Shown: positions 1 through 64,000 of the stretch, piece after piece
Layout of the letters: every line of letters starts with the position of its first letter
Position numbering within the stretch: position 1 is the stretch's first letter
IMG/VR virus record: IMGVR_UViG_3300027896_005002
Span: 62,001 to 126,000 of that record
DNA: 64,000 nucleotides
Strand: one strand, 5' to 3'
Program-made: the position numbers and the translations under genes
Notes under the pieces: model-generated
What the model saw: only the letters and a program-made list of their open reading frames with translations
Told to the model about the DNA's origin: nothing
Database searches by the model: none

Positions 1-67
1 CCTAGCGGTCTAGGGCAACGGTTTTTGAAGCCGTCATTCGGTGGTTCAAATCCATCCACCCTTGCCA
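1..67 (+). tRNA. tRNA-Gln(TTG), 5' end cut by window edge
   Basis: Anticodon arm ACGGT-TTTTGAA-GCCGT, T-arm GGTGG-TTCAAAT-CCATC, encoded CCA. Confidence 0.85.
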
Positions 68-71
68 TTAT

Positions 72-150
72 CGGAGTGTAGGCTAGACTGGTTTAGGCCA
101 CATGCTTCGGGAGCATGTTCTCAGCAGTTCAAATCTGCTCACTCCGACCA
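72..150 (+). tRNA. tRNA-Pro(CGG)
   Basis: Acceptor CGGAGTG/CACTCCG, loop TTCGGGA, CCA. Confidence 0.93.
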
Positions 151-154
151 AATT

Positions 155-226
155 TGGGGTGTAATTCAGTCGTAGAATGCATGTCTCTGAAACATGATGT
201 CGTAGGTTCAACTCCTACCACCCCAG
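155..226 (+). tRNA. tRNA-Gln(CTG)
   Basis: TGGGGTG/CACCCCA, CATGT-CTCTGAA-ACATG; no encoded CCA. Confidence 0.92.
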
Positions 227-233
227 TAAATTC

Positions 234-310
234 GGGCCTGTAGCTCAGCTGTATAGAGTGCGTGTCTTCGAAACACGATGTCGTCAGTTAAAATCTGACC
301 AGGCCCACCA
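234..310 (+). tRNA. tRNA-Arg(TCG)
   Basis: GGGCCTG/CAGGCCC, CGTGT-CTTCGAA-ACACG, atypical T-loop TTAAAAT, CCA. Confidence 0.88.
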
Positions 311-323
311 ATTAGGAGATTCC

Positions 324-1175
324 ATGGAAAGTATAGACAATTGTCATAATTGTACAAAATGTATTTTACTAGATAGTAAATACTGTTATAAAGATTGTAA
401 GACTTGTAAATCAAAATTCTTATGCTTTACATTTAGTCGAAATAATGAAATTAGTATTTGCTTCGTTGACACAGCTGATAAAAATTATATTGGTACAAGG
501 AATTCAATACAATTGGGTTTATTAGATGAAGCAATTTTTTCAACATCTCAAACTATAGAAAAATATCTGAAATCTATCTTATTATATAATAATAATGACA
601 TCCGTAAAATGGGCGGAAGAAATGGCCATAATATTTTAGATTTGAAAAAAGAAGCACAAAAATGTTTAAATGGATTTGATTTAGATATAACTTATACTGT
701 AGGAAAAACAAAATATTCTTTTTATGAAATAATCGACAAAAATGTTGACCGTTATGGTATAATTTCAGCACCAAACTTTCCTTTTTTATCTTTATTAGAT
801 GATGCAGTTTTTAAAATTCGTCCTTATTGTAGAGACATAGATCTTGAAGCTTTAGTTTATAAAATAGATAAATTAGAAGTTTTGGAAATGATTCCAATTA
901 ATAAATCAATTGGAGGTTATTTAGAAGAAATCATTAAATTTAAACCGACATCGTTTAATAATAAACTTTCATTGCAAAAAAAATGTCTTTATTGGGAAAA
1001 TAAACATACTTTAGCAAGTGGAACGCAAACAATTCCAAACATAAAAAAATTTGGTGAACATTTATATTGGCCAAAATGTTCAAAATGTTTAAATAATTGG
1101 CGAGAAAATCATTATAAAGTAACGCAAATTCAAAAAGAATATTTAAAAACTTTAGACTATAAAATGTGCCTATAG
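324..1175 (+). CDS. HEPN-domain protein with Cys-rich N-terminus
   Basis: Start moved to ATG 324 (SD AGGAGA; the ORF-track start lies inside tRNA-Arg). Pattern ADKNYIGTR..AIFSTSQTIEKYLKS..GHNILDL..RY resembles the HEPN family. Confidence 0.6.
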   Translation: MESIDNCHNCTKCILLDSKYCYKDCKTCKSKFLCFTFSRNNEISICFVDTADKNYIGTRNSIQLGLLDEAIFSTSQTIEKYLKSILLYNNNDIRKMGGRNGHNILDLKKEAQKCLNGFDLDITYTVGKTKYSFYEIIDKNVDRYGIISAPNFPFLSLLDDAVFKIRPYCRDIDLEALVYKIDKLEVLEMIPINKSIGGYLEEIIKFKPTSFNNKLSLQKKCLYWENKHTLASGTQTIPNIKKFGEHLYWPKCSKCLNNWRENHYKVTQIQKEYLKTLDYKMCL

Positions 1176-1242
1176 CTGAGTTGGATACAGCACCAGATTG
1201 CGAATCTGGAGGTCAGTGGTTCGAATCCACTTAGGCACACCA
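1166..1242 (+). tRNA. tRNA-Arg(GCG)
   Basis: GTGCCTA/TAGGCAC, CCAGA-TTGCGAA-TCTGG, canonical T-arm, CCA. Confidence 0.92.
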
Positions 1243-1302
1243 TTAATATAATAAAGCAAAATGAATGCGAATCAACAAATAATTCTCTTAAGGAGGTCTA
1301 CG

Positions 1303-1803
1303 ATGGAATGTGCTACTCTTTTACAAATATGTTCTACTCTTATACAAATATGTGCCACTATTTTTATAGGACTTCTTGCTTTAAAAATTCAGAGAAAAAT
1401 ATTAAAAGCGCATAAAGAAAAATTACACAGTGATTCTTTTGATAGAAAATATAAAATTTTTGATGAAACTATTGAATATATGCGTTCTGTCGTGAATTAT
1501 AATTGGAAAGAAAAAAAATCTAATGAATTTTTTTATGAGAATATTTTATTTAGACAGAGAACAATAACTAAAGCAAAATTTCTTTTTTCAGATGAAGTAA
1601 CAAGTTTTATGGAAAAGATTGCAAACATTGCTAGTGATTTAAACATTCTTCATGATCAAAAAGAACAACTTGGTTCAAATGTACTTGCATTTAACTCTAA
1701 AGAAACTGTAGGCATGGAAATTATAACAAAGACCAAAGAATTTCATAATCAATTTAAAATTTATCAAGAAATTTTTTCTGCTTCTTTAAAAGGCGACAGA
1801 TAA
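1303..1803 (+). CDS. hypothetical protein with N-terminal TM helix
   Basis: SD AGGAGG before ATG 1303; hydrophobic N-terminus. Confidence 0.6.
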   Translation: MECATLLQICSTLIQICATIFIGLLALKIQRKILKAHKEKLHSDSFDRKYKIFDETIEYMRSVVNYNWKEKKSNEFFYENILFRQRTITKAKFLFSDEVTSFMEKIANIASDLNILHDQKEQLGSNVLAFNSKETVGMEIITKTKEFHNQFKIYQEIFSASLKGDR

Positions 1804-1820
1804 TTAGTTCTTTGTTTAAA

Positions 1821-1849
1821 CGTAGGTTCAAATCCTACCTGGGACACCA
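1821..1849 (+). pseudogene. orphan tRNA 3' half (T-arm, acceptor 3' strand, CCA)
   Basis: GTAGG-TTCAAAT-CCTAC-CTGGGAC-A-CCA with no complementary 5' half upstream. Confidence 0.65.
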
Positions 1850-1851
1850 TT

Positions 1852-2757
1852 ATGAAAAACACTGGCTTTTCTGAAATAACTACTGAACGACTTTACTATA
1901 ATAGTCAAGATCCTTGGTACATGGAAGTCGCTATTACTGGTCGTTGCAATTTTTCATGTAAATATTGCAATAGATTCAATAATGATATTGATCTTGCAAA
2001 ACTTACCTCTTTTATTCAAAATAATCAATTCAGACATATTCAAATAACAGGCGGTGAACCTACAGTTCACAATCAATTCTTTGAAATAATGAATTTATGT
2101 AGAAGTAAAACCAAAAAACTTGGTCTTTCTACAAATGGTACTTTTGGTATTGATAATTATTTGAAAAGTCAAGCAGATATGTTTTCAGTGTCATTAGATG
2201 ATTATGACATGGACATTTTGAAGAATAGAGGATATAATAGTCCAGAAAAAATAGTTGATACTATAAAACAACTCGTTAAATATAAATATGTTAATATTGG
2301 TCTTGTAATTGATTCATTAAATATTGATAGAATAGAATCAATAGTAGATTTTATTTTGTCACTCGGTGTTAATGATATAAAATTATCAACATCAACAAAA
2401 GACCAATTAATACCTAAGTTCAAAAAAGATTATATTAAATATCCTATTTTAAATTATCGTGTACAAAACTTTAAAGATGGTAAACAAATGCGAGGAAATG
2501 CTTGCAAAAAATGTTATATTGCAAGCAGTGATGTTACTATAGTTGGTGACAGTCATTATCCTTGTTTGACTTATTTTAGAGAAAAAGGTACAGCAATTGG
2601 TAAAGTAAATAATGATTTGATGAAAGATCGTATTGTTTGGATGAATGAACATGATTGTAGTAAAGATGATATATGTCAAAAATATTGTATGGATTTTAAA
2701 TGTGAATTCAATAGAGCAAGAACGGAGATTGTATGTCAGTCAAACAAGTCATTGTAA
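1852..2757 (+). CDS. radical SAM protein
   Basis: CNFSCKYC (CxxxCxxC), ITGGEPT, C-terminal Cys cluster. Confidence 0.88.
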   Translation: MKNTGFSEITTERLYYNSQDPWYMEVAITGRCNFSCKYCNRFNNDIDLAKLTSFIQNNQFRHIQITGGEPTVHNQFFEIMNLCRSKTKKLGLSTNGTFGIDNYLKSQADMFSVSLDDYDMDILKNRGYNSPEKIVDTIKQLVKYKYVNIGLVIDSLNIDRIESIVDFILSLGVNDIKLSTSTKDQLIPKFKKDYIKYPILNYRVQNFKDGKQMRGNACKKCYIASSDVTIVGDSHYPCLTYFREKGTAIGKVNNDLMKDRIVWMNEHDCSKDDICQKYCMDFKCEFNRARTEIVCQSNKSL

Positions 2758-3122
2758 TTCGTAAAGATTTGAATATGAGAAAAGGTAAATGCATCGTGCA
2801 AGGTGCGCACGCTTCAATGAAAATATTTTTTGATCGGTGGCATAAAGTCGATAATCAAAATACTTTTATAACAGATTTCTTACCTGATACTATGGTTCAA
2901 TGGATTGAGGGATTATTTACCAAAATTTGTGTGAGTGTAAATTCTGAAGCCGAATTACTTGAAATTTATGAAAAAGCAAAAGAAGCTAATATACCAGTAG
3001 CTTTGATTGAAGATGCAGGTTTGACCGAATTTAAGGGAATATTAACTAAGACTTGTATTGCTCTTGGACCCGACGAATCTGAAAAGATTGATAAATTGAC
3101 TGGTCACTTATCTTTGCTATGA
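2733..3122 (+). CDS. pth2: peptidyl-tRNA hydrolase type 2
   Basis: KQVIVIRKDLNMRKGK..QGAHAS, KICVSV, IEDAGLTE, TCIALGP. Confidence 0.92.
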   Translation: MSVKQVIVIRKDLNMRKGKCIVQGAHASMKIFFDRWHKVDNQNTFITDFLPDTMVQWIEGLFTKICVSVNSEAELLEIYEKAKEANIPVALIEDAGLTEFKGILTKTCIALGPDESEKIDKLTGHLSLL

Positions 3123-3258
3123 TAGTTAAATACTTTTAATGAAAGTCACAACAACCCATGCGCAAGCCACAATCAATACACAAAGCACAATTGCAGTTGG
3201 TGTATTAATATGACCATGACAAATATTGGCAACTAAAGAATCAAGATTCATATTTTCC

Positions 3259-3675
3259 TTATTTGGAATATACCAATAAAGCTTTCATTCCGGCAGACAC
3301 TTCATTTTGACGAGTGTATGTAATCCCAAGGACTTTCTGAAACATTTGACGATCTTCAACGGCATTCCACCGTTTCTTTATATCCGGTTCCGCAGCTTTC
3401 ATAGCTATATAATCACTGGCTCGGCGCCCGAGTAATCTGCGCATAAAACCAATGTCATCAATTTTGGTGGCATGTTCTGATAATGTATATCCATTTTTTG
3501 TTGTTATAACTCCGATATTATGTTCGCGCATTTTTCGAATGAGATTGGACACTGAACTAACAGACATTCCAATACTGTCTGCAATTTCCGCAGCATGCAG
3601 ATAACGACTGTCCTCCAATAATGTCTTTACCTTCGGAATCATTTCTTTGATTCTTGCCTTACTCTTCTTTTTCAT
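3259..3675 (-). CDS. winged HTH DNA-binding protein
   Basis: LHAAEIADSIGMSVSSVSNLIRKMR..ITTKNGYTL. Confidence 0.65.
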   Translation of the reverse strand: MKKKSKARIKEMIPKVKTLLEDSRYLHAAEIADSIGMSVSSVSNLIRKMREHNIGVITTKNGYTLSEHATKIDDIGFMRRLLGRRASDYIAMKAAEPDIKKRWNAVEDRQMFQKVLGITYTRQNEVSAGMKALLVYSK

Positions 3676-3784
3676 CGTTTCTCCTTTATTTTAAAATGAT
3701 TAAAAAAATAATTCTATAGATATTTAATCACATAAAATATCGAAGAAACTTAAAAATAATGCTCTATGATGCATCATACACAAA

Positions 3785-4504
3785 CTAAATTTCTATGATA
3801 TCTTCATATAAAATAGTAAAATTATCTATAACAACATTAGCATGGAAATGTCCACAAAAATATTTTTTAAATTGAATTCTATTACAAACTTCATCTAAAA
3901 ATTTTGCAGTAGGATCTAAATATTTACTATAATCATGATCATCCATCTCAATAATGTCAACACCTGAAGCTATCATAAATTTTGCAATCATTCCTTGCGG
4001 TAATGTATGAGCTATTATATAATCTACTTTATTTCCATGTATTTCTAAATTAGTTATTGCATAATCCATTTCTTTATAAGAAGGTATCTCATTCCTCCAA
4101 ATACTTACACCTTCAATTCGACTAGCATCATCAACACTTTTTGCACCGCCCATACAAAAAAATGTTTTACTCTCAATCGTATATATCTCACCACGCTTTA
4201 AATAAAAAATACTATCAGATACTACACCAACTTTACCACCAAATTTTTCAATAATTGGCAACTCTGCTAATCTATCATGATTTTCATGATTACCATCAAT
4301 AAAAAGTATGGTAAATGGTTTTTCATTTAACCATTTTTTCCAATAAATTTCTTCTTTATCTGGTTCGTAAAACCATAACAAACCAAAATCACCGGTAATT
4401 ATCACATAATCATTTTTAGTAAGAGATTTACCTTGAGGAAAATTTGTAGTATTTAATTTCCGAATATCTATCGGAATATGTGTGTCACCAGTTATATAAA
4501 TCAT
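3785..4504 (-). CDS. calcineurin-like metallophosphoesterase
   Basis: GDTH, GDFG, GNHE, AHT, GHFH motifs. Confidence 0.9.
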   Translation of the reverse strand: MIYITGDTHIPIDIRKLNTTNFPQGKSLTKNDYVIITGDFGLLWFYEPDKEEIYWKKWLNEKPFTILFIDGNHENHDRLAELPIIEKFGGKVGVVSDSIFYLKRGEIYTIESKTFFCMGGAKSVDDASRIEGVSIWRNEIPSYKEMDYAITNLEIHGNKVDYIIAHTLPQGMIAKFMIASGVDIIEMDDHDYSKYLDPTAKFLDEVCNRIQFKKYFCGHFHANVVIDNFTILYEDIIEI

Positions 4505-5334
4505 ATCTCTATTTCATATAAATTACTAGGAAAACATGGACAAATATCATAGGGACAAATTATTGCTTTATTACTTAATTGACTCTCGACAGTTAAATTT
4601 TGTACAAATATATTTCCTAAATAACGATGACTACCCCAACATTCTCTAACAGTACCATCATTAAGTACTATCATATACTTATAGCCAGCCACACATACTT
4701 GACCTTTTCTACAAGTTGTTCTATTATATTCTAAAGAAAATTTATTATATCCATGCTCTTTACACAATTCCAAATAATGTTGTATTTTTAATAACTGTTC
4801 ATCAGTATAATTAAACTTATGCCATAAAGAATTTTTTATCAAGAGAGGTATTAAATATATATTCTTACTTAAAAACCATTCAAACAATTCATCATATTGT
4901 AATAATGCATAATCATCACAGACTTGCACTAACATAACATAAAAGCCTGCATCTTTTAATTTATTAATCTGCGTAACAATTTGTTCTCTTTTAAAATGCA
5001 GTCTATCTCTTTCTTTAATATGTAATGCTGCCATAATAAATTTAACTCGATCGACTGATACATTTTTAATAAAATCATCAACAGAAATTGTTAAATTAGT
5101 ATATAACGTAATACAATGCTGTTCAGTCAAAAATTTACAAATTTTAACAAAATCAGTATTTAAAAATAATTCTCCTCCAGACAATGCCCATAAACATTGA
5201 TTTTTAAATCTACTTATAGCTTTTTTTACTTCATCAAATTTAGGCCCTAATGCACTTTTATCTTTCGGATCGTTAATACAATATTCACAATTAAAATTAC
5301 AAATCCTATTAAAATTCCAGTCTATAGTTAACAT
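4501..5334 (-). CDS. radical SAM protein with SPASM/twitch-like tail
   Basis: CNFNCEYC, SGGE, C-terminal C..G...VRECW..LGNI..C...C.C. Confidence 0.87.
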   Translation of the reverse strand: MLTIDWNFNRICNFNCEYCINDPKDKSALGPKFDEVKKAISRFKNQCLWALSGGELFLNTDFVKICKFLTEQHCITLYTNLTISVDDFIKNVSVDRVKFIMAALHIKERDRLHFKREQIVTQINKLKDAGFYVMLVQVCDDYALLQYDELFEWFLSKNIYLIPLLIKNSLWHKFNYTDEQLLKIQHYLELCKEHGYNKFSLEYNRTTCRKGQVCVAGYKYMIVLNDGTVRECWGSHRYLGNIFVQNLTVESQLSNKAIICPYDICPCFPSNLYEIEI

Positions 5335-5477
5335 TTATTTTCCTTCACTTCAACACATTCTGCTTTTAACCTTGCAGCTTTTGGACACTTTCCGCATTCA
5401 CTGCATCTTTCATGCGGTTTTGCTCCACCACATTCGTGTCGCATACTACAATGATCTTTTTTATTACAAATTACCAT
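5328..5477 (-). CDS. small Cys/His-rich protein (49 aa)
   Basis: Hand translation MVICNKKDHCSMRHECGGAKPHERCSECGKCPKAARLKAECVEVKENKC; stop overlaps next ATG. Confidence 0.55.
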   Translation of the reverse strand: MVICNKKDHCSMRHECGGAKPHERCSECGKCPKAARLKAECVEVKENKC

Positions 5478-5637
5478 ATTTTCCCTTATGAATGATTATA
5501 ATGTTTTTTACATTCTTCAGACCCTTCACCACGATTACAATAACCTTTCATATAACAATTTTCACATAAAGGTACTTTCTCTTTTTTCACAGATTGAGAA
5601 ATTTGTCGTTCCAACATTAAAGTATATCTCTTAAATA

Positions 5638-5717
5638 TGCCCGTGATTGGAATCGAACCAACATTTTCAGCTTCCTTTACGATTATCTGTTTAGGAAACA
5701 GACTCGGCTACACGGGC
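5638..5717 (-). tRNA. non-canonical tRNA-Arg(CCT), rearranged D region
   Basis: GCCCGTG/CACGGGC, 8-nt linker, TCTGT-TTCCTAA-ACAGA, 23-nt segment starting TAATCGTAA, T-arm GTTGG-TTCGATT-CCAAT. Confidence 0.75.
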
Positions 5718-5720
5718 GCT

Positions 5721-6629
5721 CTAATGTTCTATGTGTGTAATTTGAATATCTTCTTTATTTATTTCAGCTGAATATTCTATTCCACAATTAATACTATTCA
5801 TAGGAATCGGTCTGTCTGCTAATGGATTATGAATAAAAATAAAATCATTTCCTAATATTTTATCAGTTGAGCTAATATTTGCATATGAGTAAATTACTCC
5901 ACTTATATGAGAATATTGTAAATCAAGAAAATAATCTGTCTTAACAGGTTCATTTGATGATTTTTTAAAAATTTTATTACGATTTTCACATGTTTGTCTA
6001 ACAATTTTAGAACTAACTTTATCAATATGAATGACTACATTACCAACTGCTAAAAGAGCGGCTACACATTGCGGCACACCGCCTTCAATATACAATGGTA
6101 TACCATTTAAACCCTCAAGCCATCCACCACTAATGCAAATTATAGTACTTTGCACATTTTTGATTATACCATTTTCAATATCATGCCGAATTTTTTTTGC
6201 TTTTTCAGTAAAACTATTCGTATATCTTAGAATAATTTGGTTTTGCGGGTAATCCATGATACCATTGTAATTCGTTTTTGGAATAGAATCTGGATTGTCT
6301 TTTTTTCCATCTGACATAGTAACTACTTCTATCCAACAATTTAAATTTTCAACAAATAAATCCGGACCTTTATCTGATGGATGAGAAACATTGAATAACA
6401 ATCGCTTTCTAAAAACTGTAGCAAAATAAAGTTCACTATAGCGAGCAGCAAAATCATGTTTCAACTGTGTTTTAAAAGTTTTGTCAACTAAATCATGTGA
6501 TATCTCATACAATTTCTCTACTCGATCACTAAATAACACACATAAATCAGGCGGAAAACCTCCTTGACCTCCTTGAATTTTATTATATAAAGGATCAGTT
6601 GCAGATGGATCTGGATTTAATAATGTCAT
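5721..6629 (-). CDS. hypothetical protein, possible restriction-endonuclease-like fold
   Basis: 302-aa ORF; KGPDLF..NCWIEVVT resembles a PD-(D/E)xK core (weak). Confidence 0.45.
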   Translation of the reverse strand: MTLLNPDPSATDPLYNKIQGGQGGFPPDLCVLFSDRVEKLYEISHDLVDKTFKTQLKHDFAARYSELYFATVFRKRLLFNVSHPSDKGPDLFVENLNCWIEVVTMSDGKKDNPDSIPKTNYNGIMDYPQNQIILRYTNSFTEKAKKIRHDIENGIIKNVQSTIICISGGWLEGLNGIPLYIEGGVPQCVAALLAVGNVVIHIDKVSSKIVRQTCENRNKIFKKSSNEPVKTDYFLDLQYSHISGVIYSYANISSTDKILGNDFIFIHNPLADRPIPMNSINCGIEYSAEINKEDIQITHIEH

Positions 6630-6656
6630 TTTAATCTTTGTATTCTAAAATAAATA

Positions 6657-6739
6657 TGGCGCCCGTGATTCGATTCGAACGAACATTTTCAGCTCCAATT
6701 ACGATTAACTGCTTAGAAGGCAGTCTCGGCTACACGGGC
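6657..6739 (-). tRNA. non-canonical tRNA-Arg(TCT), rearranged D region
   Basis: GCCCGTG/CACGGGC-G-CCA, 8-nt linker, ACTGC-CTTCTAA-GCAGT, TAATCGTAA segment, T-arm GTTCG-TTCGAAT-CGAAT. Confidence 0.78.
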
Positions 6740-6824
6740 TTAATTTCTTAAAATCAAAAAAACTATTGTTATCCTTTTAATCAACTAATAAAACAAAGTT
6801 TTAAATAACATATAATAAAAAAAT

Positions 6825-7616
6825 ATGGGTACTTCACAAGGTAACTTCAAAAGAAAACTTACTGGATTTTATGATAATGAAGATCGAAAAAAACAATGGA
6901 GTCAAGCTAGAATTAATACAAACAAAAATTCGGTCATTCTTAATCATAAAAAAACAATTCAGCAATTAACAAAATTAAAAATTAATGTTCAATGGTTTGA
7001 ACTACAATTGCAACAACATCGTATTACCACAATTACTAAAAATTTAAAATTACTTGACATTAAACATCCAAAACTAGCACTTAAATATTTAAAATCTTTA
7101 TTAGAGCCAAAACGATTAAAAGAAATTGCAAAAGAAAAACGAACATCTAAAACATCTGTCACACTTAAAAATCGATTGAGAACTGATATCATACTGAAAA
7201 AGAAATATATTAAAAATCTAACAAAGAGAAATCATCATAAATATCGATCAAAAGGTGAATTACGTCTCAAACATTGGTTACAAAAAACTTATCCTTACTA
7301 TAATTGGAAAAGTATACATTTAACTTATAACAATTCAATTTATGAATTCGATATCTATTCAGAACAATATGACGATTTTTTCATTGAATATAACGGCGCT
7401 TGTCATTATAAACAAATTCATAGTTTAGAAAACTTTCAGCGTATTCAATGTCGAGATGAACAAAAAATACAAATAATGAAAGAACTTAATAAAGAATTTC
7501 TAATCATCAAGGACAGCATGTCCTTTGAAGAACAAACAAAAACTGTGACAAAATTCTTTAATTTAAGTAGTAATCTTCAAATTAAAAAATTGGAGGTGCG
7601 GGGACACTTTATCTGA
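6825..7616 (+). CDS. free-standing DUF559/Vsr-like (EDxHD-type) putative homing endonuclease
   Basis: Basic N-terminal half, then SKGE..YEFDIY..FIEYNGACHY..RDEQK. Confidence 0.72.
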   Translation: MGTSQGNFKRKLTGFYDNEDRKKQWSQARINTNKNSVILNHKKTIQQLTKLKINVQWFELQLQQHRITTITKNLKLLDIKHPKLALKYLKSLLEPKRLKEIAKEKRTSKTSVTLKNRLRTDIILKKKYIKNLTKRNHHKYRSKGELRLKHWLQKTYPYYNWKSIHLTYNNSIYEFDIYSEQYDDFFIEYNGACHYKQIHSLENFQRIQCRDEQKIQIMKELNKEFLIIKDSMSFEEQTKTVTKFFNLSSNLQIKKLEVRGHFI

Positions 7617-8231
7617 TGTTTTCACACCAGTGTGGACTATCTCTTCATCCAATTGGATGATGGGCGCTAATAAAGGATTATTGATTGAGTTTCTCACCTT
7701 TTAGTCTCTGCACTTTCCAACCTACAAAACACTCTTTCAGTTGGCTTAGCTCAGGATTGCCATATCATTTTACTGATTTAGGGTTCCCTGAATTCACCCA
7801 TTTTCTTCATCAATTGTTACCAATTGAGTCAACCATTTTGATTGAACCCCGGTCCAGAAAGTTTTCCATGACAATTACTACATGTTTATTCTATTCTATC
7901 TTGAATACTCACTCCGTAAATAGACAAGCGTTCAATGAGTACTTCGTAAGTGTCACTTCGGTCCCCTTCTCTTTTACGCGTTCGGTTGTCCTATCCGTAT
8001 ATAAACAGTTCAAGTTGCTACGGCTCCGCTTAAACTTCGACCGCCTTTATTTAGGCAGCCATTGCTGGTGCCTTTGCGCACATTGCAGCGAACTGCAATG
8101 CGAACTGAGCACCGAAAACTGAACCAATTTTGTTGGCAGTTGTTGTTTCATTGGATGATTTAAGAGGCCAACCAATGAGTCCTCTACATGCAATTATCAC
8201 TTCACCCAATCTGTCGAAACCTGACACCCCC
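7591..8231 (-). ncRNA. ssrA: tmRNA split by a T-loop intron (exon1 7841-8231, exon2 7591-7604)
   Basis: 5' GGGGGTGTCAGGTTTCGACAG; acceptor GGGGGTG/CACCTCC with G3-U70; resume context ACAACT-GCC; tag ANKIGSVFGAQFALQFAAMCAKAPAMAA (8051-8137); T-arm CGGGG-TTCAAT|T-CCCCG. Confidence 0.92.
7605..7840 (-). mobile_element. ORF-less group I intron (IC3-like, 236 nt)
   Basis: P1 TCAAT/GTTGA with U-G splice-site pair; core motifs GGCAATCCTGAGC, TGCAGAGACT, AGATAGTCC; terminal G at 7605. Confidence 0.9.
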
Positions 8232-8249
8232 ATAATTTCAAAGAACATT

Positions 8250-8430
8250 AAATCTGGCTGCCGTGCCGCAGCCACCGTTTCATCGAATAGGTACTTACCA
8301 TGGCTATTCGCTATCCTCTACAATGATGCCGAAGCACTAACCACGACACGTCAAGCCAAAGGTATCATATGGTCTCAGCTTGACCGTCCCTGTGACAAGA
8401 GCAAAGGTCGTTAATCATGTCGCCATATGA
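8250..8430 (-). ncRNA. unassigned structured RNA upstream of tmRNA
   Basis: GC-enriched intergenic segment with helices TCATATGG/CCATATGA, CGACAT/GTGTCG, GTCAAGC/GCTTGAC, CGAATAG/CTATTCG, GGCTGC/GCAGCC. Confidence 0.5.
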
Positions 8431-8440
8431 CTTATCAAAT

Positions 8441-8995
8441 TCACATTTTCTCTTTAACAAATATTTTTGCAATGTTATAAGCGTCATCAACACCTCTGTG
8501 ATGACGACCTTCAAGAGGAATATCTAACATTGTTAAAGCTTTATCCATTCCTATAGGTTTTATTTTATGCCTCTCAGCAAATTCATGTTTAAGACTTCTA
8601 CTAATTTTAAATGGTACTTCAATATCATATCTTTTACAATCTTTAGCTAACTGTCGATGATCATAGAAGCCCCAAGAACAAAATATAAAATTACTTAAAC
8701 TTTTCTCTGTTATTAAATAAACATTTTCTCGCCAAATATCCATTACAGTTCTAAAATCTTTTGCAATATCTATGGTAAATTGTTCAATACCGGTCAGTCG
8801 TCTACAAAAATCTGATAACATCGGATTCAATTGTGGTTTAACAAATAAACCTTGTGATAAAATTATGCGATAATCATCAGTAACAATTGAATAACCAATT
8901 TCAATTATTTCATTTTCATTTCGATTTGCTTTTACTCGACCTTCATTAGTATTTCTATCCCAACAAGTTGCTTCAAAATCTACTATTAAATACAT
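8441..8995 (-). CDS. DEDDh 3'-5' exonuclease (ERI-1/KapD-like)
   Basis: VDFEATC, EIIEIG, WGFYD, HHRGVDDA. Confidence 0.9.
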   Translation of the reverse strand: MYLIVDFEATCWDRNTNEGRVKANRNENEIIEIGYSIVTDDYRIILSQGLFVKPQLNPMLSDFCRRLTGIEQFTIDIAKDFRTVMDIWRENVYLITEKSLSNFIFCSWGFYDHRQLAKDCKRYDIEVPFKISRSLKHEFAERHKIKPIGMDKALTMLDIPLEGRHHRGVDDAYNIAKIFVKEKM

Positions 8996-9040
8996 GTTTC
9001 AATATTCAATTCATTTTTCATAGATTACAAATTAATTTAT

Positions 9041-9171
9041 TGGTGCGCGACTCCGGGTCTCGAACCCTAAATTTATTTTAAGCGTAAGGCCTTACCCTAT
9101 TGGGAACCACGTCTTTGCTCCTTACAACGGGCTACCTAAAATAAATTGCAGCCATCCTGCTAGAGTCACGC
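9041..9171 (-). ncRNA. 131-nt tRNA-like RNA with encoded CCA and no anticodon loop
   Basis: 9-bp acceptor GCGTGACTC/GAGTCGCGC, D-arm GCAG/CTGC, 12-bp helix ATTTATTTTAGG/CTTAAAATAAAT, T-arm GGG-TTCGAGA-CCC, ACCA end. Confidence 0.7.
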
Positions 9172-9438
9172 ATATCTTCCAGTTATCAGTTGATTTGTTA
9201 TTTTTCGAACAACAAATCCAGTCGATTCACCAAAAACCTTTCGACCAGTAGTTGTTGCAATTTCAAAATCATCAACAATTTTTATCTGACCTTTATGAAA
9301 AATAATATATTTACCATGATTTGCAGAATCCTTGATGATTTCAGACCATTTTTCATCCAGTAATTTTGCATTATCTATAACTTGTTGTTGAATCTTACCT
9401 ATTTTCTTTTTAGGGCCACTAACAAAAACATTTTTCAT
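9166..9438 (-). CDS. hypothetical protein
   Basis: 90-aa ORF coupled to upstream gene; stop overlaps the tRNA-like RNA. Confidence 0.55.
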   Translation of the reverse strand: MKNVFVSGPKKKIGKIQQQVIDNAKLLDEKWSEIIKDSANHGKYIIFHKGQIKIVDDFEIATTTGRKVFGESTGFVVRKITNQLITGRYA

Positions 9439-9839
9439 TTTACATCCATAATTGCTAAAGTTGTTAATATAAACATAATTATCAAATGAATTGATTGATC
9501 AATAGCTATTGTTGTATAAAACCAATAATCAGATTGAAATTCTTTTTTCGGATCATGAAACTTTCCATACAATTTCCAAACTACAGTGTCCTGAACAAAA
9601 TGAGTAAAAGTATAAAAAAACGATAAAATCAATGCTGCCCATAAGCAGATCTTAATACTAAACAATATGCCTATACAGCATGCAATAAAAAGAAATGTTC
9701 CTGTGATTGCAGAATGTAATAAGCAAATTAAAGGATTAGACGACTTTGACGTAGCCATTTTTCTTGATTGTAACAGCCAGTCTGATAAAAAATGCGATAA
9801 AATAAGTGTTATAATAAGACTTAACGGCATATTATTCAT
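9435..9839 (-). CDS. DUF3307-like membrane protein
   Basis: LSHFLSDWLLQ..K, H..H..D, DQSIH pattern with TM segments. Confidence 0.7.
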   Translation of the reverse strand: MNNMPLSLIITLILSHFLSDWLLQSRKMATSKSSNPLICLLHSAITGTFLFIACCIGILFSIKICLWAALILSFFYTFTHFVQDTVVWKLYGKFHDPKKEFQSDYWFYTTIAIDQSIHLIIMFILTTLAIMDVK

Positions 9840-9885
9840 AATTTCTCCTAAATTGATATTTTAGTAATTTATAAAGGATGTTAAT

Positions 9886-10176
9886 ATGAAAACAATTCTT
9901 TTTTTAGCATTTCTTTTAACATCTGACTATGAATATCAACTTGATGCTCTTACCAATAGTTGTAATTTGTTATATGGTCATAACTGGCAAATCTGTAAAA
10001 TTTTGACCCTACCTTATGACATCACTGATTCATTAAACTTGCCAAATATTTTTAGTGGCCGAATAATTGACCCAGGATATGTCTGGGAAAACACCACTAG
10101 AGATTCATGTTATCTAGTCGTAAAATATTGGCGTTATGGCATCATAAAATATAAAACTTTTTGGTTCATTAAGTAA
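9886..10176 (+). CDS. hypothetical protein, possible signal peptide
   Basis: SD AAGGA; MKTILFLAFLL start. Confidence 0.5.
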   Translation: MKTILFLAFLLTSDYEYQLDALTNSCNLLYGHNWQICKILTLPYDITDSLNLPNIFSGRIIDPGYVWENTTRDSCYLVVKYWRYGIIKYKTFWFIK

Positions 10177-10351
10177 TTATATAGTACTCGAAAAGTTTAA
10201 TTGGTTGATTGACTTTTTTACATGCTTCTATAGCAATTTTACTTGATATTTTTAGTAAATCTTCAGAGATAGTATGAAGTCCTGCATCCTCAAAATTATT
10301 AGACATTTTTATACATTTGTCTGCTATTTTTAATAAATGTCGTCTTTTCAT
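10169..10351 (-). CDS. hypothetical protein
   Basis: 60-aa ORF with SD-like AAGGA. Confidence 0.45.
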   Translation of the reverse strand: MKRRHLLKIADKCIKMSNNFEDAGLHTISEDLLKISSKIAIEACKKVNQPIKLFEYYIIT

Positions 10352-10371
10352 ACAAATCCTTAAGATTAAAA

Positions 10372-10445
10372 TGGGACTGGTAGGAGTCGAACCTACGACC
10401 TCAACTTTGTAAGAGTTGCATTCTGTACCACTGAAATACAGTCCC
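10372..10445 (-). tRNA. tRNA-Val(TAC)
   Basis: GGGACTG/CAGTCCC, CAACT-CTTACAA-AGTTG. Confidence 0.92.
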
Positions 10446-11436
10446 GATTATTCAAATTTTTAAATTCTCTTACTAAATGTGACATTCTAGTTGTACTAGT
10501 TTGCCACTTATTTGCTAATCTAGAAATTAAACCATATTCATTTATATCTATAACCATAGCTAATTCAACAAAAATTTGTTTTTTCTTATTTAAACGTTGT
10601 GATTCACACGGTGACAATTTTTTAATATTATTAATTTTAAAAAATCGACTTAATTGTCTTTCAGATATAGCAAGCTTACTAGCAATTGTTTTATTATCTA
10701 ATCCTTCATCAACTAATTGAATTATTTCTTTTGCTTTATTAGAAACATCATTAATTACAATTTCTTTTTGTAATTTAATTTCATTTGTAACATTTAAGCT
10801 TTTTGTTTCTAAAAATTGTTTTAATTGATTAATAACTGTGTCAAAATTTTTACAAATAGCTCTAGCATGAATATTTATTACCTTCCAACCTCTTTCAATA
10901 ATATATTTTTCACGATCAACATAATAAGATTTTAGTTCATTATTAAAATAATGAGCATTGCCATTGACTTCTATATCAATTTTTAAATTTATTATTGCAA
11001 AATCCATTCTATAATTTCTGTCAAAATCATCTGGTGTATATTCTTGAATAATTTTTTCATCAACATTACATTCTAACCATTGTCTTAATATTTTCTCAGG
11101 ATATGTTTCTTTTTTCTTTCGCCAAGGATGATTTATTCTAGTTTTTAACCACTTTGATGTACTTTTTGACAATCGTTTTTTAGATTCTTCTGTATGTTGA
11201 ACTGGATATTTCTTTCTAGCTAATATCATTGCTTCACTTAAATTACGTCTATTTTTAATTGCAAGTTTTGTAATAAATCTTGGAAAACGACCTAAATGTC
11301 TTATTTCTCGCAATGATAAACCATTTTTATAATACAATTCTTTTACTTTATCGATGTCATCTTTAGTTACACATTTATGATTTGTAAATGCACCATTATT
11401 TGTAAAAGATCTATTACATTTTTGACATTTTATCAT
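10393..11436 (-). CDS. Zn-finger + DUF559-type putative homing endonuclease + HTH
   Basis: CQKC..H.C N-terminus; TYPE..YRMDF..DIEVNGNAHY..DRE; last codons run into tRNA-Val. Confidence 0.75.
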   Translation of the reverse strand: MIKCQKCNRSFTNNGAFTNHKCVTKDDIDKVKELYYKNGLSLREIRHLGRFPRFITKLAIKNRRNLSEAMILARKKYPVQHTEESKKRLSKSTSKWLKTRINHPWRKKKETYPEKILRQWLECNVDEKIIQEYTPDDFDRNYRMDFAIINLKIDIEVNGNAHYFNNELKSYYVDREKYIIERGWKVINIHARAICKNFDTVINQLKQFLETKSLNVTNEIKLQKEIVINDVSNKAKEIIQLVDEGLDNKTIASKLAISERQLSRFFKINNIKKLSPCESQRLNKKKQIFVELAMVIDINEYGLISRLANKWQTSTTRMSHLVREFKNLNNRDCISVVQNATLTKLRS

Positions 11437-11443
11437 ATTAAAA

Positions 11444-11518
11444 TGGGTGTAGCTAGATTTGAACTAGCGCATACCACCTTATCAGAGTGGTGCCGTAACC
11501 AAGCTTGGCTATACACCC
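11444..11518 (-). tRNA. tRNA-Ile(GAT)
   Basis: GGGTGTA/TACACCC, CCACT-CTGATAA-GGTGG. Confidence 0.92.
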
Positions 11519-11823
11519 GTTAAATTCTTATGTTTAATTATTCCTGATTCATTTTCTTCCCAAAAAGAAATTTCATAATTTGGTAATTCTTCTTTTAATT
11601 TTTTTGCTAATTTCATTCCAATTTCATTCATCTCTTTTGATTTACCTGGCTTAAAAGTTGTAAAATCTTCTTCAAAACAATCATCATAAAATGTAATCCA
11701 GTTTTCAAACTCATTTGCTAATTGTTTTGATATTGGAAGATCTTCATAATCAATCATAACACCAGTTTTATCATTCCATATACCAGAACTTGTAAAATCA
11801 GGCATTACTTTTATTTTTTTCAT
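11509..11823 (-). CDS. hypothetical protein
   Basis: 104-aa ORF; stop lies inside tRNA-Ile 5' end. Confidence 0.55.
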   Translation of the reverse strand: MKKIKVMPDFTSSGIWNDKTGVMIDYEDLPISKQLANEFENWITFYDDCFEEDFTTFKPGKSKEMNEIGMKLAKKLKEELPNYEISFWEENESGIIKHKNLTGV

Positions 11824-12197
11824 TTTAACTCAAATAAATGATATTTTGTTTTACCAGTAAAATATTTTCCATATACTTTAGAATCATCAATATGTAAATC
11901 AATTTTCATTCTTTCGCAATATTCTGCTTTTGTCTTATTCCATAAATCTTCATCAATCCAAGGTCCATTGTCTTCATATCTTATTAGTGTGCCTATAGAT
12001 TTATGATAGTCTATGATAGAAAATAAATGAGTGTATATAATATTGAAATTCTGTATTTTTAATTTAAATTCATTTGTGATTGTCTCGCCAGTTATTATAT
12101 GTACTTCATGATCATTTTTAACAAGAAGATCACTCATTACAGAAAATAATTCTGGTCCTTTATCGATAACGCCATGAAAATCTAATCCTAACTTCAT
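11820..12197 (-). CDS. HAD-superfamily-like protein
   Basis: Start moved to MKLGLDFHGVID (SD AGGAGA); HIITG, K, HIDDS motifs; ORF-track N-terminus is tRNA-Ala. Confidence 0.6.
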   Translation of the reverse strand: MKLGLDFHGVIDKGPELFSVMSDLLVKNDHEVHIITGETITNEFKLKIQNFNIIYTHLFSIIDYHKSIGTLIRYEDNGPWIDEDLWNKTKAEYCERMKIDLHIDDSKVYGKYFTGKTKYHLFELK

Positions 12198-12213
12198 TTT
12201 TCTCCTTTTAATA

Positions 12214-12289
12214 TGGTGGAGCTGACCGGGATCGAACCGGTGACCTCCTGCTTGCAAAACAGGCGCTCTCCCAATTGAGCTACAGCCCC
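12214..12289 (-). tRNA. tRNA-Ala(TGC)
   Basis: GGGGCTG/CAGCTCC with G3-U70, loop TTTGCAA, CCA. Confidence 0.96.
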
Positions 12290-12290
12290 A

Positions 12291-12497
12291 TTAATTAATT
12301 GAACACTGCTTTTTTAATTTTCGTGCAGCACGAGCAGCACTACTAAAATATCCAGGATGTTCTAGCTTATATTTTGCCGAAAGTCCCGGATGTTCTTTCC
12401 TATATGTTCGAGCTGCTTTAATAAATTTTTTATGATATTTATAATGTTCACAATTTTTACAATTCATTTTATACCGTCCTATCTTCTTAATCAACAA
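12291..12497 (-). CDS. small basic hypothetical protein
   Basis: CKNC motif, two (K/L)EHPG repeats. Confidence 0.45.
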   Translation of the reverse strand: MLIKKIGRYKMNCKNCEHYKYHKKFIKAARTYRKEHPGLSAKYKLEHPGYFSSAARAARKLKKQCSIN

Positions 12498-13353
12498 AAG
12501 CTACAAATTTTGCACCGGCTGCCTGACTTTCAGTATTGAGAACAACTCGATGCCAAATATTTCCTAAATCAAGTGTTCGATGTTCTTTATGTGTTATTTT
12601 ACCTTTTACCCAAACAGTTGCATTTCTTTGACGAACTTGCCAACTAATCCTTGGATTTTTTTGATCTTTTGGATCAAGGGCTTTAAATTCTTCTTCAGTC
12701 AATCCAATTGACCGAGATTGTTCATTGAATCGAGAAATATAAACTTTAGTACCACCTGATCGATAAAGATTTTCTGCAAAATGAGAATTTCCACGACCTC
12801 TGCTCATTGGTTCATGTCGATGAATTACTGTCAAAGATCCAGAAGGCACTTGAAAAGTCGGTTCAGCAATGAACATAAATTCACCCTGACGATGAATCTT
12901 TCGTCCTGAATTTAATTTTCGATGCCGTTTATGCATACGATTTGCTTTAAGTCCTTCTTGTTGTTCAACTTCCAAAACTTCTTTTGGTTTCAAATTTTGT
13001 TTTGCTTGAAAAACAGTTGCTGCTTTTTCAGGAACTGCACAAGTAAACCAGTTTCGTTCATCATGTCCGCAAAGAAATCTTGAAATTGATACTCTTCGTG
13101 GATCACTTAATTGAGAAAAAGTCGGATGACCATTCGGGTCTTTAACAAGAAGTAAAAGATGACGATCCTTTTTTTGAATATCAGTGATCATCATTTCAAT
13201 TTCTTTTTTAACTCGAATGTCAAAAAATTCACCTTCCGAATCTTTCCGAATATCAATCGAAAAAGACTGATTGTTATTCCAACGATTGTCAGGTTCTGAA
13301 AATTTCACTCGAGCTCCCATTAAAGAGAACTTTTTTTCAATAATTGTATTCAT
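12487..13353 (-). CDS. hypothetical protein
   Basis: Long ORF; start MNTIIEKK chosen because a 52-aa ORF (13358-13516) occupies the upstream part. Confidence 0.65.
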   Translation of the reverse strand: MNTIIEKKFSLMGARVKFSEPDNRWNNNQSFSIDIRKDSEGEFFDIRVKKEIEMMITDIQKKDRHLLLLVKDPNGHPTFSQLSDPRRVSISRFLCGHDERNWFTCAVPEKAATVFQAKQNLKPKEVLEVEQQEGLKANRMHKRHRKLNSGRKIHRQGEFMFIAEPTFQVPSGSLTVIHRHEPMSRGRGNSHFAENLYRSGGTKVYISRFNEQSRSIGLTEEEFKALDPKDQKNPRISWQVRQRNATVWVKGKITHKEHRTLDLGNIWHRVVLNTESQAAGAKFVAFVD

Positions 13354-13569
13354 TAATTCACCTTGACCTTGATTTGTTTTTGTGTGATCCATCAACTATA
13401 TATCTATAGCGAGGACCATCTTTTGTGTAAATTATTTCATGATCCCGTGCATATTTTTTATCTGCTCTCAATCGTAAAAGTTCGATTTTATAATGACATG
13501 TTAAACAATTTTTCATAATAATGTTGTTCCCATAACCAGGCTTCTGTTTTATCTCTACATTTGTCTAAG

Positions 13570-13724
13570 CCCTCGACCCGTCCGTCATAGCGTTGCTCAC
13601 CCGCTAGGACTGTTTGAGGTTGCACCCTCGGAAGTGTAAACGACCAATTAAGTCTCCTTCCTTAAGCAATAGTGGCCTGAGTTTCCTCACCGATAATCTA
13701 ATATCATCGGCGCGTAGAGTCGGA
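13570..13724 (-). ncRNA. unassigned multi-hairpin structured RNA downstream of tRNA-Thr
   Basis: Closing helix CGACTC/GGGTCG around hairpins CCGATGAT/ATTATCGG, TGAG-GAAA-CTCA, TTAAG/CTTAA, GAGG/CCTC, TAGCG/CGCTA. Confidence 0.6.
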
Positions 13725-13742
13725 ACAACATTTTGAATCAAA

Positions 13743-13826
13743 AGCTGGAGGAGAGATTTGAACTCCCGACGGTGTTTCCACTCCGGATTACAAATCCGGT
13801 GCACTCGACCACTATGCGACTCCAGC
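13743..13826 (-). tRNA. tRNA-Thr(TGT) with long variable arm
   Basis: GCTGGAG/CTCCAGC, CCGGA-TTTGTAA-TCCGG, extra arm GTG-GAAA-CAC. Confidence 0.85.
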
Positions 13827-13834
13827 ATTTAAAG

Positions 13835-13972
13835 TTAGTCATATAAAACAATCGACCGTGATTTTCGAATTGCGCATTGACACTCGTGATCGCCGCGATT
13901 TTCTCAAGACAAGTTTTTCACCTGTTCACCTCACTGACAGTCTGCGCTCAACATACGGTTTTATATGACTAA
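13835..13972 (-). ncRNA. unassigned RNA closed by a perfect 15-bp inverted repeat
   Basis: TTAGTCATATAAAAC (13835-13849) / GTTTTATATGACTAA (13958-13972) around a GC-enriched, internally paired core. Confidence 0.55.
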
Positions 13973-14553
13973 TTTTCCACAACACCTCCTAAGATTTTCT
14001 CGACATAGATTCTATGTGCGAGGTTATTTGGGTTATAAGTAAAATTCATTGTGACATATTGACCTTTATTTGATCTTGGTACATAAGGCTTTGAAATCAA
14101 TTTCAAACCAGCTTCTTCCGGTGTACGACCTCTTTTGATTACAACATTATGCCATCTACAAGCACAAACAGCATTTTCAAAAGAATGAACTGCTCCACCT
14201 CTACTTTTTGGTATTATGTGATCTAAAGTTCGTTCATCCGGTTGACACTTATATTTAAAAGCTTTTCCATCATTCTCAAAATGCCAGTATTGACAAATAT
14301 TTTTATCTCTACGAAATACAGCTTCTTTATTGAAGCCGATTTCTTCTTTCTTGATTTTATATCCGGCAAACTCCAGTAATTGTACAACAAATGGTCTTTT
14401 TAAACGAATTGTGGTGCTGCCAACCTCTTCACGTTCATCAGCAACAAGAACTTTTATTTTTTGTTTTGCCCACCATTTTAATACTTTGTCAAGATTTACT
14501 TCCGCCCAAAACTGATAGTTTCTATTTAATACAACTACTGAAGTCATAGTCAA
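13969..14553 (-). CDS. HNH endonuclease (McrA-like)
   Basis: VVVLNRNYQ, VFRRDKNICQY, TLDHIIPKSRGG..ENAVCACRWHN. Confidence 0.88.
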   Translation of the reverse strand: MTMTSVVVLNRNYQFWAEVNLDKVLKWWAKQKIKVLVADEREEVGSTTIRLKRPFVVQLLEFAGYKIKKEEIGFNKEAVFRRDKNICQYWHFENDGKAFKYKCQPDERTLDHIIPKSRGGAVHSFENAVCACRWHNVVIKRGRTPEEAGLKLISKPYVPRSNKGQYVTMNFTYNPNNLAHRIYVEKILGGVVEN

Positions 14554-14649
14554 TTATTTTCCTTTCTTTTCAAAGATTTTACTTTGTACATCTTGTGTCA
14601 TACATTAAATAGCATTTACAATTCTTCATATTATCCTCCTATAAAAATT

Positions 14650-14726
14650 TGGTGTTGATGAGTGGAGTTGAACCACCGACCTTCTGATTATGATTCAGAT
14701 GCTGCTACCGACTGAGCTACATCAAC
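14650..14726 (-). tRNA. tRNA-Met/Ile2(CAT), elongator type
   Basis: GTTGATG/CATCAAC, TCTGA-ATCATAA-TCAGA, CCA. Confidence 0.88.
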
Positions 14727-14744
14727 ATATTTACAATCTAATCT

Positions 14745-14779
14745 AAAAAAAAGCCCCGTTGTTTGTGGCAACAGGGCTT
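14745..14779 (-). terminator. intrinsic terminator (3:4 hairpin of attenuator 1)
   Basis: AAGCCCTGTTG-CCACAAA-CAACGGGGCTT followed by U-tract. Confidence 0.88.
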
Positions 14780-14809
14780 TTTAAATTCTTATATATAAGC
14801 CCTGTTACA

Positions 14810-14890
14810 CTATGTGGCTCCTCTTGCTGTACTAATCGTAATACGCATAGATTTGACTACCACGAGTAACTTTATAAAATTATAATGCAT
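14810..14890 (-). CDS. leader peptide MHYNFIKLLVVVKSMRITISTARGAT
   Basis: Hand translation; stop TAG 3 nt before region 2. Confidence 0.7.
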   Translation of the reverse strand: MHYNFIKLLVVVKSMRITISTARGAT

Positions 14891-14941
14891 ATTTATCCTT
14901 TTGAGTAATAATCAAGTAAAAAGTCATAGATGGCCATTTTA

Positions 14942-15544
14942 TCAATAAAATATTAATTTTTTATTTTTCATTAAAATATCATTTATATTTTTAATGTCTT
15001 TTAAAATATCAAAAATTATTTTTTTATGTCCTTCTTTTTGTAGATTGATCACAGGTATTGACCAATTATTTTTATCAGATTTAGTAATTAATTCAGCTAA
15101 TTTAATAGCTTGACCTGTTCCTCCCGAAGCTTCACCATCTTTCGTCCAACATATAACTAAATCAGTTGGTTTATCTAAATTAGCTCCTAAAATTTGAAAA
15201 CAATTTCTAGACATCAATGCTTTTGTAAATTCTTTCAATCTATTCCATTCACAAATATCTCTAATACTCCAAACACTTTCTGCGTAATCAATCGCAGTAT
15301 CACTGTCAACATTCGGACCGCCAAAATATAATTCTGATGGATGTCTTTGAAATAACTTTTTTGGTAAATAAATTTCTTTTTTTCCTTTAACTTCATCACA
15401 TCCATATTCAAAAGCAGAATCTGCTCCTTCTGCTGCACCACTTCGCAATGTCCATCCATTCAAAGCAAAAGCTTTAGCAATGTCAATAATTAAAGTTATG
15501 ACATTACTTGGCGTTTCTCTCGATCCAATGCCAGTGTAAATCAA
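14942..15544 (-). CDS. SLOG-fold (DprA/YspA-like) protein
   Basis: YTGIGSRETP, LRSGAAEGADSAFE, CWT..G..SGGTGQAI. Confidence 0.75.
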   Translation of the reverse strand: MIYTGIGSRETPSNVITLIIDIAKAFALNGWTLRSGAAEGADSAFEYGCDEVKGKKEIYLPKKLFQRHPSELYFGGPNVDSDTAIDYAESVWSIRDICEWNRLKEFTKALMSRNCFQILGANLDKPTDLVICWTKDGEASGGTGQAIKLAELITKSDKNNWSIPVINLQKEGHKKIIFDILKDIKNINDILMKNKKLIFY

Positions 15545-15601
15545 TGAACATCACTCATCAAATCTAAAACAATAGTATCATTGTCATCAAATATGTCATT
15601 T

Positions 15602-16080
15602 TCATACAAAACATGAAAAACAATCGCCAAATTCATTTTCAATCGACCAATTTAACTTTGCAAGTGCTTTTGCATCATCCTCCGTTAATTTATCAATAAT
15701 ATCATTTACATCAACTGAAAAAATGACATCATGTTCTGCACCTTCAATAAGCCTTTCAGTATATTTTGACAAAATCTTAAGTCCTTGAAAAGCATTATCA
15801 CCTTCCCAACTGGATTCAGTACTCTTAAAAATTTGTTTTAATTGTTCTCTAGTCATAATCCTCCATTAATGCATTATAAAATTACTAAATCTTTATATTT
15901 ACGAAAATTTCGCAAAACTTTTTTATCACATTGACCAAAAACAAATGTTTTTCCAGGACGTAAGTTAATTGTCCCATCATCTATTTTGATTATATAAGAT
16001 TGTTTTCCTGTATTAATGACTTTAATTTCTTTGTCACAAATCTTAATTACTTTGTCCTGAACCTCAAATACAACTTCCAT
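15602..16080 (-). CDS. two small hypothetical proteins (15602-15856, 15874-16080)
   Basis: Co-oriented ORFs in a tightly packed operon. Confidence 0.5.
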
Positions 16081-16088
16081 TGTTTTTC

Positions 16089-16544
16089 CTATTGTTGCTC
16101 AATTATTTCATCTACCCCTTCATCAAGACTTGGCTCTTCAAACTTTGCAGTCATCTTATCAATTACAGTTTGCCATTGTTCTCTTGATATATTTCTAGAA
16201 TCTAACATTCTATAACCTAAGGGATTTGGCTTTTTACAATATACAAATATTCTTTTATCAAAAGCTTTACAATGCGATAACCAAGCTGCACGATGCTGTT
16301 TATCAATATTAGTTTCATCAATTATCACATTAAATCCATTAACAATAGCCTTTTCAAGACATGTAATCGTCATTTCATGAACAAGAGGTTCTAAATTTTC
16401 AGTGTACAAATAATATCCATTTATCATTTGTCGAAATGAATCTCTATTAACAATTACTATATTTGGCTCTTCTTTAACTTTCATACGAGACCACGTACTC
16501 TTACCTGAGCCTGGAAGCCCAATCATTATATAAACTATTTTCAT
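16089..16544 (-). CDS. P-loop kinase (AAA_33 / T4 PNK kinase-like)
   Basis: GLPGSGKS, VNRDSFR, IIDETN, R..R. Confidence 0.85.
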   Translation of the reverse strand: MKIVYIMIGLPGSGKSTWSRMKVKEEPNIVIVNRDSFRQMINGYYLYTENLEPLVHEMTITCLEKAIVNGFNVIIDETNIDKQHRAAWLSHCKAFDKRIFVYCKKPNPLGYRMLDSRNISREQWQTVIDKMTAKFEEPSLDEGVDEIIEQQ

Positions 16545-17123
16545 TAATTTTTCCTAAAATATTTCATTGTATGCCATATTATATATAAAAAAGTAAAAAC
16601 TATTACTGGCACAATCATTAATTTAAAAGTAAACAGCATCATCCTCAAGCTTGCAACAAACACACTAGACAATATCATTAAAACAAAAGCTGCAAGAAAT
16701 AATGAACATACAAAAAATAACATTTTTAAAAATATATTAGGTTTTTTCATACTATCCATCCTTTTTTTGTAATGAAAAAATATTCATTCTTAAAATATAT
16801 TTTTCATCAGGTAATGAAGGTTTAAAATTCGTATATAAAGCATTAATATCAATCTCGTGGATTGTATAAATAATAGGCCATATTTTCAATATTAATTTTG
16901 GACACCATCGTTTTTTAAAAGCTTGCCACCAATCTCGAGGATATTTTATTACTTTTTTTGTTACATTTTCTCCCCATAAAAAACCTTGTATACGTAATTC
17001 TAATTCTTTAGCAAAAACCTCTGTAATATCAAATTTTTCAAAACAAAAATATCTAGAAAATACTTTTGTAAATGCTATTTGAATTTTTTGAAGTCGAATT
17101 TCTTCAGAACAAAAATTATTCAT
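16544..17123 (-). CDS. small membrane protein (16544-16759) and hypothetical protein (16752-17123)
   Basis: Overlapping start/stop codons; first ORF has two TM segments. Confidence 0.5.
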
Positions 17124-18031
17124 GAAGTAATATTAGACCTTAATGTAATATATGGTGTAGTCAAAGTTAAAGGATCTGGCATTGTCCAAAGTAGTCTACC
17201 AAGCTCATCGACAGATTGATATGCTGCAGTATTAATAAAATGCCACGTTCGCACATCATCTGCTGGATCATTAGCATTTTGTTCTGACATTGATTGATCT
17301 CTATAAGCCAATCCTATACCTGCACCAGTAGCAACGCTTGGTGTTCCTCTAGCTGTTTCTGCACCTCTATATCCATTTATACCTCTCACAGTCGGTGATG
17401 CAGGAGTTGACATAGCCTCATTCATTTTTTTCCAACCACGTTCTTCCAATTTTGCTATTCGATTATGAATTCTGTCTCTTTGATACATTACATTATCATG
17501 TAACACATAAAATATTTTTTGTTTACAATGATCGATAGCATTAATTTGTGATTCTAACAATTTATCAGAAAATAGAGGATTATTTATATAGGCAAGACCA
17601 CAACAAGAGAGATCAACATTAGACATTATACTTATTAACGCAGATACGGCTTCAGAATCATTTTTAAATTTTTTTCTCGGTCTTATTATTTGAACAATTG
17701 CATTGTTTCGTTTAAAAGTCCACGGTTGATTTATAATTTGTAATCCCAAATACATTGCAGCAATATCAAAATCAGGCCCAGGAAGCTGAACGAATCCACA
17801 AGCAATCAATCTATCATATATTCTTCTTGCTGACCGTGGCAATGCCATTATGTCTACGTCGTGTATCTTAAGATCAGCCAAACTATCCCTGACAGCGCCA
17901 CCAAAAATAGCTGCATCAGTGTCAGACAATAAACCATCAATATCACCATCAAGATAATCTGACATAGCTTTCCGTATCTTAATGACATCTAAATCATAAT
18001 CATTTCGAACTTTAACTACGTCATCATTCAT
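17120..18031 (-). CDS. tRNA nucleotidyltransferase/poly(A) polymerase head-domain protein
   Basis: IFGGAVRD..DVDI signature, VDLSCC, RIAKLEERGW; start MNDDVV overlaps upstream stop. Confidence 0.75.
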   Translation of the reverse strand: MNDDVVKVRNDYDLDVIKIRKAMSDYLDGDIDGLLSDTDAAIFGGAVRDSLADLKIHDVDIMALPRSARRIYDRLIACGFVQLPGPDFDIAAMYLGLQIINQPWTFKRNNAIVQIIRPRKKFKNDSEAVSALISIMSNVDLSCCGLAYINNPLFSDKLLESQINAIDHCKQKIFYVLHDNVMYQRDRIHNRIAKLEERGWKKMNEAMSTPASPTVRGINGYRGAETARGTPSVATGAGIGLAYRDQSMSEQNANDPADDVRTWHFINTAAYQSVDELGRLLWTMPDPLTLTTPYITLRSNITS

Positions 18032-18674
18032 ATTTCTTCCAGACATAAATGACATTCTTCGTCGACTCTAAAGACCTACTAAATAACCACGGAAATCTAT
18101 ACTCTTTATGCGACAAATTCAAAATCTTCTTCTTTGCGTGCACTGTCTCATGACCAACCATTATATATCTATCAACATTCTTTATAACCCATTCTTCATC
18201 TATGCCAAACATGTTACCACCATTATCATGTTCAGCTTCATTATATTTATGAGTAATCCAACATCCAATGACGGTCTTAGGTCTATATTTTTTTATAGCT
18301 GCAATACCATCAAGCTTAATAACATCGTCAGGATATTTAGTTGTCGGCTGACGCATCATCGTGTAATAAGCTTTTATCTCTGGAGTCTCCATGTACCTTG
18401 AATCTGTAGCTGGAACTCCAAGACACCTCGCTAATGCACCATGACCTGCACCAATCTCTATCGTAGTCGTAAGATCTATTTCCTGTTTAAACCAATCCAC
18501 TAATTCAATGGTCGGAAAACAATAAAATCCGTTTTTATGTCCAAATAATGCAAGATGTGTTTGAGGAATTTTGGATAATACAGAAACAGGAACTACTTTC
18601 AACAGATCATTGTCTAACAAAACATGATCTAAATAAGAAACATCTTCATTTACAAGAAAAGCTGCCATAATCAA
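18024..18674 (-). CDS. SAM-dependent methyltransferase-like protein
   Basis: TIEIGAGHGALARCL glycine-rich motif I. Confidence 0.5.
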   Translation of the reverse strand: MIMAAFLVNEDVSYLDHVLLDNDLLKVVPVSVLSKIPQTHLALFGHKNGFYCFPTIELVDWFKQEIDLTTTIEIGAGHGALARCLGVPATDSRYMETPEIKAYYTMMRQPTTKYPDDVIKLDGIAAIKKYRPKTVIGCWITHKYNEAEHDNGGNMFGIDEEWVIKNVDRYIMVGHETVHAKKKILNLSHKEYRFPWLFSRSLESTKNVIYVWKKYE

Positions 18675-18685
18675 CCTTAATTTAA

Positions 18686-18769
18686 TGCTCGAGACCGGAA
18701 TCGAACCGGTATGGAATTGCTTCCGAAGGATTTTAAGTCCTTTGCGTCTACCTGCTTCGCCACTCGAGC
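18686..18769 (-). tRNA. tRNA-Leu(TAA)
   Basis: GCTCGAG/CTCGAGC, AAGGA-CTTAAAA-TCCTT, long variable arm. Confidence 0.93.
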
Positions 18770-19237
18770 TTAACCTTCATTTGTAGATCTACCTGTACCT
18801 TCACAAAAAGTACATTTCTTCCCAGGTCGAAATGGTTCAGGTAAAAGCCAACCACGTCCTTCACATTTTTTACAATTAAAATATAGCTTACGTATATTAA
18901 ACCATTTCATAATAAAAAACTGTATAAAAAGATATCTCCATTGACCAAATTGCCATTTAATTCCCCACGGAAACATTTTGTCATAAAATGATTTAGGTTC
19001 AACGGGTCTTCTAAATTGAGGTAATCCAAATGGAGGTAACATTTATGTGTCCTTTGGAAAAATTATCGGAAATAATAAACAACAAATACAAACCAAAATA
19101 AAAACAAAAAAGACAACAGGCCACAATAAAATGATTTCAACACTATCTTTCGTAGTCTGAGCTTGTAAAATCAATTTATTATGATACAAGAAAAATAGAA
19201 TTAAAACGACTATTAACCAAATGTATAAAATAATCAT
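18770..19237 (-). CDS. small Zn-ribbon protein (18770-19042) and membrane protein (19043-19237)
   Basis: CKKCEGRG..CTFCEGTG (DnaJ-like CxxCxGxG pair); hydrophobic second ORF. Confidence 0.5.
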
Positions 19238-19263
19238 TTAAGGCCTATCATCACATTAAAAAA

Positions 19264-19344
19264 TAGGAGAGGAGGGATTTGAACCCTCATCTGCCACATA
19301 CCGTTACGATTATCCGCCTTATAAGAGCGGCTCGGTACTCTCCT
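19264..19344 (-). tRNA. non-canonical tRNA-Ile(TAT), rearranged D region
   Basis: AGGAGAG/CTCTCCT, 7-nt linker TACCGAG, CCGCT-CTTATAA-GGCGG, ATAATCGTAACGGTA.., T-arm GAGGG-TTCAAAT-CCCTC. Confidence 0.75.
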
Positions 19345-19345
19345 G

Positions 19346-19928
19346 TTATTTTATTGATCCTGGTTTATAAATATCGCCATTTCTATTCAGCACATTAAAC
19401 TGTACAATAGTACTTCTATATGTTTTATATGGACCTTCCATCATCATTGTTTCTTCTCGTTCTTTAATTATTCTTTTCTCTATTGTCGTTAACAAATGAA
19501 TTTTAACAACAATACATGGTAACGGACATATATACAATGAATTATCTTTAACACTCCAAAAAAGTCCGACCCAAAAATCATACCATGCAAAAAATAACTT
19601 ACACTTAATTATCGGTCTATCAATAAAAAGATGATATTTAACAATCAACAAAAAAGTCTTCCATTTCAACTTAATTATCGTCAATCTCTTTAACAAATTT
19701 AAGATATCCTTTTAAAAACTTTTTAACTGATCTACCCTTTTCATCAAAAACTTCAACACCATAATTATCTTGCTGCTGATTAAAACGAATCTTTGTCATT
19801 CGACAAAAATATTTATTTCCTTGTTTATCCTCAACTATAGAAGTCTTTTTTGCTGCTGCAGATGCTGCCCCTCTGGTGCATTGTATTGAGGTCACACCAT
19901 CTTTTTCACTAATTATTGCTTCTCCCAT
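19346..19928 (-). CDS. two hypothetical proteins (19346-19696, 19671-19928)
   Basis: Co-oriented overlapping ORFs. Confidence 0.5.
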
Positions 19929-20128
19929 TAAATTTCTACTCCTATTGGTTCTTTGTTTTTCTGCAATCGTTGCATTTTTACAACACTATCTTCAGATAAA
20001 TTTAATTTACTGATTACGTCTTTAGCTTTACGACGAGCATCAACATCATCAGTTTCTGAAAATGGTATTATAATCTTTAATTGATAGTCCATAAGTTTTT
20101 CCAAGAAAAGAGGACAACCTTGTCATTT

Positions 20129-20641
20129 TTAATTTAATGTTTTTCGATCTTCGTAACAATGTTGAATAATACATGCTGACTTATCTAACAATGACTGAAT
20201 CTGCTTAGAAACATCCTTCAATTGCTTATAATAATCCATCACTTCTTTAAATTCAGGATTACTATCTAATTGTAAAACAACTGCAGAATTTAAATCTTTC
20301 TCAGTCAATGCAATTATAGTCTTACTCGGAACATTTTTACAAACAAAAATATTTGCTCCCCATATCATTCCCATCAATCCTTTAAGCAAATTCTCTCTCT
20401 TAGTCTCCGGTTCAATAACATCCCTACCAAACTTTCTAAAATCCGAATAAACTACTGCATTAGTGATCAAACAATCAACTCTTGTATCTTCTTCTCTTTC
20501 AAGCGCAGCAAACAAATCAGCTAGAACATCAGGAACAACATGATCAAAAGCAGTCTTAACATAACCTTTTACATTCACAAATTGTAAAAACTTATCCCAA
20601 GACTCGGTTACTTTTGAATAATAAAAAAATACATCATCCAT
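20129..20641 (-). CDS. stand-alone fragment resembling a large-phage major capsid protein
   Basis: ITNAVVYSDFRKFGRDVIEPETKRENLLKGLMGMIWGANIFVCKNVP recalls the A-domain segment of HK97-fold capsid proteins (from memory). Confidence 0.5.
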   Translation of the reverse strand: MDDVFFYYSKVTESWDKFLQFVNVKGYVKTAFDHVVPDVLADLFAALEREEDTRVDCLITNAVVYSDFRKFGRDVIEPETKRENLLKGLMGMIWGANIFVCKNVPSKTIIALTEKDLNSAVVLQLDSNPEFKEVMDYYKQLKDVSKQIQSLLDKSACIIQHCYEDRKTLN

Positions 20642-20722
20642 AATTATTCTTTCCAGACAAAATTATCCTCCTTTCCTAAAGATAATATATGTCATTAAAA
20701 GAATAAATTTATGGTATGGAAT

Positions 20723-21076
20723 TCAAACTTCTATAATTATGTTATTCCATGCACCCGGACAAATCGTAGCTGTCGGCAGCAAACTTGCCATATTCTGAGC
20801 ACCAACAGAATTAAAACTATGTATTATTATATTCTTAGGCTGTCGTCCTGGGTGCGCCTCAAGCCATTGCGCTACCTCATAACCAGTATCTTTCCCAGAT
20901 TTAACATATGTCTGACCGCCCAAGTCGTGATCAAGAAATAGATATTGCCAAGTGCTCTCAATCAAATGTTGTATTGTACTTTTAACTGTTGAAGTTTGTA
21001 CAACTTCATGCCCAATTAATTTTTGTCGAAAAATCTTTTGTCTATCATCATCATCATCTAAAATTAATATTCTCAT
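20723..21076 (-). CDS. receiver-like protein (cyclic-phosphate-processing REC type)
   Basis: ILILDDD, LFLDHDLG, TGYEVAQWL, IIIHSFNSVGAQNM. Confidence 0.75.
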   Translation of the reverse strand: MRILILDDDDDRQKIFRQKLIGHEVVQTSTVKSTIQHLIESTWQYLFLDHDLGGQTYVKSGKDTGYEVAQWLEAHPGRQPKNIIIHSFNSVGAQNMASLLPTATICPGAWNNIIIEV

Positions 21077-21078
21077 TT

Positions 21079-21930
21079 TTATTTCTCAAATTTATAATAA
21101 AAAAACCAACCATTAGCGGATTTTCGTGTACCTTTTAATACTGTTATAATATTTGATGGATAAGTATTTAATTGCTTAGCTGCTTGTTTTTTGTTCGAAA
21201 ATTCTAATTTTTGACCATTTTTTACAGCAAAAAATATTTTTCTCTTAAGTTGTTCAACAAAATCATCATACATTTTTTTAGTTATATACTTAAAAGAAAA
21301 TATCCAATTATTTTTAGATTTAACTTTTCCATGCAAAATACAACTAATAAACCTTTGACTAACCTTAGTATAAATAGATGCTTCGTATTGTGTTTTAAAT
21401 TTCTTTAATTCATTAACATTTCTTGCATAAAAAGCTTTTCCACCATGACACTTACTATGCTTAATTCTTTCTTCAATTTTATTAAACCTTTTATTCTGAG
21501 ATTTACCCTGTTTTTTTCTGGCTTTATCTGACTTAAAATAATTTATTAAACCCAAACTTAAATTTTTTCGTGCTTCTAAATTAAACTTTCCATTACTTCC
21601 GCCTTCTTTTAAATTATATCCAAAAGTTTTATTAGTACTATTAAACTTTTTAATATATTCTTTTTCTTTTTTATCAAGTTCTAATTGTGTATTGCATTTA
21701 CATAATATGTCCCAAGTAAATTTATCAAAACCATATTTCATTAAAGCATTATGAAAATATGATTGATTTTTTGGCTTTTTTATTAAACTTTTCAAACAAA
21801 CTCGATGATGAGCTTTAATTCTACCTTGTAATGATCGCCATGTTTGACCAATATACACTTTATTTGTTAAAATATTTGTAGCTTTATAAATGATACTTTG
21901 TTCATACAAGTATTCATCTAAAATATTCAT
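21079..21930 (-). CDS. GIY-YIG homing endonuclease with NUMOD-type repeats
   Basis: IIYKATN..NKVYIGQT..R; FHNALMKYG; GYNLKEGG; EASI..V / QAAKQL repeats. Confidence 0.88.
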   Translation of the reverse strand: MNILDEYLYEQSIIYKATNILTNKVYIGQTWRSLQGRIKAHHRVCLKSLIKKPKNQSYFHNALMKYGFDKFTWDILCKCNTQLELDKKEKEYIKKFNSTNKTFGYNLKEGGSNGKFNLEARKNLSLGLINYFKSDKARKKQGKSQNKRFNKIEERIKHSKCHGGKAFYARNVNELKKFKTQYEASIYTKVSQRFISCILHGKVKSKNNWIFSFKYITKKMYDDFVEQLKRKIFFAVKNGQKLEFSNKKQAAKQLNTYPSNIITVLKGTRKSANGWFFYYKFEK

Positions 21931-22982
21931 TTACCTGTCTTATCTAAGTATACTGGATCTCGTTGCTTTAAAAATAACCGGCCAAAACCAACAATATATT
22001 TCTCTATCATCGGCTTTATCACTATGCCCTCTCTCAACCTATCGATTAATACACTCTTTCCATTTGAAGCAACTTGGACTGATCGGCCATCTAACCAATC
22101 TTTAAAGATCACATTACTCGCTATAATTGGTACAAATCTCTCTCTCAAACCAATCTTATCCAAGAGAACATCAATCTCTCCAAAATCAATAGCTTTACTA
22201 TTGACTTCAATATCAAAAATCTTTATCGTATGCTTTTTCAAATTATAATAATTACCCTGTACTTTAGGCCCGATTATCTCACCCCGAATCGTAATCGCAC
22301 AATTCGGAAAATAATTGACCTTCAAATTACTCACTGCGTCTATCAAACCATCATTACGAGCGACCTGCCAAAAAGTATGCTCCTCATGATCAGGCAAATT
22401 TATGATAGCATGACCGTGCGTGCACACGCTCATCTTATCATCTACATCAATGAAGACAGCAGCATTAGTGCCTTCTATTTTCTCAGATATGAACACCCTC
22501 TCATTCATCAATTGCTCAACGATATCAGGATGTCTATCGCAGCCTTCAATATCATAATTATAAACCATCTCCGGTCGCTGTACCAAATTACCAGTGCTCG
22601 TCATAACTTCTGGTGCTTCATACTTTGTCACACTCAAAGCAGCTGTTAGATCTACCGGTAAAACGTCCACCTTAAGATAAGCCTTAACACTAGACGCAGA
22701 TGTGACATATCCTTGAGAAATTTCATTTCTTAATTTACAAGTTTTAATTCTATTTTTATCTTTACCTGATAAAAAATTCTGAATATTTTGTTGTAATATA
22801 AATTCCTGAGGCAGTATAGAATCTATTGGAAAATAAACTACACTATCTCCAACTTTATATAAATCTTTTTGGACAACAAATTGATATGTCATCCCTTCAA
22901 CTTGACCAAGTTCCAATTTATCAGCATTTGGATGCGGATAAATTTTAGATATTTTTTTTACTTCCACAGCAAAAGTACTCAT
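21927..22982 (-). CDS. RNA ligase, DRB0094/Rnl2-type with N-terminal OB-like domain
   Basis: HPNADKLEL, YFPIDSILP, EKIEGTN (KxxG), GEIIG..QGN, FDI, REGIV. Confidence 0.9.
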   Translation of the reverse strand: MSTFAVEVKKISKIYPHPNADKLELGQVEGMTYQFVVQKDLYKVGDSVVYFPIDSILPQEFILQQNIQNFLSGKDKNRIKTCKLRNEISQGYVTSASSVKAYLKVDVLPVDLTAALSVTKYEAPEVMTSTGNLVQRPEMVYNYDIEGCDRHPDIVEQLMNERVFISEKIEGTNAAVFIDVDDKMSVCTHGHAIINLPDHEEHTFWQVARNDGLIDAVSNLKVNYFPNCAITIRGEIIGPKVQGNYYNLKKHTIKIFDIEVNSKAIDFGEIDVLLDKIGLRERFVPIIASNVIFKDWLDGRSVQVASNGKSVLIDRLREGIVIKPMIEKYIVGFGRLFLKQRDPVYLDKTGK

Positions 22983-23012
22983 TTTAATCCCTTCCCTAAT
23001 GTCATTAACTAA

Positions 23013-24518
23013 TCATAGTTGTGTAACAAGTTGTTTAGAAATAATTTTTTTAATCATACGTCTAGTAATTTTATATTTTTTAATTAATACTCCAATCTTA
23101 AAACCATTTTGATAATCATTAATTATATCATTGATTCTGAATGAAACATTTCTATCACACCATCTCTTTTTAATAAAATATCCACTATTTTTTATACTAA
23201 TATTATTATCTAAAAACAATTGTTTAACCTTTTTATTCAACACATTATATTTTCTACAAATTTTACTTAATGAATTATTATTTTTATAATCATCAATTAT
23301 TTGTTTTGCAAGATCACTTGTTATTATAGTTTTTATTTTGTAAAATCGTTTTATAGTATACTTTGTATTGTACTTAATAAATCTTTTTACTTGTGTTTGT
23401 GATACATTCCATAATTTTGCAAGTATAGCAAATGTTCCACGTTTATTAATATCAACTTTTTCAAGATCATTTAATCTATTTTGACGTAATTCATTTCTTA
23501 TTTTTATAATTTTACTTATTTTTTCATTTTTTCTTTTAGTAATCTCTGCTAGATTATTAAGCGCTACCAACTGTTTATCAGTATATTGTGAAATTAAAAC
23601 ATCTCTTTTTTCAGATGATTTAAGAATAGATTTTATTTCTTGAAACTTATCTTTTGAATTATAACAAATTGCTCGCCAACAAATTCTAAATACCGTAATA
23701 TTATTTAATTTAAGCAATGCATCTTTCTTTTTATCAATTTCCTGACGTCGCTTATATCTATAATGTTGTTGACCGTCAATTTCAATAGCTAATGATAATT
23801 TAGGAAAGAAAAAATCTACTCTATAAACAGAAAAAGGAAATTCAGTATAAAAATCATCATTAAGTTTATATCCTTCATTAATTAAAAATTTAAAAAAAGT
23901 TTTCTCAGCATATGACTGATTGTCTTGTTTATACCAAGAATTAGCTCTATTTTCAGCATGCATTATTTTACATTTTTCAGACCACTTTTTTCTTGATTCA
24001 TCTGACCACTTAAAAGTATATTTTTTATGAGCTAATTTCGATGCATCTGCGACAGATCGTCTATAACATTTTAATGCAAAATGTATGAGACCTGTATCAA
24101 AACCTTGATTATGTAATTCACGCGATGATAATCCAGAATCATATAGATTACGAATTTTTATAACATCATTATCTTCATAACATTTATGTCGTTTATAATT
24201 ACCACTATTAAATGATCTATTACATTTTTTACAAATAATTTTTTTATCACTAAAACTATTTATTGCTTTTTTCCTATATATTTTAGTATGTGCAATTTTT
24301 AATGTATCACTAGCAGTTCTTTTCAAATCTTTTATACATCTATTTATTTGATTTCGTGTATAACCTATTTGAATTATATCTTTTATTAATAATCCAGAAT
24401 TATACAAATCTCTAATTTTCTGTCTATCGTTCTCAGATATCTTACAATATTTCTTATGTGAAAAAAAACTTCCAGGATTCGTAAAAAAATTACCGCAATT
24501 CTCGCAACATAATTTCAT
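23013..24518 (-). CDS. double Zn-finger + DUF559-type putative homing endonuclease + HTHs
   Basis: Two CxxC..H..C/LY.SG repeats; SYAE..YRVDF..AIEIDGQQHY..D; paralog of 10393-11436. Confidence 0.78.
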   Translation of the reverse strand: MKLCCENCGNFFTNPGSFFSHKKYCKISENDRQKIRDLYNSGLLIKDIIQIGYTRNQINRCIKDLKRTASDTLKIAHTKIYRKKAINSFSDKKIICKKCNRSFNSGNYKRHKCYEDNDVIKIRNLYDSGLSSRELHNQGFDTGLIHFALKCYRRSVADASKLAHKKYTFKWSDESRKKWSEKCKIMHAENRANSWYKQDNQSYAEKTFFKFLINEGYKLNDDFYTEFPFSVYRVDFFFPKLSLAIEIDGQQHYRYKRRQEIDKKKDALLKLNNITVFRICWRAICYNSKDKFQEIKSILKSSEKRDVLISQYTDKQLVALNNLAEITKRKNEKISKIIKIRNELRQNRLNDLEKVDINKRGTFAILAKLWNVSQTQVKRFIKYNTKYTIKRFYKIKTIITSDLAKQIIDDYKNNNSLSKICRKYNVLNKKVKQLFLDNNISIKNSGYFIKKRWCDRNVSFRINDIINDYQNGFKIGVLIKKYKITRRMIKKIISKQLVTQL

Positions 24519-24701
24519 TATATTCTCCTTTTAGAATATAATAAATTATAAACAAAGAATTAATTCCAATTACATTACAACCGCTATTCAAATGTAATAA
24601 GCAGACGGACAATATTAACAATTAAATAGTGATGTAAAAAAGTAATTAACCATAGGTCAAAAATTACTAATATATTTAGTTAAATCTTCAAAACTATAAA
24701 A

Positions 24702-24789
24702 TGGGCCGGGAAGGATTTGAACCTCCAGTGTTTAGCACATATGGCACTTGATCTACAGTCAAGCGGTTTCACCATTCACCCACCGACCC
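24702..24789 (-). tRNA. tRNA-Tyr(GTA)
   Basis: GGGTCGG/CCGGCCC, CTTGA-CTGTAGA-TCAAG, long variable region. Confidence 0.9.
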
Positions 24790-24794
24790 TTAAT

Positions 24795-25055
24795 TCATTT
24801 TCTTATTACTTTCCATACCGGTGTTGGCTCATAACTTACCAGCTCACCATTACGCCAATAATATCGTGGATGAGGATCATAGAGAAATTTAAAATCGCAA
24901 ATGTTATAAGGATCATTGAATTTTCGATAAGCATTCCCATTCGGGACATCTTCAATTCTCCGAATAACTTTCGAATAATTTTTCTTCCAAAATTTTCTTT
25001 TACCAGCATTCTTATAACCATCTGTGAACCACGGCGCGCGATACGATCTGGACAT
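24795..25055 (-). CDS. small basic hypothetical protein
   Basis: MSRSYR..YRKFNDPYNICDFKF; SD AGGAG. Confidence 0.55.
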   Translation of the reverse strand: MSRSYRAPWFTDGYKNAGKRKFWKKNYSKVIRRIEDVPNGNAYRKFNDPYNICDFKFLYDPHPRYYWRNGELVSYEPTPVWKVIRK

Positions 25056-25117
25056 ACATTGCTCCTTGTAAAGGTGTTACAACATATGTTCCTCCTTTGT
25101 TAATTATTTAATGTCTT

Positions 25118-25194
25118 TGGTGTGGGTGGTCGGACTTGAACCGGCAGCGTCTGACTTGGAAGGACAGCATTCTAGCCAATTGAATTACACCCAC
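25118..25194 (-). tRNA. tRNA-Gly(TCC)
   Basis: GTGGGTG/CACCCAC, loop CTTCCAA, CCA; A73 rather than the usual bacterial U73. Confidence 0.85.
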
Positions 25195-25215
25195 GAATTT
25201 ATCATCAATTTATAT

Positions 25216-25290
25216 TGGTAGCCCATAGCGGAATCGGACCGCTGAATCCTCATAGAAAGTGAGGTGTCTTAACCACTTGACGAATGGGCC
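25216..25290 (-). tRNA. tRNA-Glu(TTC)
   Basis: GGCCCAT/ATGGGCT, CCTCA-CTTTCTA-TGAGG, T-loop TCCGATT, CCA. Confidence 0.88.
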
Positions 25291-25298
25291 GTGATAAT

Positions 25299-25377
25299 CA
25301 GGAGCGAAGAGACTCGAACTCTCATTTTCAACCAAATTACAAGTATATGGTTTTGGAGACCACACTGTTACGCTCCT
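25299..25377 (-). tRNA. non-canonical tRNA-Trp(CCA), rearranged D region
   Basis: AGGAGCG/CGCTCCT-G, 7-nt linker, GTGGT-CTCCAAA-ACCAT, ATACTTGTAATTTGGTTGAAAAT, T-arm GAGAG-TTCGAGT-CTCTT. Confidence 0.72.
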
Positions 25378-25385
25378 ACAAAATT

Positions 25386-25459
25386 TAGCGGGCAAGAGAA
25401 TCGAACTCTCATTCGTGTGGTTATGAGCCACATCGAGGCACCACGCCTCGCCACCCGCG
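25386..25459 (-). tRNA. initiator-like tRNA-Met(CAT) with 6-bp D-stem
   Basis: CGCGGG start with unpaired 1-72, CGAGGC-GTGGT-GCCTCG, TGTGG-CTCATAA-CCACA. Confidence 0.8.
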
Positions 25460-25465
25460 ATAAAT

Positions 25466-25675
25466 TTATATAGTAGATCCATATGCTAAAACATCCATAA
25501 ATTTCTGTCTGACTGCAATTTCAAAATCAGTCATTAACTGCTTATTTTCGTAAAAACATATTCGCAAACATGTTTTGATATTTTCTGGACAATCTGAAAA
25601 ATATTCATGCACAAATTCATCAACTGTCAACGGTTCTGATATTTTATCAATTATTGTTTCAACAAATTTGTCCAT
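25466..25675 (-). CDS. hypothetical protein
   Basis: 69-aa ORF with SD AGGAG. Confidence 0.5.
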   Translation of the reverse strand: MDKFVETIIDKISEPLTVDEFVHEYFSDCPENIKTCLRICFYENKQLMTDFEIAVRQKFMDVLAYGSTI

Positions 25676-25762
25676 TTAAAACAACTCCTAACTTCCTGAA
25701 AATAAACTTGAATCATAATACTCTTAACTCTTCTACAATAATCTAATTGACTATTTAACTAT

Positions 25763-26188
25763 ATGAAACATTCTCCTCATCATTTACTACAAGAAAGACT
25801 TTACAAAAGACCTTGGCGTCTACTAATCGGCTGCATCATGCTAAACCTCACCACAAGATCTCAAGTTGATAAAGTAATCTACAAGTTCTTCAAATTATGT
25901 CCTAAACCACAAGATGCCATCAAAATTCCTAAAAGACGATTAATAAGACTATTAAAACCTCTCGGCCTCGTCAATAGACGAGTTAACACCATTAAAAACT
26001 TCTCAAAAGACTTTATCGAAAAAAGTTGGACATATCCAATAGAACTTTACGGTATTGGAAAATATGCCAATGATAGTTATTTGCTTTTCTGTGCAGATGT
26101 GTGGAAGAATGTCCGACCGACAGATAAAGCATTAAAACTTTATATTAAATGGCGGAGGAGACAGGAGTTGAACCTGCATGTCTGTTAA
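25763..26188 (+). CDS. HhH-GPD DNA glycosylase, MBD4-like
   Basis: PWRLLIGCIMLNLT, LKPLGL..RVNTIKNFS, YPIELYGIGKYANDSYLLFC..WKNVRPTDKAL. Confidence 0.88.
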   Translation: MKHSPHHLLQERLYKRPWRLLIGCIMLNLTTRSQVDKVIYKFFKLCPKPQDAIKIPKRRLIRLLKPLGLVNRRVNTIKNFSKDFIEKSWTYPIELYGIGKYANDSYLLFCADVWKNVRPTDKALKLYIKWRRRQELNLHVC

Positions 26189-26235
26189 GACGATGGTTTT
26201 CGAAACCATTGCTCTAGCCATTAAGCGACTCCTCC
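26150..26235 (-). tRNA. tRNA-Ser(CGA)
   Basis: GGAGGAG/CTCCTCC-G-CCA, loop TTCGAAA, long variable arm. Confidence 0.92.
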
Positions 26236-26242
26236 GAAAAAA

Positions 26243-26318
26243 TGGCGGAGCGTACGGGAATTGAACCCGTTTCCACGGTTTGACAAACCGTAATTCTAAG
26301 CCATTAAACTAACGCTCC
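26243..26318 (-). tRNA. tRNA-Asp(GTC)
   Basis: GGAGCGT/ACGCTCC-G-CCA, ACGGT-TTGTCAA-ACCGT. Confidence 0.92.
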
Positions 26319-26324
26319 ATATAA

Positions 26325-26411
26325 TGGCGGAGGGTGAGGGACTTGAACCCCCAGGTCCTTTCGGATCCGCTTTTCAAGAGCGACACGCTACCAATTACGC
26401 TCTAACCCTCC
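26325..26411 (-). tRNA. tRNA-Ser(TGA)
   Basis: GGAGGGT/ACCCTCC-G-CCA, loop CTTGAAA, variable arm TCC-GAAA-GGA. Confidence 0.9.
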
Positions 26412-26416
26412 ATAAT

Positions 26417-27436
26417 TTAATTATATTCTCTTATAAAACAATTCTCATTATAAAAATTCAACATATACTTTTTCATCCATTTACTTACTTTTTGATGTTT
26501 TATTCCTATCAATTCTGCTACTTTAGAAACCCAACCGAATTTAGAAAAACTAATTTTAGATTGTAAAATAGCATTAATTTTACTTTCAATATTTATTTGT
26601 TTTATTAATTTTTTATTTTCTCGTTTTAATTTTCTTTGATTGATTCGTTGATTTTGTTTTTTTACTTTCTGATTCATAATATTTTTAATGCCAACAGTAT
26701 ATTCATATTCAAACACTTTTCCATTTTTATTAAATTCCTTTATTTTAGTCAATAAAGATTTTATATCAAATCCTCGTCTATTTAAATATTTTTTAATTTC
26801 TTTTATTGTTGTTCTAGTAACTAATCTAATTATATAACCATTTGATCTAAATGCTTGTAATTGATTATTACACTCGTCTGTCAATTGTCCTTTTACTTCA
26901 TAAATTTTTCCATTTATTTCAAAATCATTTCTATATGTACGATCATTATATTGAACGGTTATATTCTCATAATTAAAATTAATATTCTTCTTTGCTAAAA
27001 ATAATGCAAAAATAAACTCGTATGAACTTCTTAAAAAAAACTTTTTATTATTATAATAAAAATAGCATCTTTTAAATTTATTTGATATTGGCGGCTGTCT
27101 TTTACCTTCTTTATATAATCTTTTTAATGTTTCAGAAAGCTTTAAATTCGCTGCTTTATTTTTCTTATCATCTTGTCGCCAATTTAATAATGGATTATCT
27201 GTATTAGAATTGTACGAGTTCCATCTATCCTTCATTCTTATTTTCATAGTTTCAGCCATCTTCATAATTGAAGGATGTGTTTCTTTTGTTAACCCTTTTA
27301 ACCACGGTTTACTATGATCAAATCTATCACCGGGTCTAACATCTATGCCCTGTTGTTTTAATCTACAATAATAAACATGACCACCAACTTGTGATCCTTT
27401 TTCAAATTGTCTTCCACAAATTTCACAACTGAACAT
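26417..27436 (-). CDS. Zn-finger + PD-(D/E)xK putative homing endonuclease
   Basis: Start moved to MFSCEICG (SD AGGAGG); LRSSYE..YE..YRNDF..YEVKG. Confidence 0.72.
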   Translation of the reverse strand: MFSCEICGRQFEKGSQVGGHVYYCRLKQQGIDVRPGDRFDHSKPWLKGLTKETHPSIMKMAETMKIRMKDRWNSYNSNTDNPLLNWRQDDKKNKAANLKLSETLKRLYKEGKRQPPISNKFKRCYFYYNNKKFFLRSSYEFIFALFLAKKNINFNYENITVQYNDRTYRNDFEINGKIYEVKGQLTDECNNQLQAFRSNGYIIRLVTRTTIKEIKKYLNRRGFDIKSLLTKIKEFNKNGKVFEYEYTVGIKNIMNQKVKKQNQRINQRKLKRENKKLIKQINIESKINAILQSKISFSKFGWVSKVAELIGIKHQKVSKWMKKYMLNFYNENCFIREYN

Positions 27437-27507
27437 AAAATCCTCCTTTTTAATAGGAAGATTTATAAACAGAATAGAAATTCGCATGTCTACCAAATAT
27501 AATAAAT

Positions 27508-27581
27508 TGCGCGCGATGAGATTCGAACTCATACCTGCTGATTTCTAAGACCAGTGCATCTACCAATTGTGCAACGCGCGC
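27508..27581 (-). tRNA. tRNA-Leu(TAG) with short variable loop
   Basis: GCGCGCG/CGCGCGC, CTGGT-CTTAGAA-ATCAG, 5-nt variable loop. Confidence 0.85.
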
Positions 27582-27592
27582 ATAAAATTAAA

Positions 27593-27667
27593 TGGGAATG
27601 ATAGGATTCGAACCTACAAACATCTAAATTTTGAATTTAGCGACTCTACCAATTGGTCTACATTCCC
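27593..27667 (-). tRNA. tRNA-Leu(CAA) with short variable loop
   Basis: GGGAATG/CATTCCC, CTAAA-TTCAAAA-TTTAG, 6-nt variable loop. Confidence 0.85.
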
Positions 27668-27702
27668 AAAAATTGTCTTTATTGAATGTTCTTAATAACT
27701 TC

Positions 27703-27769
27703 ATGTCGTAATTGGATTTTAACCAATGTCTTTAGACAAAATGTGCTGACTTATTGCACCATACGACAT
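27703..27769 (-). pseudogene. tRNA-like remnant with collapsed anticodon arm
   Basis: ATGTCGTA/TACGACAT, D-arm GTGC/GCAC, T-arm ATTGG-TTAAAAT-CCAAT, only ~15 nt between D and T arms. Confidence 0.55.
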
Positions 27770-27802
27770 TGCCGATAATTTCAAAGAACAACTTACTTAA
27801 TT

Positions 27803-27882
27803 TGGGGTGACGGAAGGGATTTGAACCCTCGATCTTCAGAGTCACGATCTGACGCCTTAGACCAGACTGGGCTACCGCCACC
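27803..27882 (-). tRNA. tRNA-His(GTG)
   Basis: G-1 pairing C73, GTGGCGG/CCGTCAC, loop TCGTGAC (C33), CCA. Confidence 0.9.
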
Positions 27883-27888
27883 ATAACT

Positions 27889-28254
27889 TTATGCTATTAC
27901 AAGTTTTCTTTCGGGCCATAATACTTTTTGTGTTTGTTTTTTCTGTTGGCCCCATTTAATTCTTAACTCAGATTCTATGTCAATAACATCGACTATTTTT
28001 CCGTCTTTTAGATATTTTCGAAGACCTCCAGTTCTTGGAGGAAGTTTTTGGATGTTTTCTATTAGTGTTAAGTCAACTTTTATTCTACTAATATCAGTTT
28101 TGATATCCAAACTGTCAATTATTTCACCATTTTTCAATTCAATAATTTCATCGTTTGGTTGCCAGAAATCCGTTTCCTCATTAGGATCATCTCTTCGTAA
28201 ATAAAACCCATTTGGCATCAATTTCAATTCATCGTATGAATATTGTTTGAACAT
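27889..28254 (-). CDS. hypothetical protein
   Basis: SD AAGGAGG; 121 aa between tRNAs. Confidence 0.6.
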   Translation of the reverse strand: MFKQYSYDELKLMPNGFYLRRDDPNEETDFWQPNDEIIELKNGEIIDSLDIKTDISRIKVDLTLIENIQKLPPRTGGLRKYLKDGKIVDVIDIESELRIKWGQQKKQTQKVLWPERKLVIA

Positions 28255-28273
28255 GATGTCCTCCTTATTTATA

Positions 28274-28346
28274 TGGGCTCGACTGGATTTGAACCAGTAA
28301 TCTTCCGCTTAAGAGGCGGTAGCTTTAACCATTAAGCTACGAACCC
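28274..28346 (-). tRNA. tRNA-Lys(CTT)
   Basis: GGGTTCG/CGAGCCC, CCGC-CTCTTAA-GCGG. Confidence 0.92.
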
Positions 28347-28362
28347 TTGTTTTTAAAATTTA

Positions 28363-28435
28363 TGGGTCCGACCGGATTCGGACCGATACAGATAGATTAA
28401 AAATCTACTATGCTACCAGTTAACATCACGGACCC
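28363..28435 (-). tRNA. tRNA-Lys(TTT)
   Basis: GGGTCCG/CGGACCC, GTAGA-TTTTTAA-TCTAT, T-loop TCCGAAT. Confidence 0.88.
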
Positions 28436-28512
28436 TAATTTGTCTCGTTTGCCAGATTTGTCACTGTCCATTAGGACCCGCCTTTGTTAAGTTTTCGTTA
28501 AGTATCTAAAAT

Positions 28513-28546
28513 AAAAAAAGCCCCGTAAGTTTCCTCCGGGGCTTTT
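28513..28546 (-). terminator. intrinsic terminator (3:4 hairpin of attenuator 2)
   Basis: AAAAGCCCCG-gaggaaactta-CGGGGCTTTTTTT. Confidence 0.88.
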
Positions 28547-28569
28547 AAAATTCGTATTTTTCTGTACGC

Positions 28570-28710
28570 TTATTTAAAAACCCCGTTGTGTCCTGTTTTA
28601 TCATAGCCTTCTTTTCCTTCGAGCAGCCATGATGATAAGGACAACCCTAGCACAGCATGCTTTATCGTATGCTTCAATGATATGCTTATGTAGAGTTGTG
28701 AGGTTTGCAT
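28570..28710 (-). CDS. leader peptide MQTSQLYISISLKHTIKHAVLGLSLSSWLLEGKEGYDKTGHNGVFK
   Basis: Hand translation; region 2 lies in the last codons, followed by TAA-GCGTACAG as in the E. coli thrL layout. Confidence 0.7.
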   Translation of the reverse strand: MQTSQLYISISLKHTIKHAVLGLSLSSWLLEGKEGYDKTGHNGVFK

Positions 28711-28792
28711 TACTTTCTCCGTTTTAATTAATATAATAAAAAATTATCTAAATGTACAATAATTCTTTATTATAAATAGATTAATCAGTCAA

Positions 28793-29116
28793 TTATCGTA
28801 GATTGGCCAATTTTGTTTTTTCTTCTTCCGAAAATGGACAGACACACTTTGACCATGATCTCAATGAACCTATTTTGTGTGAATCTCCAGAAAAAACCTT
28901 TTTATGTTCTCCACAAGTATGCCATGTATGACCGTTCTTGCAATGCTTCTCGCCAAGACGGCATCTACATGTCATATTAGTATGGATACCACAAATTGGG
29001 CAATTACTATGATCTTTTAGATAATTAGGATGAATAGATAATACTTCACCGTTACTAGCAATATCTTGATTTGCAAATTTTAAAAATTCAGATTGAATAG
29101 TAGCTAAATGTTTCAT
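28793..29116 (-). CDS. MKHL-tag family protein with Cys/His-rich domain
   Basis: MKHLATIQSEFLKFA; CPIC..CRC..C..GHTWHTC. Confidence 0.65.
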   Translation of the reverse strand: MKHLATIQSEFLKFANQDIASNGEVLSIHPNYLKDHSNCPICGIHTNMTCRCRLGEKHCKNGHTWHTCGEHKKVFSGDSHKIGSLRSWSKCVCPFSEEEKTKLANLR

Positions 29117-29355
29117 TAATTTTGTCCTTCAGTATATGTAAGACATAATTTGCCACGTTTTAAATCTTTAATGTCTGTTTGGAATAGATAGCATTTATCT
29201 TGATTTTGACTTAGATGTTTGCAATCAAGACCGCAGTCATTGTATCCTGGTAATTTCTCATCACCAACTATGACGTCTTCAACAGGAAAAAATCTACCTT
29301 GAGGTTTTAAAGCTATTTTTGAAAATTCAGTTTGAATAGTTGTTATGTGTTTCAT
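29116..29355 (-). CDS. MKHL-tag family protein, small Cys-rich
   Basis: MKHITTIQTEFSKIA. Confidence 0.6.
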   Translation of the reverse strand: MKHITTIQTEFSKIALKPQGRFFPVEDVIVGDEKLPGYNDCGLDCKHLSQNQDKCYLFQTDIKDLKRGKLCLTYTEGQN

Positions 29356-29363
29356 AATTGTAC

Positions 29364-30503
29364 TCATTTCTTATTTGGATCTTTATTTTTTAAATGAGAG
29401 TAGTTATTATATCCAATAGTATCGTTTAAAAATAAATCTGCAATTTCATCAAAATCTGATAATTTAAATCTATTATTAAGTACTTTTTCTACTATTTCAG
29501 ACCGTTTAAATGGATATTTATCTAAAAATGTTTGAAGTCTATCAACTTTTTCCTGTTCTTTATTTAATTCTTCAGGTGAACGCTGACCTTGTTCAATATA
29601 ATGTTTTAAATTATTTTTTCTCCAAGAACTCCAATCAGAAATTGTACTTTTAATATCTTGAAATAATGTCGCAATATTTTTAGCAAATTTAATTTTTTGT
29701 TTTTCCAAATGTTCTTTTAACCGTTGTTCTTTCCTTTGTTGTTTTTCTAATTTTTCTTGTTCATTTATTTTTTGCCTAACAACATTTCTGGGTACTTCAG
29801 GCGATGATAAATTAATAATATAACGGTAATGCCAAACTTGAATGTTATATCCACCGGCTGTAATTGCTTTAGTATTAAAATTCCATTGTCTGTCTTGGTC
29901 ATCAATTAAATTTGCTGATATTTCAAAACCATTTGAACCTTTGCTTATATTAATATTTTTAATATCAACAAATTCATCAGTAATATATTTTTGAAGAGCT
30001 CTTGATAATTTGCTTATATTATATTCATGTATCATTTCCTTTAAATTTGTATAAAAACGATTTTTAGATTCATTACTTAATTGTTTATCATTAAGTGATG
30101 GTCTAAACTTATAAGTATCTTTATTAACATATACTCTGCTTAAAAAATTAATAAGATCAGGATTATTTCTAGAATATTGTCTTACAAATTCATCAAATGA
30201 TATATTGTTTGTTTGTTTATTTTTAGCATCTTCAAATTGTTCGAGTTTATTATTGTAATAATTTACAGCTTGTTCTTGTAAATCATTAATTAATGGTTCA
30301 CATATAGAAAATACTTTCTTTTGAATATTTGTTAAATGATTTGTTTCGTTCTTTAATTCAGGAGTATTTTCAGATTTTGTTGTAATCTTTCTTTTCGATT
30401 TTGGGTGACGTAATAAATAACCTTTTTGATTTTCTAAAGACAAGTCTTCCCATTTGATTGCTTTTTTTAAAAATTCAGTTTGTATAATTGCTAAATGTTT
30501 CAT
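29364..30503 (-). CDS. MKHL-tag family protein
   Basis: MKHLAIIQTEFLKKA-IKWEDLSLENQKGYLLRHPKSK; internal AITAGGYNIQVWHYRY motif. Confidence 0.7.
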   Translation of the reverse strand: MKHLAIIQTEFLKKAIKWEDLSLENQKGYLLRHPKSKRKITTKSENTPELKNETNHLTNIQKKVFSICEPLINDLQEQAVNYYNNKLEQFEDAKNKQTNNISFDEFVRQYSRNNPDLINFLSRVYVNKDTYKFRPSLNDKQLSNESKNRFYTNLKEMIHEYNISKLSRALQKYITDEFVDIKNINISKGSNGFEISANLIDDQDRQWNFNTKAITAGGYNIQVWHYRYIINLSSPEVPRNVVRQKINEQEKLEKQQRKEQRLKEHLEKQKIKFAKNIATLFQDIKSTISDWSSWRKNNLKHYIEQGQRSPEELNKEQEKVDRLQTFLDKYPFKRSEIVEKVLNNRFKLSDFDEIADLFLNDTIGYNNYSHLKNKDPNKK

Positions 30504-31018
30504 TATTTAAAATTTTCCCATGATTCTTTTAATCCATGAAGTATTGGATGAAAATGATTTTTTAGCATTTCAGAGTAAGCTGAGTCTTTTGTCCATTTGT
30601 CATGAATTACTCGATATCGACCTATAATTAGACCTGTTCGGTCTTGGCCATGAGTACAATGGACAAGGATTCCTACACCAGATTCTATAATTTGTTCAGC
30701 TGTGTCTAACTTTTTTGTATCTGGACGGACAAAAGATTTTGCTATATTATCAAATAGATTTTTGTCGCCTTCAGGTTGAATGCTTAATGTATGTATTTTC
30801 ATGCCGATAGATGAAGCAATACTGTCACTACCTTCAGTTGTAAAGTTGAGTTTTACAATTTGTGTTATTCCAAGACTTTTTAGGTATTGCCATTGATCAA
30901 TTGCAGTTGGTTGACCTGATCTCCAAACATTAGTATCAACTTTGACAAGATTGGGAATTCCATGCGTATATACTGTTGGCGAACAAGAAAATAGTAATAG
31001 TAGTATTAGATATTTCAT
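30503..31018 (-). CDS. lipoprotein tyrosine/dual-specificity phosphatase
   Basis: Lipobox-like LLLFSC; NVWRSGQP; HCTHGQDRTG (CX5R). Confidence 0.85.
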   Translation of the reverse strand: MKYLILLLLFSCSPTVYTHGIPNLVKVDTNVWRSGQPTAIDQWQYLKSLGITQIVKLNFTTEGSDSIASSIGMKIHTLSIQPEGDKNLFDNIAKSFVRPDTKKLDTAEQIIESGVGILVHCTHGQDRTGLIIGRYRVIHDKWTKDSAYSEMLKNHFHPILHGLKESWENFK

Positions 31019-31821
31019 AATTGTCCTTGCCATTTTGCAGCTTTGTCTAAAAGATCGCCAATTGTTTTAGCTATGAGTCTTGGTGATTTATTATTTTTGT
31101 ATTCAGTCCAAGCTTCGGCTACAGTTTCAGTTTTGCTTTCTGTAGCATATTCACTTAAGTTTTTAAGAACATCATTATGTTGTAAAGTAGTTAGATATTG
31201 ATCAATTTGTTTTTTGAATGGATTTTTGCCGTAAAGATTTTCATATAGTCCATGAGCAATTTCATGATCTATTATAGCTTTTACTGACTCGCAGCCAACA
31301 GGACTATAACCTTCAGCAACATCTTGTTTTATATCATCTAGCATTTGGTTATAATTCTTTTTGCTGAACCAATCAGAGTTAAGTACTATTTTTCTTTTAT
31401 AGGGTGCATAGTCAGCAAATGTATCTTCATCAAATTTTTCCCCGATAAGATCTGTTTGAACACCTTTGACCATTGTTTGGCCGTATTTACCGTAGGGTAA
31501 TAGAGAGTCATTAATAGAATCATAAACTTGTTTGATTGCTTCATCTGGAACATTTGCTAAAGATCGAGCATCCTTTTGATTGGGACTGATTTGTTTTATT
31601 ATTTTATCTCTATTAAAAGTTTCTCGTTTAGTCTCTAATTGATCTTTTAATATTTCAGTTTTTTCAGGAGTTGTTTCTGTTTTAATCTCTGACTGAGCTG
31701 TTAATTTTCTTTTTGATTTTGGATGTCGTTGAAGATAACCTTTTTGTTCATCTAAAGATAGCTCTTCCCATTTACGAGCTTCTTTTAAGAATTCAATCTG
31801 TATAGTAGCTAAATGTTTCAT
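31015..31821 (-). CDS. MKHL-tag family protein with zincin-like HExxH domain
   Basis: MKHLATIQIEFLKEA-RKWEEL..HPKSK; IDHEIAHG..SEYA..ETVAEA. Confidence 0.75.
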   Translation of the reverse strand: MKHLATIQIEFLKEARKWEELSLDEQKGYLQRHPKSKRKLTAQSEIKTETTPEKTEILKDQLETKRETFNRDKIIKQISPNQKDARSLANVPDEAIKQVYDSINDSLLPYGKYGQTMVKGVQTDLIGEKFDEDTFADYAPYKRKIVLNSDWFSKKNYNQMLDDIKQDVAEGYSPVGCESVKAIIDHEIAHGLYENLYGKNPFKKQIDQYLTTLQHNDVLKNLSEYATESKTETVAEAWTEYKNNKSPRLIAKTIGDLLDKAAKWQGQL

Positions 31822-32930
31822 GATACTTTACTAACAATTGCTGTTGCTGGTATAAATCTATAGTGTGTTGTAACATTACCTGGTAAGAAACCATAACCAC
31901 CAAAAGTTGGACGTTGTCTTCTATGTCTTTGTTGATTTATGCGAACGCCACCTTTACGATGATCAACTTCTATAACAGTTGCATTCCAATTGTAGTGAGG
32001 TCCTTTAATTGATATTACACTTCCGGGTTGAATATTTAATTCATCAATTTTGCTTCGACCTTGAACTTTACGTTTCCAATCTTCATTTTGTATTGTATTA
32101 TCAAAATCTCGTCTATTTTTAACAAATTTCTCTTTATCTTTTTGTGATACTTTTCCTAAAAATTTCAAATTACTACTACTATATGATGAACTGCCTCTTT
32201 GTTTTGAATGCCAATGTTGACCTTCATCAGTATCACCATTTACTGTTACATATTTATGACCATGTTTAACATTAGTAACAGTCATTTCAATACCATTACT
32301 TAATCTTACTCTATCACCTACACCAATATATTCTGGTACTTTTACTTTTTTTACTTTTGTTTTAATTTCTTTCTTTAAATCTTCAAGTCTTTTTGGTTCT
32401 TTAATTTTGCGTTCAACTAAATAATGTCTCTTAATATATTTTAAAATACCTTCTCGTAATTCTTTTTTAATTTGTCTATTAGCTGATGCTTCTAAAACAT
32501 CATCTGTACTACTTGTTATTTTAAAAATTAATTTATTCAATTTTTTCGTTATTAAATTACTGTCTTCTCGTTTCCAATCATAATTACCAGGATTTAAATT
32601 ATAAGGATCATTACCTTTTGGCATCTCTCCTTCTATTATTGCTTTTTCTAATTTCCAATATACTTTGTGACGATTTAAATCAACATGTTTTTTCTCTGCT
32701 CTAGTCGACAAAGCATCTAATTTTCTAACTCGTCTTAAAATCCTTTTGACACCTCTCACTGCTTCTAATTTCTGTGATTTTTCAGGTTTAGTAGCACCTG
32801 GTTTTGCGGTCAATCGACGTTTACTACCTGGATGTTTTCTTAAATAACGTTTTTGTTCATCTTGAGTTAGATCTTTCCATTTTCGAGCTTTTTTAACAAA
32901 TTCTGAATGAATTACTGCTAAATGTTTCAT
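31818..32930 (-). CDS. MKHL-tag family protein with SH3-like C-terminal barrels
   Basis: MKHLAVIHSEFVKKA-RKWKDL..HPGSK; IGVGDRVRL and IQPGSVISI segments. Confidence 0.65.
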   Translation of the reverse strand: MKHLAVIHSEFVKKARKWKDLTQDEQKRYLRKHPGSKRRLTAKPGATKPEKSQKLEAVRGVKRILRRVRKLDALSTRAEKKHVDLNRHKVYWKLEKAIIEGEMPKGNDPYNLNPGNYDWKREDSNLITKKLNKLIFKITSSTDDVLEASANRQIKKELREGILKYIKRHYLVERKIKEPKRLEDLKKEIKTKVKKVKVPEYIGVGDRVRLSNGIEMTVTNVKHGHKYVTVNGDTDEGQHWHSKQRGSSSYSSSNLKFLGKVSQKDKEKFVKNRRDFDNTIQNEDWKRKVQGRSKIDELNIQPGSVISIKGPHYNWNATVIEVDHRKGGVRINQQRHRRQRPTFGGYGFLPGNVTTHYRFIPATAIVSKVS

Positions 32931-32940
32931 ATTTTGACCC

Positions 32941-33525
32941 TTATTTAATAGTTATTGAATTATCAGATTCAATAGACTTTTGCGCAATCATGCCTCTAAA
33001 AAATTTACTAAAGTTTGAATTAGATTTTTTAATTGTAATTGTATTTGAAGTTTTTTGCAATTCAACTTTTTTCGGTATATTATCTACAAATATAGTAATT
33101 GAATCTTGATATTTCATTTTTATTTTATTTGAGTCATTGACAACAAATACTGTGTCATTTGTTTTGATTTTAACATTATTAAATTGAGACAAAACTAAAA
33201 CATTAACTGTATCAATTGTCGGTGTTTGTGCATATGCATTCATCGGTGCAAACAATAAACTAACAGCTTGAGCTCCAGCAGATCCAATTTTTACGATTCC
33301 GCCTAGTAATTGTGGAGCAGATACTCCGCTAACAAAAGCAGTTCTGACATCTTTTGCTCCAGTCATAAAATATCCTACAATGCCAATGATTCCTGCAATT
33401 AATAAACCACCAAAGAAAAAAATGTCTGGACTTTCTTTTTGTTTAAACATGTTAGTTAATTCAATTAAAGAAAGAACAATACCACCAATAAAAGCGGATA
33501 ATATTAACTGATAATTTAATTTCAT
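32941..33525 (-). CDS. membrane protein
   Basis: Three to four hydrophobic segments, then a soluble beta-rich tail. Confidence 0.6.
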   Translation of the reverse strand: MKLNYQLILSAFIGGIVLSLIELTNMFKQKESPDIFFFGGLLIAGIIGIVGYFMTGAKDVRTAFVSGVSAPQLLGGIVKIGSAGAQAVSLLFAPMNAYAQTPTIDTVNVLVLSQFNNVKIKTNDTVFVVNDSNKIKMKYQDSITIFVDNIPKKVELQKTSNTITIKKSNSNFSKFFRGMIAQKSIESDNSITIK

Positions 33526-33536
33526 AATTGTTGCTC

Positions 33537-34148
33537 CTATAAATGATATTCACTTTTTGGATGTTGTCCTAAATAATCTTCTTGTCTTTGATGACTCATA
33601 GCTTCCCACCATTCATCAGTAATGCCTAATTGTCGAACTGCATGTCCTTTTGAAACTTGTGCCAACATTCCAGATAATCCACTATCATCAACTTTAAATC
33701 CTGCATGTTCAAATATTGGCTTAAAATCATATCCTTTAAATTTCCATCTACGTCTCTCTACTAATTGTTTTAATATCTCATACATCGAAAATTTCTTATC
33801 ACTATCTCCAATAACATCCAAAACATCATTAATAAACATCTTTTCAAATTTTGGATGTTTAAATTTAATTTCTTTAATTTCTTGTTTAGCAGTAGTATCA
33901 TCATAATCACTAACATATGTTAAAGAGCTTTTTATAAACTTTTTCTTACCGAATGTCAATGATTTTTTATGTTTTTTCTCAGGAAACCAAACTTCAACTG
34001 GACTTGTAGGCGGTAAATAATCAAAAGAAGTTTTAGGCATTTCAATATAGCCTTTTTCACCATTTTGAAGTGTTACAACACCTCGAAAATTTAACGATCT
34101 GCCTGCAATTTTTAAATATTCAGCTTGAATTCTAGCTAAATGTTTCAT
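33537..34148 (-). CDS. MKHL-tag family protein with the W..Q..YL..HPKS module at its C-terminus
   Basis: MKHLARIQAEYLKIA; ends EWWEAMSHQRQEDYLGQHPKSEYHL. Confidence 0.68.
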   Translation of the reverse strand: MKHLARIQAEYLKIAGRSLNFRGVVTLQNGEKGYIEMPKTSFDYLPPTSPVEVWFPEKKHKKSLTFGKKKFIKSSLTYVSDYDDTTAKQEIKEIKFKHPKFEKMFINDVLDVIGDSDKKFSMYEILKQLVERRRWKFKGYDFKPIFEHAGFKVDDSGLSGMLAQVSKGHAVRQLGITDEWWEAMSHQRQEDYLGQHPKSEYHL

Positions 34149-34225
34149 ATCAATCCTTTTGTAATTTATCCATAGGATATTCTTGATATATCACATTAAC
34201 CTTCTTTTCCATCTTTCAATTTTGA

Positions 34226-34900
34226 TTACCAAAATGTAACGTAACCACTATCAGTCCAAATATCAAAACTTGAATCATCTGGTTTTTGTAAGTCTTTTAT
34301 ATTAACTTTTTGTTTTTCACCATCTTTATTCAAAACTGTAGCTTCATCACCCGCGACATTAATAATTTTAACATGTTTATCTCCTAATTTAGCAATTTGG
34401 TTTGATTTTACACCATTTTTTGGATCATATATAGTTATTTTATCACTTAAAAGCTCTGCTTTATAACCTGAATGTTTCTTTTTTTGAACAGATTTTGGTT
34501 GTTCACCTTTTGAAAACAAATCTATCTCATCTTCATTCGGTTTTACAAAATCTTCATGTATAGCATCAACATCTTGTTTACCATTAGTTACAACATATGT
34601 ATCTTTTAACACGCTTTTAATTGTGCCGATAAAATTCAAATCTCCAACCTTTACTAATTGACCTTCCTTAGGCAAATCATTACTAACTTCTGGATCATAA
34701 ACATCATATTTCTTATTTAATTGATGTCGTTTATCTTCTAATTTATTCTTTAATTCATCCTTTGGCTTTGCTGTTATCTTTCTTTTACTTTTTGGATGTC
34801 GCCTTAAATAATCTCTCTGTTGCTCAATACTCAAATTATTCCATTCATTCTCTACTGCTATCTTCAAAAACTCTGATTGTACTACTGCTAAATGTTTCAT
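34226..34900 (-). CDS. MKHL-tag family protein
   Basis: MKHLAVVQSEFLKIA-VENEWNNL..HPKSK; SH3-like segments. Confidence 0.68.
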   Translation of the reverse strand: MKHLAVVQSEFLKIAVENEWNNLSIEQQRDYLRRHPKSKRKITAKPKDELKNKLEDKRHQLNKKYDVYDPEVSNDLPKEGQLVKVGDLNFIGTIKSVLKDTYVVTNGKQDVDAIHEDFVKPNEDEIDLFSKGEQPKSVQKKKHSGYKAELLSDKITIYDPKNGVKSNQIAKLGDKHVKIINVAGDEATVLNKDGEKQKVNIKDLQKPDDSSFDIWTDSGYVTFW

Positions 34901-34901
34901 A

Positions 34902-36104
34902 TTAAGCATTTACCTCTTGCTTATGTAATACATCATCTCTTATTTTTTGTATAATTTCAACTATATTTAATTTTTGTGGACTTTGTAATTCATTTATTAG
35001 TTTCCTTATTTCATCATTTTTAAAACCAATATCATCAAAATCATCAAGTATGTCTTGCTTTATTTTTTCAGCCTGCATTCCACTTTCTTCATTTTTAAGA
35101 CTATATAAATCATGTGATATATCATCAATCTTTTCTCTGTTAATTTCATTATACACCTCAGAAAATCTGTCCTTTATTTTTTTCATACTATTAAGAAATT
35201 CTTTAGATTCTCCTCTACGATCTTTCATACTTCTCAAAGGATCACTTCTGTAAGATTGATATTTTATCTCATAAGGCAGATCATATCGAATTGACTGTAT
35301 TTTACTAACATTGTCTTTAATACTTTGCATTGCCTTACTCATGTTTTCAGTAGCAAATCTATCTGCCATTACATCTTCCATTGATGGGACTGAAGCATTT
35401 CTTAACGTTTCAAGCGCATCTTCAATTTTTGCTTTATAAAAATCATACACTGGCTTTATAGTTTCGTTTAGCATTTTCTTTTTTGCAAGATCCTCAGCAA
35501 CACCAGACTGACTCTCTGATCTTTGTTGTTTCAACTTTGATCGCTCTTCATCATGCTTGACCATTAAAACATCACCAACTGATAAAAAGTTAATTTTGTC
35601 CAATAATGGTCTTAATCTAAAATCATATTTTCTTGAATCATATGAATGTCCACGTCTCCATTTTCTTTCTGTCTCAAAAATATCACCACTACTATCATCA
35701 CGTTTATCAACTGATGACTTTAAAATAGAAGGATCTATAATACTTAAACGATATTTTCCTGGCGTAAAACCGTCTTGTCTTATCATAAAAGCGACTTTAC
35801 CACCTGATTTGCCAATAACAGCTATAGCATTGTCATCAAAAGCTTGTCTAATCGTTTTTTCAGCAACCCCTATACTTTCAACCGGAGAATTAGCTCCTAA
35901 TCCATTATACATTATTGTCTCTTTCCATCTCTTCGGCAACTGACCTAACAATCTTTGAGCTGAAGTTGCAGGTCCTGGACGTAGCTTAGTTTTGCGATGC
36001 TGCTGTAAATATAATTTCTGTTGATCGGGTTTTAATTTTTTCCACCAATCAGACTCAATAGCTATTTTACTAAATTCACTAAAAATGGTCGATAAATGTT
36101 TCAT
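34902..36104 (-). CDS. MKHL-tag family protein, coiled-coil C-terminus
   Basis: MKHLSTIFSEFSKIA-IESDWWKKLKPDQQKLYLQQHRKTK. Confidence 0.68.
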   Translation of the reverse strand: MKHLSTIFSEFSKIAIESDWWKKLKPDQQKLYLQQHRKTKLRPGPATSAQRLLGQLPKRWKETIMYNGLGANSPVESIGVAEKTIRQAFDDNAIAVIGKSGGKVAFMIRQDGFTPGKYRLSIIDPSILKSSVDKRDDSSGDIFETERKWRRGHSYDSRKYDFRLRPLLDKINFLSVGDVLMVKHDEERSKLKQQRSESQSGVAEDLAKKKMLNETIKPVYDFYKAKIEDALETLRNASVPSMEDVMADRFATENMSKAMQSIKDNVSKIQSIRYDLPYEIKYQSYRSDPLRSMKDRRGESKEFLNSMKKIKDRFSEVYNEINREKIDDISHDLYSLKNEESGMQAEKIKQDILDDFDDIGFKNDEIRKLINELQSPQKLNIVEIIQKIRDDVLHKQEVNA

Positions 36105-36307
36105 AAAGTCTCCTTTTGGCTAAATAATACTTTTTTTATAAATGGAAAATCATTGTAAGAATCGCAAGTAAATAAACCCTTATTAATAACATAAAAAAAA
36201 TCATGCTCAAAAAACTGTTGCGATTTTTATTCTACAGTTTTTTTGCAATATCTATTATTGGAATAATTTTAGAATTAACAATTTAACTCTACTAAAACTA
36301 ACTAATA

Positions 36308-37963
36308 ATGCGATCACGAGATGAAATTTCTCCCGCAAGAGGTGGAGAATCATCAGCTTTAGCAATCGATAGAAGTAGTAAACTTTGGCATCTATTTTCA
36401 TTCATAAATCATTCCTACAATAATAATTTAACAGAATTATTAACTAGTGTCAATAGTTTTTTAGTGTTTGACTTTCTGCTAAAATATACAAAAAATAAAA
36501 ATCTAAAATTTGCAATCAATACTATTAAATGGGGAATACCAGCTTTTTTACATGGTTCAAAATTCTATTTATCGTTTAGAAGTTATTTAAGAGAAGTTCA
36601 AGACGAAAAATCTCCAACATTTCAAAAACATATCGCAAAAATTTGTAAAGTATTAGAAGTTAAAGAATCTAGTCCATATTACTTAAATCTAAATCATATT
36701 GATTGTATCCTCGCACCAGAAATAATTCTGTGGTTATTAAACAAGCCTAACACCAAAAATATTAAAATATTATCTTTACACAATTTTGAAAACACATCTG
36801 AAATTGATAGTATTAATCTATCTGGTAATGGTCAATTTGATATCGGCATTCTCTTCAAATATAATGATATTAAATATGTTTTAGATCTAACATTACTTGT
36901 AAGAGATTCTTTTTCTTTTGTTAAAGGTGCAATATTTCAAACAGCATCCATAACAAATGATAATTTTTCATTAAAGTTAAGAGAAGCGTTTCTATATGAA
37001 TTTGTTAGTACATTAAACATTGAAAAAAATATTTTATATTTTGATCATCTTGAATCAATTAAAAGTGAACAAAGAATAAAAGTTGATGAAGTCATAAATC
37101 AATTTGATGTACCAGAATTCGCAAAAGAACTTAAACAAATTCTAAATTGTGGTCGAAAAAGAGCCTATGCATTTGTTAGTAGACCTGGCACTGGTAAATC
37201 TACTATTATACGAAAATTAGAAGAAATAATGACAGATTACGTATTTTTTAAATTAACACCAAATGATCTTAGTACAGCAGCAACAATTAAAGATAGATTT
37301 AATATCATTAAAAATATAAATAAAAGTATTGTTGTTATTGAAGACTTAGACTCTTGCGACTTACATGAAAAAAATTCAAAAGCTGGTGTTTTCTTAGATG
37401 AAATAGATGATGTCAACAATGATCTTAACATCATCATCATTGTCACTATAAATGACACAAGTCGAGTACATTTCTCTATTATTAATCGTCCAGGTAGATT
37501 TGATCGAGTAATAGAAATAAAACCACCATTTACAATTGAAGAAATATTACAAGTAATGATATCTAAAGCTAATAAATTAAAACAAAAATATTGTCCCAAA
37601 TCAACATTTTCAATACCCAAATTAACTGATATTAAAGAACTATTAGAAGAATGTTTAAAATACGAATTCACACAAGCTGAAATAACAAATGCTGTAGTTG
37701 AACAAATCTTTATTTATATCTCAATGGGTGTATTAGACAAAAAACTTAATTGGAATAAAATTACTAAAAAACAATTTAATGATTTTTTCAAACAAGCAAT
37801 TGAATCTCATAAGAAAACATTACAAGCTATTAAAAATTGTAATTTCAATAATGCACAACCAAAACCATCATATGATGATAATGATAAACAATGTCAAAGT
37901 TCACCAGCTAGTTTAGTTTATCCTTGGCATGATGTAAATGTTCCCACTGGCAGTACAAGATGA
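36308..37963 (+). CDS. AAA+ ATPase
   Basis: Walker A PGTGKST, Walker B VIEDLD, SRH NRPGRFDRVIEI. Confidence 0.9.
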   Translation: MRSRDEISPARGGESSALAIDRSSKLWHLFSFINHSYNNNLTELLTSVNSFLVFDFLLKYTKNKNLKFAINTIKWGIPAFLHGSKFYLSFRSYLREVQDEKSPTFQKHIAKICKVLEVKESSPYYLNLNHIDCILAPEIILWLLNKPNTKNIKILSLHNFENTSEIDSINLSGNGQFDIGILFKYNDIKYVLDLTLLVRDSFSFVKGAIFQTASITNDNFSLKLREAFLYEFVSTLNIEKNILYFDHLESIKSEQRIKVDEVINQFDVPEFAKELKQILNCGRKRAYAFVSRPGTGKSTIIRKLEEIMTDYVFFKLTPNDLSTAATIKDRFNIIKNINKSIVVIEDLDSCDLHEKNSKAGVFLDEIDDVNNDLNIIIIVTINDTSRVHFSIINRPGRFDRVIEIKPPFTIEEILQVMISKANKLKQKYCPKSTFSIPKLTDIKELLEECLKYEFTQAEITNAVVEQIFIYISMGVLDKKLNWNKITKKQFNDFFKQAIESHKKTLQAIKNCNFNNAQPKPSYDDNDKQCQSSPASLVYPWHDVNVPTGSTR

Positions 37964-38277
37964 CAGTTTACATTGATAAATTATTTTATTTTCCACCTAA
38001 AGACAAACACACAGAACAAGTCGGCAAAAGATGGAATAATCAATGGTGTCATCTTTGGGCTGATGACATTGATGAATTAATAAATTTTGCAACATCAATT
38101 GGCCTTAAAAAAGAATGGTTACAAAAAGCAAAAACATTAACACATTTTGATTTAACTCCGTCACGTAGAATTAAAGCAATAGCCAAAGGCGCTGTCGAGA
38201 TGAATCTTAGAGATTGGTTCAAAAAAGAAAAATGTAAACTTTTTAACAACAATAGTAAAAAATCTATTAATTATTAA
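37960..38277 (+). CDS. DUF4031-like protein
   Basis: MTVYID..WCHLWAD..EL..FA..IGL...W.Q..HFDLT..R..A...GA. Confidence 0.8.
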   Translation: MTVYIDKLFYFPPKDKHTEQVGKRWNNQWCHLWADDIDELINFATSIGLKKEWLQKAKTLTHFDLTPSRRIKAIAKGAVEMNLRDWFKKEKCKLFNNNSKKSINY

Positions 38278-38563
38278 TGATAACCAAATTAATAATTGTT
38301 TTATTGTTCTTTTAAACAAGGTAGGAATTACCTGAAGAGCTCCTGGAGATGTTCTGCTAGAGAGAAATCGATGAAAGGAGAAGTTACATCCTGTAACATT
38401 TCATGTCTATACTTGATTTACTTTTTTCACCAGAAAGGAGAAAATATTTAGAAAGATTAAGATTGACAATCGACTGAATTAAAGGTCTAAAAAAATCGTT
38501 ATACCAAGTAAGAACGGTATAACACAACCGAACCGAAATAAAAGGTTCACAAAGGAGAATCAA

Positions 38564-39472
38564 ATGTCTACATTAGAAACCCGCATTAAAGAAGCTGCAG
38601 TCGTCTTAAACTCATATTTCAAAGATTCTAAAAAATCAGCTGAAGAAACTATCGCATTAGTATTAAATTACATGGGAATTACTAATGATGATTTTGGTTT
38701 AAAAATTTTAGAAGCGTCATCAACTGTTTTTGACGACTTTCAAAAATCAGATTGGACTGGCGTTGTAGCTATTCCTATACCTCGACTCAAAATTGCCTGG
38801 TCTATTTTAAAGGGTCAAGATCCTTTCAAAATGCCCGAGCAAAACACTGAAACATTTTCTAGTAATTCAGATATAACAGCAGTTGTTAAACAATTAAAGC
38901 CTATTGGTCAATGGTCAGACGCTGAACTTGTTGAACAATATGGTAAAAATTGTCCGATGCAAGTTGAAGATGAATTATCAAAAAGATCAAAAGATCGTCC
39001 ATGTATGATTTTCAACGAAGATAATGCCTCTATAAATAAAGAAATCTCCCTAATATTACTCAGAGAAGCGAGACATTGTCCTACGCCAAGTACTTACTTG
39101 GTAGATAAAAAACTATACCAAGTATACAAAATTGGTGAATTCCCAATGAATGTCATGTATGAATGTCCCATCCATTCAAATGTTCTTCTTGTAAATGGAT
39201 ATTGTGAGGATTGTGGACAAAAGTGGTCAACAGATGATAGTGAATTACACAAAAATGTGTTTTTACGGATGATATCTGAAACCACAAGGATTGAGCCTAT
39301 TACTCTCAAAATGTACATGCAACAATCATTTGAGGATTTAATTGGAATGTTTCCGAAGATCTTATTGAAATTCAATGCACTTAAGGAAGAAGGCAAATTG
39401 CCTACATTAAAACGCAGAATTTCAAAAGCTCGCGAAGGTGATCCTTTCAGAGTAGTTCACAAAGAATATTAA
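38564..39472 (+). CDS. hypothetical protein with Zn-ribbon
   Basis: SD AAGGAG; CPIH..CEDCG. Confidence 0.65.
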   Translation: MSTLETRIKEAAVVLNSYFKDSKKSAEETIALVLNYMGITNDDFGLKILEASSTVFDDFQKSDWTGVVAIPIPRLKIAWSILKGQDPFKMPEQNTETFSSNSDITAVVKQLKPIGQWSDAELVEQYGKNCPMQVEDELSKRSKDRPCMIFNEDNASINKEISLILLREARHCPTPSTYLVDKKLYQVYKIGEFPMNVMYECPIHSNVLLVNGYCEDCGQKWSTDDSELHKNVFLRMISETTRIEPITLKMYMQQSFEDLIGMFPKILLKFNALKEEGKLPTLKRRISKAREGDPFRVVHKEY

Positions 39473-39481
39473 TTTTTAAAT

Positions 39482-39506
39482 AGGGGAGATGAAAGTCTCC
39501 CCTTTC
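39482..39506 (+). terminator. terminator-like hairpin
   Basis: AGGGGAGA-TGAAAG-TCTCCCCT-TT. Confidence 0.6.
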
Positions 39507-39521
39507 ATTTAGGGAGGAAAT

Positions 39522-40829
39522 ATGATTAGTTCGCGCGACATTTTAGGATTTTCTGTTGCTCAGAATATGGGAAGAGTGATGGAAATAAATGGATATTATG
39601 CATCCATAATGAGAGCAGAAAAAAAAGAAAAAGATCATGATGGTTTGCCATTGGGTATGCCTATTCCTGTTATGGCTGTAGATTATTTAAAAAATAAACC
39701 AAATTTCTGGGTCGGTGGTCCAGGATCTTATGTTTGCCCAGTAGAATCTGATTGGGCACTATGGTTCAACTGGACTATGAATAACAGAAATATATCTATT
39801 TTGACATCAGTAAAAGGCATGAATCCAATCACGGGCGCAAGAATCAATGATCAAAAACTTGAACAATATAAAAACAAATGTCCCATTCATGATATTGAAT
39901 TCAAACATGGTAAATTTTGCACAGAATGTAATTTCAAATGGCCTGATCAAAACTACATAACTGATCCTGATCCTTTTTATCTTGATGGATTCAGAACTGC
40001 TGATGGCTCGGTCAGACAATTTTATTTTACAGAAGATATGGCCAAGTCAATACCAGAATTAGTTATAGGAAAAGAAGATACTGTTCCGGCATTTGGATTT
40101 TGTTTCTATACTCTTAAGAATACACCAAAGATTGAATATGAGAATGGAAATAGAATCAAAAATGTTTTTCCAAAAAATATGATTAGCAGTCGAGGATCAT
40201 TAAGAATGGATAGTTTTAGTCTTCCTCCTGCAAGAAGTGATGTTTTATATCGAAAAAGTTATGACACCGGAGTTCGTGGTTTTTCAGGACCATCAGGAAC
40301 AAAAGGATTAAGTGGTTCATTTGGATCTCTTAAATCATATAGATCAAAAGGCATCGGTGGTGCTAGAGGAATGAGTATAGGTGACTTTTCAGAATGTTCA
40401 GAATCAGATGTTTCCAAATCTGCTACTAAATCTGCCTCTATTAATTTTTTTAACGCAGATCTAAGTTCAGATACTACAGACACATTACTTTGTGACACGG
40501 GATCCAGTGTTCCATTTGATTCTGAAGCTCCAGTGGCTTGCGCTGCTTGTGCAGCAGAACCAATTACTATTGGAGCAAAAGTTGAGGAAAAAGTTCGTAG
40601 AATTCGAACTTCAAATGATGTTGGCATCGGTGCTGGCAATAAAATTCGTCAGACATTTACACAAGATAAACGACATATTGATGAATGGAGTGACAAACCA
40701 TCAGGAATTGTTCGTATTTATTTTGTATTTAGAGAAGAATTTGAAAGATATGTACAAGATGGATTAAATAATTTAACAGGCAGTCGTGAAGGATATATGA
40801 GTGAATTACCAGTAGGAGGCAAAAAATGA
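39522..40829 (+). CDS. hypothetical protein
   Basis: 435-aa ORF, CPIH..CTEC Zn motif, Gly/Ser-rich linker. Confidence 0.7.
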   Translation: MISSRDILGFSVAQNMGRVMEINGYYASIMRAEKKEKDHDGLPLGMPIPVMAVDYLKNKPNFWVGGPGSYVCPVESDWALWFNWTMNNRNISILTSVKGMNPITGARINDQKLEQYKNKCPIHDIEFKHGKFCTECNFKWPDQNYITDPDPFYLDGFRTADGSVRQFYFTEDMAKSIPELVIGKEDTVPAFGFCFYTLKNTPKIEYENGNRIKNVFPKNMISSRGSLRMDSFSLPPARSDVLYRKSYDTGVRGFSGPSGTKGLSGSFGSLKSYRSKGIGGARGMSIGDFSECSESDVSKSATKSASINFFNADLSSDTTDTLLCDTGSSVPFDSEAPVACAACAAEPITIGAKVEEKVRRIRTSNDVGIGAGNKIRQTFTQDKRHIDEWSDKPSGIVRIYFVFREEFERYVQDGLNNLTGSREGYMSELPVGGKK

Positions 40830-41542
40830 ATAAAGTAGATCTTTTATTTGTATTAGATATTACAGGATCCATGGGCAGTCTTATTTATCAAGCTCAGAAA
40901 AAAATGAAGTCTATTCTTGAATCATTGACTAAAGATTTTCAAATGGATTTAAAAGTCGGACTTAGCTTATATCGAGATCATCCATCACAAGGCGATGAAT
41001 TTGTGACAGTAACATTTAATTTGATGGATGTTAAAGATATTCAAGAGAAAATTGATCAAATAAATGTCGGTGGCGGCGGTGATGATGCAGAAGCTGTTTT
41101 AGATGGAATAATTGATGGAGTCAATGATATGTCATGGAGAGATGGCAGTCGCAGAATAGCTTTTTTAATAGGTGACGCACCTGCTCATGGCCTAATTGAT
41201 GGCGAAGTATGTTGCACATGCGGTCAAACTTGGGGAAAGGCAGTAACTATAACTCAAGAAAAGAAAGTAGCAATATATGCTATTGTTTTAGGCCGTTCAG
41301 AAGAAGCTAAGAAATCATTTAAAGTTTTAGCAAATTTCACTGGTGGTTTATTAATAGAATCCGATAATGCTATGGAAGCTATTATGGAGACTTTAAAGAC
41401 AGAGTTTGACAATATGAATTTAGATTCTAAAATTCTAGAGTTATTGTCGAAAAATATTGATCATAAAGAAATTTGCAAAATGTTAAATATTGATCGTGAT
41501 GAATTATCATCTTCAAAATCTAGAATAGCACAATATGCTTAA
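40826..41542 (+). CDS. von Willebrand factor A domain protein with C-terminal HTH
   Basis: MIDAS DITGS, YRDH, GGGDDAE, IGDAPAHG. Confidence 0.88.
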   Translation: MNKVDLLFVLDITGSMGSLIYQAQKKMKSILESLTKDFQMDLKVGLSLYRDHPSQGDEFVTVTFNLMDVKDIQEKIDQINVGGGGDDAEAVLDGIIDGVNDMSWRDGSRRIAFLIGDAPAHGLIDGEVCCTCGQTWGKAVTITQEKKVAIYAIVLGRSEEAKKSFKVLANFTGGLLIESDNAMEAIMETLKTEFDNMNLDSKILELLSKNIDHKEICKMLNIDRDELSSSKSRIAQYA

Positions 41543-41996
41543 TTGGGGCAAAATGGGTAGGATATCAACTGTCCTACCCCCTATTAATTCATTTAGAAAT
41601 GAATATAGATTTCTCTCAAATTTCTATTTGCATACAATTGTGTATGAAGACATCACTTATCCTTCTTCGGAACATGCATATCAAGCTGCAAAAACACTTG
41701 ATATAAAAATACGACAGCAAATAGCAACAATGAAAGTTGGTGAATCCAAAAAATTTGGTCAATCAATTAAATTACGATCAAATTGGGATAAGATTAAAAT
41801 CAATATTATGCATGATTTATTAGAACTCAAATTTGCTGACAAAACATTACGTGAACAGCTTTTAGCTACAAAAGATGCTTATTTAGAAGAGGGTAATACT
41901 TGGAACGACCACTTTTGGGGCGTTTGCAATGGTATTGGTAGAAATGAATTAGGCAAAGCATTAATGAGAATTAGATATAAAATAATTTCTTTATGA
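41535..41996 (+). CDS. NADAR (YbiA-like) protein
   Basis: FLSNFY, YPSSEHAYQAAK, KF..L..T..LEEGN.W.D.FWG, N.LGK.LM..R. Confidence 0.9.
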   Translation: MLNWGKMGRISTVLPPINSFRNEYRFLSNFYLHTIVYEDITYPSSEHAYQAAKTLDIKIRQQIATMKVGESKKFGQSIKLRSNWDKIKINIMHDLLELKFADKTLREQLLATKDAYLEEGNTWNDHFWGVCNGIGRNELGKALMRIRYKIISL

Positions 41997-42162
41997 AAAA
42001 AATAATAAGTATTATTGTCCTATTAATAAATTGCACACCATATAAAACAGTTGTCATATCGCCAGATGAATCTATAACACTTATTGTGCCAAAAACAAAA
42101 TTTGAAATTAAAATATTAGTTGTAAATGATACAACTATTGAGGTTAAATTGAAGAAATGAAA

Positions 42163-42912
42163 TTATTTTCCTATATCTCTTTGAATCATAACAATTTTTT
42201 GCCAAATTTTCTGCGAAAATCCTACAGTTAAAGCTTCTAAATCATTAACTGCCTGATTGGCAATTGGATCATCAAAATCCTGTACATAAAGGAAAGCAAT
42301 TTTATTAGTCACAGATAACATTTCCGAACAATAATCCAAATATCTTCCTAACTCATAAGCCGACAATTCTCTTTCAGGTGAACTTTGAGTTGTTTTTTCA
42401 GCCATGCTTTGAGGATCTTTTGTCAGTTGATGCGCATCAATTATATGTGCAATACATTTTAATTTGTTAACAGCAGTTATTACTCTTTTTCTTTTTCGTC
42501 GTATTTCAAATGTGGCAAGAAATATTCCGGCAGCACCTAGAAGAACAATAATATTAAATCCTGCATCAATCATTTGACAATAATCAGCAGCATTCATTCC
42601 TGTTAAAGTTATTTTTAAAGCAATCCAAGATTTTATTAAAAGGCCTATCAAAATGATAATAATAATCCATGCCGAAATTCTTATAAAATAATTTGGTCTT
42701 TTAATCCAAGAAATTGTATGGTCAGATTCTTTAGCAATTAAAATAAGTTTGTCACAAGTTATTGCAAGAGCAGCTTGAGGAAATCGTTCATGAATGCGAT
42801 TATATAAACGACTACAAGTTTTAAACAATTCAGATGACAATAAATACGGCATTATTTTGTCTTCGCTTTTTTTACAGGTTCTATAATATATTTCTGATAC
42901 GCCTCTATCCAA
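42163..42912 (-). CDS. two-TM membrane protein
   Basis: Two hydrophobic helices; HIIDAHQLTKDP..RYLDYCSEML conserved-looking tail. Confidence 0.6.
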   Translation of the reverse strand: MDRGVSEIYYRTCKKSEDKIMPYLLSSELFKTCSRLYNRIHERFPQAALAITCDKLILIAKESDHTISWIKRPNYFIRISAWIIIIILIGLLIKSWIALKITLTGMNAADYCQMIDAGFNIIVLLGAAGIFLATFEIRRKRKRVITAVNKLKCIAHIIDAHQLTKDPQSMAEKTTQSSPERELSAYELGRYLDYCSEMLSVTNKIAFLYVQDFDDPIANQAVNDLEALTVGFSQKIWQKIVMIQRDIGK

Positions 42913-43319
42913 TTATGAGAAATTTCATATTGAGCTTGTTGAAGCGTTAATTTTCCAATGCAAACTAATCGTCGCAATCGATTTTCTAATCGATCTTTTT
43001 TATGAGCATTCCAAGGTTGTGTTTTATATGATTGAGGCCACAAATTTTTTATATTGTTACTGCCACCTAATTCTAAAGAAATTAAATGATCAACTTCATA
43101 ATCACTCGGACTATAATCCAAAATTCCATAACGTTCAAATATTCGCTTTTTTAATGATCTTGACACTTTTCTCATACTTACAGTATAATGTGATTTGCAA
43201 ATATTTTGTAATGCACCTTGAATTGTATCACCAGGAGTTAATATACTATCAGGCAAAATCGGTAAAGTTTGCGCAAATAAAAAACTAATAAAAAATAAAA
43301 TGTTCAAATAAATTTTCAT
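42852..43319 (-). CDS. secreted HNH-like nuclease
   Basis: Signal peptide; YEVDHLISLELGGSN...NLWPQ. Confidence 0.7.
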   Translation of the reverse strand: MKIYLNILFFISFLFAQTLPILPDSILTPGDTIQGALQNICKSHYTVSMRKVSRSLKKRIFERYGILDYSPSDYEVDHLISLELGGSNNIKNLWPQSYKTQPWNAHKKDRLENRLRRLVCIGKLTLQQAQYEISHNWIEAYQKYIIEPVKKAKTK

Positions 43320-44309
43320 TATTTCCATCCACAATTTTCATATCGTGGTTTTATATTCAATCCTTTACAAATAATCTCATCAATGTCGGGATAAACGGTA
43401 CAAATTTTATCACCGTCGTTGTCATATACGAGTCTTGCTTTGTTTATCTCTCTACGCCGTAAATAAAAAATTAATGTGCGAACACATGATATTCCTCGAC
43501 CTTCGTTCTTTGTAGCTTGTAATTTCTCTAACAAATCAGCAAGATACAAATATTTTACAATCCAACTAGATATCATCAAAGAATTTTGAGTCATTTTAGA
43601 TTCTTCTTTTCGAAAATCAGGCGCCAATTTCAAATGAATAAATTCACCATCAATTCTGCAAGTTAAATCTTGTGTAAAAGGACTTCGACTACTTACAATA
43701 ATATCATGCGCTCGAATTTCATGGCCCATTGAATCTTTCATTGTACTTTCTCTTTAAAAGGTGACAGAACTATTCTTTCTGATGTCCACAAAATAGTTCG
43801 ATCATCATGATCATATTTACCAATGATTTTTGAAACAAGTTCACAATCATCATCAGTCATTCTGATTTTCTTATACCAAAAACTGTCTTTAATCACAGAC
43901 ATACGATATTCGTATGCTCGAATTATTGTTGCTATTTCTGAACGCCAACAAGAATCATGGTAGCAGGCCACAAGCCAACCGGTATCACCTTCATTATAAT
44001 CTTTTCCGGGTTTTAAACCTTCACCATTCTCATTAATGTCACTTTCATGAATAATAGTCCAGTCCTCTTTTACAAGAACCGCAACATAATTACCAGGCGC
44101 ATAAAGTCGAATATGCAAATTTCTATAACCATCCTCGCCATGATCATAATAGGACTAATTGCAATGACTATCTCCATTGCATATTTTTCTTTTATTACAC
44201 CTGATTTTTGGACTTGACCTTTTCCCACATTTTGTTCAAATTCACTACTTATGATATTTTCAAGAACTGATGAAATCATTTTTCTCCTCCCATAGTTATA
44301 ATCAGTCAA
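43319..44309 (-). CDS. three hypothetical proteins (43319-43741, 43738-44118, 44070-44309)
   Basis: Overlapping start/stop chain. Confidence 0.5.
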
Positions 44310-44320
44310 AATGTGGTAGA

Positions 44321-45508
44321 TTATTTCACTATCAATATTTTTTTATTAGACATTAAAAACATTTTATTGGTTGACATTTTATTTATTTTGCGACCAGATA
44401 GATCAAAAACCATGTTAGTTAACTTTGTAACTTTGATCATTTTAAAGGAATGATTTAGGATCGAAGTTTTTGGTTTTGAAACTGTCAACACATTGCTTTG
44501 ATTTGTAAGTCCAATAGAATTTTTTGTTTTTACCTGAAGATACGTCAATTCAGATTTTAAAATTGTATCACAGAAATTAATGGATGCTTCAGATAAATTG
44601 ATTGAAATTGGCAACATTGACAAAGAATCACATCCAATATACAATTGTGCAACAACTCCATCACTTGTGTCATTTTGAATCAATTTCCATGAAACTGTTA
44701 TATTGGAATTATTGAATTGAACTTTAAATGAATCAATAGAATCAAATGGAATTGCTGAAATATTTACATTTAATAAAATATTTCCATTTGCTCTATTGTT
44801 TGCTAAAATTGTACCATCATCTTTTATTACAATTGAATCAATTGATGAAATATCTTTCAATGAAAAATTCAATTTTCCTATTTGACTTTTTGTTTTTTGT
44901 TGTGCATCTAAATTGTATAATTGTAAACCTTGAAGTACGCTAACATCTATAACAGCACCAATTAATATGTTATGATTGTATTTATTTACCAAAAGATCAC
45001 CGCCGCTGCCACCAATTCCTGTACTTGGAATGCAACAATTTTTAATATGTGTCGTAAACACATATGTGCCTGTCCAAGTTGTATTTTGATTAGGAACAAC
45101 AAATTTTGAAGATTGAATTTGAATGATGTCTTTTTTAACAACCAGCATTTGATAATTAAGAGTGTCGTTTATTCGATATGATTTTGTGTCAATCGATCCA
45201 GCAGTTGTCCATGTTGATTCTGACCAAAATGTTCCTGATTCATCCAAATATAAAGGACAACATAAATGTCCGCCCATTGTCAAATTTTCATAAAATGTAA
45301 TTTCGCCATACCCTGTTAATGAGTCTTTTGCATATTTATTCATTTTTGAAAAATATGCAAAAGTTGGTGACAAATTTTTCTCTGATGACAACACTCCTTC
45401 ACAAAGCTTATACTCGCCTGTGAAAAATGTATCAACAATTGTGGTAGAAGAAAATGACACCGAAACCGACACCATCAAAACATACATTGAAAATATGAAA
45501 TTTTTCAT
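44321..45508 (-). CDS. secreted beta-rich protein with T9SS-type C-terminal domain-like tail
   Basis: SD AAGGAGG; signal peptide MKNFIFSMYVLMVSVSVSFS; C-terminus ..VFDLSGRKI..KKILIVK. Confidence 0.6.
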   Translation of the reverse strand: MKNFIFSMYVLMVSVSVSFSSTTIVDTFFTGEYKLCEGVLSSEKNLSPTFAYFSKMNKYAKDSLTGYGEITFYENLTMGGHLCCPLYLDESGTFWSESTWTTAGSIDTKSYRINDTLNYQMLVVKKDIIQIQSSKFVVPNQNTTWTGTYVFTTHIKNCCIPSTGIGGSGGDLLVNKYNHNILIGAVIDVSVLQGLQLYNLDAQQKTKSQIGKLNFSLKDISSIDSIVIKDDGTILANNRANGNILLNVNISAIPFDSIDSFKVQFNNSNITVSWKLIQNDTSDGVVAQLYIGCDSLSMLPISINLSEASINFCDTILKSELTYLQVKTKNSIGLTNQSNVLTVSKPKTSILNHSFKMIKVTKLTNMVFDLSGRKINKMSTNKMFLMSNKKILIVK

Positions 45509-45741
45509 ATTTTCCTCCTTTTGGTTAAGTTTGAAACACATAAGCATAAACCCATTCTATGCTTATTGTATATAATCAATCAAACAAACCAAAATTGCGT
45601 CCAAATATGGCCGTCTACTTAGATTTAAATATTCGCGTTTTATGATAAGTTGGATAACCAGCAACTGATTTTCGAGATAGCGGACAGCGTAAAGTATTTA
45701 CAAGATGGTCACCTTTTGGCCTTTTACAATACTTGCAAATT

Positions 45742-48425
45742 TCATTGTTTTTTCTTCGTTTCATAAGATTTTTTTAATTGAGGTCTCTTATATTCTTTAA
45801 GGATTAATTGTTTTTGCTTAAACATTTCCTCATCCTTGCCATTTACAAAAGCTCTCAAATAATTACTATAACAATCAACATCATCATTTGTTAAATTTTT
45901 TGCAAATTCTTCCAATATAGGATATAACTGTTTTTCACCATCTATAAAACGATGAACAATTGATTTTACATCCTGATTGCGCTTCATTTATTAACCTTTA
46001 CATTTTTAATAGTTTTATCAAGATACACTGTTCCGCAATTTGAGCAAGTTCCGCGAAATTTAATACGAAAGACTTCATCCTTTTTTCGAAAACTAGCTTG
46101 ATCTAAAGCTCGAATTGTATTATACTTTCTATCAGATTCACTAAATATAATTGGCAAAAAACAAATTGGACACAAATTAGGTTTTATTTCTTGAGTTTGA
46201 GCTACCATAACTACACTACCTCTTGGGTCCCGATGGAGGTTTCACCGGTGATCGAAAAGATTTTTTATTTTTCACATTTCCTCTCATTAGTCCTTCAGTC
46301 AATTTACTACCTCGTACTTTCTTAAGTTGGTTATCATCGTCATTGTTCCTAAATGCTATTCCATGAAGTTTTGCACAATTCAAACAATAAGTAATATGCA
46401 GTCCTAATACAATGCAAGATCCTTCGCCCGTTTTTGGGTTAAATATATCTTCCTCTTTAAATGGTCCTGCAGAGCACGCACAATATGTATATTTTTTTGT
46501 TGTTCCATCTGCTGCTACATAAAAATTTTGTCTTGGTCCACTCATATTAAACCTTTCTAAAAATTTATTCTTTATTTTTCTTCACTAATTGGTACATATC
46601 GAGGATCATATTCACATTTACCACTTATCGGTACTACTTTGCAAGATTCATTAATACATACCTTACACTTTGACGGCTCAACTTCACATTTTAATAATTT
46701 TAGCAATACTTTAATTAAAAATCTTCGTAACATTTATTCTCCTTTTTAATATCTTCCAATAATCCATGTAAATCTTCAGGTAATGACAAATCCTCAAAAA
46801 TTCCAACCCAAGTATCTCCATAAGCACCACATTGAATACAGTGATAAAAAGCGTCAGGTTCTCCCACTTTTCCATGAAGATCAGCAGAACCATTACATAT
46901 TGAACATTCAATAGCATTCTTTTTTGTTACAGACACTGCTGCAAATCGAGCTTGTTGAAAGAGATAAAAATAAACAAGACCTCTTCTAATATCTTCCATA
47001 ATTATTATTCCTGAACAAGTATGCAACCACAATTCGATATCAATCCATTAATAAGAATTGTAATATCAACATTATCTATTTGAATATATTCAGGCCATTC
47101 TCTTACATGACAAACTTTCGGTCGTTGATCAAATATATCTTTCAAAATAATAGCAATTTCTGATTTTGAATCTGACATCAAGCAAGAATAAACCATTTCA
47201 AAATCTTGTCGTAAAAAGAAGTCTTTTGCATCATCAGTAAATTGCATATATATATAATCATACTTTCTTGCACAGTATGACAATTTTTTTTAAAAATACT
47301 CTACGACTTTTAACATGATTTATTACTCTATGACAATTGATTGGTCTTATAATAAAAATTTAGATACTTATCTATTTGGTGAACAATCGCGAGGCGGTGG
47401 TGTCTTCAAAGACAATAATTCTTGGTATGGAAATTCTGTAGTATTTGATGACATCATTATGTTTGGACCATATCCTACAATAGAAGAAGCTAAAAAAGCT
47501 GTAGAAAATGATTTTACTACAAGAATTGCACGATTAACTTAAAAACATTTCAAATTTCTTTAAATCCTCATCCTTAATAAATATTGCTATATTCCCGTCT
47601 GGAATATAATTTGCAAATCTAACTCTTGGCATCTTTTTCTTACTCTCACAATTAATAATTGGTTGTAATTCACTCAATTGATATTTATCTACTAACATAA
47701 TATCATGATCATAATTACAACCAAATTCCAAAAAGGCATCTCGTATAAAAGCATCATACTGATCGTTTAAATGAGTCAATTTTATAAATAAATCATTCAT
47801 AAATTATTCCCATCATTTCTCCTTTACACAAGCAGCGTCTTTTTCTACTTTTAAATTGTTGCATTCACCTATTACTAAGTTTCGTAAATCAATATCATTC
47901 ATGGGACATAACTTAACTCTTAATCTTTTCCATATTGCATTTACATCTCGCCAAACTTCTCCAGGTACTTCAAAAGCCAAACATTTCACGCATTCATCCA
48001 TGTCAACAATTTCTTTTAACATTAGTTACTCCTTCTAATTATATAGTTAACCTTTCTAATATTCTTTTTATTATCTTTTTTCGGTCATCAATAAGTTTAT
48101 CATATTCAGACCCCGTAACTAAAACTTTTATTCTTTCATTCAATTTAAATAATATATTATTATATTTTGTATTTATCTCATCAACAACTTTCATTAAAGC
48201 CATTTTTCTTCTACATATTTCATCCGTATATATGCCTGATAAATAAATATCTCCAGCTAACTTGTCCAAAACCCATCCCATCCCACAAGTATCCCAAAAC
48301 ATCATATATCGTTTAACATCAAAAGCATGTTTTATGCATATTCTTTCTATCTCTTTACAAATTTCTTTCTCAACCATCATAAATATTTCTTCGTCACAAC
48401 TAATACTTAACATTAAATCTTGCAT
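45742..48425 (-). CDS. run of small hypothetical proteins, several with Zn-binding Cys pairs (one, 47315-47542, on +)
   Basis: ORFs 45742-45987, 45984-46208, 46216-46545, 46715-47032, 47005-47283, 47534-47800, 47813-48022, 48039-48425. Confidence 0.5.
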
Positions 48426-48778
48426 TAATTACCTCAACTACTGTCGCATGATCAATATGCTTTTGCGGCTTTTCATGCCAATCAAATAATATTCTCAATA
48501 TTAAACCTAAAAGTAATTTCGTTTTTTATACAACTTGATTAATCCAAAAATCCACATGAAGTTTCCAAGAATCATACCAATAATTGATATTATTGATGTC
48601 TTGACAAAGAAAACTGTCACATACATTATAATTATACCCAAAATTGTAATTAATAAATTCATAATGATTTAATCATTTTTAATATCAATGACGCCTAGTA
48701 ATTTAATCATTTCTAATATCAATGATACCTACCTCAAATTCATTATCAACGTGTTTATTATTGTGTGCGCTTTCTTAC

Positions 48779-48810
48779 AAAAAAGGGGAGCTACATTAAG
48801 TAGCTCCCCT
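48779..48810 (-). terminator. intrinsic terminator
   Basis: AGGGGAGCTAC-TTAAT-GTAGCTCCCCT followed by U-tract, downstream of 48871-49563. Confidence 0.85.
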
Positions 48811-48870
48811 ACCGTCAAAGGAGTATTCTAAGATTTCATGGCGTAAATCATTAGATTAGAGATTGACGGT

Positions 48871-49563
48871 TTAATGTGGAAATAAATGATGTAATCCTTG
48901 ATAAATTATATAAGCATATATTGGAACATTAGGAACTTGATGTTTAATAGCATCAACTACACTATCAGTAATTGCTTTTTTGGCAGTTTTACCTGATGCT
49001 CTACCAATTTGTTTTAATAATTTTATTGCTTCACCTTCTTTAACATACTTAAGTCTACGACCTATACTAGGATTAATTCGTTTTCCAAATTGTTCTAAAA
49101 TGCGCGTTGCTTCATCTACAGTAAAAGTATCTTCAAATCCTCCAATTGCTTTTTGAAACTCATCTTTTATTTCCAATTTTCGTTCATTATTTGTACCATG
49201 TTGATTATATTCAAACATTAAATTACGTAAATTATATTTATTTACTATATCTAACCATCTTTTGGCAAATGGTTCATATTGATTTTCGTAAATCAAAAAA
49301 CCATAAGTATTATTTGGTAACAAATTTTCTTTAGTAAAATCTTTAGGTATATTATAAACTTCGGCTAAAGCATTAGTTGACCTTGGAATTTCTATATCCA
49401 TTAATGATTTACCATCATCATCCCGATGACGAGTTATATGTCGTTTTGATTTAGGATGATCATGTAAATACTGTCGTTGAGCGCTATATGACATATCATC
49501 CCATAAATAATCTCTTTTAGTATTTTGTAAAAATTCTGTTTGTATTAATGCTAAATGTTTCAT
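48871..49563 (-). CDS. MKHL-tag family protein
   Basis: MKHLALIQTEFLQNT..WDDMSYSAQRQYLHDHPKSK. Confidence 0.68.
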   Translation of the reverse strand: MKHLALIQTEFLQNTKRDYLWDDMSYSAQRQYLHDHPKSKRHITRHRDDDGKSLMDIEIPRSTNALAEVYNIPKDFTKENLLPNNTYGFLIYENQYEPFAKRWLDIVNKYNLRNLMFEYNQHGTNNERKLEIKDEFQKAIGGFEDTFTVDEATRILEQFGKRINPSIGRRLKYVKEGEAIKLLKQIGRASGKTAKKAITDSVVDAIKHQVPNVPIYAYIIYQGLHHLFPH

Positions 49564-49627
49564 ATAATATACTAAATTATCAAAATAATTGAAATAAATC
49601 TACAACTTCTACTGTGATTATATCTAC

Positions 49628-50182
49628 ATGAATCAAACAAAGCAAGACCTATTCTCTATAGCTATTAATATATGTACATCATTTCTACATCTTAATAATA
49701 TTTCTATTCCTAGATATATGAATCGTAATATATCTTCTCATGGCTTTTTCAATCCACCAAATATTATCATAGTAAATCTCAAAAATGCCAGAACGCCAAC
49801 AAAAACTCCCGGCTTTTGTTGGTCTTATCCAGGCTATAAAGCTGATCTCACTCCAATTGGAATTACTGCACATGAAATTGGTCACTACTTACAATATATT
49901 TTCAACATTACTAACAGACAAATCACATCATTAACTATTGACGAACCATCCGTCTCTTCATATGAACCCAATGCTGGTGAAATACTATCAGAATCTACTA
50001 AACTTTTCATCAATAATCCTAATTTACTTAAGCTCGGCAGACCAAAACGATATTCATTATTATGCGATGCACTACATCTAAGACCATTACATGATAAACC
50101 TTGGCAAACAATATTATCTAATGCACATCCAAAATTTATTATTGCTGCAACAAAATGGATTAAACATGGCCAATCCTCATAA
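49628..50182 (+). CDS. HExxH zincin-like protein
   Basis: TAHEIGHY..SSYE...GEILSE. Confidence 0.6.
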   Translation: MNQTKQDLFSIAINICTSFLHLNNISIPRYMNRNISSHGFFNPPNIIIVNLKNARTPTKTPGFCWSYPGYKADLTPIGITAHEIGHYLQYIFNITNRQITSLTIDEPSVSSYEPNAGEILSESTKLFINNPNLLKLGRPKRYSLLCDALHLRPLHDKPWQTILSNAHPKFIIAATKWIKHGQSS

Positions 50183-50690
50183 TAAAAATCGTTATGGTGA
50201 AACATGGGATTGCCATCTCATCGGTCTTTACCAAGAGGAACTAGAACCCTTCAAAAAACTTGTCATTTTTTCTGGTGGTTGGGCTTGGCATTTTATGTCA
50301 CCACCTCATATTGAATATAAACATGCTCATGATCACAAGGATGTTGATATATTTGTTTTACCTGAAAATGTCGTTACTGTCATCAATTTACTTACAAAAT
50401 TCAATTTCAAAAAAATTCATACAAGATTTGACGGTCTTGAAAATGACTTTAGACGCTACGAAAAATATTTTCTCAATTGCAAAAAATTAATCATTGATTT
50501 CTTTGTCAAAAAAGACCTTCAAATTGAAGTCATTGATGGTTGGCAAGTTGTTCACCCAAAACAATTATTAACTTTCTACAAAAATTTTCACTCAAGTGAT
50601 AATTGTTTTGCAGTTGTGGCTGCTGCTAAATTAATTGAAAAAAATATTAATCCCATTGGCCGTCTAGAATTATTATCACCTTATGAATAA
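50166..50690 (+). CDS. nucleotidyltransferase-fold protein
   Basis: FSGGWAW..HKDVDIFV..IIDFF; start moved to MANPHN. Confidence 0.65.
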   Translation: MANPHNKNRYGETWDCHLIGLYQEELEPFKKLVIFSGGWAWHFMSPPHIEYKHAHDHKDVDIFVLPENVVTVINLLTKFNFKKIHTRFDGLENDFRRYEKYFLNCKKLIIDFFVKKDLQIEVIDGWQVVHPKQLLTFYKNFHSSDNCFAVVAAAKLIEKNINPIGRLELLSPYE

Positions 50691-50696
50691 AAAACA

Positions 50697-50978
50697 ATGA
50701 TTTGTTTACGATGCAGTTATTGTTGTTTAAAATATCTGGTAGTTGTCATTAAAGATCCAGAAAAAGGACTTATTGAAGGAAATGCTTTAGTTTTAAATGG
50801 AACAATAAAATGTCCTCATTTAGATGGAATACCAGGAAAAAGTTCTTGTAAAATTCATCATTATGAATGGTTTAAAGAAACACCATGCGGTCAACATACT
50901 CAATTTGAAACTGAAAATTCTAATTGTCGAATAGGTGAATATATCATCAAAAACCATTTAGAAAGGACTCTAATATGA
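50697..50978 (+). CDS. CxxCxxCC (YkgJ-like) metal-binding protein
   Basis: CLRCSYCC..CPHL..CKIH..PC. Confidence 0.65.
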   Translation: MICLRCSYCCLKYLVVVIKDPEKGLIEGNALVLNGTIKCPHLDGIPGKSSCKIHHYEWFKETPCGQHTQFETENSNCRIGEYIIKNHLERTLI

Positions 50979-51934
50979 TAAATAATTTCTCTATCATCAC
51001 GGGCCAAGAAAAATATCCTCTCTTTGACAGACTAACAAAACATACAATACAACCCATAGGCACTACGCCCGTTGTCATTCCGGCTGAAATAGTAAAATTC
51101 AAAAATGATAATATCAAAGTTAAAATAAACAATTGTGTCAGAGGTTCTGAAGTCTTTGTTATACAGCCTTGTTATCCACACTTACATGATAGACTGTTTG
51201 AAGTACTTATCCTTATTGATGCTCTTAAAAATGCTAGTGCTAGCAAAGTTACTGCTATTTTGCCTTATTTCCCTTATGTTAGATCCGACAAAAAAGAACA
51301 TGATAGAATTTCTATCACAGCAAAAATGATTGCCAAACTTCTTCAATCAGTCGGAACTGATCATGTTATTACCGTCTGCCTTCATTCACCCCAAACACAA
51401 GGCTTTTTTGATATTCCAATGGATCATTTACTACCAAGTAAAACAATCTGTGAATACTTTATAACAAATAAAGTCATTAAAGAAAACACAATGATAATAG
51501 CTCCCGATGCAGGTAGTGTAAAAATGGCCAGTCATTATGCACGAAAACTTAACCTTCCACTTTCAATTGTCGACAAAAAACGAATTGATGACACAGAATC
51601 TGCGATCTCTGGCTCTATTATTGGTGATGTTTCAAACAAATCCTGCCTCATCATTGATGATGAAATTGCTACAGGCAATTCAATTTTCAAGGCAACACTC
51701 AATCTTTTAAAAAATGGAGCTGTTGATGTATCGGCTTTTGCTGTTCATGGTGTTCTTGTCGGAGATGCTCTTAAAATGCTCAATGAATCACCTTTAAAAC
51801 AACTATACATTACTGACACTATTTGGCGCCCAGAAGTAGATAATAACCCAAAAATCACTACAATATCTATTTCAAAAATGATCTTTGACGCTATCATCTG
51901 TATCAATTCAAATCTATCTATGGCTAATATATAA
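50975..51934 (+). CDS. prs: ribose-phosphate pyrophosphokinase
   Basis: LPYFPYVRSDKK, LHSPQTQGFFDIP, APDAGS, IIDDEIATGNS, HGVL. Confidence 0.92.
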   Translation: MINNFSIITGQEKYPLFDRLTKHTIQPIGTTPVVIPAEIVKFKNDNIKVKINNCVRGSEVFVIQPCYPHLHDRLFEVLILIDALKNASASKVTAILPYFPYVRSDKKEHDRISITAKMIAKLLQSVGTDHVITVCLHSPQTQGFFDIPMDHLLPSKTICEYFITNKVIKENTMIIAPDAGSVKMASHYARKLNLPLSIVDKKRIDDTESAISGSIIGDVSNKSCLIIDDEIATGNSIFKATLNLLKNGAVDVSAFAVHGVLVGDALKMLNESPLKQLYITDTIWRPEVDNNPKITTISISKMIFDAIICINSNLSMANI

Positions 51935-52183
51935 ATGTTTTCAATTTATTCTGAAATAGATTCATTGCGTGCAATTCTATCCATTCCAAATGGATATAAT
52001 AAAGGCAACAAAATCATTGACGAATGTCTTCATCATTTAGATAAAGTTCAAACAAGCCTCAATTCTTTATCTAGTTGTTTAAGAATTGGCAGTTATGGTG
52101 AAGGCACAAAAAGTATTAGAATGTGTTTTAAAGAATTAAATTTGCGTAAACAACATCCTAAAAGACTTAATGTGATTAATTAA
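51935..52183 (+). CDS. hypothetical protein
   Basis: 82-aa ORF directly after prs. Confidence 0.5.
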   Translation: MFSIYSEIDSLRAILSIPNGYNKGNKIIDECLHHLDKVQTSLNSLSSCLRIGSYGEGTKSIRMCFKELNLRKQHPKRLNVIN

Positions 52184-52391
52184 ATCAATCCATAGTCGTG
52201 TAACACACATTGTTATATGTAAAGGCAAACATCCATTTTATGGTGATGGAGTTTTTACAATGTGTGGTAAACATCTACGATGCGAGACTTTTACACCACA
52301 AAAAATCGGACAAAAATGTAAAGTCTGCTTTTACAAACCAGACTACCCAAAATGATTACTTCGCATTCAATATCTCATCAAAGGACCTTAA

Positions 52392-53312
52392 ATGACTATT
52401 GTTTATGTCATCTCTGGCATTCTCTTACTTTATATCGGTGCTGAATTACTTGTTAGAGGTGGCAGCAACTTTGCCCTTAGACTTGGCATACCTCAAATCA
52501 TCATTGGTCTCACAATTGTAGCATTTGGAACAAGTGTTCCAGAACTTGTTGTAAGCATTGTAAGTGGATTAAAAGGTTTAGGAGATGTAGCTGTCGGAAA
52601 TGTTGTTGGTTCTAATATTTTTAATGTTGGCATGATTTTAGGCTTTACAGCATTAATCTATCCAATAAAAGTAAGTAAAAGTGTTCTTAAATTTGATATT
52701 CCTTTCCTTACTTTAATATCACTTCTACTTTGGTTCTTTATGAAAGACAATTACATTTCAAGATTTGAAGGCATAATAATGACCATTCTATTCCTATTTT
52801 ATATTTTTTACACACTTCGATCTATCAAACATCACAAAAAAGAAAAAATACCACCTAAAATCAAAGGCAATATGACCTTTGATATTATCTTCATCATAAT
52901 CGGTCTCGCATTACTTGTCTTTGGATCAGAAATACTAGTCAAAGGCGTTGTTAATCTTGCCAGACTACTTCATATTAGTGAAGCAATCATTGCTTTAACT
53001 ATAGTAGCTGCCGGCACAAGCTTTCCTGAACTTGCTACATCTATAATAGCAGCAATCAAAAAACAAGATGATATTGTAACAGGAAATATTATCGGCTCCG
53101 GCATTTTCAACATTATAGCTATTCTCGGAATTAGCAGTTTAATAACACCACTCAAAATCGTCAATATAAGACTAATTGATATCTTATTTATGGTAGGAAC
53201 AACTTTAATGATCATACCAGTTATGATCACAGGTATGAAAATAACAAGAATAGAAGGTCTCTTACTCTTCATCTCTTATATAGCTTACATTGCTATATTA
53301 TGGCCTCATTAA
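52392..53312 (+). CDS. Ca2+/Na+ antiporter (CaCA, YrbG-like)
   Basis: Two alpha repeats: VAFGTSVPE..GNVVGSNIFN and VAAGTSFPE..GNIIGSGIFN; about 10 TM. Confidence 0.93.
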   Translation: MTIVYVISGILLLYIGAELLVRGGSNFALRLGIPQIIIGLTIVAFGTSVPELVVSIVSGLKGLGDVAVGNVVGSNIFNVGMILGFTALIYPIKVSKSVLKFDIPFLTLISLLLWFFMKDNYISRFEGIIMTILFLFYIFYTLRSIKHHKKEKIPPKIKGNMTFDIIFIIIGLALLVFGSEILVKGVVNLARLLHISEAIIALTIVAAGTSFPELATSIIAAIKKQDDIVTGNIIGSGIFNIIAILGISSLITPLKIVNIRLIDILFMVGTTLMIIPVMITGMKITRIEGLLLFISYIAYIAILWPH

Positions 53313-53358
53313 CGACGGTCTATGGCGGATACATCATAATCACATGATTGTAAACAAT

Positions 53359-54132
53359 TTATTTTCTTTTATCATACAACCTCCTTAATCCTTTTCTACA
53401 AAAAGACAACAATTTTTGCATACAAAAACCTAAATTTCTAAATATTAATTTATGTTGATACAAAAGTTTAAGAGGTTTATTAATACCAACCTGCATTCTA
53501 CTGCCCGAACTTTTATTATATATATAAAAATTAGTGCAAGTATAATCCACAATATTATAAGCTATTGTAACATTTACTCCCAAATCAATAAATTTAGAAT
53601 GAAATGCATCTGTTTTCCTAATATCCTCAAGAGGTGAAATAGGACTCAAAGGCTTACAAGTTATTGTACTACAAAAAGACTTATTAAGATGTATTATAAA
53701 TTTATCTCTTAACTCTTGATCAGGAATCATTGCCAAAAGAGACAAAAGATATTTATCATCACGAAGAAACTTAACAGATGAAGGACAAACATTGCCCTTC
53801 TTACAATTACATTGCGCGCACATAGTCTGCAAATTTTCAAGAACATTAGCACCATTCTTTGATATCGGCACAATATGATCTTTTGTAAACAATACATCCT
53901 TACCATTACGATGACCATACAAATTAAGATGATAGCAAATATCTTTATTTGTTTTTTCTTTTGCAAAAAAAGTACCTTGTAAACCACAATGAACACAAGT
54001 AATACCGTGATATTTGAAATTACGAAGTCTCAATGATGACAAATTAACTTTATCACCATCAAGAATAATAGTTGGCTGGGTATCAATAAGTGATAAAATA
54101 TCTTCTAATGAATAAATTGATTTGCGAATCAT
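53359..54132 (-). CDS. HNH endonuclease-domain protein
   Basis: CVHCG..TKDHIVPISKNGAN..ENLQTMCAQCNCKKG. Confidence 0.85.
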   Translation of the reverse strand: MIRKSIYSLEDILSLIDTQPTIILDGDKVNLSSLRLRNFKYHGITCVHCGLQGTFFAKEKTNKDICYHLNLYGHRNGKDVLFTKDHIVPISKNGANVLENLQTMCAQCNCKKGNVCPSSVKFLRDDKYLLSLLAMIPDQELRDKFIIHLNKSFCSTITCKPLSPISPLEDIRKTDAFHSKFIDLGVNVTIAYNIVDYTCTNFYIYNKSSGSRMQVGINKPLKLLYQHKLIFRNLGFCMQKLLSFCRKGLRRLYDKRK

Positions 54133-54399
54133 CTATTTTGTTGCCCAATTTGGTTTCTGACTAAATTCACCAAGTATTTCATCTATTGTCCAATTTGGCT
54201 TCCGTTTACATATAGTTTTTTCCATTGATTCTCCATGAAAAAAGAGTCTCTATAATTCTCTGTTAAAGGTAAGATTACTACCATATCCTACGATACCAGT
54301 CCCTGCATGCAGATGCACAATCCTCAGATAGCGGGTACTCTGTATTTTGTATCGACAAATGTCGAAGCATTGCTTTTTTGGGACTCATTACATACACAA

Positions 54400-54666
54400 C
54401 TATAGAGACTCATTTTTGCGAGAAAATTTGAAATAAAGTAATAAATCAACACCTACCATAAGTAAATTAACTATGTAAAGTACTATCACCCAATTATAAG
54501 ATAAAAACAGTTTATTCACAATGCCGCTTAAATATCCTAACATCACAATCATCATAAAAACTGGACTTTTTCCTGCCACTACATGCGTACGTAAAGCTTT
54601 TGTTATAGAAATAGGCCAACTAACTCCAAAACAAAAAAGCATCAATACTTCAAAATTCATTGACAT
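54400..54666 (-). CDS. small PQ-loop/SemiSWEET-like membrane protein
   Basis: MLFCFGVSWP.SI.K..R....GKS..F pattern, three TM. Confidence 0.65.
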   Translation of the reverse strand: MSMNFEVLMLFCFGVSWPISITKALRTHVVAGKSPVFMMIVMLGYLSGIVNKLFLSYNWVIVLYIVNLLMVGVDLLLYFKFSRKNESL

Positions 54667-54719
54667 ATCCTTATTCTATAGTATTATAATCAAACTAAAA
54701 ATCGTAGATTTAAGAAATA

Positions 54720-55148
54720 TTAGTGTTCAAGTGAGGTAGAATTTGATCTTGCTTTAGTTCTTTGTTTACATCGTTTGTCAAGTTTTAAACGAAGTAATTT
54801 ATTGCGTTTAATGGCTTTTGCTAAAAGTTCAGACCCTATAAGTTTTCCAAAAGCTTTATTATCGTCGTCCTTCTTATTATCGATAATAGAAGCACCAAAA
54901 ATATTAAACCTATTTGGCCTAATCGGTACATAACCAAGTTCTGTCAATTTTGTACAAACAAACTCAATCCAACCATGAGCACTTATCCAAGATTTTTCTT
55001 GCTTAATATATTGATTACCATACTTCCTTAAAAAACACTTAATATCTCTTTCAAACTGTCTCAACGTCTTTTTCTCATGATAAAAAAGATAAGGACAATA
55101 CTCTTCATACCATGACCAAGAAAACTCAAATATTTGATTTACCATCAT
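54720..55148 (-). CDS. hypothetical protein
   Basis: 142-aa ORF in the operon. Confidence 0.55.
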   Translation of the reverse strand: MMVNQIFEFSWSWYEEYCPYLFYHEKKTLRQFERDIKCFLRKYGNQYIKQEKSWISAHGWIEFVCTKLTELGYVPIRPNRFNIFGASIIDNKKDDDNKAFGKLIGSELLAKAIKRNKLLRLKLDKRCKQRTKARSNSTSLEH

Positions 55149-55870
55149 TCTTTCCCCTTCATTCTCTTGTGTTTATATTTGTTCTGAAAAATTAATCCAA
55201 CACCTCTCTCTATCACATGAGCCTCAGTCATTTCAAATCCATTATTCAAAAAACTCATAAGTTTCTTCCAAAAACTTTTAGGATAAAATAAGGCTCGTTC
55301 TCTTTCAATTATATACTGTGATCCTGGACAAAACGTTATCCATTCAAGATGTTCATAATTTTCAAAAATAGACTGCATAAAATCATCAAATGATTTGAAT
55401 ATACATGGGCTTCTACTCCTTTTCAAACTCTGATGCCACTCAATATAGAAATTATTATTTTTTTCAGTATACAATCCATCTGAATTCTTATAATGAATTC
55501 TATTATTATGTTCTATATAGAATCCTTCAGAATTAACTCGACCGGATACTACATTATTTTTGTAACTTTCCAATGAAGTAAATTTTTCACTTTTTATTAA
55601 TAAATTAAAATCTTTTCTTGAGCAATGTGCAAAAGGATTACCTTGTAAAAAAGCTATCAAATCTGGCAAATTCTCATAATTCCTATAAATAAACTCAAAA
55701 ATATCCTTCTGATTATGTCCATCATTTGAAAGAAGAACTTCATTGTAACCTTCTCCTAAAGATTCTCCCTTATTATAAATAACATAATTGTCAGTATAAT
55801 TTTTAATCCAAGAAACATCTTCTTTAAATCTCGTAACAACAAAAACAGCTTTAAGTCCAGTCATTGCCAT
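55145..55870 (-). CDS. DUF3431-like putative glycosyltransferase
   Basis: VVTRFKEDVSW, YNKG, YENLPD..AFLQGNPFAH, PGSQY, AHVIER. Confidence 0.75.
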   Translation of the reverse strand: MAMTGLKAVFVVTRFKEDVSWIKNYTDNYVIYNKGESLGEGYNEVLLSNDGHNQKDIFEFIYRNYENLPDLIAFLQGNPFAHCSRKDFNLLIKSEKFTSLESYKNNVVSGRVNSEGFYIEHNNRIHYKNSDGLYTEKNNNFYIEWHQSLKRSRSPCIFKSFDDFMQSIFENYEHLEWITFCPGSQYIIERERALFYPKSFWKKLMSFLNNGFEMTEAHVIERGVGLIFQNKYKHKRMKGKE

Positions 55871-56751
55871 AAATTTTTATTTTTATCTTCATATTCTGTT
55901 TTAAGATGTAAACATTCATCATAATTTCTAACTTTATTATACCTATCCAAGTAAAGCCATTCTCTTGTTAAAATATCTTCACTCGACCAAAAACCATCTG
56001 AAAAATTATATGCAGTCCAATACATAGGAGCTATTATAATTTTTGCAATCTTATTCGTCCAAGCTGCCCACCAACTAAAGGACGAATTTGGTATGATTAG
56101 GTATTTAGCAGAATTTATTATAGCATAATCAATTCCTATATCACCAACTTTACTATTATTACGGACAAAACATATACCATTGCTTGCTCGTCCTATTATC
56201 TTGTAATCTTTAAAATATTGCCTGGCTTTTATTGGATCATCAGTGACTATACAAAAATTAAGACGAGAATACAAAGACTTCATATAATTAATTGCATTCG
56301 TATAATAATCCTTATTTAAAAAACGAGGTAGTTTCATAAAATCTCCACCTCTAAAATTAACTATACATGTATTATCTACATCAAAATTTGAAGGATATGC
56401 TTTTATTTTAAGCCAATTACATATTTTATCCTTTTGCTGATAAATATAATCTTCACTCTGCATAATCCCTGAAATTTTCGTATGATCGCAAATATTCAAT
56501 AAAAGTTTATCAATTTTGGAAATATTACAATGTGTATAAGAAGGATGTGAAACAAATTTTTCTTTATAGTGTTGCAAAATATTGATTGGTTTCTTACCAA
56601 AGTCTAAATTCATGAAATGTTGTCCACAAAATAAATCAACATTTCCTATTCCAAATTCAAATCCTAAATTAAACGCTAAGGTCCTTAAAACAGTATAATA
56701 CCATAATTGATTTCCCAAGCCTTGATATTTTACAAATTCTGTAACTATCAT
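55861..56751 (-). CDS. GT11 alpha-1,2-fucosyltransferase-like protein
   Basis: GLGNQL, RGGDF, YY..A, TDD, IPNSSFSWWAAW. Confidence 0.87.
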   Translation of the reverse strand: MIVTEFVKYQGLGNQLWYYTVLRTLAFNLGFEFGIGNVDLFCGQHFMNLDFGKKPINILQHYKEKFVSHPSYTHCNISKIDKLLLNICDHTKISGIMQSEDYIYQQKDKICNWLKIKAYPSNFDVDNTCIVNFRGGDFMKLPRFLNKDYYTNAINYMKSLYSRLNFCIVTDDPIKARQYFKDYKIIGRASNGICFVRNNSKVGDIGIDYAIINSAKYLIIPNSSFSWWAAWTNKIAKIIIAPMYWTAYNFSDGFWSSEDILTREWLYLDRYNKVRNYDECLHLKTEYEDKNKNLWQ

Positions 56752-57344
56752 ACTTTAAATTTTACATCATGCGACCATGACATATTCCAATGATGTACTG
56801 CATAAGCCTGTGGAAATAATTTTGCATCTTTATAAGCCTCTCTCCACAAATAAGGATAAAAATACTCAGTCGGTAAAATCGTCACATCATTAAAATTTTC
56901 CATTGACTGTGTAGCTAAAAGTGCTCCCCATGGCGGTCTTCTATAAACATAATTCTTCTCTATCAAATTATAAGCAAATAATACCCAATCGTTTCCCTTT
57001 TCTGCACCAAAAATTGCAGTATTATACTTTTCAGGTGTTTGTTTGCAAATAATAGCTTTATTAATTAAAAACTCATCTATATTTTTATTCCAATCAAAAT
57101 CAACATCTGAATATACACCACCATGTTGTAATATAATATAAAATCGAAGCACATTAGATTTACATGATAATGTCATAACTTTACTCATCAAACTCAAGGT
57201 TTTATCATCTTTAACATCTTCTTCTGTCCACAATCGATATTCCCAATCAACATGAAGCTTCCGCCAATTCTCTCTCCAAACTAAAAATTGATCTGGAATT
57301 TTATTTTTCCCTAACCATATTTGATGCATTATTTTAGGTATCAA
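56748..57344 (-). CDS. GT32 (Och1-like) DxD glycosyltransferase
   Basis: MIPKIMHQIW, W..LH..WEYRLW, SNVLR..GGVYSDVD, AVHHW..SW. Confidence 0.88.
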   Translation of the reverse strand: MIPKIMHQIWLGKNKIPDQFLVWRENWRKLHVDWEYRLWTEEDVKDDKTLSLMSKVMTLSCKSNVLRFYIILQHGGVYSDVDFDWNKNIDEFLINKAIICKQTPEKYNTAIFGAEKGNDWVLFAYNLIEKNYVYRRPPWGALLATQSMENFNDVTILPTEYFYPYLWREAYKDAKLFPQAYAVHHWNMSWSHDVKFKV

Positions 57345-57391
57345 AATTCACTTCACCTCATACCATAAATATGACAACAAGATGATGTGAT

Positions 57392-57658
57392 TTACGACGG
57401 CTTATCTGCAGATTCTATTGAAGGTCCCATAGACTTTTGCATTGTCATTGCGTAAGCATTTTCAGTAAAATTCTGTACTGTTTTACCAGCAAATACTAAA
57501 CCCAATGCTGCAATCTCTTGAACACCAAAAGACACTAAACCAGCATGATGATACATTGACACTATATTCTGTGCAACATAAACAGCCAACACAACAGTCA
57601 CAATCAAAAACATGCAAACTCTCATCATTGATACTGCGCCAGTACTATCTTTAAACAT
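57392..57658 (-). CDS. small two-TM protein (holin-like)
   Basis: S.MR start, two TM helices, charged tail. Confidence 0.45.
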   Translation of the reverse strand: MFKDSTGAVSMMRVCMFLIVTVVLAVYVAQNIVSMYHHAGLVSFGVQEIAALGLVFAGKTVQNFTENAYAMTMQKSMGPSIESADKPS

Positions 57659-57843
57659 ATTACCTCCTTGCTAAAATTGAATCTACATCAATTTTTTGCA
57701 ACTCATCAAGACACTCTCTTGCTATCTTCTCATTCCTAAAATCAATATCCATCTCATCTCCCGTCTCGTAACACTCAAACTTAACATCAGCGTCGTCTCT
57801 TAACTCTGTTCCCATCACTACTTCTTCATCCATAATATCCTCC

Positions 57844-58578
57844 TTATAAACTTGCTAAACTCTTTACTCTTTTCCAACTCAACATATCCATCATCTCTGC
57901 CCATTTACTACTATACTTCTTGTCCCATCCATCATAAAACTTAAATCCTATCGGTATCCCGCTTATCACATCTATCTCATAATCATCTTTCGGCACATGC
58001 AAATTAAAACCTATCGGCCAACCCTGCACTTTATAGTGCACTCTATCCGCCATATCAACTCTACCTATATTACCTATCACTATATCGTGCATTCTATCCA
58101 TTTCAACTACATTATCTAACGGTACATCTCTTATGTCTCCACATGGAGCTCCATACATAATACCATCTCTATAATATCCAACTACAGTCAATCCCTTCCT
58201 TACTTCACCAACTACTCTCTTTACATCTTCATCACCAAACTTATCTATCCATAATTGTAATATACACATTGTATACCAAAAATAATAATAACCCTCTGCC
58301 CATACTCTCATACCACTAGCATTGTCACCGTACGATAATATCTCTAATATCCTTAATATACCATCTTTATGACTACTATCGTTACTAAATATATCTATCA
58401 AAGCCCATTGTCGAATCACTATATTACACGGTGCCAATTTAGCTGCTAAACTAACCCACAAACAATTTTTCAATTGACTCATCTCACTTGATGTTATACT
58501 CTGTCCATTCCTATACTTCTGTTCACAGCTCTCTTGAAACTGAACTAATGCTATTGTATCAAAACCAAAACTAAACAT
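57844..58578 (-). CDS. hypothetical protein
   Basis: 244-aa ORF; WAEGYYYFWYT recalls heparinase II/III-like helices (weak). Confidence 0.55.
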   Translation of the reverse strand: MFSFGFDTIALVQFQESCEQKYRNGQSITSSEMSQLKNCLWVSLAAKLAPCNIVIRQWALIDIFSNDSSHKDGILRILEILSYGDNASGMRVWAEGYYYFWYTMCILQLWIDKFGDEDVKRVVGEVRKGLTVVGYYRDGIMYGAPCGDIRDVPLDNVVEMDRMHDIVIGNIGRVDMADRVHYKVQGWPIGFNLHVPKDDYEIDVISGIPIGFKFYDGWDKKYSSKWAEMMDMLSWKRVKSLASL

Positions 58579-58579
58579 T

Positions 58580-59056
58580 TCATCCCTCCTTGTTTATTAC
58601 GTGATATACACTCTCATCATCTACCTCTGGATCATACTTGTCCATAAATTCAACATAATCACTCAAAGATCCCTTAGCAAAATCATATATATCTCCATTC
58701 ATCTCTATCCAATGATGTGTCACCTTATTCTGCTCTTCGCCATCATCATCTATATAAGGCTCATCTACATCAATTTCGCCAAATACTCTCTTCAATCCAA
58801 ACCTTCTAGCTATATCATGAGCTATACCTTGACAGTCACCCATCTCCTGACTATCAACAAATTCTTTCCAATTATTATAATCGCTAGATAAATATTTCTT
58901 TACATCATCTACTTTTACTTTCTTTCGCTTCATAACTATCCTTCTCTTACTTTTTGGATGCTTCTTCAAATATTCTCTTTGCTCTTTCTCATTCAACTCC
59001 TCCCACTTACGAGCCTCTTTTACAAACTCATACTGTATTACGTTCAAATATTTCAT
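58580..59056 (-). CDS. MKHL-tag family protein with papain/transglutaminase-like C-H-D core
   Basis: MKYLNVIQYEFVKEA-RKWEEL..HPKSK; GDCQGIA..HHWIE..IYDF. Confidence 0.7.
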   Translation of the reverse strand: MKYLNVIQYEFVKEARKWEELNEKEQREYLKKHPKSKRRIVMKRKKVKVDDVKKYLSSDYNNWKEFVDSQEMGDCQGIAHDIARRFGLKRVFGEIDVDEPYIDDDGEEQNKVTHHWIEMNGDIYDFAKGSLSDYVEFMDKYDPEVDDESVYHVINKEG

Positions 59057-59209
59057 ATTTCCCTTTCTACATATACACTATTAATCAATTCATTATAAGT
59101 CCTCAAAAATAGTACCTACATTACGTCTTAAACTCACCTATATAAATACCCTGCGCGTTCTTGACGTTTCTTCGAATCTTAATTTGATTATAACACTACG
59201 GAGGATTTT

Positions 59210-59524
59210 ATGACTAATCATAGAGATCGAGTATTAAATTTTTTACAAAGACACGCTGCATTAGCACCACTTTCCGAATGTCTAAATTTAGCAGATGAAG
59301 TACAACGACTAAATGATAATGAATATTATCTTAAATGTATCCTCACCATATTATCATCTATCTTACTCACAAAAGACGGTGCAGCAAAAACACAAGCTAC
59401 ATTTGATAATCGACGTTCTTTACAAATAGCATTAAAAGAACTACAACAATGCCACGCGTGGGTTGTTTGTGGTCCTGTAACTGATGGCTTGGAAAAATTA
59501 TTATGTGAATTTGATAAAAAATGA
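59210..59524 (+). CDS. hypothetical protein
   Basis: SD GGAGG. Confidence 0.55.
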   Translation: MTNHRDRVLNFLQRHAALAPLSECLNLADEVQRLNDNEYYLKCILTILSSILLTKDGAAKTQATFDNRRSLQIALKELQQCHAWVVCGPVTDGLEKLLCEFDKK

Positions 59525-59607
59525 ATTAATTCTCGACGACGAAGTCTACACGCGCAGGCGGAGTCACAACACAAAGAATCATCTCATCAATAAGAATCAC
59601 CTTCAAT

Positions 59608-59640
59608 AAAAAGGAGTCCCTGTTGACGCAGGAACTCCTT
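59608..59640. terminator. terminator-like hairpin
   Basis: AAAAAGGAGT-CCCTG-TTGACG-CAGG-AACTCCTT. Confidence 0.55.
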
Positions 59641-59651
59641 GCCCTTCTCCA

Positions 59652-60334
59652 TTGCTGCCCTTGGAGGTCTCTATATACACACTCACCCTCACCTATACTA
59701 TATTTATCAACACATTATCAATCTTCGATTTCTCTATTGACTATATATCTATGATTCTAAAATGCATTCTTTATACCCTCTCCTCTTTCCTCATCATCAT
59801 TCCAACACTTCTATTTGCACAACATTTTGATCACATTCCAAACTCTATAGAAATATTCATAATTATGCCAATCATCTTCGCTATGCTCTCTATATTCGTA
59901 TTCCAACTACTCAATACTAAACTCAATAACACCAAACAATCTATTACTATCATTACAATCTCAGTATTCTTCGTCGACTCCTTCTTATCTCTTATTGACT
60001 CTAACAATATTATCTACGCCATCACTTTCGGCTGGGTAGAAGCTGCTACATTTTTTCTCATCATCAATATATCAGAAAGTTCATTCTTACTTATAAAAAA
60101 TTATATATTTAATAAACCCTCTTCAGGGGACACTCCATGATCAAAATTATTATAGGTCCTACTATAGGAGACACAGAAGTGAAATTAGACCTATTAAATA
60201 CTGATGCAGAAAATTTACGAAATTTAACAACAGGCGATCGCATTTATCTAGATTCTTTAAGACATTTATTAGTACTATACAAAGCATATTCCTTACAAAA
60301 TCATACACTATATATTTTTACTAAAGAATACTAA
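59652..60334 (+). CDS. multi-TM membrane protein (59652-60140) and small hypothetical protein (60137-60334)
   Basis: Hydrophobic profile; coupled start/stop. Confidence 0.5.
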
Positions 60335-60340
60335 TTCTTC

Positions 60341-60940
60341 ATGCTAATCTGCACTAAATGTAATCAACCCAAATCACCATCAGAATTCTATATTTGCTCT
60401 GGCATACGCCGACCAGACTGTAAAGCTTGCTTCAAAAAGACTGTTAGAAAATACCAGCTTTCTCACATTGACAAAAAACGAAAATCATTATCTATATGGC
60501 GTTCAAAACACAAAACCATTACTAAACTTTATCCTACACTGCGCTACTATAAATCTGCTATAATATTACTCGGAGGATTACCAAATTTACCCAAAATCAA
60601 TTATGGTCATTATACTATTAATGTTCTCAAAAAAAATATTAAATTACTTAAATGTCAAAAACATCAATTATCTATCGTTACTAAAATAAATAAACAACTA
60701 ACTATATCAAATACTATAAATACAATCATCAAAACTATAGAAAATCACTTTAACATCAAACTAAATTTCAATACTATAAACAGAAAAACTACCTTTTACA
60801 AATACCTCACTATCTACATAATTAAACAAATCACAAACTACTCATACGTCACTATAGCAAAACACCTCAATATCAGCAGACTAACCATAGCTACAGCAAT
60901 CAAGAAAATCAACGCTCTCAATTTAAAACCTCCCAAATGA
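60341..60940 (+). CDS. Zn-finger protein with DnaA domain IV-like HTH
   Basis: CTKC..F..CKAC; C-terminal IYIIKQITNYSYVTIAKHLN.SRLTI..AIKKI. Confidence 0.6.
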   Translation: MLICTKCNQPKSPSEFYICSGIRRPDCKACFKKTVRKYQLSHIDKKRKSLSIWRSKHKTITKLYPTLRYYKSAIILLGGLPNLPKINYGHYTINVLKKNIKLLKCQKHQLSIVTKINKQLTISNTINTIIKTIENHFNIKLNFNTINRKTTFYKYLTIYIIKQITNYSYVTIAKHLNISRLTIATAIKKINALNLKPPK

Positions 60941-61243
60941 CTTAACTATGCAAACGGTCGACGAAACAGATCCAATCTTTGCACATACTATCAAAACTGT
61001 CATTGAAAACAACATTAAATATCACCAACACAAAAGTGAATTTTACATATCTATAAATGACACTAACATCTCCCTAATCTTTCGATCGGGCTCTCGCAAA
61101 GAAATCAAAGGTCCTGAAAGAAATGACCTTTGCTTCTGCGGCAGCGGCAAAAAATTCAAAAAATGCTGTATAAACGTCTCTCTAATATAACAAAACCACA
61201 ATCATAGCAATCAAAAAAATCAACGCTCTCAATCTAAAACCTC
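60895..61243 (+). repeat. 38-bp direct repeat pair (60895-60932, 61206-61243)
   Basis: AGCAATCAA(G/A)AAAATCAACGCTCTCAAT(T/C)TAAAACCTC, 2 mismatches. Confidence 0.85.
60948..61190 (+). CDS. SEC-C motif protein
   Basis: RNDLCFCGSGKKFKKCC. Confidence 0.85.
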   Translation: MQTVDETDPIFAHTIKTVIENNIKYHQHKSEFYISINDTNISLIFRSGSRKEIKGPERNDLCFCGSGKKFKKCCINVSLI

Positions 61244-61287
61244 ATTGATTATTCATTGTCTACGACTCCTGACCTGACTATATCTAT

Positions 61288-61482
61288 ATGAGAAAATACT
61301 CACTTAAACGGCATGGCGTCTTTAATAGACAACAATGTCCTAATTGTGGATCTTTAATATCTATGCAAAAAGGTAATCGACACCGTCAACATCAGTGGAC
61401 TTGTGGATCATGTAATTGGACGGGTAAATATACTGAAGTGATGTATAACCCTCCACCAATACGGAGATACTACTATGGATAA
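61288..61482 (+). CDS. small Zn-ribbon protein
   Basis: CPNCG..WTCGSC. Confidence 0.55.
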   Translation: MRKYSLKRHGVFNRQQCPNCGSLISMQKGNRHRQHQWTCGSCNWTGKYTEVMYNPPPIRRYYYG

Positions 61483-62164
61483 ACGACTCAAAGAACAAAG
61501 ATACAAAATAGAACGCAAAATTCTCCTCAAAATGTTTCCATCCCATAACACCCTACAGAGCATCGCCACACAACTCAAAATGAGCAGACAAGCCATGAGC
61601 TTCAAAATAAAATACTTAGGCCTAACAAACAAATGGAACGATCGTAAACAAGAAATTATAGATGCTAGACCTCCTAAATCACAATTACTCTCAGTATTGT
61701 TTTGTATATACTTTGTTCAAAACACAAATAAGAAATACTATGTCACTGCACATAATTTTTTACGTTGGAGAGAATATCATAGCCGCTTATTAAAAAAAAT
61801 ATTTCCAAACAAAAACTTACAAAAAGACTTCAACAAATATGGACCTGAATCTCTTAGAGTAAAAATCATAAAAGAATCTGCAGATCTTAAACAACTAAAA
61901 CTACTAAAGAAAACATTAATTAGAAACAATCTAAATTGCTATAACATAAGCATTCCTTTCCGGACTACAAAAGAACGATACATAGACACGATGTTATTAT
62001 CACCACTAAGAAAAAGCAAACATGCATACATCACGTGGAATAGAATAATCAAAAAATGGAAAGCACAACCAGTCAAAAATGGCAAACAATTCTATTTAGG
62101 CCATTTTAGCAAAGAGTTAGAAGCTAAAAAAATTGTCGATAAATTCTTTAAAGGATCCAAATGA
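61475..62164 (+). CDS. HTH + degenerate GIY-YIG-like + AP2-domain protein
   Basis: IYFVQN..KYYV..N.NLQKDFNKYG; C-terminal ITWNR..KKWKAQ..GKQFYLGHF..E.EA. Confidence 0.65.
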   Translation: MDKRLKEQRYKIERKILLKMFPSHNTLQSIATQLKMSRQAMSFKIKYLGLTNKWNDRKQEIIDARPPKSQLLSVLFCIYFVQNTNKKYYVTAHNFLRWREYHSRLLKKIFPNKNLQKDFNKYGPESLRVKIIKESADLKQLKLLKKTLIRNNLNCYNISIPFRTTKERYIDTMLLSPLRKSKHAYITWNRIIKKWKAQPVKNGKQFYLGHFSKELEAKKIVDKFFKGSK

Positions 62165-63056
62165 GTAAACTTTATTTTAATGTCGGCGATACAGTCCATG
62201 TCAATGTCAGCACAATAATTAATAAACCAGAATTTGATGTTGTTATAACTAAAATAATTGTCCGTTATGGTAAATTTAATGGAGAAAGAGATAACCTAAT
62301 CAAAGGCAAATTAATAATTCCATATAAATGTGAATGGACTCATAAATCTAAATATCCATGTTTTAACTGCAATAACACTGGAATGGTAACTGAAAAATCA
62401 TTCTCCGAACACTACATAACTAACATCATCAAAAGATGTAATAAATCAATCAACACTATCAATAATATCTACACTGAACACGAACATCGCAATACGGTTT
62501 ACTTAATGCATAAAATAGACACCGAACAAAAATCTGTATGGTGTGGTACATTATTTGATCTTATATCGAATGTATTGTCCAAATTACATAAGAATATCGA
62601 TAGAGATATTGATTTATCTAAAGCACAAAATCTCTATATGAAAAATCATATTGGATTGATAAAATCTAATGATCATATTTTTTATGTTAATAAGAAAAGA
62701 TTTTCAATGTGGGTAATTAAAAATATCGATAAATTACTTTATACAGTCAAACAAATGGATGATATGGCACTAGAAGAAGACAAACAAATAGAAGAAATAT
62801 ACAATAACGACTTTGAATATGCAGAAAACTAATATTCTAGAAAGGCAAATAAATGAGCACACTCAAAATAGGCATCAAAGTCAAAAAACTAAAATTCTGG
62901 GTCTGGTTCGACAAAACCAACACTAAAGAAGATGATACAAAATTCGAAGGTACTAACGGCTGGGGTGGTGAAACTAGCAACATCACTATTGCTAAATTAA
63001 ACGTACATCCTCGAGACATCGAAGGAAGAATCGAAGCTGACGGATACCTCTGCTAA
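62161..63056 (+). CDS. two hypothetical proteins (62161-62832, 62853-63056)
   Basis: Co-oriented ORFs. Confidence 0.55.
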
Positions 63057-63574
63057 TGAATTTTCACGACATTATCCAAACTATCGATGATTGGGTCGGC
63101 GGCGGACTCCAAGGCCAACATGATGACGGTGATCCCACTCCAGATGACAAACTCCTCTTCTACAACACAATCAACAACATACCAATTAAATACAAACATG
63201 GCGGAATTCTATATAGAGGAATTTCTCTACCAAAATCTACTAACCTCAATAACCTCAAAATCTCTGAACTAATCTCATCTTGGTCCAAATCGCTACAAAT
63301 CGCACAAGAACACGCACTAAAAAATCCATACACCACTCTCCACATCATCTTCAAAAAATCTATCCACTCAAATCATATTCTCATCAACATCGAAGACTTC
63401 TACAAAGACTTACCATCTCTCACTAACATCATCCCTCCCAACATCAAACTAAGAATCAACCACTCTACTCGAGAACAAGAAATCATCTGCAAAAACATAT
63501 CCCTCTCTATCAATAACATCTACCTCATACATCACCACAACCAATGGCTATCACTACCCCAATTAAATGGATAA
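63056..63574 (+). CDS. ADP-ribosyltransferase-like protein (R-S-E type)
   Basis: LYRG, ISSWSKSLQIAQEHA, REQEII. Confidence 0.65.
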   Translation: MNFHDIIQTIDDWVGGGLQGQHDDGDPTPDDKLLFYNTINNIPIKYKHGGILYRGISLPKSTNLNNLKISELISSWSKSLQIAQEHALKNPYTTLHIIFKKSIHSNHILINIEDFYKDLPSLTNIIPPNIKLRINHSTREQEIICKNISLSINNIYLIHHHNQWLSLPQLNG

Positions 63575-63804
63575 AATTGCAGAAAATATTAAAAGGTTCG
63601 AGGTTCAACTGGCCTCACTCAAAAATCATTTGCTAAAAAAATTGGCATAAGCGCTACTCATTTAACCTCATTGAAAAGAAAAAGAAAAGACCATCTTTAA
63701 AACTTATTTGCAAAATATCTAACAAATTCAATATTGATCCAGCTTTTATTGTTACACATACAGATAACTTGCAACTTCTTAGGAATTTATTAAAAAATCG
63801 TTAA
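63567..63804 (+). pseudogene. XRE-family HTH gene with two frameshifts
   Basis: Adding one C (TTC[C]GA) and one A (TTA[A]AC) gives MDKIAENIKRFRGSTGLTQKSFAKKIGISATHLNLIEKKKKRPSLKLICKISNKFNIDPAF.. Confidence 0.7.
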
Positions 63805-64000
63805 TACCTACATCAAGTCCTAATTCTTCATAAATAAATCTACTGCGGGCTCTTGCTGACATCAACTCTTTTCTATTTCTTTCTATAAATACAACCTACC
63901 TGTTTCTTATTTTTAAAGCTCAGTATACCACATGCGCGGGCCCGTGAACGAATCTTCACAACGACGTTAACTAGGCCCTCGCTGGCACCTAACAGTACCC

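What the first reader, a model, noticed from the sequence alone, without database searches (positions are those of the whole stretch)
7591..8231. Phage tmRNA interrupted by a group I intron in the T-loop
Seen: complete tmRNA hallmarks, a 236-nt intron with a U-G P1 splice site after GGGGTTCAAT, the catalytic core motifs and a terminal G. Splicing restores the T-loop TTCAATT. Known: T-loop tmRNA introns are rare and were first reported in Clostridium botulinum. The 3' exon is only 14 nt and lacks an encoded CCA, so splicing and CCA addition are both needed. One-piece gene finders will miss or truncate it.
Basis: partly seen in the sequence, partly recalled or inferred. Interest (0 to 1): 0.72.

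Follow-up and report, generated by a model that had tools for sequence, protein, structure and literature searches.

The report
Intron-split tmRNA gene in a huge phage
A 416-kb freshwater phage carries its own ribosome-rescue RNA (tmRNA) gene, split in the T-loop by an intact-looking self-splicing group I intron; this gene form is well known in bacteria, I found no report of it in phages, and standard gene finders miss it.

Summary
On the minus strand, 7591-8231 holds a tmRNA gene: exon 1 is 8231-7841, a 236-nt group I intron is 7840-7605, and a 14-nt exon 2 is 7604-7591.

- **Models:** Rfam scores the intron 91 bits and the tmRNA 80 bits. ARAGORN finds nothing in the unspliced DNA. It finds a full 405-nt tmRNA once the 236 nt are removed.
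- **Intron fold:** All helices P1-P9 plus P7.1/P7.1a form, with U(-1)·G in P1 and a terminal G. They covary across 36 related introns.
- **Independent relative:** A ~92% relative in another study keeps the intron. It shows a compensatory U-A to C-G change in P9 and loop-only indels. It also encodes CCA exactly where the window lacks it.
- **Host genome:** The contig is a phage: it has a tail sheath gene, no rRNA and 28 tRNAs.

The gene form is not new. 883 bacterial intron-form tmRNAs are catalogued, most with the intron at this same T-loop position 7. The phage setting appears unreported. Three further intron-split tmRNA sequence types turned up, at least two of them in huge phages, and these look to carry the intron at T-loop position 3. 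Splicing itself is inferred; no RNA data were available.

The parts
7591..8231 (-). Whole intron-form tmRNA gene (641 nt precursor; 405 nt after splicing, 408 with CCA)
   Evidence: Rfam tmRNA 80 bits and Intron_gpI 91 bits. ARAGORN finds a tmRNA spanning 1-405 only in the spliced form.
7841..8231 (-). Exon 1 (391 nt): 5' acceptor strand, PK1, tag reading frame, pseudoknot region, 5' T-stem and T-loop nt 1-6
8225..8231 (-). Acceptor stem 5' strand GGGGGTG. It pairs with 7592-7598 and includes G3·U70, the alanine identity pair.
   Evidence: Pair list GC GC GT GC GC TA GC
8149..8185 (-). Pseudoknot PK1: stem 1 is AGAGG (8185-8181) with CCTCT (8167-8163); stem 2 is CATTGG (8177-8172) with CCAATG (8154-8149)
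   Evidence: Motif coordinates. The Rfam alignment places stem 2 at the model's PK1 hairpin.
8051..8137 (-). Tag reading frame: resume codon GCC (8137-8135), 28 codons (ANKIGSVFGAQFALQFAAMCAKAPAMAA), stop TAA (8053-8051)
   Evidence: ARAGORN. In relatives, two of the three listed substitutions are synonymous third-position changes, one is Leu to Met, and one indel is in frame.
8040..8059 (-). Hairpin GCTGCC/GGCGGT with the stop codons in its loop (the tmRNA helix 5 position)
7847..7851 (-). T-stem 5' strand CGGGG
7841..7846 (-). T-loop nt 1-6 (TTCAAT). The 5' splice site follows U at 7841.
7605..7840 (-). Group I intron, 236 nt, no internal ORF of note (no homing endonuclease gene)
   Evidence: Rfam 91 bits. 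Hand-derived structure verified. Unconstrained fold recovers it, z = -2.5. Covariation.
7829..7845 (-). P1: exon TCAAT plus intron C (7845-7840) pairs with the internal guide GGTTGA (7834-7829). U7841·G7833 is the wobble at the 5' splice site.
   Evidence: U·G is the commonest pair at this column in the family. In bacterial tmRNA introns the exon G is matched by a guide C.
7811..7826 (-). P2: CAATTG/CAATTG with a GUAA tetraloop
   Evidence: all 6 pairs show changes on both sides
7646..7801 (-). Catalytic core. P3 7801-7795/7666-7660; P4 7791-7786/7756-7751; P5 and P5a 7783-7760; P6 and P6a 7750-7712; P7 5' strand GACTA 7706-7702; P7.1 and P7.1a 7701-7672; P8 7659-7646
7635..7639 (-). P7 3' strand TAGTC, within the conserved ...GATAGTCC element. 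It pairs with 7706-7702.
   Evidence: P7 is nearly invariant in 31 related introns
7613..7630 (-). P9: CTGGTGT/ACATCAG with a GAAA tetraloop
   Evidence: A compensatory U-A to C-G change at 7624/7619 is seen in the relative from runs X2 and X3.
7605..7605 (-). Terminal (omega) G of the intron; the 3' splice site follows it
   Evidence: It is the only G that restores a 7-nt T-loop
7591..7604 (-). Exon 2 (14 nt): T-loop nt 7 (T), T-stem 3' strand CCCCG, acceptor 3' strand CACCTCC, discriminator A. No CCA is encoded.
   Evidence: The relative has CCA inserted directly after 7591.
8441..8995 (-). Context: RNase T-family 3'-5' exonuclease ORF directly upstream on the same strand. A role in RNA 3'-end trimming is speculation.
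   Evidence: Pfam RNase_T 54 bits; KapD-like 65 bits, below cut-off
6825..7616 (+). Context: convergent 263-aa ORF. Its last 26 nt overlap, antisense, exon 2 and the end of the intron.
   Evidence: 13 of 24 substitutions against the relative fall at codon position 3.

Best explanation
This is a functional phage-encoded tmRNA gene of the known 'intron form'.

**Shown from sequence**
- The tmRNA has a tRNA-Ala-like acceptor stem with G3·U70, pseudoknot PK1, a 28-codon tag frame whose stop codons lie in a hairpin loop, and a T-arm.
- The T-loop is interrupted between loop nt 6 and 7 by a complete 236-nt group I intron. The intron has P1-P9 plus P7.1/P7.1a, no homing endonuclease gene, U(-1)·G in P1 and a terminal G.

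**Inferred mechanism**
1. The precursor is transcribed within the tRNA island. The T-stem strands and P1 bring the two splice sites together.
2. The intron self-splices by the usual two transesterifications, started by a free guanosine. This ligates UUCAAU to U and restores the T-loop.
3. RNase P makes the 5' end. The 3' end is trimmed and CCA is added. The phage itself encodes a CCA-adding-type nucleotidyltransferase.
4. Host AlaRS charges the RNA. With host SmpB it rescues stalled ribosomes during infection, tagging the nascent chains with a peptide that ends in AMAA.
For: - **Family scores:** Rfam Intron_gpI 91 bits and tmRNA 80 bits.
- **Spliced form only:** ARAGORN recognises a tmRNA only after exact removal of 7840-7605.
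- **Fold:** Every helix forms, and an unconstrained fold recovers most of them, z = -2.5.
- **Covariation:** Across 36 related introns, 94.5% of cells are paired, against 33-40% when partners are slid. 50 of 59 pairs change on both sides. P7 is almost invariant.
- **Independent relative:** Runs X2 and X3, from another study, hold a ~92% relative. One contig runs continuously across exon 2, the intron and part of exon 1, and no intron-less joint was seen.
- **Selection in the relative:** It has 3 substitutions in 172 nt across exon 2 and the intron, against 23 in 156 nt in the flank. The only paired-site change is compensatory (P9), and the indels lie in loops L1 and L8.
- **3' end:** The relative encodes CCA exactly after 7591, which fixes the 3' end.
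- **Tag frame:** Of the three listed substitutions, two are synonymous and one is Leu to Met; the one indel is in frame.
- **Same geometry in bacteria:** Bacterial intron-form tmRNAs L053 and L054 have ...TTCGAT|CAAAATGG...ATG|TCCCC. The exon G (A in the window) is matched by a guide C (T in the window).
- **Precedent:** The C. botulinum tmRNA intron is reported to self-splice (PMC2729099).
- **CCA enzyme:** The phage has a 503-aa CCA-adding-type ORF.
- **Phage identity:** Tail sheath gene and no SSU rRNA.
Against: - No RNA evidence exists: no RNA run was listed, so splicing, end maturation, charging and tagging are all unobserved.
- P10 is essentially absent (about 1 bp by inspection), so exon alignment must rely on the T-stem.
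- No SmpB was found in the 416 kb held, which is about 77% of the genome. The RNA would depend on host SmpB.
- CCA is not encoded here, although most of the phage's tRNAs, including tRNA-Ala, do encode it.
- The CCA-enzyme ORF scores below the NCBIfam equivalog cut-off (313 against 438.8 bits).
- The covariation alignment was fitted to my own model, which inflates the percentage paired.
Confidence: 0.85

Rival explanations
1. The gene is real, but splicing is not autonomous or is regulated. The intron would need a protein cofactor, or would act as a gate that delays or limits mature phage tmRNA to a stage of infection.
For: P10 is missing and the intron is small. Many natural group I introns splice poorly without proteins (general knowledge). 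The gene lies among endonuclease-like and RNA-processing ORFs.
Against: The core is canonical and close to introns of tRNA genes. The C. botulinum tmRNA intron is reported to self-splice in vitro (PMC2729099). Nothing in the sequence points to a specific cofactor.
Confidence: 0.1
2. It is a decaying or inactive copy: a tmRNA pseudogene whose intron no longer splices, with the loss of the CCA as a sign of decay.
For: CCA is lacking whereas the close relative encodes it. No phage SmpB was found. The tag is unusually long (28 aa, against the usual ~10 aa stated in PMC11915505).
Against: All helices, U·G, the terminal G and P7 are intact. The intron and exon 2 are about 8-fold more conserved than the flank, with a compensatory change. 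Tag-frame changes are mostly synonymous or in frame. Several of the phage's own tRNAs also lack CCA, and a CCA-adding-type enzyme is encoded.
Confidence: 0.04
3. It is not a phage gene. The contig would be a small cellular genome or a chimeric assembly, and this is an ordinary bacterial intron-form tmRNA.
For: Gene G+C is 42% against 31% for the genome. The intron site and the first intron bases match bacterial cases. Pfam Terminase_6N gave no hit.
Against: The contig is a single 416-kb IMG/VR virus record. It has a myovirus tail sheath related to jumbo phages (E 1e-44 to 4e-63) and no SSU rRNA. It carries 28 tRNAs clustered with homing-endonuclease-like ORFs. An independent Logan contig of the source run spans the locus with 0 differences, and a relative from another study keeps the same flanks. 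Structured RNA genes are normally richer in G+C than an AT-rich genome. The mature tmRNA is only 43-45% identical to the bacterial examples.
Confidence: 0.02

Closest known systems
Bacterial intron-form tmRNA genes (Williams 2002; 883 unique sequences in PMC11915505), for example the 287-nt self-splicing intron of Clostridium botulinum (PMC2729099)
   Same: - A group I intron sits in the T-loop at internucleotide position 7 (after loop nt 6), with U(-1)·G, a terminal G and a very short 3' exon.
- Two Bacillota examples fetched here (L053, L054) start the intron with the same or nearly the same bases (CAAAATGG; TCAAAAGAG) and end ...ATG|TCCCC.
- The P7.1 region is present.
   Different: - The gene lies in a huge phage, not a bacterium.
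- The intron is shorter (236 nt, against 280-289 nt in L053/L054 and a reported mean of 293 nt).
- CCA is not encoded.
- The tag is 28 aa, against ANDNYALAA-type tags.
- The intron is only 63-64% identical to the bacterial ones over model positions. It scores higher against phage introns (97-130 bits) than against L053/L054 (57-64 bits).
- Mature exons are only 43-45% identical.
Intron-split tmRNAs of other huge phages found here: IMG/VR contigs of 348 and 344 kb (L018, L019), the 735-kb LR756501 (L007) and metagenome contig L041 (source unknown)
   Same: - Three of the four sit in huge-phage records; L041 is a 1.8-kb metagenome contig of unknown source.
- Each tmRNA has G3·U70, discriminator A and no encoded CCA. 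Tags are long in L018 and L007 (22 and 33 aa by ARAGORN); L041's frame ends ...EELALAA.
- The intron belongs to the same family (97-125 bits with my model) and sits in the T-loop.
- ARAGORN finds L018 and L007 only after the intron is removed. It did not call L041 even when spliced.
   Different: - The best boundary solution puts their intron at loop position 3 (UU|...G|CGAAU gives UUCGAAU), not position 7.
- L007 has A, not G, at the intron's last position in that solution.
- Their tmRNA bodies are unrelated to the window's beyond family level (43-44% identity).
Group I introns in tRNA anticodon loops, bacterial (bioRxiv 10.1101/2020.01.27.920355) and, seen here, in phages
   Same: These are the closest introns by score and identity. 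They lie in an unannotated tRNA-CAU of Escherichia phage Turkey5 and Klebsiella phage Muenster (128-130 bits, 69-70% identity). They share the same compact architecture with a GNRA-capped P2 and P9.
   Different: They interrupt the anticodon loop of a tRNA rather than the T-loop of a tmRNA. In Turkey5 an HNH endonuclease gene follows the tRNA.
Standard (uninterrupted) phage tmRNAs, for example Bacillus phage G and the huge-phage tmRNAs of Al-Shayeb et al. 2020 (PMC7162821)
   Same: A tmRNA encoded by a large phage alongside many tRNAs and translation-related genes.
   Different: Those were called with ARAGORN as one-piece genes. This one is invisible to ARAGORN because of the intron.

Membership tests
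Group I intron (Rfam RF00028) | Covariance-model score above the curated gathering score | tested here: met
   91 bits against 50, E 5e-22, model positions 1-253
Group I intron (Rfam RF00028) | P1 helix formed by the 5' exon end and an internal guide, with a U·G wobble at the 5' splice site | tested here: met
   TCAAT|C pairs with GGTTGA; U7841·G7833. U·G is the commonest pair at that column in 31 distinct relatives.
Group I intron (Rfam RF00028) | Terminal guanosine (omega G) before the 3' splice site | tested here: met
   G7605 is the only choice that restores a 7-nt T-loop
Group I intron (Rfam RF00028) | Conserved core helices P3-P8, including P7 (the guanosine-binding helix), supported by covariation | tested here: met
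   All helices form. 94.5% of cells are paired against 33-40% slid, and 50 of 59 pairs are compensatory. P7 GACUA/UAGUC is nearly invariant. Caveat: the alignment was fitted to the model.
Group I intron (Rfam RF00028) | Guanosine-dependent self-splicing activity | not testable with these tools
   No RNA run was listed. This needs an in vitro splicing assay or RNA-seq.
Subgroup IA-type group I intron (extra P7.1/P7.1a between P7 and P3'). The IA3 label for the C. botulinum intron is from my memory of Williams 2002. | P7.1 and P7.1a hairpins between P7 and the 3' strand of P3 | tested here: inconclusive
   Helices 7701-7697/7676-7672 and 7696-7693/7689-7686 form and covary (helices 9 and 10). 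Other subgroup criteria were not examined, and no subgroup-specific model was available.
tmRNA (Rfam RF00023) | Covariance-model score above the gathering score | tested here: met
   80 bits against 47, E 2e-29, even with the 3' end displaced by the intron
tmRNA (Rfam RF00023) | tRNA-Ala-like acceptor stem: 7 bp with G3·U70 and discriminator A | tested here: met
   GGGGGTG/CACCTCC, pairs GC GC GT GC GC TA GC, discriminator A
tmRNA (Rfam RF00023) | T-arm with a 5-bp stem and a 7-nt T-loop | tested here: met
   Met only after splicing: CGGGG-UUCAAUU-CCCCG. ARAGORN calls the 3' tRNA domain at 368-405 of the spliced form.
tmRNA (Rfam RF00023) | Tag reading frame with an Ala resume codon after PK1, ending in stop codons in a hairpin loop | tested here: met
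   Resume codon GCC at 8137, aligned to the model's resume position. 28 codons and TAA lie in the loop of GCTGCC/GGCGGT. Changes in relatives are mostly synonymous or in frame.
tmRNA (Rfam RF00023) | 3'-terminal CCA | tested here: not met
   CCA is not encoded; ATT follows the discriminator. This is not disqualifying. CCA can be added after transcription, several tRNAs of this phage also lack it, a CCA-adding-type ORF is present, and the close relative encodes it.
tmRNA (Rfam RF00023) | Works with SmpB in trans-translation | not testable with these tools
   No SmpB was found in the 416 kb held. Dependence on host SmpB is assumed.
Intron-form tmRNA gene (PMC11915505) | Group I intron inside the T-loop at one of the known subsites (2, 3, 7, 8), with -1 U, a terminal G and reconstitution of the loop | tested here: met
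   Position 7 (after loop nt 6), the main known site
Intron-form tmRNA gene (PMC11915505) | Match to the authors' tmRNA_intron covariance model (lowest known score 225 bits; smallest known gene 545 bp) | not tested
   That model is not in Rfam 15 and was not available here. The gene length of 641 bp is within the known range.

The most novel reading that the evidence does not exclude
Huge phages carry a mobile pool of one compact group I intron family. In this reading the family moves among tRNA anticodon loops, tmRNA T-loops (at two or more subsites) and protein genes such as terminase, and phages are the vehicles that seeded T-loop introns into bacterial tmRNA genes of many phyla, or the reverse. 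The window's position-7 intron would then be an insertion independent of the position-3 introns of the other huge phages. That would be repeated invasion of the same 7-nt loop within the phage world.
Probability: 0.2. Interest if true: 0.65.

Novelty: new member of a known kind. Interest (0 to 1): 0.45.

Why it matters
- **Missed genes:** Surveys of phage translation genes call tmRNAs with ARAGORN (for example PMC7162821). ARAGORN cannot see this gene form, so phage tmRNAs are under-counted. Four distinct intron-split tmRNA sequence types turned up here within a few pattern scans; three are in huge-phage records and one is a short metagenome contig.
- **Wider distribution:** It extends a gene form catalogued only for bacteria (883 sequences, 21 phyla) to viruses. 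It also shows the same intron family at two T-loop subsites and in phage tRNA genes. This bears on how often, and from where, tmRNA genes were invaded.
- **A route to the bench:** The closest relatives of the intron lie in unannotated tRNA-CAU genes of cultured jumbo phages (Turkey5, Muenster). Splicing of this family can therefore be tested in the laboratory.
- **Limit:** The mechanism itself, self-splicing that restores a T-loop, is established biology.

Tried and rejected
- **Megablast** of the locus against GenBank phages: no match.
- **First viral pattern** (GGGTTYRAT...TGGGTGAATT...): 0 hits, too strict.
- **Looser patterns**: 23 loci with introns of the family, but only L018 and L019 are tmRNAs. 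The rest sit in other genes.
- **Two pattern calls** failed on syntax and were corrected.
- **Species-representative bacterial genomes**, same pattern: 4 hits, all chance, with no intron by Rfam or by my model.
- **Bacillota sample** of 151 genomes with my model: only 2 intron-form tmRNAs. Widening to their class gave just 3 genomes. I had no handle for Clostridia or Bacteroidota, so bacterial sampling is thin.
- **FastTree tree** of 31 introns on 241 model columns: unresolved, with no support values computed, and the alignment is biased towards the window. I draw no conclusion on ancestry.
- **RNA runs:** none was listed. Of the DNA runs, one holds the locus itself (probably its source sample) and two hold a relative.
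- **SmpB (PF01668):** no hit in the genome.
- **Terminase_6N:** no hit. **Phage_sheath_1:** only 19.9 bits, resolved by tblastn.
- **Sheath-related phages** LR745208 and Tunturi_5 have no intron of this family.
- **Williams 2002 (PMC99078)** is not held. The supplements of PMC11915505 held as text contain no phage entries.
- **Promoter and terminator scan:** nothing convincing for the tmRNA itself.
- **Alternative 3' splice sites** at G7607 or G7613 are rejected because they give 9- or 15-nt T-loops.
- **CCA reading:** taking the last CCA of CACCTCCA as the tail is rejected because it leaves a 4-nt acceptor strand.
- **Complex prediction and structure prediction** were not used; they are not relevant to an RNA gene.
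Full report
**1. What is in the sequence**

The feature lies on the minus strand. Read 5' to 3', the RNA starts at 8231 with GGGGGTG and runs through a typical tmRNA body to ...GGACCGGGGTTCAAT, ending at 7841. A 236-nt insert follows (7840-7605), and the gene ends with TCCCCGCACCTCCA (7604-7591).

GGGGGTG pairs with CACCTCC over 7 bp, with G·U at the third pair. That pair is the alanine identity element shared by tRNA-Ala and tmRNA. The discriminator is A, and ATTTTT follows, so no CCA is encoded. CGGGG (7851-7847) and CCCCG (7603-7599) form the T-stem. Removing the insert joins UUCAAU to U, giving a 7-nt T-loop.

Rfam 15 scores 7613-7854 as Intron_gpI at 91 bits (gathering score 50) and 7839-8224 as tmRNA at 80 bits (gathering score 47). 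ARAGORN finds 22 tRNAs in the window but no tmRNA. It finds nothing in the unspliced gene either. In the spliced sequence it finds a tmRNA covering exactly 1-405. The tag is ANKIGSVFGAQFALQFAAMCAKAPAMAA.

So is the prediction that one-piece gene finders fail.

**2. Anatomy of the intron**

I derived the helices by hand and checked them in a script.

| Helix | Coordinates and sequence | Note |
|---|---|---|
| P1 | TCAAT\|C (7845-7840) with GGTTGA (7834-7829) | U7841·G7833 wobble at the 5' splice site |
| P2 | 7826-7821 with 7816-7811 (CAAUUG/CAAUUG) | GUAA loop |
| P3 | 7801-7795 with 7666-7660 | |
| P4, P5/P5a, P6/P6a | within 7791-7712 | |
| P7 | GACUA (7706-7702) with UAGUC (7639-7635) | inside the conserved ...CAGAGACUA and ...GAUAGUCC elements |
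| P7.1/P7.1a | 7701-7672 | typical of IA-type introns |
| P8 | 7659-7646 | |
| P9 | 7630-7613 | GAAA loop |

Eight unpaired nucleotides follow P9 and end in G7605. P10 is essentially absent.

An unconstrained minimum-energy fold recovers P2, P3, P4, P5a, P6a, P7.1/7.1a, P8 and P9. The energy is -59.6 kcal/mol, with z = -2.5 against shuffles. When the exon flanks are included, the T-stem closes the whole intron. The intron holds no ORF of note and no homing endonuclease gene.

**3. Comparative support**

A covariance model built from the window sequence and this structure (R1) found 36 related introns in loci fetched by pattern scans and BLAST. On that alignment:

- 94.5% of cells form standard pairs, against 33-40% when the 3' partners are slid by 1-3 columns.
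- 50 of 59 pairs change on both sides.
- Every helix except the 2-bp P6 has compensatory pairs.
- P7 is nearly invariant.

The alignment is fitted to the model, so the percentage paired is inflated. The gap to the slid controls is too large for that alone to explain.

**4. An independent natural relative**

Run X1, the probable source sample, has a Logan contig that covers 7000-8800 with no differences. Runs X2 and X3 come from a different 2024 study and hold a relative about 92% identical. One X2 contig runs continuously from 7435 to 8092, which covers exon 2, the whole intron and part of exon 1. No joint that skips the intron was reported.

I mapped the listed differences onto the annotation.

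- **Density:** where both runs give coverage, there are 3 substitutions in 172 nt (7591-7762), against 23 in 156 nt of flank (7435-7590).
- **Paired sites:** two of the three substitutions are the two sides of one P9 pair, 7624 and 7619, changing U-A to C-G.
- **Loops:** the third substitution lies in the P6a loop. A 4-nt insertion lies in the P8 loop, and a 1-nt insertion lies in the P1 loop.
- **3' end:** the relative has TGG inserted after 7590 on the plus strand. On the RNA strand that is CCA directly after the discriminator. This confirms the 3' end at 7591 and shows that the window's lack of CCA is a 3-nt difference between close relatives.
- **Tag frame:** two of the three listed substitutions are synonymous third-position changes (codons 20 and 24), and one is Leu to Met (codon 14). 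A third variant in X1 has an in-frame 3-nt deletion.

The sample is small, but these patterns fit an RNA under structural selection and a tag frame that is translated.

**5. The genome**

- The window is bases 62001-126000 of a 416,029-bp IMG/VR virus record, which CheckV estimates to be 77% complete. G+C is 31%.
- It has 28 ARAGORN tRNAs and no SSU rRNA.
- A 703-aa ORF is a myovirus tail sheath. It is related to those of Tunturiibacter phage Tunturi_5, a 485-kb uncultured phage and Bacillus phage G.
- Around the tmRNA lie tRNA genes, DUF559/HNH endonuclease-like ORFs, radical-SAM ORFs and an RNase T-family exonuclease directly upstream.
- The genome encodes a 503-aa class II nucleotidyltransferase with PolyA_pol, RNA-binding, tRNA_NucTran2_2 and HD domains. 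Its best match is the CCA-adding equivalog TIGR02692, at 313 bits, below the strict cut-off of 438.8.
- Most of the phage's tRNAs encode CCA, but several do not. A CCA-adding activity is therefore needed in any case.
- No SmpB was found in the part of the genome held.

**6. Mechanism**

- **Shown:** the gene structure, the intact intron fold and its conservation.
- **Inferred from established group I and tmRNA biology:**
  1. The precursor is transcribed.
  2. The T-stem and P1 hold the splice sites together.
  3. A free guanosine attacks after U7841, and the freed 3' OH then attacks after G7605. This ligates the exons and restores the T-loop.
  4. RNase P makes the 5' end.
  5. The 3' end is trimmed and CCA is added.
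  6. AlaRS charges the RNA through G3·U70.
  7. With host SmpB it enters stalled ribosomes and adds a tag ending in AMAA.
- **Precedent:** the C. botulinum tmRNA intron, which is reported to self-splice (PMC2729099).
- **Missing:** no RNA run was listed, so none of these steps was observed.

**7. Comparison with what is known**

Intron-form tmRNA genes are a recognised gene form. [quoted passage not shown] Most are at internucleotide position 7, and smaller groups are at positions 2, 3 and 8. The window's intron is at position 7.

Two bacterial examples from a sample of 151 Bacillota genomes (L053, L054) show the same geometry. They read ...GGGGTTCGAT|CAAAATGGGTCGCC...ATG|TCCCCTCGCCTCCACCA. 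The exon difference (G where the window has A) is matched by a guide difference (C where the window has T).

In score and identity, however, the window intron is nearer to phage introns.

| Relative | Identity to window intron | R1 score (bits) |
|---|---|---|
| tRNA-CAU introns of Turkey5 and Muenster | 69-70% | 128-130 |
| L018 tmRNA intron | 67% | 125 |
| L053 and L054 (bacterial tmRNA introns) | 63-64% | 57-64 |

A FastTree tree does not resolve the relationships, and I draw no conclusion on ancestry. The mature tmRNA is 43-45% identical to all the others compared, so it is a lineage of its own.

**8. Is the phage setting new?**

- The huge-phage survey (PMC7162821) called tmRNAs with ARAGORN and does not mention introns.
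- The phage G paper reports a one-piece tmRNA.
- The 2025 tmRNA database paper searched RefSeq viruses but reports intron forms only for bacteria, plus one doubtful archaeal bin.
- Full-text searches for phage, tmRNA and intron combinations found nothing.

Within the limits of that library, intron-form tmRNAs in phages are unreported.

They are not unique to this window. With few scans I found three further intron-split tmRNA sequence types: L018/L019 (348- and 344-kb IMG/VR contigs, identical over this gene), L007 (the 735-kb LR756501) and L041 (a 1.8-kb metagenome contig of unknown source). All have G3·U70, discriminator A and no CCA. ARAGORN gives L018 and L007 long tags. It did not call L041 even after splicing, so L041 rests on its hallmark ends and its 77% identity to L007.

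In L018 and L041 only one boundary choice obeys both the -1 U·G rule and the terminal-G rule. It places the intron at loop position 3 (UU|...G|CGAAU gives UUCGAAU). That subsite is reported so far only for Bacteroidia. In L007 the same geometry leaves A as the last intron base.

**9. Verdict**

This is a new member, in a new kind of genome, of a known gene form, and the mechanism is conventional. Its value is practical and evolutionary: phage tmRNAs missed by standard annotation, and the same intron family in phage tRNA and tmRNA loops at different subsites.

Noticed in passing
L018:1838-2425 (-), identical in L019; IMG/VR contigs of 348,222 and 344,634 bp: Another huge-phage tmRNA split by an intron of the same family. 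The acceptor is GGGGCAT/ATGCTCC with G3·U70 and no CCA. ARAGORN's tag guess is DDIFDIVTSQEAVVESALEVVA. The only boundary choice with -1 U·G and a terminal G puts the intron at T-loop position 3 (UU|...G|CGAAU), not position 7.
   Followed up: partly
L007:1180-1795 (+) = LR756501.1 (735 kb uncultured phage); L038 and L040 score identically and are probably the same sequence: An intron-split tmRNA in the largest described phage genome. The record has no annotation. No boundary choice gives both -1 U and a terminal G: the position-3 solution has A as the last intron base, and the terminal-G solution has G at -1. It is either an unusual splice site or an inactive copy.
   Followed up: partly
L041:1060-1680 (+), metagenome contig Ga0172381_10168791: A fourth intron-split tmRNA, 77% identical to L007 in the mature part. 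Its frame ends ...EELALAA, and position-3 boundaries are canonical. ARAGORN did not call it even after splicing.
   Followed up: partly
L032:~2423-2740 (Escherichia phage Turkey5, PQ471516.1) and L033:~2423-2740 (Klebsiella phage Muenster, MT708547.1): The closest relatives of the window's intron lie in an unannotated gap of the tRNA cluster of cultured jumbo phages. In Turkey5 the flanks read as a tRNA with anticodon CAU, interrupted in the anticodon loop, and an HNH homing endonuclease gene follows. I did not read the Muenster flanks. These phages offer a culture system for testing this intron family.
   Followed up: partly
Outside the window: G000:C1:~315836-316110 (-), locus L006: A second group I intron in the same phage genome (Rfam 55 bits) splits a tRNA in its anticodon loop. 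An Asn(GUU) reading with other boundaries is also possible.
   Followed up: partly
window 6825-7616 (+): A 263-aa ORF with no family match ends 26 nt inside the tmRNA gene on the opposite strand, over exon 2 and the intron's last 12 nt. Against the X2/X3 relative, 13 of 24 substitutions fall at its third codon positions, so it is probably a real gene. The relative's CCA insertion is in frame for it.
   Followed up: partly
window 7590/7591 in runs X2 and X3: A ~92% relative from another study encodes the CCA tail that the window lacks. Presence or absence of an encoded CCA therefore varies between close relatives of this phage.
   Followed up: yes
window 8441-8995 (-) and G000:C1:210959-212470 (-) (L031:610-2121): RNA end-processing candidates encoded by the phage: an RNase T/KapD-like 3'-5' exonuclease directly upstream of the tmRNA, and a CCA-adding-type nucleotidyltransferase with an HD domain elsewhere in the genome.
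   Followed up: partly
window 8051-8137; L018; L007: The tags ARAGORN calls for these huge-phage tmRNAs are long: 28, 22 and 33 residues, ending AMAA, VVA and VLA. The usual bacterial length is about 10 residues. Whether such tags still direct proteolysis is unknown.
   Followed up: no
window 1-30000: This is a tRNA island interleaved with DUF559/Vsr-like and HNH endonuclease-like ORFs (10393-11436, 23013-24518, 26417-27532) and radical-SAM ORFs (1852-2757, 4501-5334). Rfam reports three tRNA-like hits that ARAGORN misses (5638-5717, 19264-19344, 25299-25377; 31-40 bits).
   Followed up: no
L034 (Vibrio phage 1.187.O, MG592553.1) 1343-2712; L020 10671-13630; L046 3000-5982: Several introns of the same family are packed into single loci. 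Three lie in the Vibrio phage's terminase gene, which is annotated as three separate 'terminase-like' CDSs. Five lie within 3 kb of IMG/VR contig L020.
   Followed up: no
window 8255-8274 (-): A G+C-rich hairpin followed by a T-rich tail lies 24 nt upstream of the tmRNA 5' end. It may terminate the upstream exonuclease gene. No convincing promoter for the tmRNA was seen.
   Followed up: no

What the first reader, a model, noticed from the sequence alone, without database searches (positions are those of the whole stretch)
6825..7616. Free-standing endonuclease whose stop codon is supplied by the tmRNA intron
Seen: the DUF559-type ORF runs antisense through the whole tmRNA 3' exon and ends (HFI-TGA, 7605-7616) inside the last 12 nt of the ORF-less intron. 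Known: collaborative homing between a free-standing endonuclease and an ORF-less intron was described for cyanophage psbA. Inference: the endonuclease cuts intron-less ssrA alleles and spreads together with the intron.
Basis: partly seen in the sequence, partly recalled or inferred. Interest (0 to 1): 0.68.

Follow-up and report, generated by a model that had tools for sequence, protein, structure and literature searches.

The report
Free-standing endonuclease beside phage tmRNA intron
A huge phage carries its own tmRNA gene, split by a small self-splicing intron, with a selfish DNA-cutting enzyme gene pressed against its 3' end; the enzyme's stop codon falling inside the intron is an accident of crowding, but the gene belongs to an undescribed endonuclease family found only at the 3' ends of phage tmRNA genes.

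Summary
The geometry is real. ORF 6825-7616 (+) runs antisense through the 14-nt tmRNA 3' exon (7591-7604). It stops 12 nt inside a 236-nt ORF-less group I intron (7605-7840) that sits at T-loop position 7.

The overlap itself means little. The last 16 residues are modelled as disordered. Relatives cross the exon in another frame or stop just before the tmRNA. A stop-free run of that length has a chance probability of 0.3-0.4.

The protein has a basic helical N-domain and a Vsr/EDxHD-type nuclease domain (I-Bth0305I Z 10.8). It has no direct Pfam DUF559 hit.

Relatives were found at ten other independent loci, all phage-like contigs and all within about 20 nt of a tmRNA 3' end. Seven are convergent with intron-bearing tmRNAs; three of those copies are decayed. 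One locus keeps only a 35-codon remnant. Two lie on the same strand just downstream of intron-less tmRNAs. One intron-bearing relative has no ORF at all.

The ORF, the intron and the tmRNA body give conflicting trees. Both elements therefore look mobile, but they are not a fixed pair.

Best reading: a new free-standing homing endonuclease family aimed at the tmRNA 3' region, which may mobilise the intron in trans. Collaborative homing is plausible but unproven. Interest is moderate.

The parts
6825..7616 (+). Free-standing homing-endonuclease-like ORF, 263 aa, stop TGA at 7614-7616
   Evidence: ORF list. Ten further independent loci carry a copy or remnant, always at a tmRNA 3' end. AlphaFold model pLDDT 90.7.
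6825..7238 (+). N-terminal basic all-helical domain (aa 1-138), presumed DNA-binding
   Evidence: Helices at pLDDT above 90. pI 10.7, 35 K+R against 9 D+E. No convincing fold match: best Z 5.2, to SANT and HMG three-helix domains. A DNA-binding role is inferred.
7239..7565 (+). Vsr/EDxHD-type PD-(D/E)xK nuclease domain (aa 139-247)
   Evidence: VIA-align: I-Bth0305I catalytic domain 3r3p Z 10.8, NGO0050 3hrl Z 10.4, Vsr 1cw0 Z 10.4, all over model residues 139-250. Foldseek's top hits are the same. E145, D176, E188, G191, H194 and D211 are nearly invariant in 61 sequences; N190 is invariant in the close family.
7566..7616 (+). Non-conserved C-terminal tail (aa 248-263) plus stop; antisense to the tmRNA downstream flank, the 3' exon and the last 12 nt of the intron
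   Evidence: pLDDT 40-52. Relatives read the exon in a different frame or stop before the tmRNA. A run of this length is expected by chance with P 0.31-0.40.
7591..7604 (-). tmRNA 3' exon: last T-loop U, T-stem 3' strand, acceptor 3' strand, discriminator A (CCA not encoded)
   Evidence: Sequence. It pairs with the 5' end at 8231-8225 including G3:U. T-stem covariation appears across loci.
7605..7840 (-). ORF-less group I intron, 236 nt, at T-loop position 7
   Evidence: Rfam RF00028, 91 bits. The consensus fold of nine homologous introns has 67 pairs, 32 of them with compensatory changes. The splice-site U-G is kept in 9 of 9, and a P1 exon/guide pair is G-C in eight loci and A-U in the window.
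7841..8231 (-). tmRNA 5' exon (tRNA-like 5' half, tag reading frame, pseudoknots, T-stem 5' strand and six T-loop bases)
   Evidence: Rfam RF00023, 80 bits. The tag frame ends ...APAMAA-stop at 8051. ARAGORN misses the gene because of the intron.

Best explanation
ORF 6825-7616 is an intact member of a previously unnamed family of free-standing homing endonuclease genes. The protein has a basic helical N-domain and a Vsr/EDxHD-type nuclease domain. The family's niche is the DNA immediately 3' of phage-encoded tmRNA genes.

Like other free-standing homing endonucleases, it most likely cuts the conserved 3' part of tmRNA genes (T-arm and acceptor region) in co-infecting relatives that lack it. 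It is then copied in during break repair, together with flanking DNA.

The 236-nt ORF-less group I intron lies only 14 nt from the ORF. It is a second, separately mobile element. It lies within any plausible co-conversion tract, so the endonuclease can carry it into intron-less alleles, and it may also spare the carrier genome from self-cleavage. That would be facultative collaborative homing.

The ORF reading through the 3' exon and stopping inside the intron is a by-product of two convergent elements being packed against each other. It is not a functional coupling.

Shown: the anatomy, the fold, conserved catalytic residues, exclusive linkage to tmRNA 3' ends, the decay and loss series, and discordant histories. 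Inferred: cleavage activity, the target site, trans-mobilisation and immunity.
For: Nuclease:
- Fold matches I-Bth0305I, Vsr and a DUF559 structure at Z 10.4-10.8 over aa 139-250 (the same top hits).
- E145, D176, N190, H194 and D211 occur in the same order as the I-Bth0305I residues E170, D196, N208, H213 and D222 named in PMC3239194. They are nearly invariant in the family.
- Distant HMMER hits carry DUF559, PvuRts1I_N and DUF2726 domains plus zinc fingers or homing-endonuclease repeats. Language-model neighbours are DUF559.

Linkage:
- Every relative with recoverable context lies within about 20 nt of a tmRNA 3' end. These are the window, L002/L003, L004, L066, L069, L070/L071, L072/L073, L067, L074 and the L017 remnant.
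- None was found in 185,579 prokaryote species genomes by pattern scan.

Life cycle:
- Intact copies: window, L002, L004, L066, L067, L074.
- Decayed copies: L069 (nonsense plus frameshift), L072/L073 (frameshift), L071 (5' deletion).
- L017 has a 747-nt deletion relative to L004 and keeps the last 35 codons.
- L077 has no trace of the ORF.

Mobility:
- The ORF tree pairs (L002,L004) and (L069,L073). The tmRNA-exon tree pairs (L002,L073) and (L004,L069). Each data set rejects the other's pairs (p-AU 0.0006-0.009).
- The L002 and L071/L077 introns are 92% identical although their exons are 57% identical. The exon data reject that clade (p-AU 0.005).

Incidental overlap.
Against:
- There is no direct hit to any curated nuclease family. 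The profile against the PDB gives E 0.15 for 3r3p.
- The N-domain has no recognised DNA-binding fold.
- The clades tested were chosen after seeing the identity matrices. There are only seven to nine taxa, and the tmRNA bodies are near saturation at 51-72% identity, so the AU tests are indicative only.
- The discordance could come from ordinary recombination between co-infecting phages rather than endonuclease-driven homing.
- Convergent transcription into a presumably highly expressed RNA gene might silence the ORF.
Confidence: 0.55

Rival explanations
1. Strict collaborative homing. The enzyme's recognition site spans the T-loop insertion site, so it cuts only intron-less ssrA. The intron is its obligate immunity element, and the two spread as one unit.
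For: - All seven convergent-orientation loci carry the intron, as does the L017 remnant.
- The ORF lies 14 nt from the insertion site.
- The ORF decays in intron-bearing lineages (L069, L071, L073, L017). This is expected once targets disappear.
- The ORF-less intron has moved horizontally and needs some trans-acting nuclease.
- There is a precedent in F-CphI and psbA (PMC6083498).
Against: - Intact family members sit beside uninterrupted T-loop sites identical to the window's spliced site (L067, L074).
- L077 has the intron but no ORF or remnant.
- In L071 the ORF groups with the window (81% identity) while the intron groups with L002 (92%). At least one of the two elements therefore moved without the other.
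Confidence: 0.25
2. Two unrelated selfish elements share a hot spot. The endonuclease targets the tmRNA 3' flank or the intergenic junction and has no functional relation to the intron. The intron arrived independently, as at other T-loop position 7 sites.
For: - tmRNA T-loop introns are widespread, and 96% lack an internal endonuclease gene (PMC11915505).
- All four presence/absence combinations exist.
- The ORF and intron trees are discordant.
- The tmRNA 3' end is a well-known target of integrating elements (PMC11915505).
Against: At 14 nt apart, co-conversion is almost unavoidable whenever a break is repaired from an ORF-plus, intron-plus donor. Orientation correlates perfectly with intron state: seven convergent loci plus one remnant carry the intron, and both same-strand loci lack it.
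Confidence: 0.15
3. Not a homing endonuclease. Instead it is a domesticated Vsr-like nuclease with a phage function, such as DNA repair, host DNA or host ssrA attack, or defence or counter-defence, that merely neighbours the tmRNA.
For: The Vsr fold also serves repair enzymes. Huge phages carry many nucleases. No target has been shown.
Against: Frequent pseudogenisation and clean loss in close relatives argue against a needed function. So do the tree discordance and the strict positional linkage in two orientations.
Confidence: 0.05

Closest known systems
F-CphI and the ORF-less psbA intron of cyanophage S-PM2 (collaborative homing; Zeng, Bonocora and Shub 2009, as described in PMC6083498)
   Same: A free-standing endonuclease gene in a phage lies next to a gene interrupted by an ORF-less group I intron. 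The intron could protect the carrier and be mobilised in trans.
   Different: F-CphI has an Endo VII-type catalytic motif; this protein is Vsr/EDxHD-type. The host gene there encodes a protein; here it is a structured RNA. Here the ORF is convergent and overlaps the 3' exon. Here cleavage and immunity are untested, and relatives exist beside intron-less alleles.
T4 MobE with the defunct I-TevIII nrdB intron (trans homing; PMC2790892)
   Same: A free-standing endonuclease cuts near an intron-bearing gene and carries a neighbouring element that cannot move alone.
   Different: MobE is an HNH enzyme, and the intron there still holds a defunct endonuclease gene. Here the intron is a minimal 236 nt and the enzyme belongs to another fold.
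T4 SegB in the tRNA gene cluster (PMC2330249)
   Same: A free-standing homing endonuclease lies among stable-RNA genes of a phage and drives preferential inheritance of that region. This phage also keeps nuclease ORFs among its tRNA genes.
   Different: SegB is a GIY-YIG enzyme, and no intron or tmRNA is involved.
I-Bth0305I, prototype of the EDxHD homing endonuclease family (PMC3239194; PDB 3r3p)
   Same: It is the best structural match (Z 10.8). The putative catalytic residues have the same order (E, D, N, H, D). The architecture is bipartite, with N-terminal DNA-binding and C-terminal nuclease domains. The source is a phage.
   Different: I-Bth0305I is encoded inside a recA intron and has NUMOD/HTH repeats. 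This protein is free-standing, its N-domain has no recognisable match, and sequence similarity is not significant (E 0.15).
Intron-form tmRNA genes (Williams 2002; PMC11915505, 2025)
   Same: A group I intron at T-loop position 7, with -1 U and a terminal G, that reconstitutes the T-arm. It is short and ORF-less like 96% of known cases.
   Different: The known set is bacterial, and its few endonuclease genes are LAGLIDADG and lie inside the intron. Here the carrier is a huge phage and the nuclease gene is outside, on the opposite strand.

Membership tests
Free-standing homing endonuclease gene | Encodes a nuclease domain with intact catalytic residues | tested here: met
   Vsr/EDxHD fold at Z 10.4-10.8. 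E145, D176, E188, H194 and D211 are nearly invariant; N190 is invariant in the close family.
Free-standing homing endonuclease gene | Optional gene between conserved genes: present or absent in otherwise syntenic relatives | tested here: met
   L004 against L017: a 747-nt gap between the tmRNA and the nadD-like gene. L071 (remnant) against L077 (nothing), with 98% identical introns.
Free-standing homing endonuclease gene | History discordant with flanking DNA (horizontal spread) | tested here: met
   The ORF and tmRNA-exon trees conflict, and AU tests give p 0.0006-0.009. The clades were chosen post hoc, there are few taxa, and the exon alignment is divergent.
Free-standing homing endonuclease gene | Site-specific cleavage of alleles lacking the gene | not testable with these tools
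   Needs purified protein and substrates.
EDxHD (I-Bth0305I) homing endonuclease family | Vsr-like catalytic domain with the E...D...(N)...H...D residues | tested here: met
   3r3p Z 10.8, 93 of 98 residues aligned. The residue order matches that given in PMC3239194. No residue-level superposition was printed, so the residue mapping is by motif.
EDxHD (I-Bth0305I) homing endonuclease family | Significant sequence similarity to family members | tested here: not met
   The family profile against PDB sequences gives E 0.15 for 3r3p. The single sequence finds nothing.
EDxHD (I-Bth0305I) homing endonuclease family | N-terminal NUMOD/HTH DNA-binding repeats; encoded within an intron or intein | tested here: not met
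   No NUMOD or HTH Pfam hit. N-domain fold best Z 5.2. The gene lies outside the intron on the opposite strand.
Pfam DUF559 (PF04480) | Match to the family HMM at the curated threshold | tested here: not met
   No hit even at E 1. Only 6 of 61 distant homologues carry PF04480. The DUF559-type structure 3hrl matches at Z 10.4. The relation is at superfamily level only.
Collaborative homing pair (F-CphI/psbA type) | Free-standing endonuclease gene adjacent to a gene carrying an ORF-less self-splicing intron | tested here: met
   The ORF ends 12 nt inside the 236-nt intron. Six other convergent loci show the same layout.
Collaborative homing pair (F-CphI/psbA type) | Enzyme cuts the intron-less allele at or near the insertion site, and the intron prevents self-cleavage | not testable with these tools
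   Indirect evidence against universality: intact relatives lie beside uninterrupted T-loop sites (L067, L074).
Collaborative homing pair (F-CphI/psbA type) | Endonuclease gene and intron co-distributed and co-inherited | tested here: not met
   All four presence/absence combinations are found. In L071 the ORF groups with the window and the intron with L002.
Intron-form tmRNA gene | Group I intron in the T-loop with -1 U paired to G in P1 and a terminal G; the exons rebuild the T-arm and acceptor stem | tested here: met
   U-G is kept in 9 of 9; 32 of 67 pairs show compensatory changes; the T-stem covaries. The position equals 'position 7' of PMC11915505.

The most novel reading that the evidence does not exclude
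The long-standing oddity that about 96% of tmRNA T-loop introns carry no endonuclease gene, yet occur in 21 phyla, would be explained by trans-mobilisation. Free-standing Vsr/EDxHD-type endonucleases parked at the tmRNA 3' end would cut intron-less ssrA genes, and phages carrying tmRNA, intron and endonuclease together would act as vectors for the intron. The family described here would be the first example of such a helper.
Probability: 0.2. Interest if true: 0.7.

Novelty: new member of a known kind. Interest (0 to 1): 0.5.

Why it matters
Free-standing endonucleases that partner with ORF-less introns are known from only a few phage protein genes. This case would extend the idea to a structured RNA gene (tmRNA) in huge phages. 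It would also add a new free-standing branch to the small EDxHD/Vsr-type homing endonuclease group.

The family offers a natural series for studying how such genes come and go: intact, nonsense and frameshift, truncated, remnant, absent, and two orientations. It also gives a testable answer to why tmRNA introns spread without their own endonuclease. In practice the protein is a candidate long-site nuclease whose target can be guessed from its position.

The headline claim, that the intron supplies the stop codon, carries no weight of its own.

Tried and rejected
Searches that gave nothing:
- Direct family assignment: Pfam, PHROGs, NCBIfam and PDB sequence searches of the ORF found nothing useful. 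The family profile against PDB sequences was not significant.
- N-domain fold search: only weak three-helix matches, Z up to 5.2.
- Viral-contig scans for relatives found nothing with A1. With A6 they found only two distant nuclease-domain relatives, in other contexts and without tRNA or tmRNA.
- A genome-contig scan found no relative in prokaryote genomes.
- A first metagenome attempt with A4 failed for lack of a conserved stretch. It was redone with A6.

Uninformative results:
The 80 loci fetched were anticodon-loop tRNA introns (70) or unclassified (10). None was a tmRNA and none had a family member nearby, so this says nothing about bacterial tmRNA introns.
- The sigma-70 promoter and terminator scan of 6500-8500 was uninformative. 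The tmRNA-downstream hairpin is strong in L002, L004 and L017 but weak in the window.

Steps not run:
Splicing, expression and population variants are unchecked.
- No search was made with a joined (spliced) tmRNA. The exons were handled by reference. The only joined sequence was built inside a script, to see where the ORF would end on an intron-less allele: 353 aa.

Correction: the row labelled L069 was P0009, which comes from another contig. One search repeats the tree with L069's own reading frames, with X at the two breaks.

Ideas rejected:
- Reading L069's in-frame TGA, which falls at the conserved Trp151 codon, as code 4. There is a single instance and a frameshift as well, so I treat it as decay. 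No alternative code was used.
- The ORF as a former or future intron-encoded gene. It is on the opposite strand and covers the exon.
- The overlap as a regulatory antisense device. The frame and the overlap are not conserved.

Full report
**1. What is there**

The window is bases 62001-126000 of a 416-kb virus record, a huge phage that CheckV estimates to be 77% complete. It is 31% GC and carries more than 25 tRNA genes.

On the minus strand Rfam finds a tmRNA (80 bits) that runs directly into a group I intron (91 bits). ARAGORN misses the tmRNA because of the intron. Reading the sequence against homologous loci gives:
- 5' exon 8231..7841.
- Intron 7840..7605 (236 nt).
- 3' exon 7604..7591.

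The exon boundaries rebuild a normal T-arm and a 7-bp acceptor stem with G3:U. The base before the intron is a U paired to G in P1, and the intron ends in G. This is 'position 7' of the T-loop, the main site in the tmRNA database paper (PMC11915505).

The intron is under structural selection. In nine homologous introns the consensus fold has 67 pairs, 32 with compensatory changes. These include an exon/guide pair in P1 and the whole P9 hairpin. The tag reading frame ends ...APAMAA-stop.

**2. The observation**

ORF 6825-7616 (+, 263 aa) crosses the whole 14-nt 3' exon antisense. Its last three sense codons and its TGA occupy 7605-7616, the last 12 nt of the intron.

Without the intron the frame would stay open for 353 codons. 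The intron therefore literally supplies the stop. That carries no statistical weight. Only 16 codons separate the end of the folded domain from the stop, and such a stop-free run has probability 0.31 (composition) to 0.40 (empirical) here.

**3. What the protein is**

No curated family or PDB sequence matches it. An exhaustive profile search found eight close relatives and about 57 distant ones aligned only to residues ~135-250. Of the 61 sequences aligned and scanned, some carry PF04480 DUF559 (6), PvuRts1I_N (8) or DUF2726 (3), plus zinc fingers or homing-endonuclease repeats.

The AlphaFold model is confident (pLDDT 90.7):
- Residues 1-135 are helical.
- Residues 140-247 form an alpha/beta domain.
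- Residues 248-263 are disordered (pLDDT 40-52).

The alpha/beta domain matches the I-Bth0305I catalytic domain (Z 10.8), a DUF559-type structure (3hrl, Z 10.4) and Vsr (Z 10.4). Foldseek gives the same top hits.

E145, D176, E188, G191, H194 and D211 are nearly invariant across 61 sequences, and N190 is invariant in the close family. Their order mirrors E170, D196, N208, H213 and D222 of I-Bth0305I (PMC3239194).

The N-domain is very basic (pI 10.7) but has no convincing fold match. 'DUF559-type' is therefore right at superfamily level only. The closest characterised relative is the EDxHD homing endonuclease.

**4. Relatives and their context**

Every relative whose DNA could be fetched lies at a tmRNA 3' end.

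| Group | Loci | State |
|---|---|---|
| Class A: convergent with an intron-bearing tmRNA | window, L002/L003, L004, L066 | ORF intact |
| Class A | L069 | TGA at the Trp151 codon plus a frameshift |
| Class A | L072/L073 | frameshift in the N-domain |
| Class A | L070/L071 | 5' deletion leaving 113 codons |
| Remnant | L017 | intron-bearing tmRNA; 747-nt gap relative to L004; the last 35 codons are kept |
| Absent | L077 | intron 98% identical to L071's; 18 nt between the tmRNA and the next gene |
| Class B: same strand, 13-20 nt downstream of an intron-less tmRNA | L067, L074 | ORF intact, 36-37% identical to the window's |
| Neither element | L059 | tmRNA body closest to the window's (68%); no intron, no ORF |

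Sources: class A; L017; L077; class B; L059.

In L017 the retained 35 codons coincide with a strong hairpin plus U-run just after the tmRNA, probably its terminator.

No family member was found in 185,579 prokaryote species genomes.

**5. Is the overlap meaningful?**

Among class A loci, five run into the intron. Four of them read the exon as N/Y-G-G/D-E-G-T, while the window uses another frame (L-E-V-R-G-H). L066 and L071 stop one base before the tmRNA end. The stops fall at different places in the P9 hairpin. The tail is unstructured. The overlap is a packing accident, and the apparent tail conservation merely reflects tmRNA and intron conservation.

**6. Are gene and intron a unit?**

Identity matrices and ML trees say no.
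- Introns: L002 groups with L071 and L077 (92% identity; support 82/94). Their tmRNA bodies are 57% identical, and the exon data reject that clade (p-AU 0.005).
- ORF nuclease domains pair (window,L071), (L002,L004) and (L069,L073).
- tmRNA exons pair (L002,L073) and (L004,L069).
- Each data set rejects the other's pairs (p-AU 0.0006-0.009; one search used a wrong row for L069).

Both the ORF and the ORF-less intron have therefore moved between phage tmRNA genes, and not always together.

Caveats: the clades were named after seeing the matrices, there are few taxa, and the exon alignments are very divergent.

**7. Mechanism**

The data fit a free-standing homing endonuclease whose target lies in the conserved 3' part of tmRNA genes. 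Fit comes from the position, the two orientations, the optional presence, the decay series and the horizontal history. The T-arm DNA is itself a short palindrome that the intron splits, which would suit a dimeric Vsr-type enzyme; this is inference only.

With the intron 14 nt away, repair from an ORF-plus, intron-plus donor would nearly always co-convert the intron. This gives the ORF-less intron a means of spread, as described for F-CphI/psbA and MobE.

Whether the intron is also the immunity device is open. The perfect correlation of the convergent orientation with intron presence, and ORF decay in intron-bearing lineages, speak for it. Class B, L077 and the discordant trees speak against an obligate partnership.

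**8. Novelty**

tmRNA introns, collaborative homing, EDxHD enzymes and phage tmRNAs are each known. I found no description of a free-standing endonuclease family tied to tmRNA genes. The tmRNA database paper reports only internal LAGLIDADG genes, in 4% of introns. I rate this a new member of a known kind, of moderate interest.

**9. Limits**

No reads could be examined. No alternative genetic code was used. The only mended reading was L069's phage gene, with X at its breaks, for a tree.

Noticed in passing
window 5638-5717 (-) and 6658-6742 (-): Two paralogous tRNA-like genes, about 88% identical. Both have a reduced D-arm, a roughly 20-nt variable arm and anticodon loops reading CCU and UCU (Arg); their anticodon stems differ. 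ARAGORN misses both. Rfam finds only the first (38.5 bits). They flank a 302-aa ORF (5721-6629, -; phrog_8571, unknown function).
   Followed up: partly
G000:C1:315884-316085 (-), = L076 about 1500-1700; ORF L076 54-1271 (-): A second ORF-less group I intron in the same phage genome (55 bits) lies inside a tRNA gene between tRNA-Phe and tRNA-Ser. A 405-aa ORF with several zinc fingers and a DUF559-like motif lies about 200 nt downstream, beyond tRNA-Ser. This may be another pairing of an intron with a free-standing nuclease.
   Followed up: partly
window 8441-8995 (-): An RNase T/DEDD-type exonuclease gene (Pfam E 3e-14) lies immediately upstream of the tmRNA. The same neighbour is seen in L004 and L017, and a nadD-like gene lies on the other side in L004, L017, L071 and L077. 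This is a conserved tmRNA neighbourhood in these huge phages.
   Followed up: partly
L002 (GCA_030650065.1, contig JAUSEY010000060.1): The 50.8-kb contig carrying P0003 is deposited as a Nitrosarchaeum MAG. It carries a tmRNA, tRNAs, primase, NusG, Cpn10 and a DUF559 gene like the phage loci, so it is probably a misbinned phage contig. PMC11915505 raises the same concern for 'archaeal' tmRNAs.
   Followed up: no
L069 about 2455-2460: The in-frame TGA in the decayed ORF falls exactly on the invariant Trp151 codon. I treat it as a nonsense mutation because a frameshift follows, but the genetic code of that phage was not examined.
   Followed up: no
L080-L159 (bacterial genomes): The conserved core of this tmRNA intron is shared, as an exact pattern, with anticodon-loop tRNA introns in many bacterial phyla (cyanobacteria, Nitrospira, Bacteroidota and others). 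At least 120 places matched, and 70 of the 80 fetched are tRNA-type. This hints that the phage tmRNA intron belongs to the tRNA-intron lineage.
   Followed up: partly
window 7591; L066, L067, L074 tmRNA 3' ends: The CCA end is not encoded in the window, L002, L004, L017, L069, L071, L073, L077 or L059. It is encoded in L066 and in both class B loci.
   Followed up: no

What the first reader, a model, noticed from the sequence alone, without database searches (positions are those of the whole stretch)
9041..9171. 131-nt CCA-ending tRNA mimic with a long rod instead of an anticodon arm
Seen: a 9-bp acceptor stem, U8-A9, a 4-bp D-stem, a 3-bp T-stem with loop TTCGAGA, and an encoded ACCA. The anticodon position holds a 12-bp helix extended by about 52 nt that folds further (GTAAGG/CCTTAC or GGAGC/GTTCC), with no 7-nt U-turn loop. 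Known: a 9/3 acceptor branch is the allo-tRNA geometry, and a tRNA-like domain plus long helix is the tmRNA TLD layout. It lacks G3-U70 and any tag ORF. Inference: a non-decoding tRNA mimic, such as a decoy for tRNA-sensing defences, a ribosome-rescue RNA or an amino-acid donor.
Basis: partly seen in the sequence, partly recalled or inferred. Interest (0 to 1): 0.85.

Follow-up and report, generated by a model that had tools for sequence, protein, structure and literature searches.

The report
Orphan tRNA-shaped RNA with long rod
A 416-kb phage carries a 131-base gene for an RNA whose upper half is a textbook CCA-ending tRNA but whose anticodon arm is replaced by a long hairpin, so it cannot read codons; the shape is real, but it occurs in one phage lineage only, as a recent insertion, and its job is unknown.

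Summary
On the minus strand of 9041-9171 lies a 131-nt RNA with a 9-bp (10 with U.G) acceptor stem, a UA linker, a D hairpin (GCAG/GAUGG/CUGC), a 3-bp T stem with loop UUCGAGA and an encoded ACCA. A 14-bp rod capped by an irregular 50-nt hairpin replaces the anticodon arm. ARAGORN and Rfam do not call it.

My structural descriptor hit nothing else in 1.57 Mb. No homologue was found beyond one near-identical allele. Its three changes all preserve structure, but that is expected by chance with P=0.14.

A relative with 83% identical neighbouring genes lacks the RNA. There the upstream ORF runs on, so the RNA is a recent insertion into that ORF's 3' end and now supplies its stop codon.

Removing the insert in silico does not give a recognisable tRNA. 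There is no group I core, no BHB motif, no G3:U70 and no tmRNA signal.

Best reading (about 0.4): a tRNA-processed, non-decoding, tRNA-scaffolded stable RNA, like T4 RNAC, acting through its acceptor/elbow half or its displayed hairpin. Main rival (about 0.3): a functionless relic of tRNA-island recombination. Function is untested and interest is moderate.

The parts
9041..9171 (-). Whole 131-nt tRNA-shaped RNA gene. The 5' G1 is at 9171 and the 3' A of ACCA is at 9041.
   Evidence: The CM built from it finds identical or near-identical copies in L100 and L022/L056.
9163..9171 (-). Acceptor stem 5' strand (RNA 1-9, GCGUGACUC). RNA 4-6 (UGA, 9166-9168) is also the stop codon of the upstream ORF 9166-9438.
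   Evidence: Pair probability 1.0; ORF coordinates.
9045..9053 (-). Acceptor stem 3' strand (RNA 119-127, GAGUCGCGC). G118 (9054) can add a U10.G118 pair.
   Evidence: The allele in L022 changes G124 to A, turning U4.G into U4-A.
9041..9044 (-). Discriminator A73-equivalent plus encoded CCA (RNA 128-131).
   Evidence: About half of this phage's tRNA genes also encode CCA.
9148..9160 (-). D hairpin (RNA 12-24): stem GCAG/CUGC, 5-nt loop GAUGG carrying the GG expected to meet the T loop.
   Evidence: Pair probability 0.99-1.0.
9134..9147 (-). Rod, 5' strand (RNA 25-38, AAUUUAUUUUAGGU).
   Evidence: 14 consecutive pairs with RNA 89-102, probability 0.74-1.0.
9070..9083 (-). Rod, 3' strand (RNA 89-102, GCUUAAAAUAAAUU). 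It contains CUUAAAA, identical to the anticodon loop of tRNA-Leu(UAA).
   Evidence: Compare the window's tRNA-Leu(taa) and the T4 tRNA-Leu gene at L104:4371-4457, located. The T4 anticodon-loop sequence itself is quoted from memory.
9084..9133 (-). 50-nt interior of the rod (RNA 39-88): irregular hairpin 40-47/70-78, bulge UAA, apical stem GGAGC/GUUCC, 9-nt loop AAAGACGUG, and a 10-nt unpaired stretch AAGGCCUUAC.
   Evidence: Apical stem probability is about 0.7. The fold of this part alone is not better than shuffles (z = -0.38).
9118..9124 (-). Shine-Dalgarno-like UAAGGAG (RNA 48-54). It lies 7 nt before GUG (RNA 62-64, 9108-9110), which opens a 10-codon frame ending at UAA (RNA 92-94).
   Evidence: Read from the sequence. 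GUG is GCG in the second allele. About half of the phage genes have similar SD motifs.
9084..9095 (-). Perfect 12-nt palindrome GUAAGGCCUUAC (RNA 77-88).
   Evidence: (I21).
9055..9067 (-). T arm (RNA 105-117): 3-bp stem GGG/CCC, 7-nt loop UUCGAGA (UUCGAGU in the second allele).
9166..9438 (-). Upstream ORF (90 aa, no family). Its original C-terminus was replaced when the RNA gene was inserted.
8441..8995 (-). Downstream DEDDh 3'-5' exonuclease (RNase_T family, KapD/ERI-1-like), 45 nt after the ACCA. It is a neighbour, not shown to be a partner.
   Evidence: Pfam 3e-14. The pairing of this gene with tmRNA is kept in relatives that lack the RNA.

Best explanation
It is a tRNA-scaffolded, non-decoding stable RNA.

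Processing (inferred): it is transcribed with the leftward operon DUF3307 - orf90 - RNA - exonuclease - tmRNA and cut out like the neighbouring tRNAs. RNase P would cut 5' of G1, and 3' trimming would stop at the encoded CCA.

Shape (shown as sequence and predicted fold only): the product keeps the tRNA acceptor/T limb (9+3 bp) and the D-loop/T-loop elbow. The other limb is a hairpin of roughly 31 stacked pairs, about three times the normal length and with no anticodon loop. It therefore cannot sit in the ribosomal decoding site.

Likely action (inferred): it would be seen only by factors that read the upper half of a tRNA. These are RNase P, CCA-adding and 3'-trimming enzymes, a synthetase that ignores the anticodon (the end G1-C72, C2-G71, G3-C70, A73 is Leu-like), or toxins and nucleases that attack tRNA ends. 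I think it most likely acts off the ribosome, either as a competitor or decoy for such factors or as a stable carrier that displays the 50-nt hairpin.

Side effect that follows from the coordinates: excision removes the stop codon of orf90, leaving a non-stop message.
For: Structure:
- All tRNA upper-half features are intact and correctly spaced, with high pair probabilities.
- The T loop has U54 U55 C56 and A58, closed by G53-C61. GG is in the D loop. CCA is encoded, as in about half of the phage's own tRNA genes.
- The descriptor has no false hit in 1.57 Mb.
- The rod is strongly favoured over any anticodon-stem reading.

Setting:
- Same strand as, and embedded in, an island of at least 27 tRNA genes. 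The island also holds a tmRNA, PTH2, a 3'-5' exonuclease and RNA-repair genes: AAA_33 kinase, Metallophos, cREC_REC and RNA ligase.
- This setting fits conflict over tRNAs.

Variation:
- The three differences between the two alleles fall in the apical loop, at T-loop position 60, and turn U.G into U-A.

Precedent:
- T4 RNAC, a stable RNA in the T4 tRNA cluster, has a T arm, a closing stem and long hairpins, and its role is still unknown (PMC3014915; PMC9697503).
- It was the best hit of my model in the T4 tRNA region (18.3 bits).
Against: - No expression data.
- There are only two alleles, so no covariation can be measured. Three neutral changes are expected by chance with P = 0.14.
- The substitution density in the RNA (3/131) is not lower than in the flanking gene (7/555).
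- The RNA is absent from the closest relative outside the lineage and from more distant relatives that keep the exonuclease-tmRNA pair. It is therefore dispensable for the clade.
- No homologue was found in IMG/VR, JGI metagenomes, GTDB genomes or GenBank phages with the patterns and model used.
- The fold of the interior alone is no better than shuffles.
- Which factor it would bind is pure inference.
Confidence: 0.4

Rival explanations
1. Functionless relic. The gene is a by-product of recombination in a tRNA island rich in homing endonucleases. A tRNA gene had its anticodon arm replaced or expanded by a palindromic segment, and was then copied into the 3' end of orf90. It is too young to have decayed.
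For: - It is a lineage-specific insertion that truncates an ORF.
- It is an orphan with no homologues.
- Its substitution density is no lower than its neighbours'.
- The same window holds an orphan tRNA 3' half at 1822-1851 with no 5' partner.
- The window holds many HNH, GIY-YIG and DUF559 endonuclease genes.
- The island is mosaic between near-identical genomes.
Against: - Every helix is perfect: 9-10 bp acceptor, 4 bp D stem, 14 bp rod.
- All elbow and CCA signals are intact.
- All three allele differences spare the structure.
- The insertion kept a usable stop codon for orf90.
Confidence: 0.3
2. Intron-containing decoding tRNA. A 59-nt intervening sequence (RNA 31-89, or a shifted register) is removed. 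This leaves the stem AUUUA/UAAAU and a loop CUUAAAA (anticodon UAA, Leu) or UUUUAAA (anticodon UUA, ochre). Cutting and rejoining would be done by proteins such as RNase III or another nuclease plus the phage kinase, phosphatase and ligase.
For: - CUUAAAA is exactly the tRNA-Leu(UAA) anticodon loop and is followed by a strand that pairs with RNA 26-30. The T4 tRNA-Leu loop, quoted from memory, is the same.
- The acceptor end GCG...CGC-A73 is Leu-like.
- 9/3 allo-tRNAs are reported with Arg, Leu and ochre anticodons (PMC7609411).
- An RNA ligase, a kinase and phosphoesterases are encoded nearby.
- ARAGORN in intron mode does return a tRNA.
Against: - There is no group I core: 59 nt, and no Intron_gpI hit at E<=10.
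- There is no bulge-helix-bulge. The rod has no bulges, and the bulges in the interior have the wrong polarity.
- No splicing endonuclease was seen among the ORFs scanned against Pfam: 47 proteins, mainly from 1-45.5 kb of the window.
- ARAGORN's reading is 26 kcal/mol worse than the rod, with about zero probability.
- None of four in-silico spliced forms is called a tRNA.
- It has no long variable arm, which tRNA-Leu requires.
- The phage already has tRNA-Leu(UAA).
- The standard code fits the window, so no ochre suppressor is needed.
- CUUAAAA in an AT-rich helix is a roughly 4% coincidence (my estimate).
Confidence: 0.07
3. Cis-acting punctuation or regulator. The tRNA shape serves only as an RNase P / 3'-end processing site. 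It separates the orf90 and exonuclease messages and makes orf90 mRNA non-stop, so its product is tagged by the phage tmRNA or its level is lowered.
For: - The stop codon of orf90 is RNA positions 4-6.
- There is no terminator or convincing promoter between orf90, the RNA and the exonuclease gene.
- A phage tmRNA lies 800 nt downstream.
Against: - A minimal acceptor/T hairpin would be enough for RNase P. The D arm, the elbow signals and a 78-nt rod are not needed.
- Relatives manage the same operon without it.
Confidence: 0.1
4. Miniature tmRNA-like rescue RNA. The tRNA-like domain plus rod would correspond to the TLD plus helix 2. The frame (G[U/C]G) GUU CCC AAU AGG GUA AGG CCU UAC GCU UAA would be a tag.
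For: - The one interior difference between the alleles turns GUG into GCG. That destroys a start codon but gives an Ala 'resume-like' codon.
- The -6 to -1 sequence AAAGAC recalls E. coli AUAGUC (from memory only).
Against: - No G3:U70.
- A true D stem-loop is present where tmRNA has none.
- No pseudoknot.
- The rod stacks on the D stem in the anticodon direction, where SmpB must sit.
- No Rfam tmRNA hit at E<=10 and no ARAGORN tmRNA call.
- A canonical tmRNA is already present.
- No SmpB was seen among the ORFs scanned against Pfam (47 proteins, mainly from 1-45.5 kb).
- A 10-codon frame in 131 nt is expected by chance.
Confidence: 0.02

Closest known systems
Bacteriophage T4 RNAC (species 1 RNA, rnaC; AF158101 70908-71046)
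   Same: - A small stable RNA encoded inside a phage tRNA gene cluster.
- A canonical T arm (CCGGG/UUCGAAU/CCCGG).
- The 5' and 3' ends close a stem next to the T arm.
- Long hairpins stand where the D and anticodon arms should be, including a 10-bp arm with a 6-nt loop.
- No anticodon loop.
- Function still unknown (PMC3014915; PMC9697503).
- It was the best hit of my single-sequence model in the T4 tRNA region (18.3 bits), and it gives a weak tRNA-Sec-like Rfam signal.
   Different: - No sequence homology is shown. The score reflects shared tRNA-likeness.
- RNAC has two long hairpins, no D hairpin with GG, an 8/5 rather than a 9/3 branch in its tRNA-like reading, and no encoded CCA.
Allo-tRNAs with a 9/3 acceptor branch (Mukai et al. 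2017, PMC5389517)
   Same: - A 12-bp acceptor/T branch split 9/3.
- A compact D loop.
- Some members are proposed to be non-translating regulatory RNAs.
- Some overlap ORFs of mobile or toxin-antitoxin genes.
   Different: - Allo-tRNAs have a normal (even longer) anticodon arm with a 7-nt loop and also a long V arm. This RNA has a single arm between the D and T arms and no anticodon loop.
- Most allo-tRNAs have G73 or U73. This RNA has A73.
- Their D arm is a long stem with a tetraloop. Here it is 4 bp with a pentaloop.
tRNA-like domain plus helix 2 of tmRNA
   Same: A CCA-ending acceptor/T limb joined to a long helix, with no anticodon.
   Different: - No G3:U70.
- A real D stem-loop is present.
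- No pseudoknots.
- No credible tag frame.
- Not detected by the Rfam or ARAGORN tmRNA models.
Non-decoding chargeable tRNA-like RNAs, e.g. Bacillus cereus tRNA-Other (cited in PMC5389517)
   Same: A tRNA-shaped small RNA that is not used by the ribosome.
   Different: tRNA-Other keeps a cloverleaf of normal size. Charging of the present RNA is untested.
Engineered 'tRNA scaffold' RNAs and aptamer-tagged allo-tRNAs (Ponchon & Dardel 2007, from memory; PMC7590224)
   Same: The architecture is the same as the laboratory trick. The anticodon stem is extended and a foreign hairpin replaces the loop, so that cellular tRNA enzymes process and stabilise the RNA.
   Different: Those RNAs are man-made. 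No natural phage example with a defined cargo is known to me.
Bacterial Y-RNA-like YrlA
   Same: A tRNA-like elbow module fused to a long helix.
   Different: YrlA is the circular permutation. Its ends lie in the long helix and its acceptor-like stem is capped. There is no Rfam hit, and no Ro/Rsr gene was seen among the ORFs scanned against Pfam.

Membership tests
Canonical tRNA (Rfam RF00005 / ARAGORN) | Cloverleaf with a 7/5 acceptor/T branch, detected by the standard models. | tested here: not met
   No RF00005 hit at gathering score or at E<=10. No ARAGORN call in default mode. The branch is 9/3.
Canonical tRNA (Rfam RF00005 / ARAGORN) | 5-bp anticodon stem closed by a 7-nt loop with U33 and purine 37. 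| tested here: not met
   A 14-bp rod plus a 50-nt interior stands in that place, and the loops are 9 nt or irregular.
Canonical tRNA (Rfam RF00005 / ARAGORN) | Elbow signals: T loop U54 U55 C56 A58 with G53-C61, and GG in the D loop. Also the U8-equivalent and a 3' CCA. | tested here: met
   UUCGAGA closed by G107-C115; D loop GAUGG; U10 A11; ACCA.
Allo-tRNA (9/3) | 12-bp acceptor branch split 9/3. | tested here: met
   9 bp plus 3 bp, with probabilities about 1.0. An extra U10.G118 pair would make it 10/3.
Allo-tRNA (9/3) | Long V arm in addition to an anticodon arm. | tested here: not met
   Only one arm lies between the D and T arms. Just 2 nt (UA) separate the rod from the T stem. The definition is taken from PMC5389517.
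Allo-tRNA (9/3) | Discriminator G73 or U73 (Ser identity) in most members. | tested here: not met
   The discriminator is A.
tmRNA | G3:U70 wobble pair in the acceptor stem. | tested here: not met
   G3 pairs with C125. The only wobble, U4.G124, becomes U-A in the second allele.
tmRNA | Recognised by tmRNA models; tag reading frame with pseudoknots. | tested here: not met
   No RF00023 hit at E<=10. ARAGORN -m found nothing even at a relaxed threshold.
tRNA with a group I intron | Catalytic core P3-P9 (about 200 nt or more) inside the anticodon loop. | tested here: not met
   The insert is 50-59 nt, and there is no RF00028 hit at E<=10. The same scan finds a true group I intron at 7613-7854.
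tRNA with an archaeal/eukaryal-type intron | Bulge-helix-bulge motif at the splice sites, plus a splicing endonuclease. | tested here: not met
   The rod has no bulges. The interior bulges (UAA on the 5' strand, A74 on the 3' strand) flank a 4-bp helix in the opposite polarity to BHB (structure). No endonuclease of that family appeared in the Pfam scans, which covered 47 ORFs, mainly from 1-45.5 kb.
T4 RNAC-like stable RNAs | Sequence or profile homology to T4 rnaC. | tested here: inconclusive
   My model scores rnaC at 18.3 bits, E = 6e-4 in 8 kb. The aligned parts are the generic acceptor and T arm. Rfam has no RNAC family.
T4 RNAC-like stable RNAs | A stable processed RNA that accumulates during infection. 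| not testable with these tools
   No expression data exist for this uncultured phage.
Aminoacylatable tRNA-like RNA (Leu-type) | Charged by a synthetase that ignores the anticodon (A73, intact elbow). | not testable with these tools
   A73 and G1-C72/C2-G71/G3-C70 are present. That LeuRS does not depend on the anticodon is from my own knowledge.

The most novel reading that the evidence does not exclude
The phage makes a natural 'tRNA scaffold'. This would be an anticodon-less, CCA-ending and possibly leucylated tRNA body that tRNA enzymes mature. It would work off the ribosome in one of two ways. It could be a decoy that soaks up host defence factors aimed at tRNA acceptor ends or elbows. 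Or it could be a stable carrier presenting the 50-nt hairpin, with its SD-like UAAGGAG and 8-nt self-complementary loop, to a host target.
Probability: 0.15. Interest if true: 0.8.

Novelty: new variant of a known kind. Interest (0 to 1): 0.5.

Why it matters
Phages are now known to use their own tRNAs to survive host nucleases that destroy tRNAs. An RNA that keeps only the half of a tRNA read by processing enzymes, synthetases and many toxins would be a new kind of player in that conflict. It would also be a natural counterpart of the laboratory tRNA scaffold.

It could give a handle on a 50-year-old puzzle: what the tRNA-like stable RNAs of T4 (RNAC and RNAD) are for.

If it is instead a young relic, it documents how tRNA-gene fragments are shuffled into coding genes in huge-phage tRNA islands.

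Tried and rejected
Homologue searches that found only this lineage:
- blastn against GenBank phages.
- Exact or degenerate patterns in IMG/VR: the T arm plus acceptor, T arm + 13 nt + ACCA, and the apical hairpin.
- A D-loop-plus-T-arm pattern in JGI metagenomes, followed by the CM.
- T arm + ACCA in GTDB genomes. The hits were allo-tRNA-like genes of Acidobacteria, att-site fragments and chance matches.
- CM R1 on 19 loci encoding exonuclease relatives, on the rest of the same contig and on T4.
- Exact-protein look-ups of both neighbours.
- blastn-short of the 5' part, the 3' part and the interior against 720 kb of fetched loci.
- A repeat of the insert inside the window: none.

Readings rejected:
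- MITE inserted into a tRNA. Removing the 78-nt palindromic unit leaves a 53-nt body with no anticodon arm, and no second copy exists.
- ARAGORN's tRNA-Leu(UAG) with a 33-nt intron, on energy grounds.
- Stop-codon recoding, and hence a need for a suppressor.
- tRNA-Sec. There is no UCA, no V arm and no RF01852 hit.

Not pursued: CsrA-type GGA motifs and an anti-SD sponge reading, which I noted but could not test. Reading orf90 through its TGA into the RNA meets further stops at once.
Full report
WHAT IS THERE

The window is part of a 416,029-bp IMG/VR contig (UViG_3300027896_005002 = Ga0209777_10000009). It has about 31% G+C and uses the standard genetic code.

The finding lies on the minus strand. 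RNA position p equals window coordinate 9172-p. Read 5' to 3', the 131 nt are:
- GCGUGACUC (acceptor, 5' strand)
- UA (linker)
- GCAG-GAUGG-CUGC (D hairpin)
- AAUUUAUUUUAGGU (rod, 5' strand)
- 50 nt (interior)
- GCUUAAAAUAAAUU (rod, 3' strand)
- UA
- GGG-UUCGAGA-CCC (T arm)
- G
- GAGUCGCGC (acceptor, 3' strand)
- ACCA

ViennaRNA gives -48.6 kcal/mol against -34.8 +/- 3.7 for dinucleotide shuffles (z = -3.76). Pair probabilities are about 1.0 for the acceptor, D and T stems and 0.74-1.0 for all 14 rod pairs.

The interior most likely continues the rod as an irregular hairpin:
- helix 40-47/70-78 with A74 bulged;
- a UAA bulge;
- apical stem GGAGC/GUUCC;
- a 9-nt loop AAAGACGUG;
- a 10-nt unpaired stretch AAGGCCUUAC.

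That part alone is not better than shuffled sequence (z = -0.38).

IS IT MORE THAN CHANCE?

ARAGORN and Rfam do not report it, at gathering score or at E<=10. Three results show it is not chance.
- The T-loop motif GGTTCRANNCC occurs 19 times in the window against 0.28 expected. Every occurrence is in a tRNA-like gene, and one of them is this RNA.
- I wrote a descriptor that requires a T loop closed by G-C, a fully paired 12- or 13-bp acceptor/T branch, a D hairpin with GG, a rod of at least 9 bp between the D and T arms, and a length of 100-260 nt.
- That descriptor hit only copies of this RNA in 784,374 bases searched on both strands.

CONTEXT

The gene sits between a 90-aa ORF (9166-9438) and a DEDDh 3'-5' exonuclease of the RNase_T family (8441-8995; Pfam 3e-14). 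All are on the minus strand.

The ORF's stop codon, UGA, is RNA positions 4-6. No terminator or convincing promoter separates the three genes.

Further downstream is a tmRNA (7839-8224) interrupted by a group I intron (7613-7854).

The surrounding 30 kb is a tRNA island:
- 22 ARAGORN tRNAs and 5 more Rfam tRNA hits;
- PTH2, radical-SAM enzymes and a Metallophos phosphoesterase;
- an AAA_33 kinase, a cREC_REC domain protein and an RNA ligase;
- many HNH, GIY-YIG and DUF559 endonuclease genes.

The Pfam scans covered 47 ORFs, mainly from 1-45.5 kb of the window. Among them there was no synthetase, SmpB, Ro/Rsr, reverse transcriptase or splicing endonuclease.

RELATIVES

Every search found only this lineage.

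Exact look-up of the neighbouring proteins gave three further contigs.
- L100 (JGI 3300003852) carries an identical RNA.
- L022 = L056 = L101 (JGI 3300027902) carries an allele with three changes:
  - U63C, in the apical loop;
  - A114U, at T-loop position 60;
  - G124A, which turns U4.G into U4-A.

All three changes spare the structure. A simple model gives P = 0.14 for that by chance. The substitution density in the RNA (3/131) is not lower than in the adjacent exonuclease gene (7/555). So there is no statistical evidence for or against constraint.

The next relative, L023, has an exonuclease 83% identical and an orf90 54% identical. There the two genes are only 30 nt apart, with no RNA between them. 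Its orf90 continues for about 15 more codons. This C-terminal extension resembles that of a third homologue, P0056. The last bases before the exonuclease gene are recognisably homologous in both phages.

The RNA gene is therefore a derived insertion of about 150 nt into the 3' end of orf90.

More distant relatives keep the exonuclease-tmRNA(+intron) pair without the RNA (L025).

These searches gave no further member:
- pattern scans of IMG/VR, JGI metagenomes and GTDB genomes;
- blastn of GenBank phages;
- searches with covariance model R1.

CAN IT BECOME AN ORDINARY tRNA?

The 3' strand of the rod contains CUUAAAA followed by UAAAU. That is the tRNA-Leu(UAA) anticodon loop plus a strand that pairs with RNA 26-30. 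Removing RNA 31-89 would therefore leave a formally correct anticodon arm. Other registers give the ochre anticodon UUA.

9/3 allo-tRNAs are reported with Arg, Leu and ochre anticodons (PMC7609411).

ARAGORN in intron mode proposes a different solution: tRNA-Leu(UAG) with a 33-nt intron and a long variable region.

Against all of these readings:
- the insert is far too small for a group I intron and gives no RF00028 signal;
- there is no bulge-helix-bulge motif;
- ARAGORN's solution is 26 kcal/mol worse than the rod, with essentially zero probability;
- none of four in-silico spliced forms is recognised as a tRNA;
- a Leu tRNA needs a long variable arm, which is absent;
- the phage already has tRNA-Leu(UAA);
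- nothing suggests ochre recoding.

I give splicing about 0.07.

tmRNA-LIKE?

The interior holds UAAGGAG, then 7 nt, then GUG, which opens a 10-codon frame. In the second allele GUG is GCG. That kills a start codon but would suit a tmRNA resume codon.

This is the only point in favour. Against it:
- there is no G3:U70;
- the RNA has a true D stem-loop;
- the rod stacks on the D stem where SmpB would have to bind;
- neither Rfam nor ARAGORN sees a tmRNA;
- a canonical tmRNA is already encoded next door.

I give this about 0.02.

WHAT IT MOST LIKELY IS

The upper half is a complete tRNA mimic. It has the acceptor stem, CCA, discriminator A, T loop with G53-C61, GG in the D loop and a U8-like linker.

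The lower limb is D stem 4 bp + rod 14 bp + about 13 more pairs. That is roughly three times the normal length (inference from the predicted secondary structure).

Such an RNA should be matured by RNase P and by 3' trimming to the encoded CCA, like its neighbours. It should be visible to factors that read only the acceptor/elbow half, but it cannot decode.

Its end (GCG...CGC-A73) resembles tRNA-Leu. T4 tRNA-Leu was the second-best hit of my model in the T4 tRNA region. LeuRS, SerRS and AlaRS do not need the anticodon (own knowledge). Charging is therefore conceivable but untested.

The architecture is that of the laboratory 'tRNA scaffold'.

The closest natural precedent is T4 RNAC.
- It is a 139-nt stable RNA in the T4 tRNA cluster.
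- It has a canonical T arm, a closing stem and long hairpins instead of D and anticodon arms.
- It has no known function (PMC3014915; PMC9697503).
- It has no Rfam family.
- My model scores it at 18.3 bits, but only through generic tRNA features.

I therefore favour, at about 0.4, a processed, non-decoding, tRNA-scaffolded RNA that acts off the ribosome. It would be a competitor or decoy for factors that read tRNA ends or elbows, or a carrier for its hairpin. This fits a gene neighbourhood devoted to tRNA supply and RNA repair.

One consequence follows from the coordinates alone. Excision removes orf90's stop codon and creates a non-stop mRNA.

The main rival, at about 0.3, is a young, functionless product of recombination. 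This island demonstrably shuffles tRNA pieces: there is an orphan tRNA 3' half at 1822-1851 and mosaic differences between near-identical genomes.

A purely cis-acting processing signal gets about 0.1.

COMPARISON AND NOVELTY

- It is not a member of the allo-tRNAs. The 9/3 branch is met, but the long V arm, the anticodon arm and G73/U73 are not (PMC5389517).
- It is not a tmRNA, a tRNA-Sec or an intron-bearing tRNA.
- It works like, and may be an analogue of, T4 RNAC and other non-decoding tRNA-like RNAs, such as B. cereus tRNA-Other (cited).

I rate it a new variant of a known kind, with moderate interest (0.5). The shape is striking and real. Weighing against it are the lack of conservation, its recent origin by insertion and the absence of expression data.

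Noticed in passing
window 5638-5717(-), 6660-6739(-), 19264-19344(-), 25299-25377(-); IMG/VR loci L105-L143: A family of decoding tRNAs with an unusual topology. Anticodons are Arg CCU, UCU, ACG and UCG and Ile UAU, plus a Trp CCA variant.

Layout: 7-bp acceptor, UA, (G/A)CCGAG, then the anticodon hairpin directly, then the conserved UAAUCGUAA, then NNGGAG(C/U)UGAAAAUG, then a normal T arm. There is no D hairpin. Rfam aligns them with the D arm deleted and a 20-nt variable-region insertion. ARAGORN misses them. The copy at 6660-6739 is also below Rfam's gathering score.

An exact-pattern scan of IMG/VR gave 39 stretches and 31 distinct genes. In the 28-sequence alignment A4, position 10 pairs with a base lying AFTER the anticodon arm: G-C in 18, A-U in 8, unpaired in none. 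The anticodon arm therefore seems to be nested inside the D stem, with a GG-bearing bulge in the role of the D loop.

I found no description of this in the paper library. It may deserve its own study.
   Followed up: partly
window 7613-8224(-); L025:6682-7292; L022:4146-4551: The phage tmRNA is interrupted near its 3' end by a group I intron in the window and in a distant 335-kb relative. The near-identical genome L022/L056 has an intact, intron-less tmRNA with tag ANKIGSVFGAQFALQFAAMCAKAPAMAA. The intron is therefore mobile within the species. The region 5717-7841 is replaced between the two genomes.
   Followed up: partly
window 1822-1851(+): An orphan tRNA 3' half: T arm GUAGG/UUCAAAU/CCUAC, then CUGGGAC, then ACCA. 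No complementary 5' strand exists anywhere in the window. It lies between ORF 1261-1803 and the start of the radical-SAM gene.
   Followed up: partly
window 27507-27582(-) and 27592-27668(-): Two tRNAs with Leu anticodons (UAG, CAA) are of class I length (about 76 nt) and lack the long variable arm that bacterial tRNA-Leu normally has. The tRNA-Leu(UAA) at 18686-18769 does have it. Their amino-acid identity is unclear.
   Followed up: no
window 8225-8440(-): A spacer of about 210 nt, relatively G+C-rich, lies between the exonuclease gene and the tmRNA. It is conserved in L022 (one indel). The corresponding spacer is only about 70 nt in L025. There is no Rfam hit, and its folds are not better than shuffles. 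Unexplained.
   Followed up: partly
L027:8720-8840, L028:1355-1470, L029:3930-4050: A different conserved RNA of about 105 nt lies directly after tRNA arrays in three other large phage contigs. A closing helix (A/G)GGAUG / CAUC(C/U)(C/U) and an internal hairpin CUCGC/GCGAG <-> CUCCA/UGGAG both covary. It holds a T-loop-like hairpin GGGUUCGAGUCCC and an internal GGCACCA. There is no Rfam family.
   Followed up: partly
window 3785-4504, 16089-16544, 20723-21076, 21927-22982 (all -); L099: A set of RNA-repair genes is interleaved with the tRNA genes: Metallophos phosphoesterase, AAA_33/KTI12-like kinase, cREC_REC (cyclic-phosphate processing receiver domain) and an RNA ligase with a PHA02142 OB fold. 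A second RNA ligase paralogue, 68% identical, lies about 57 kb further along the contig.
   Followed up: no
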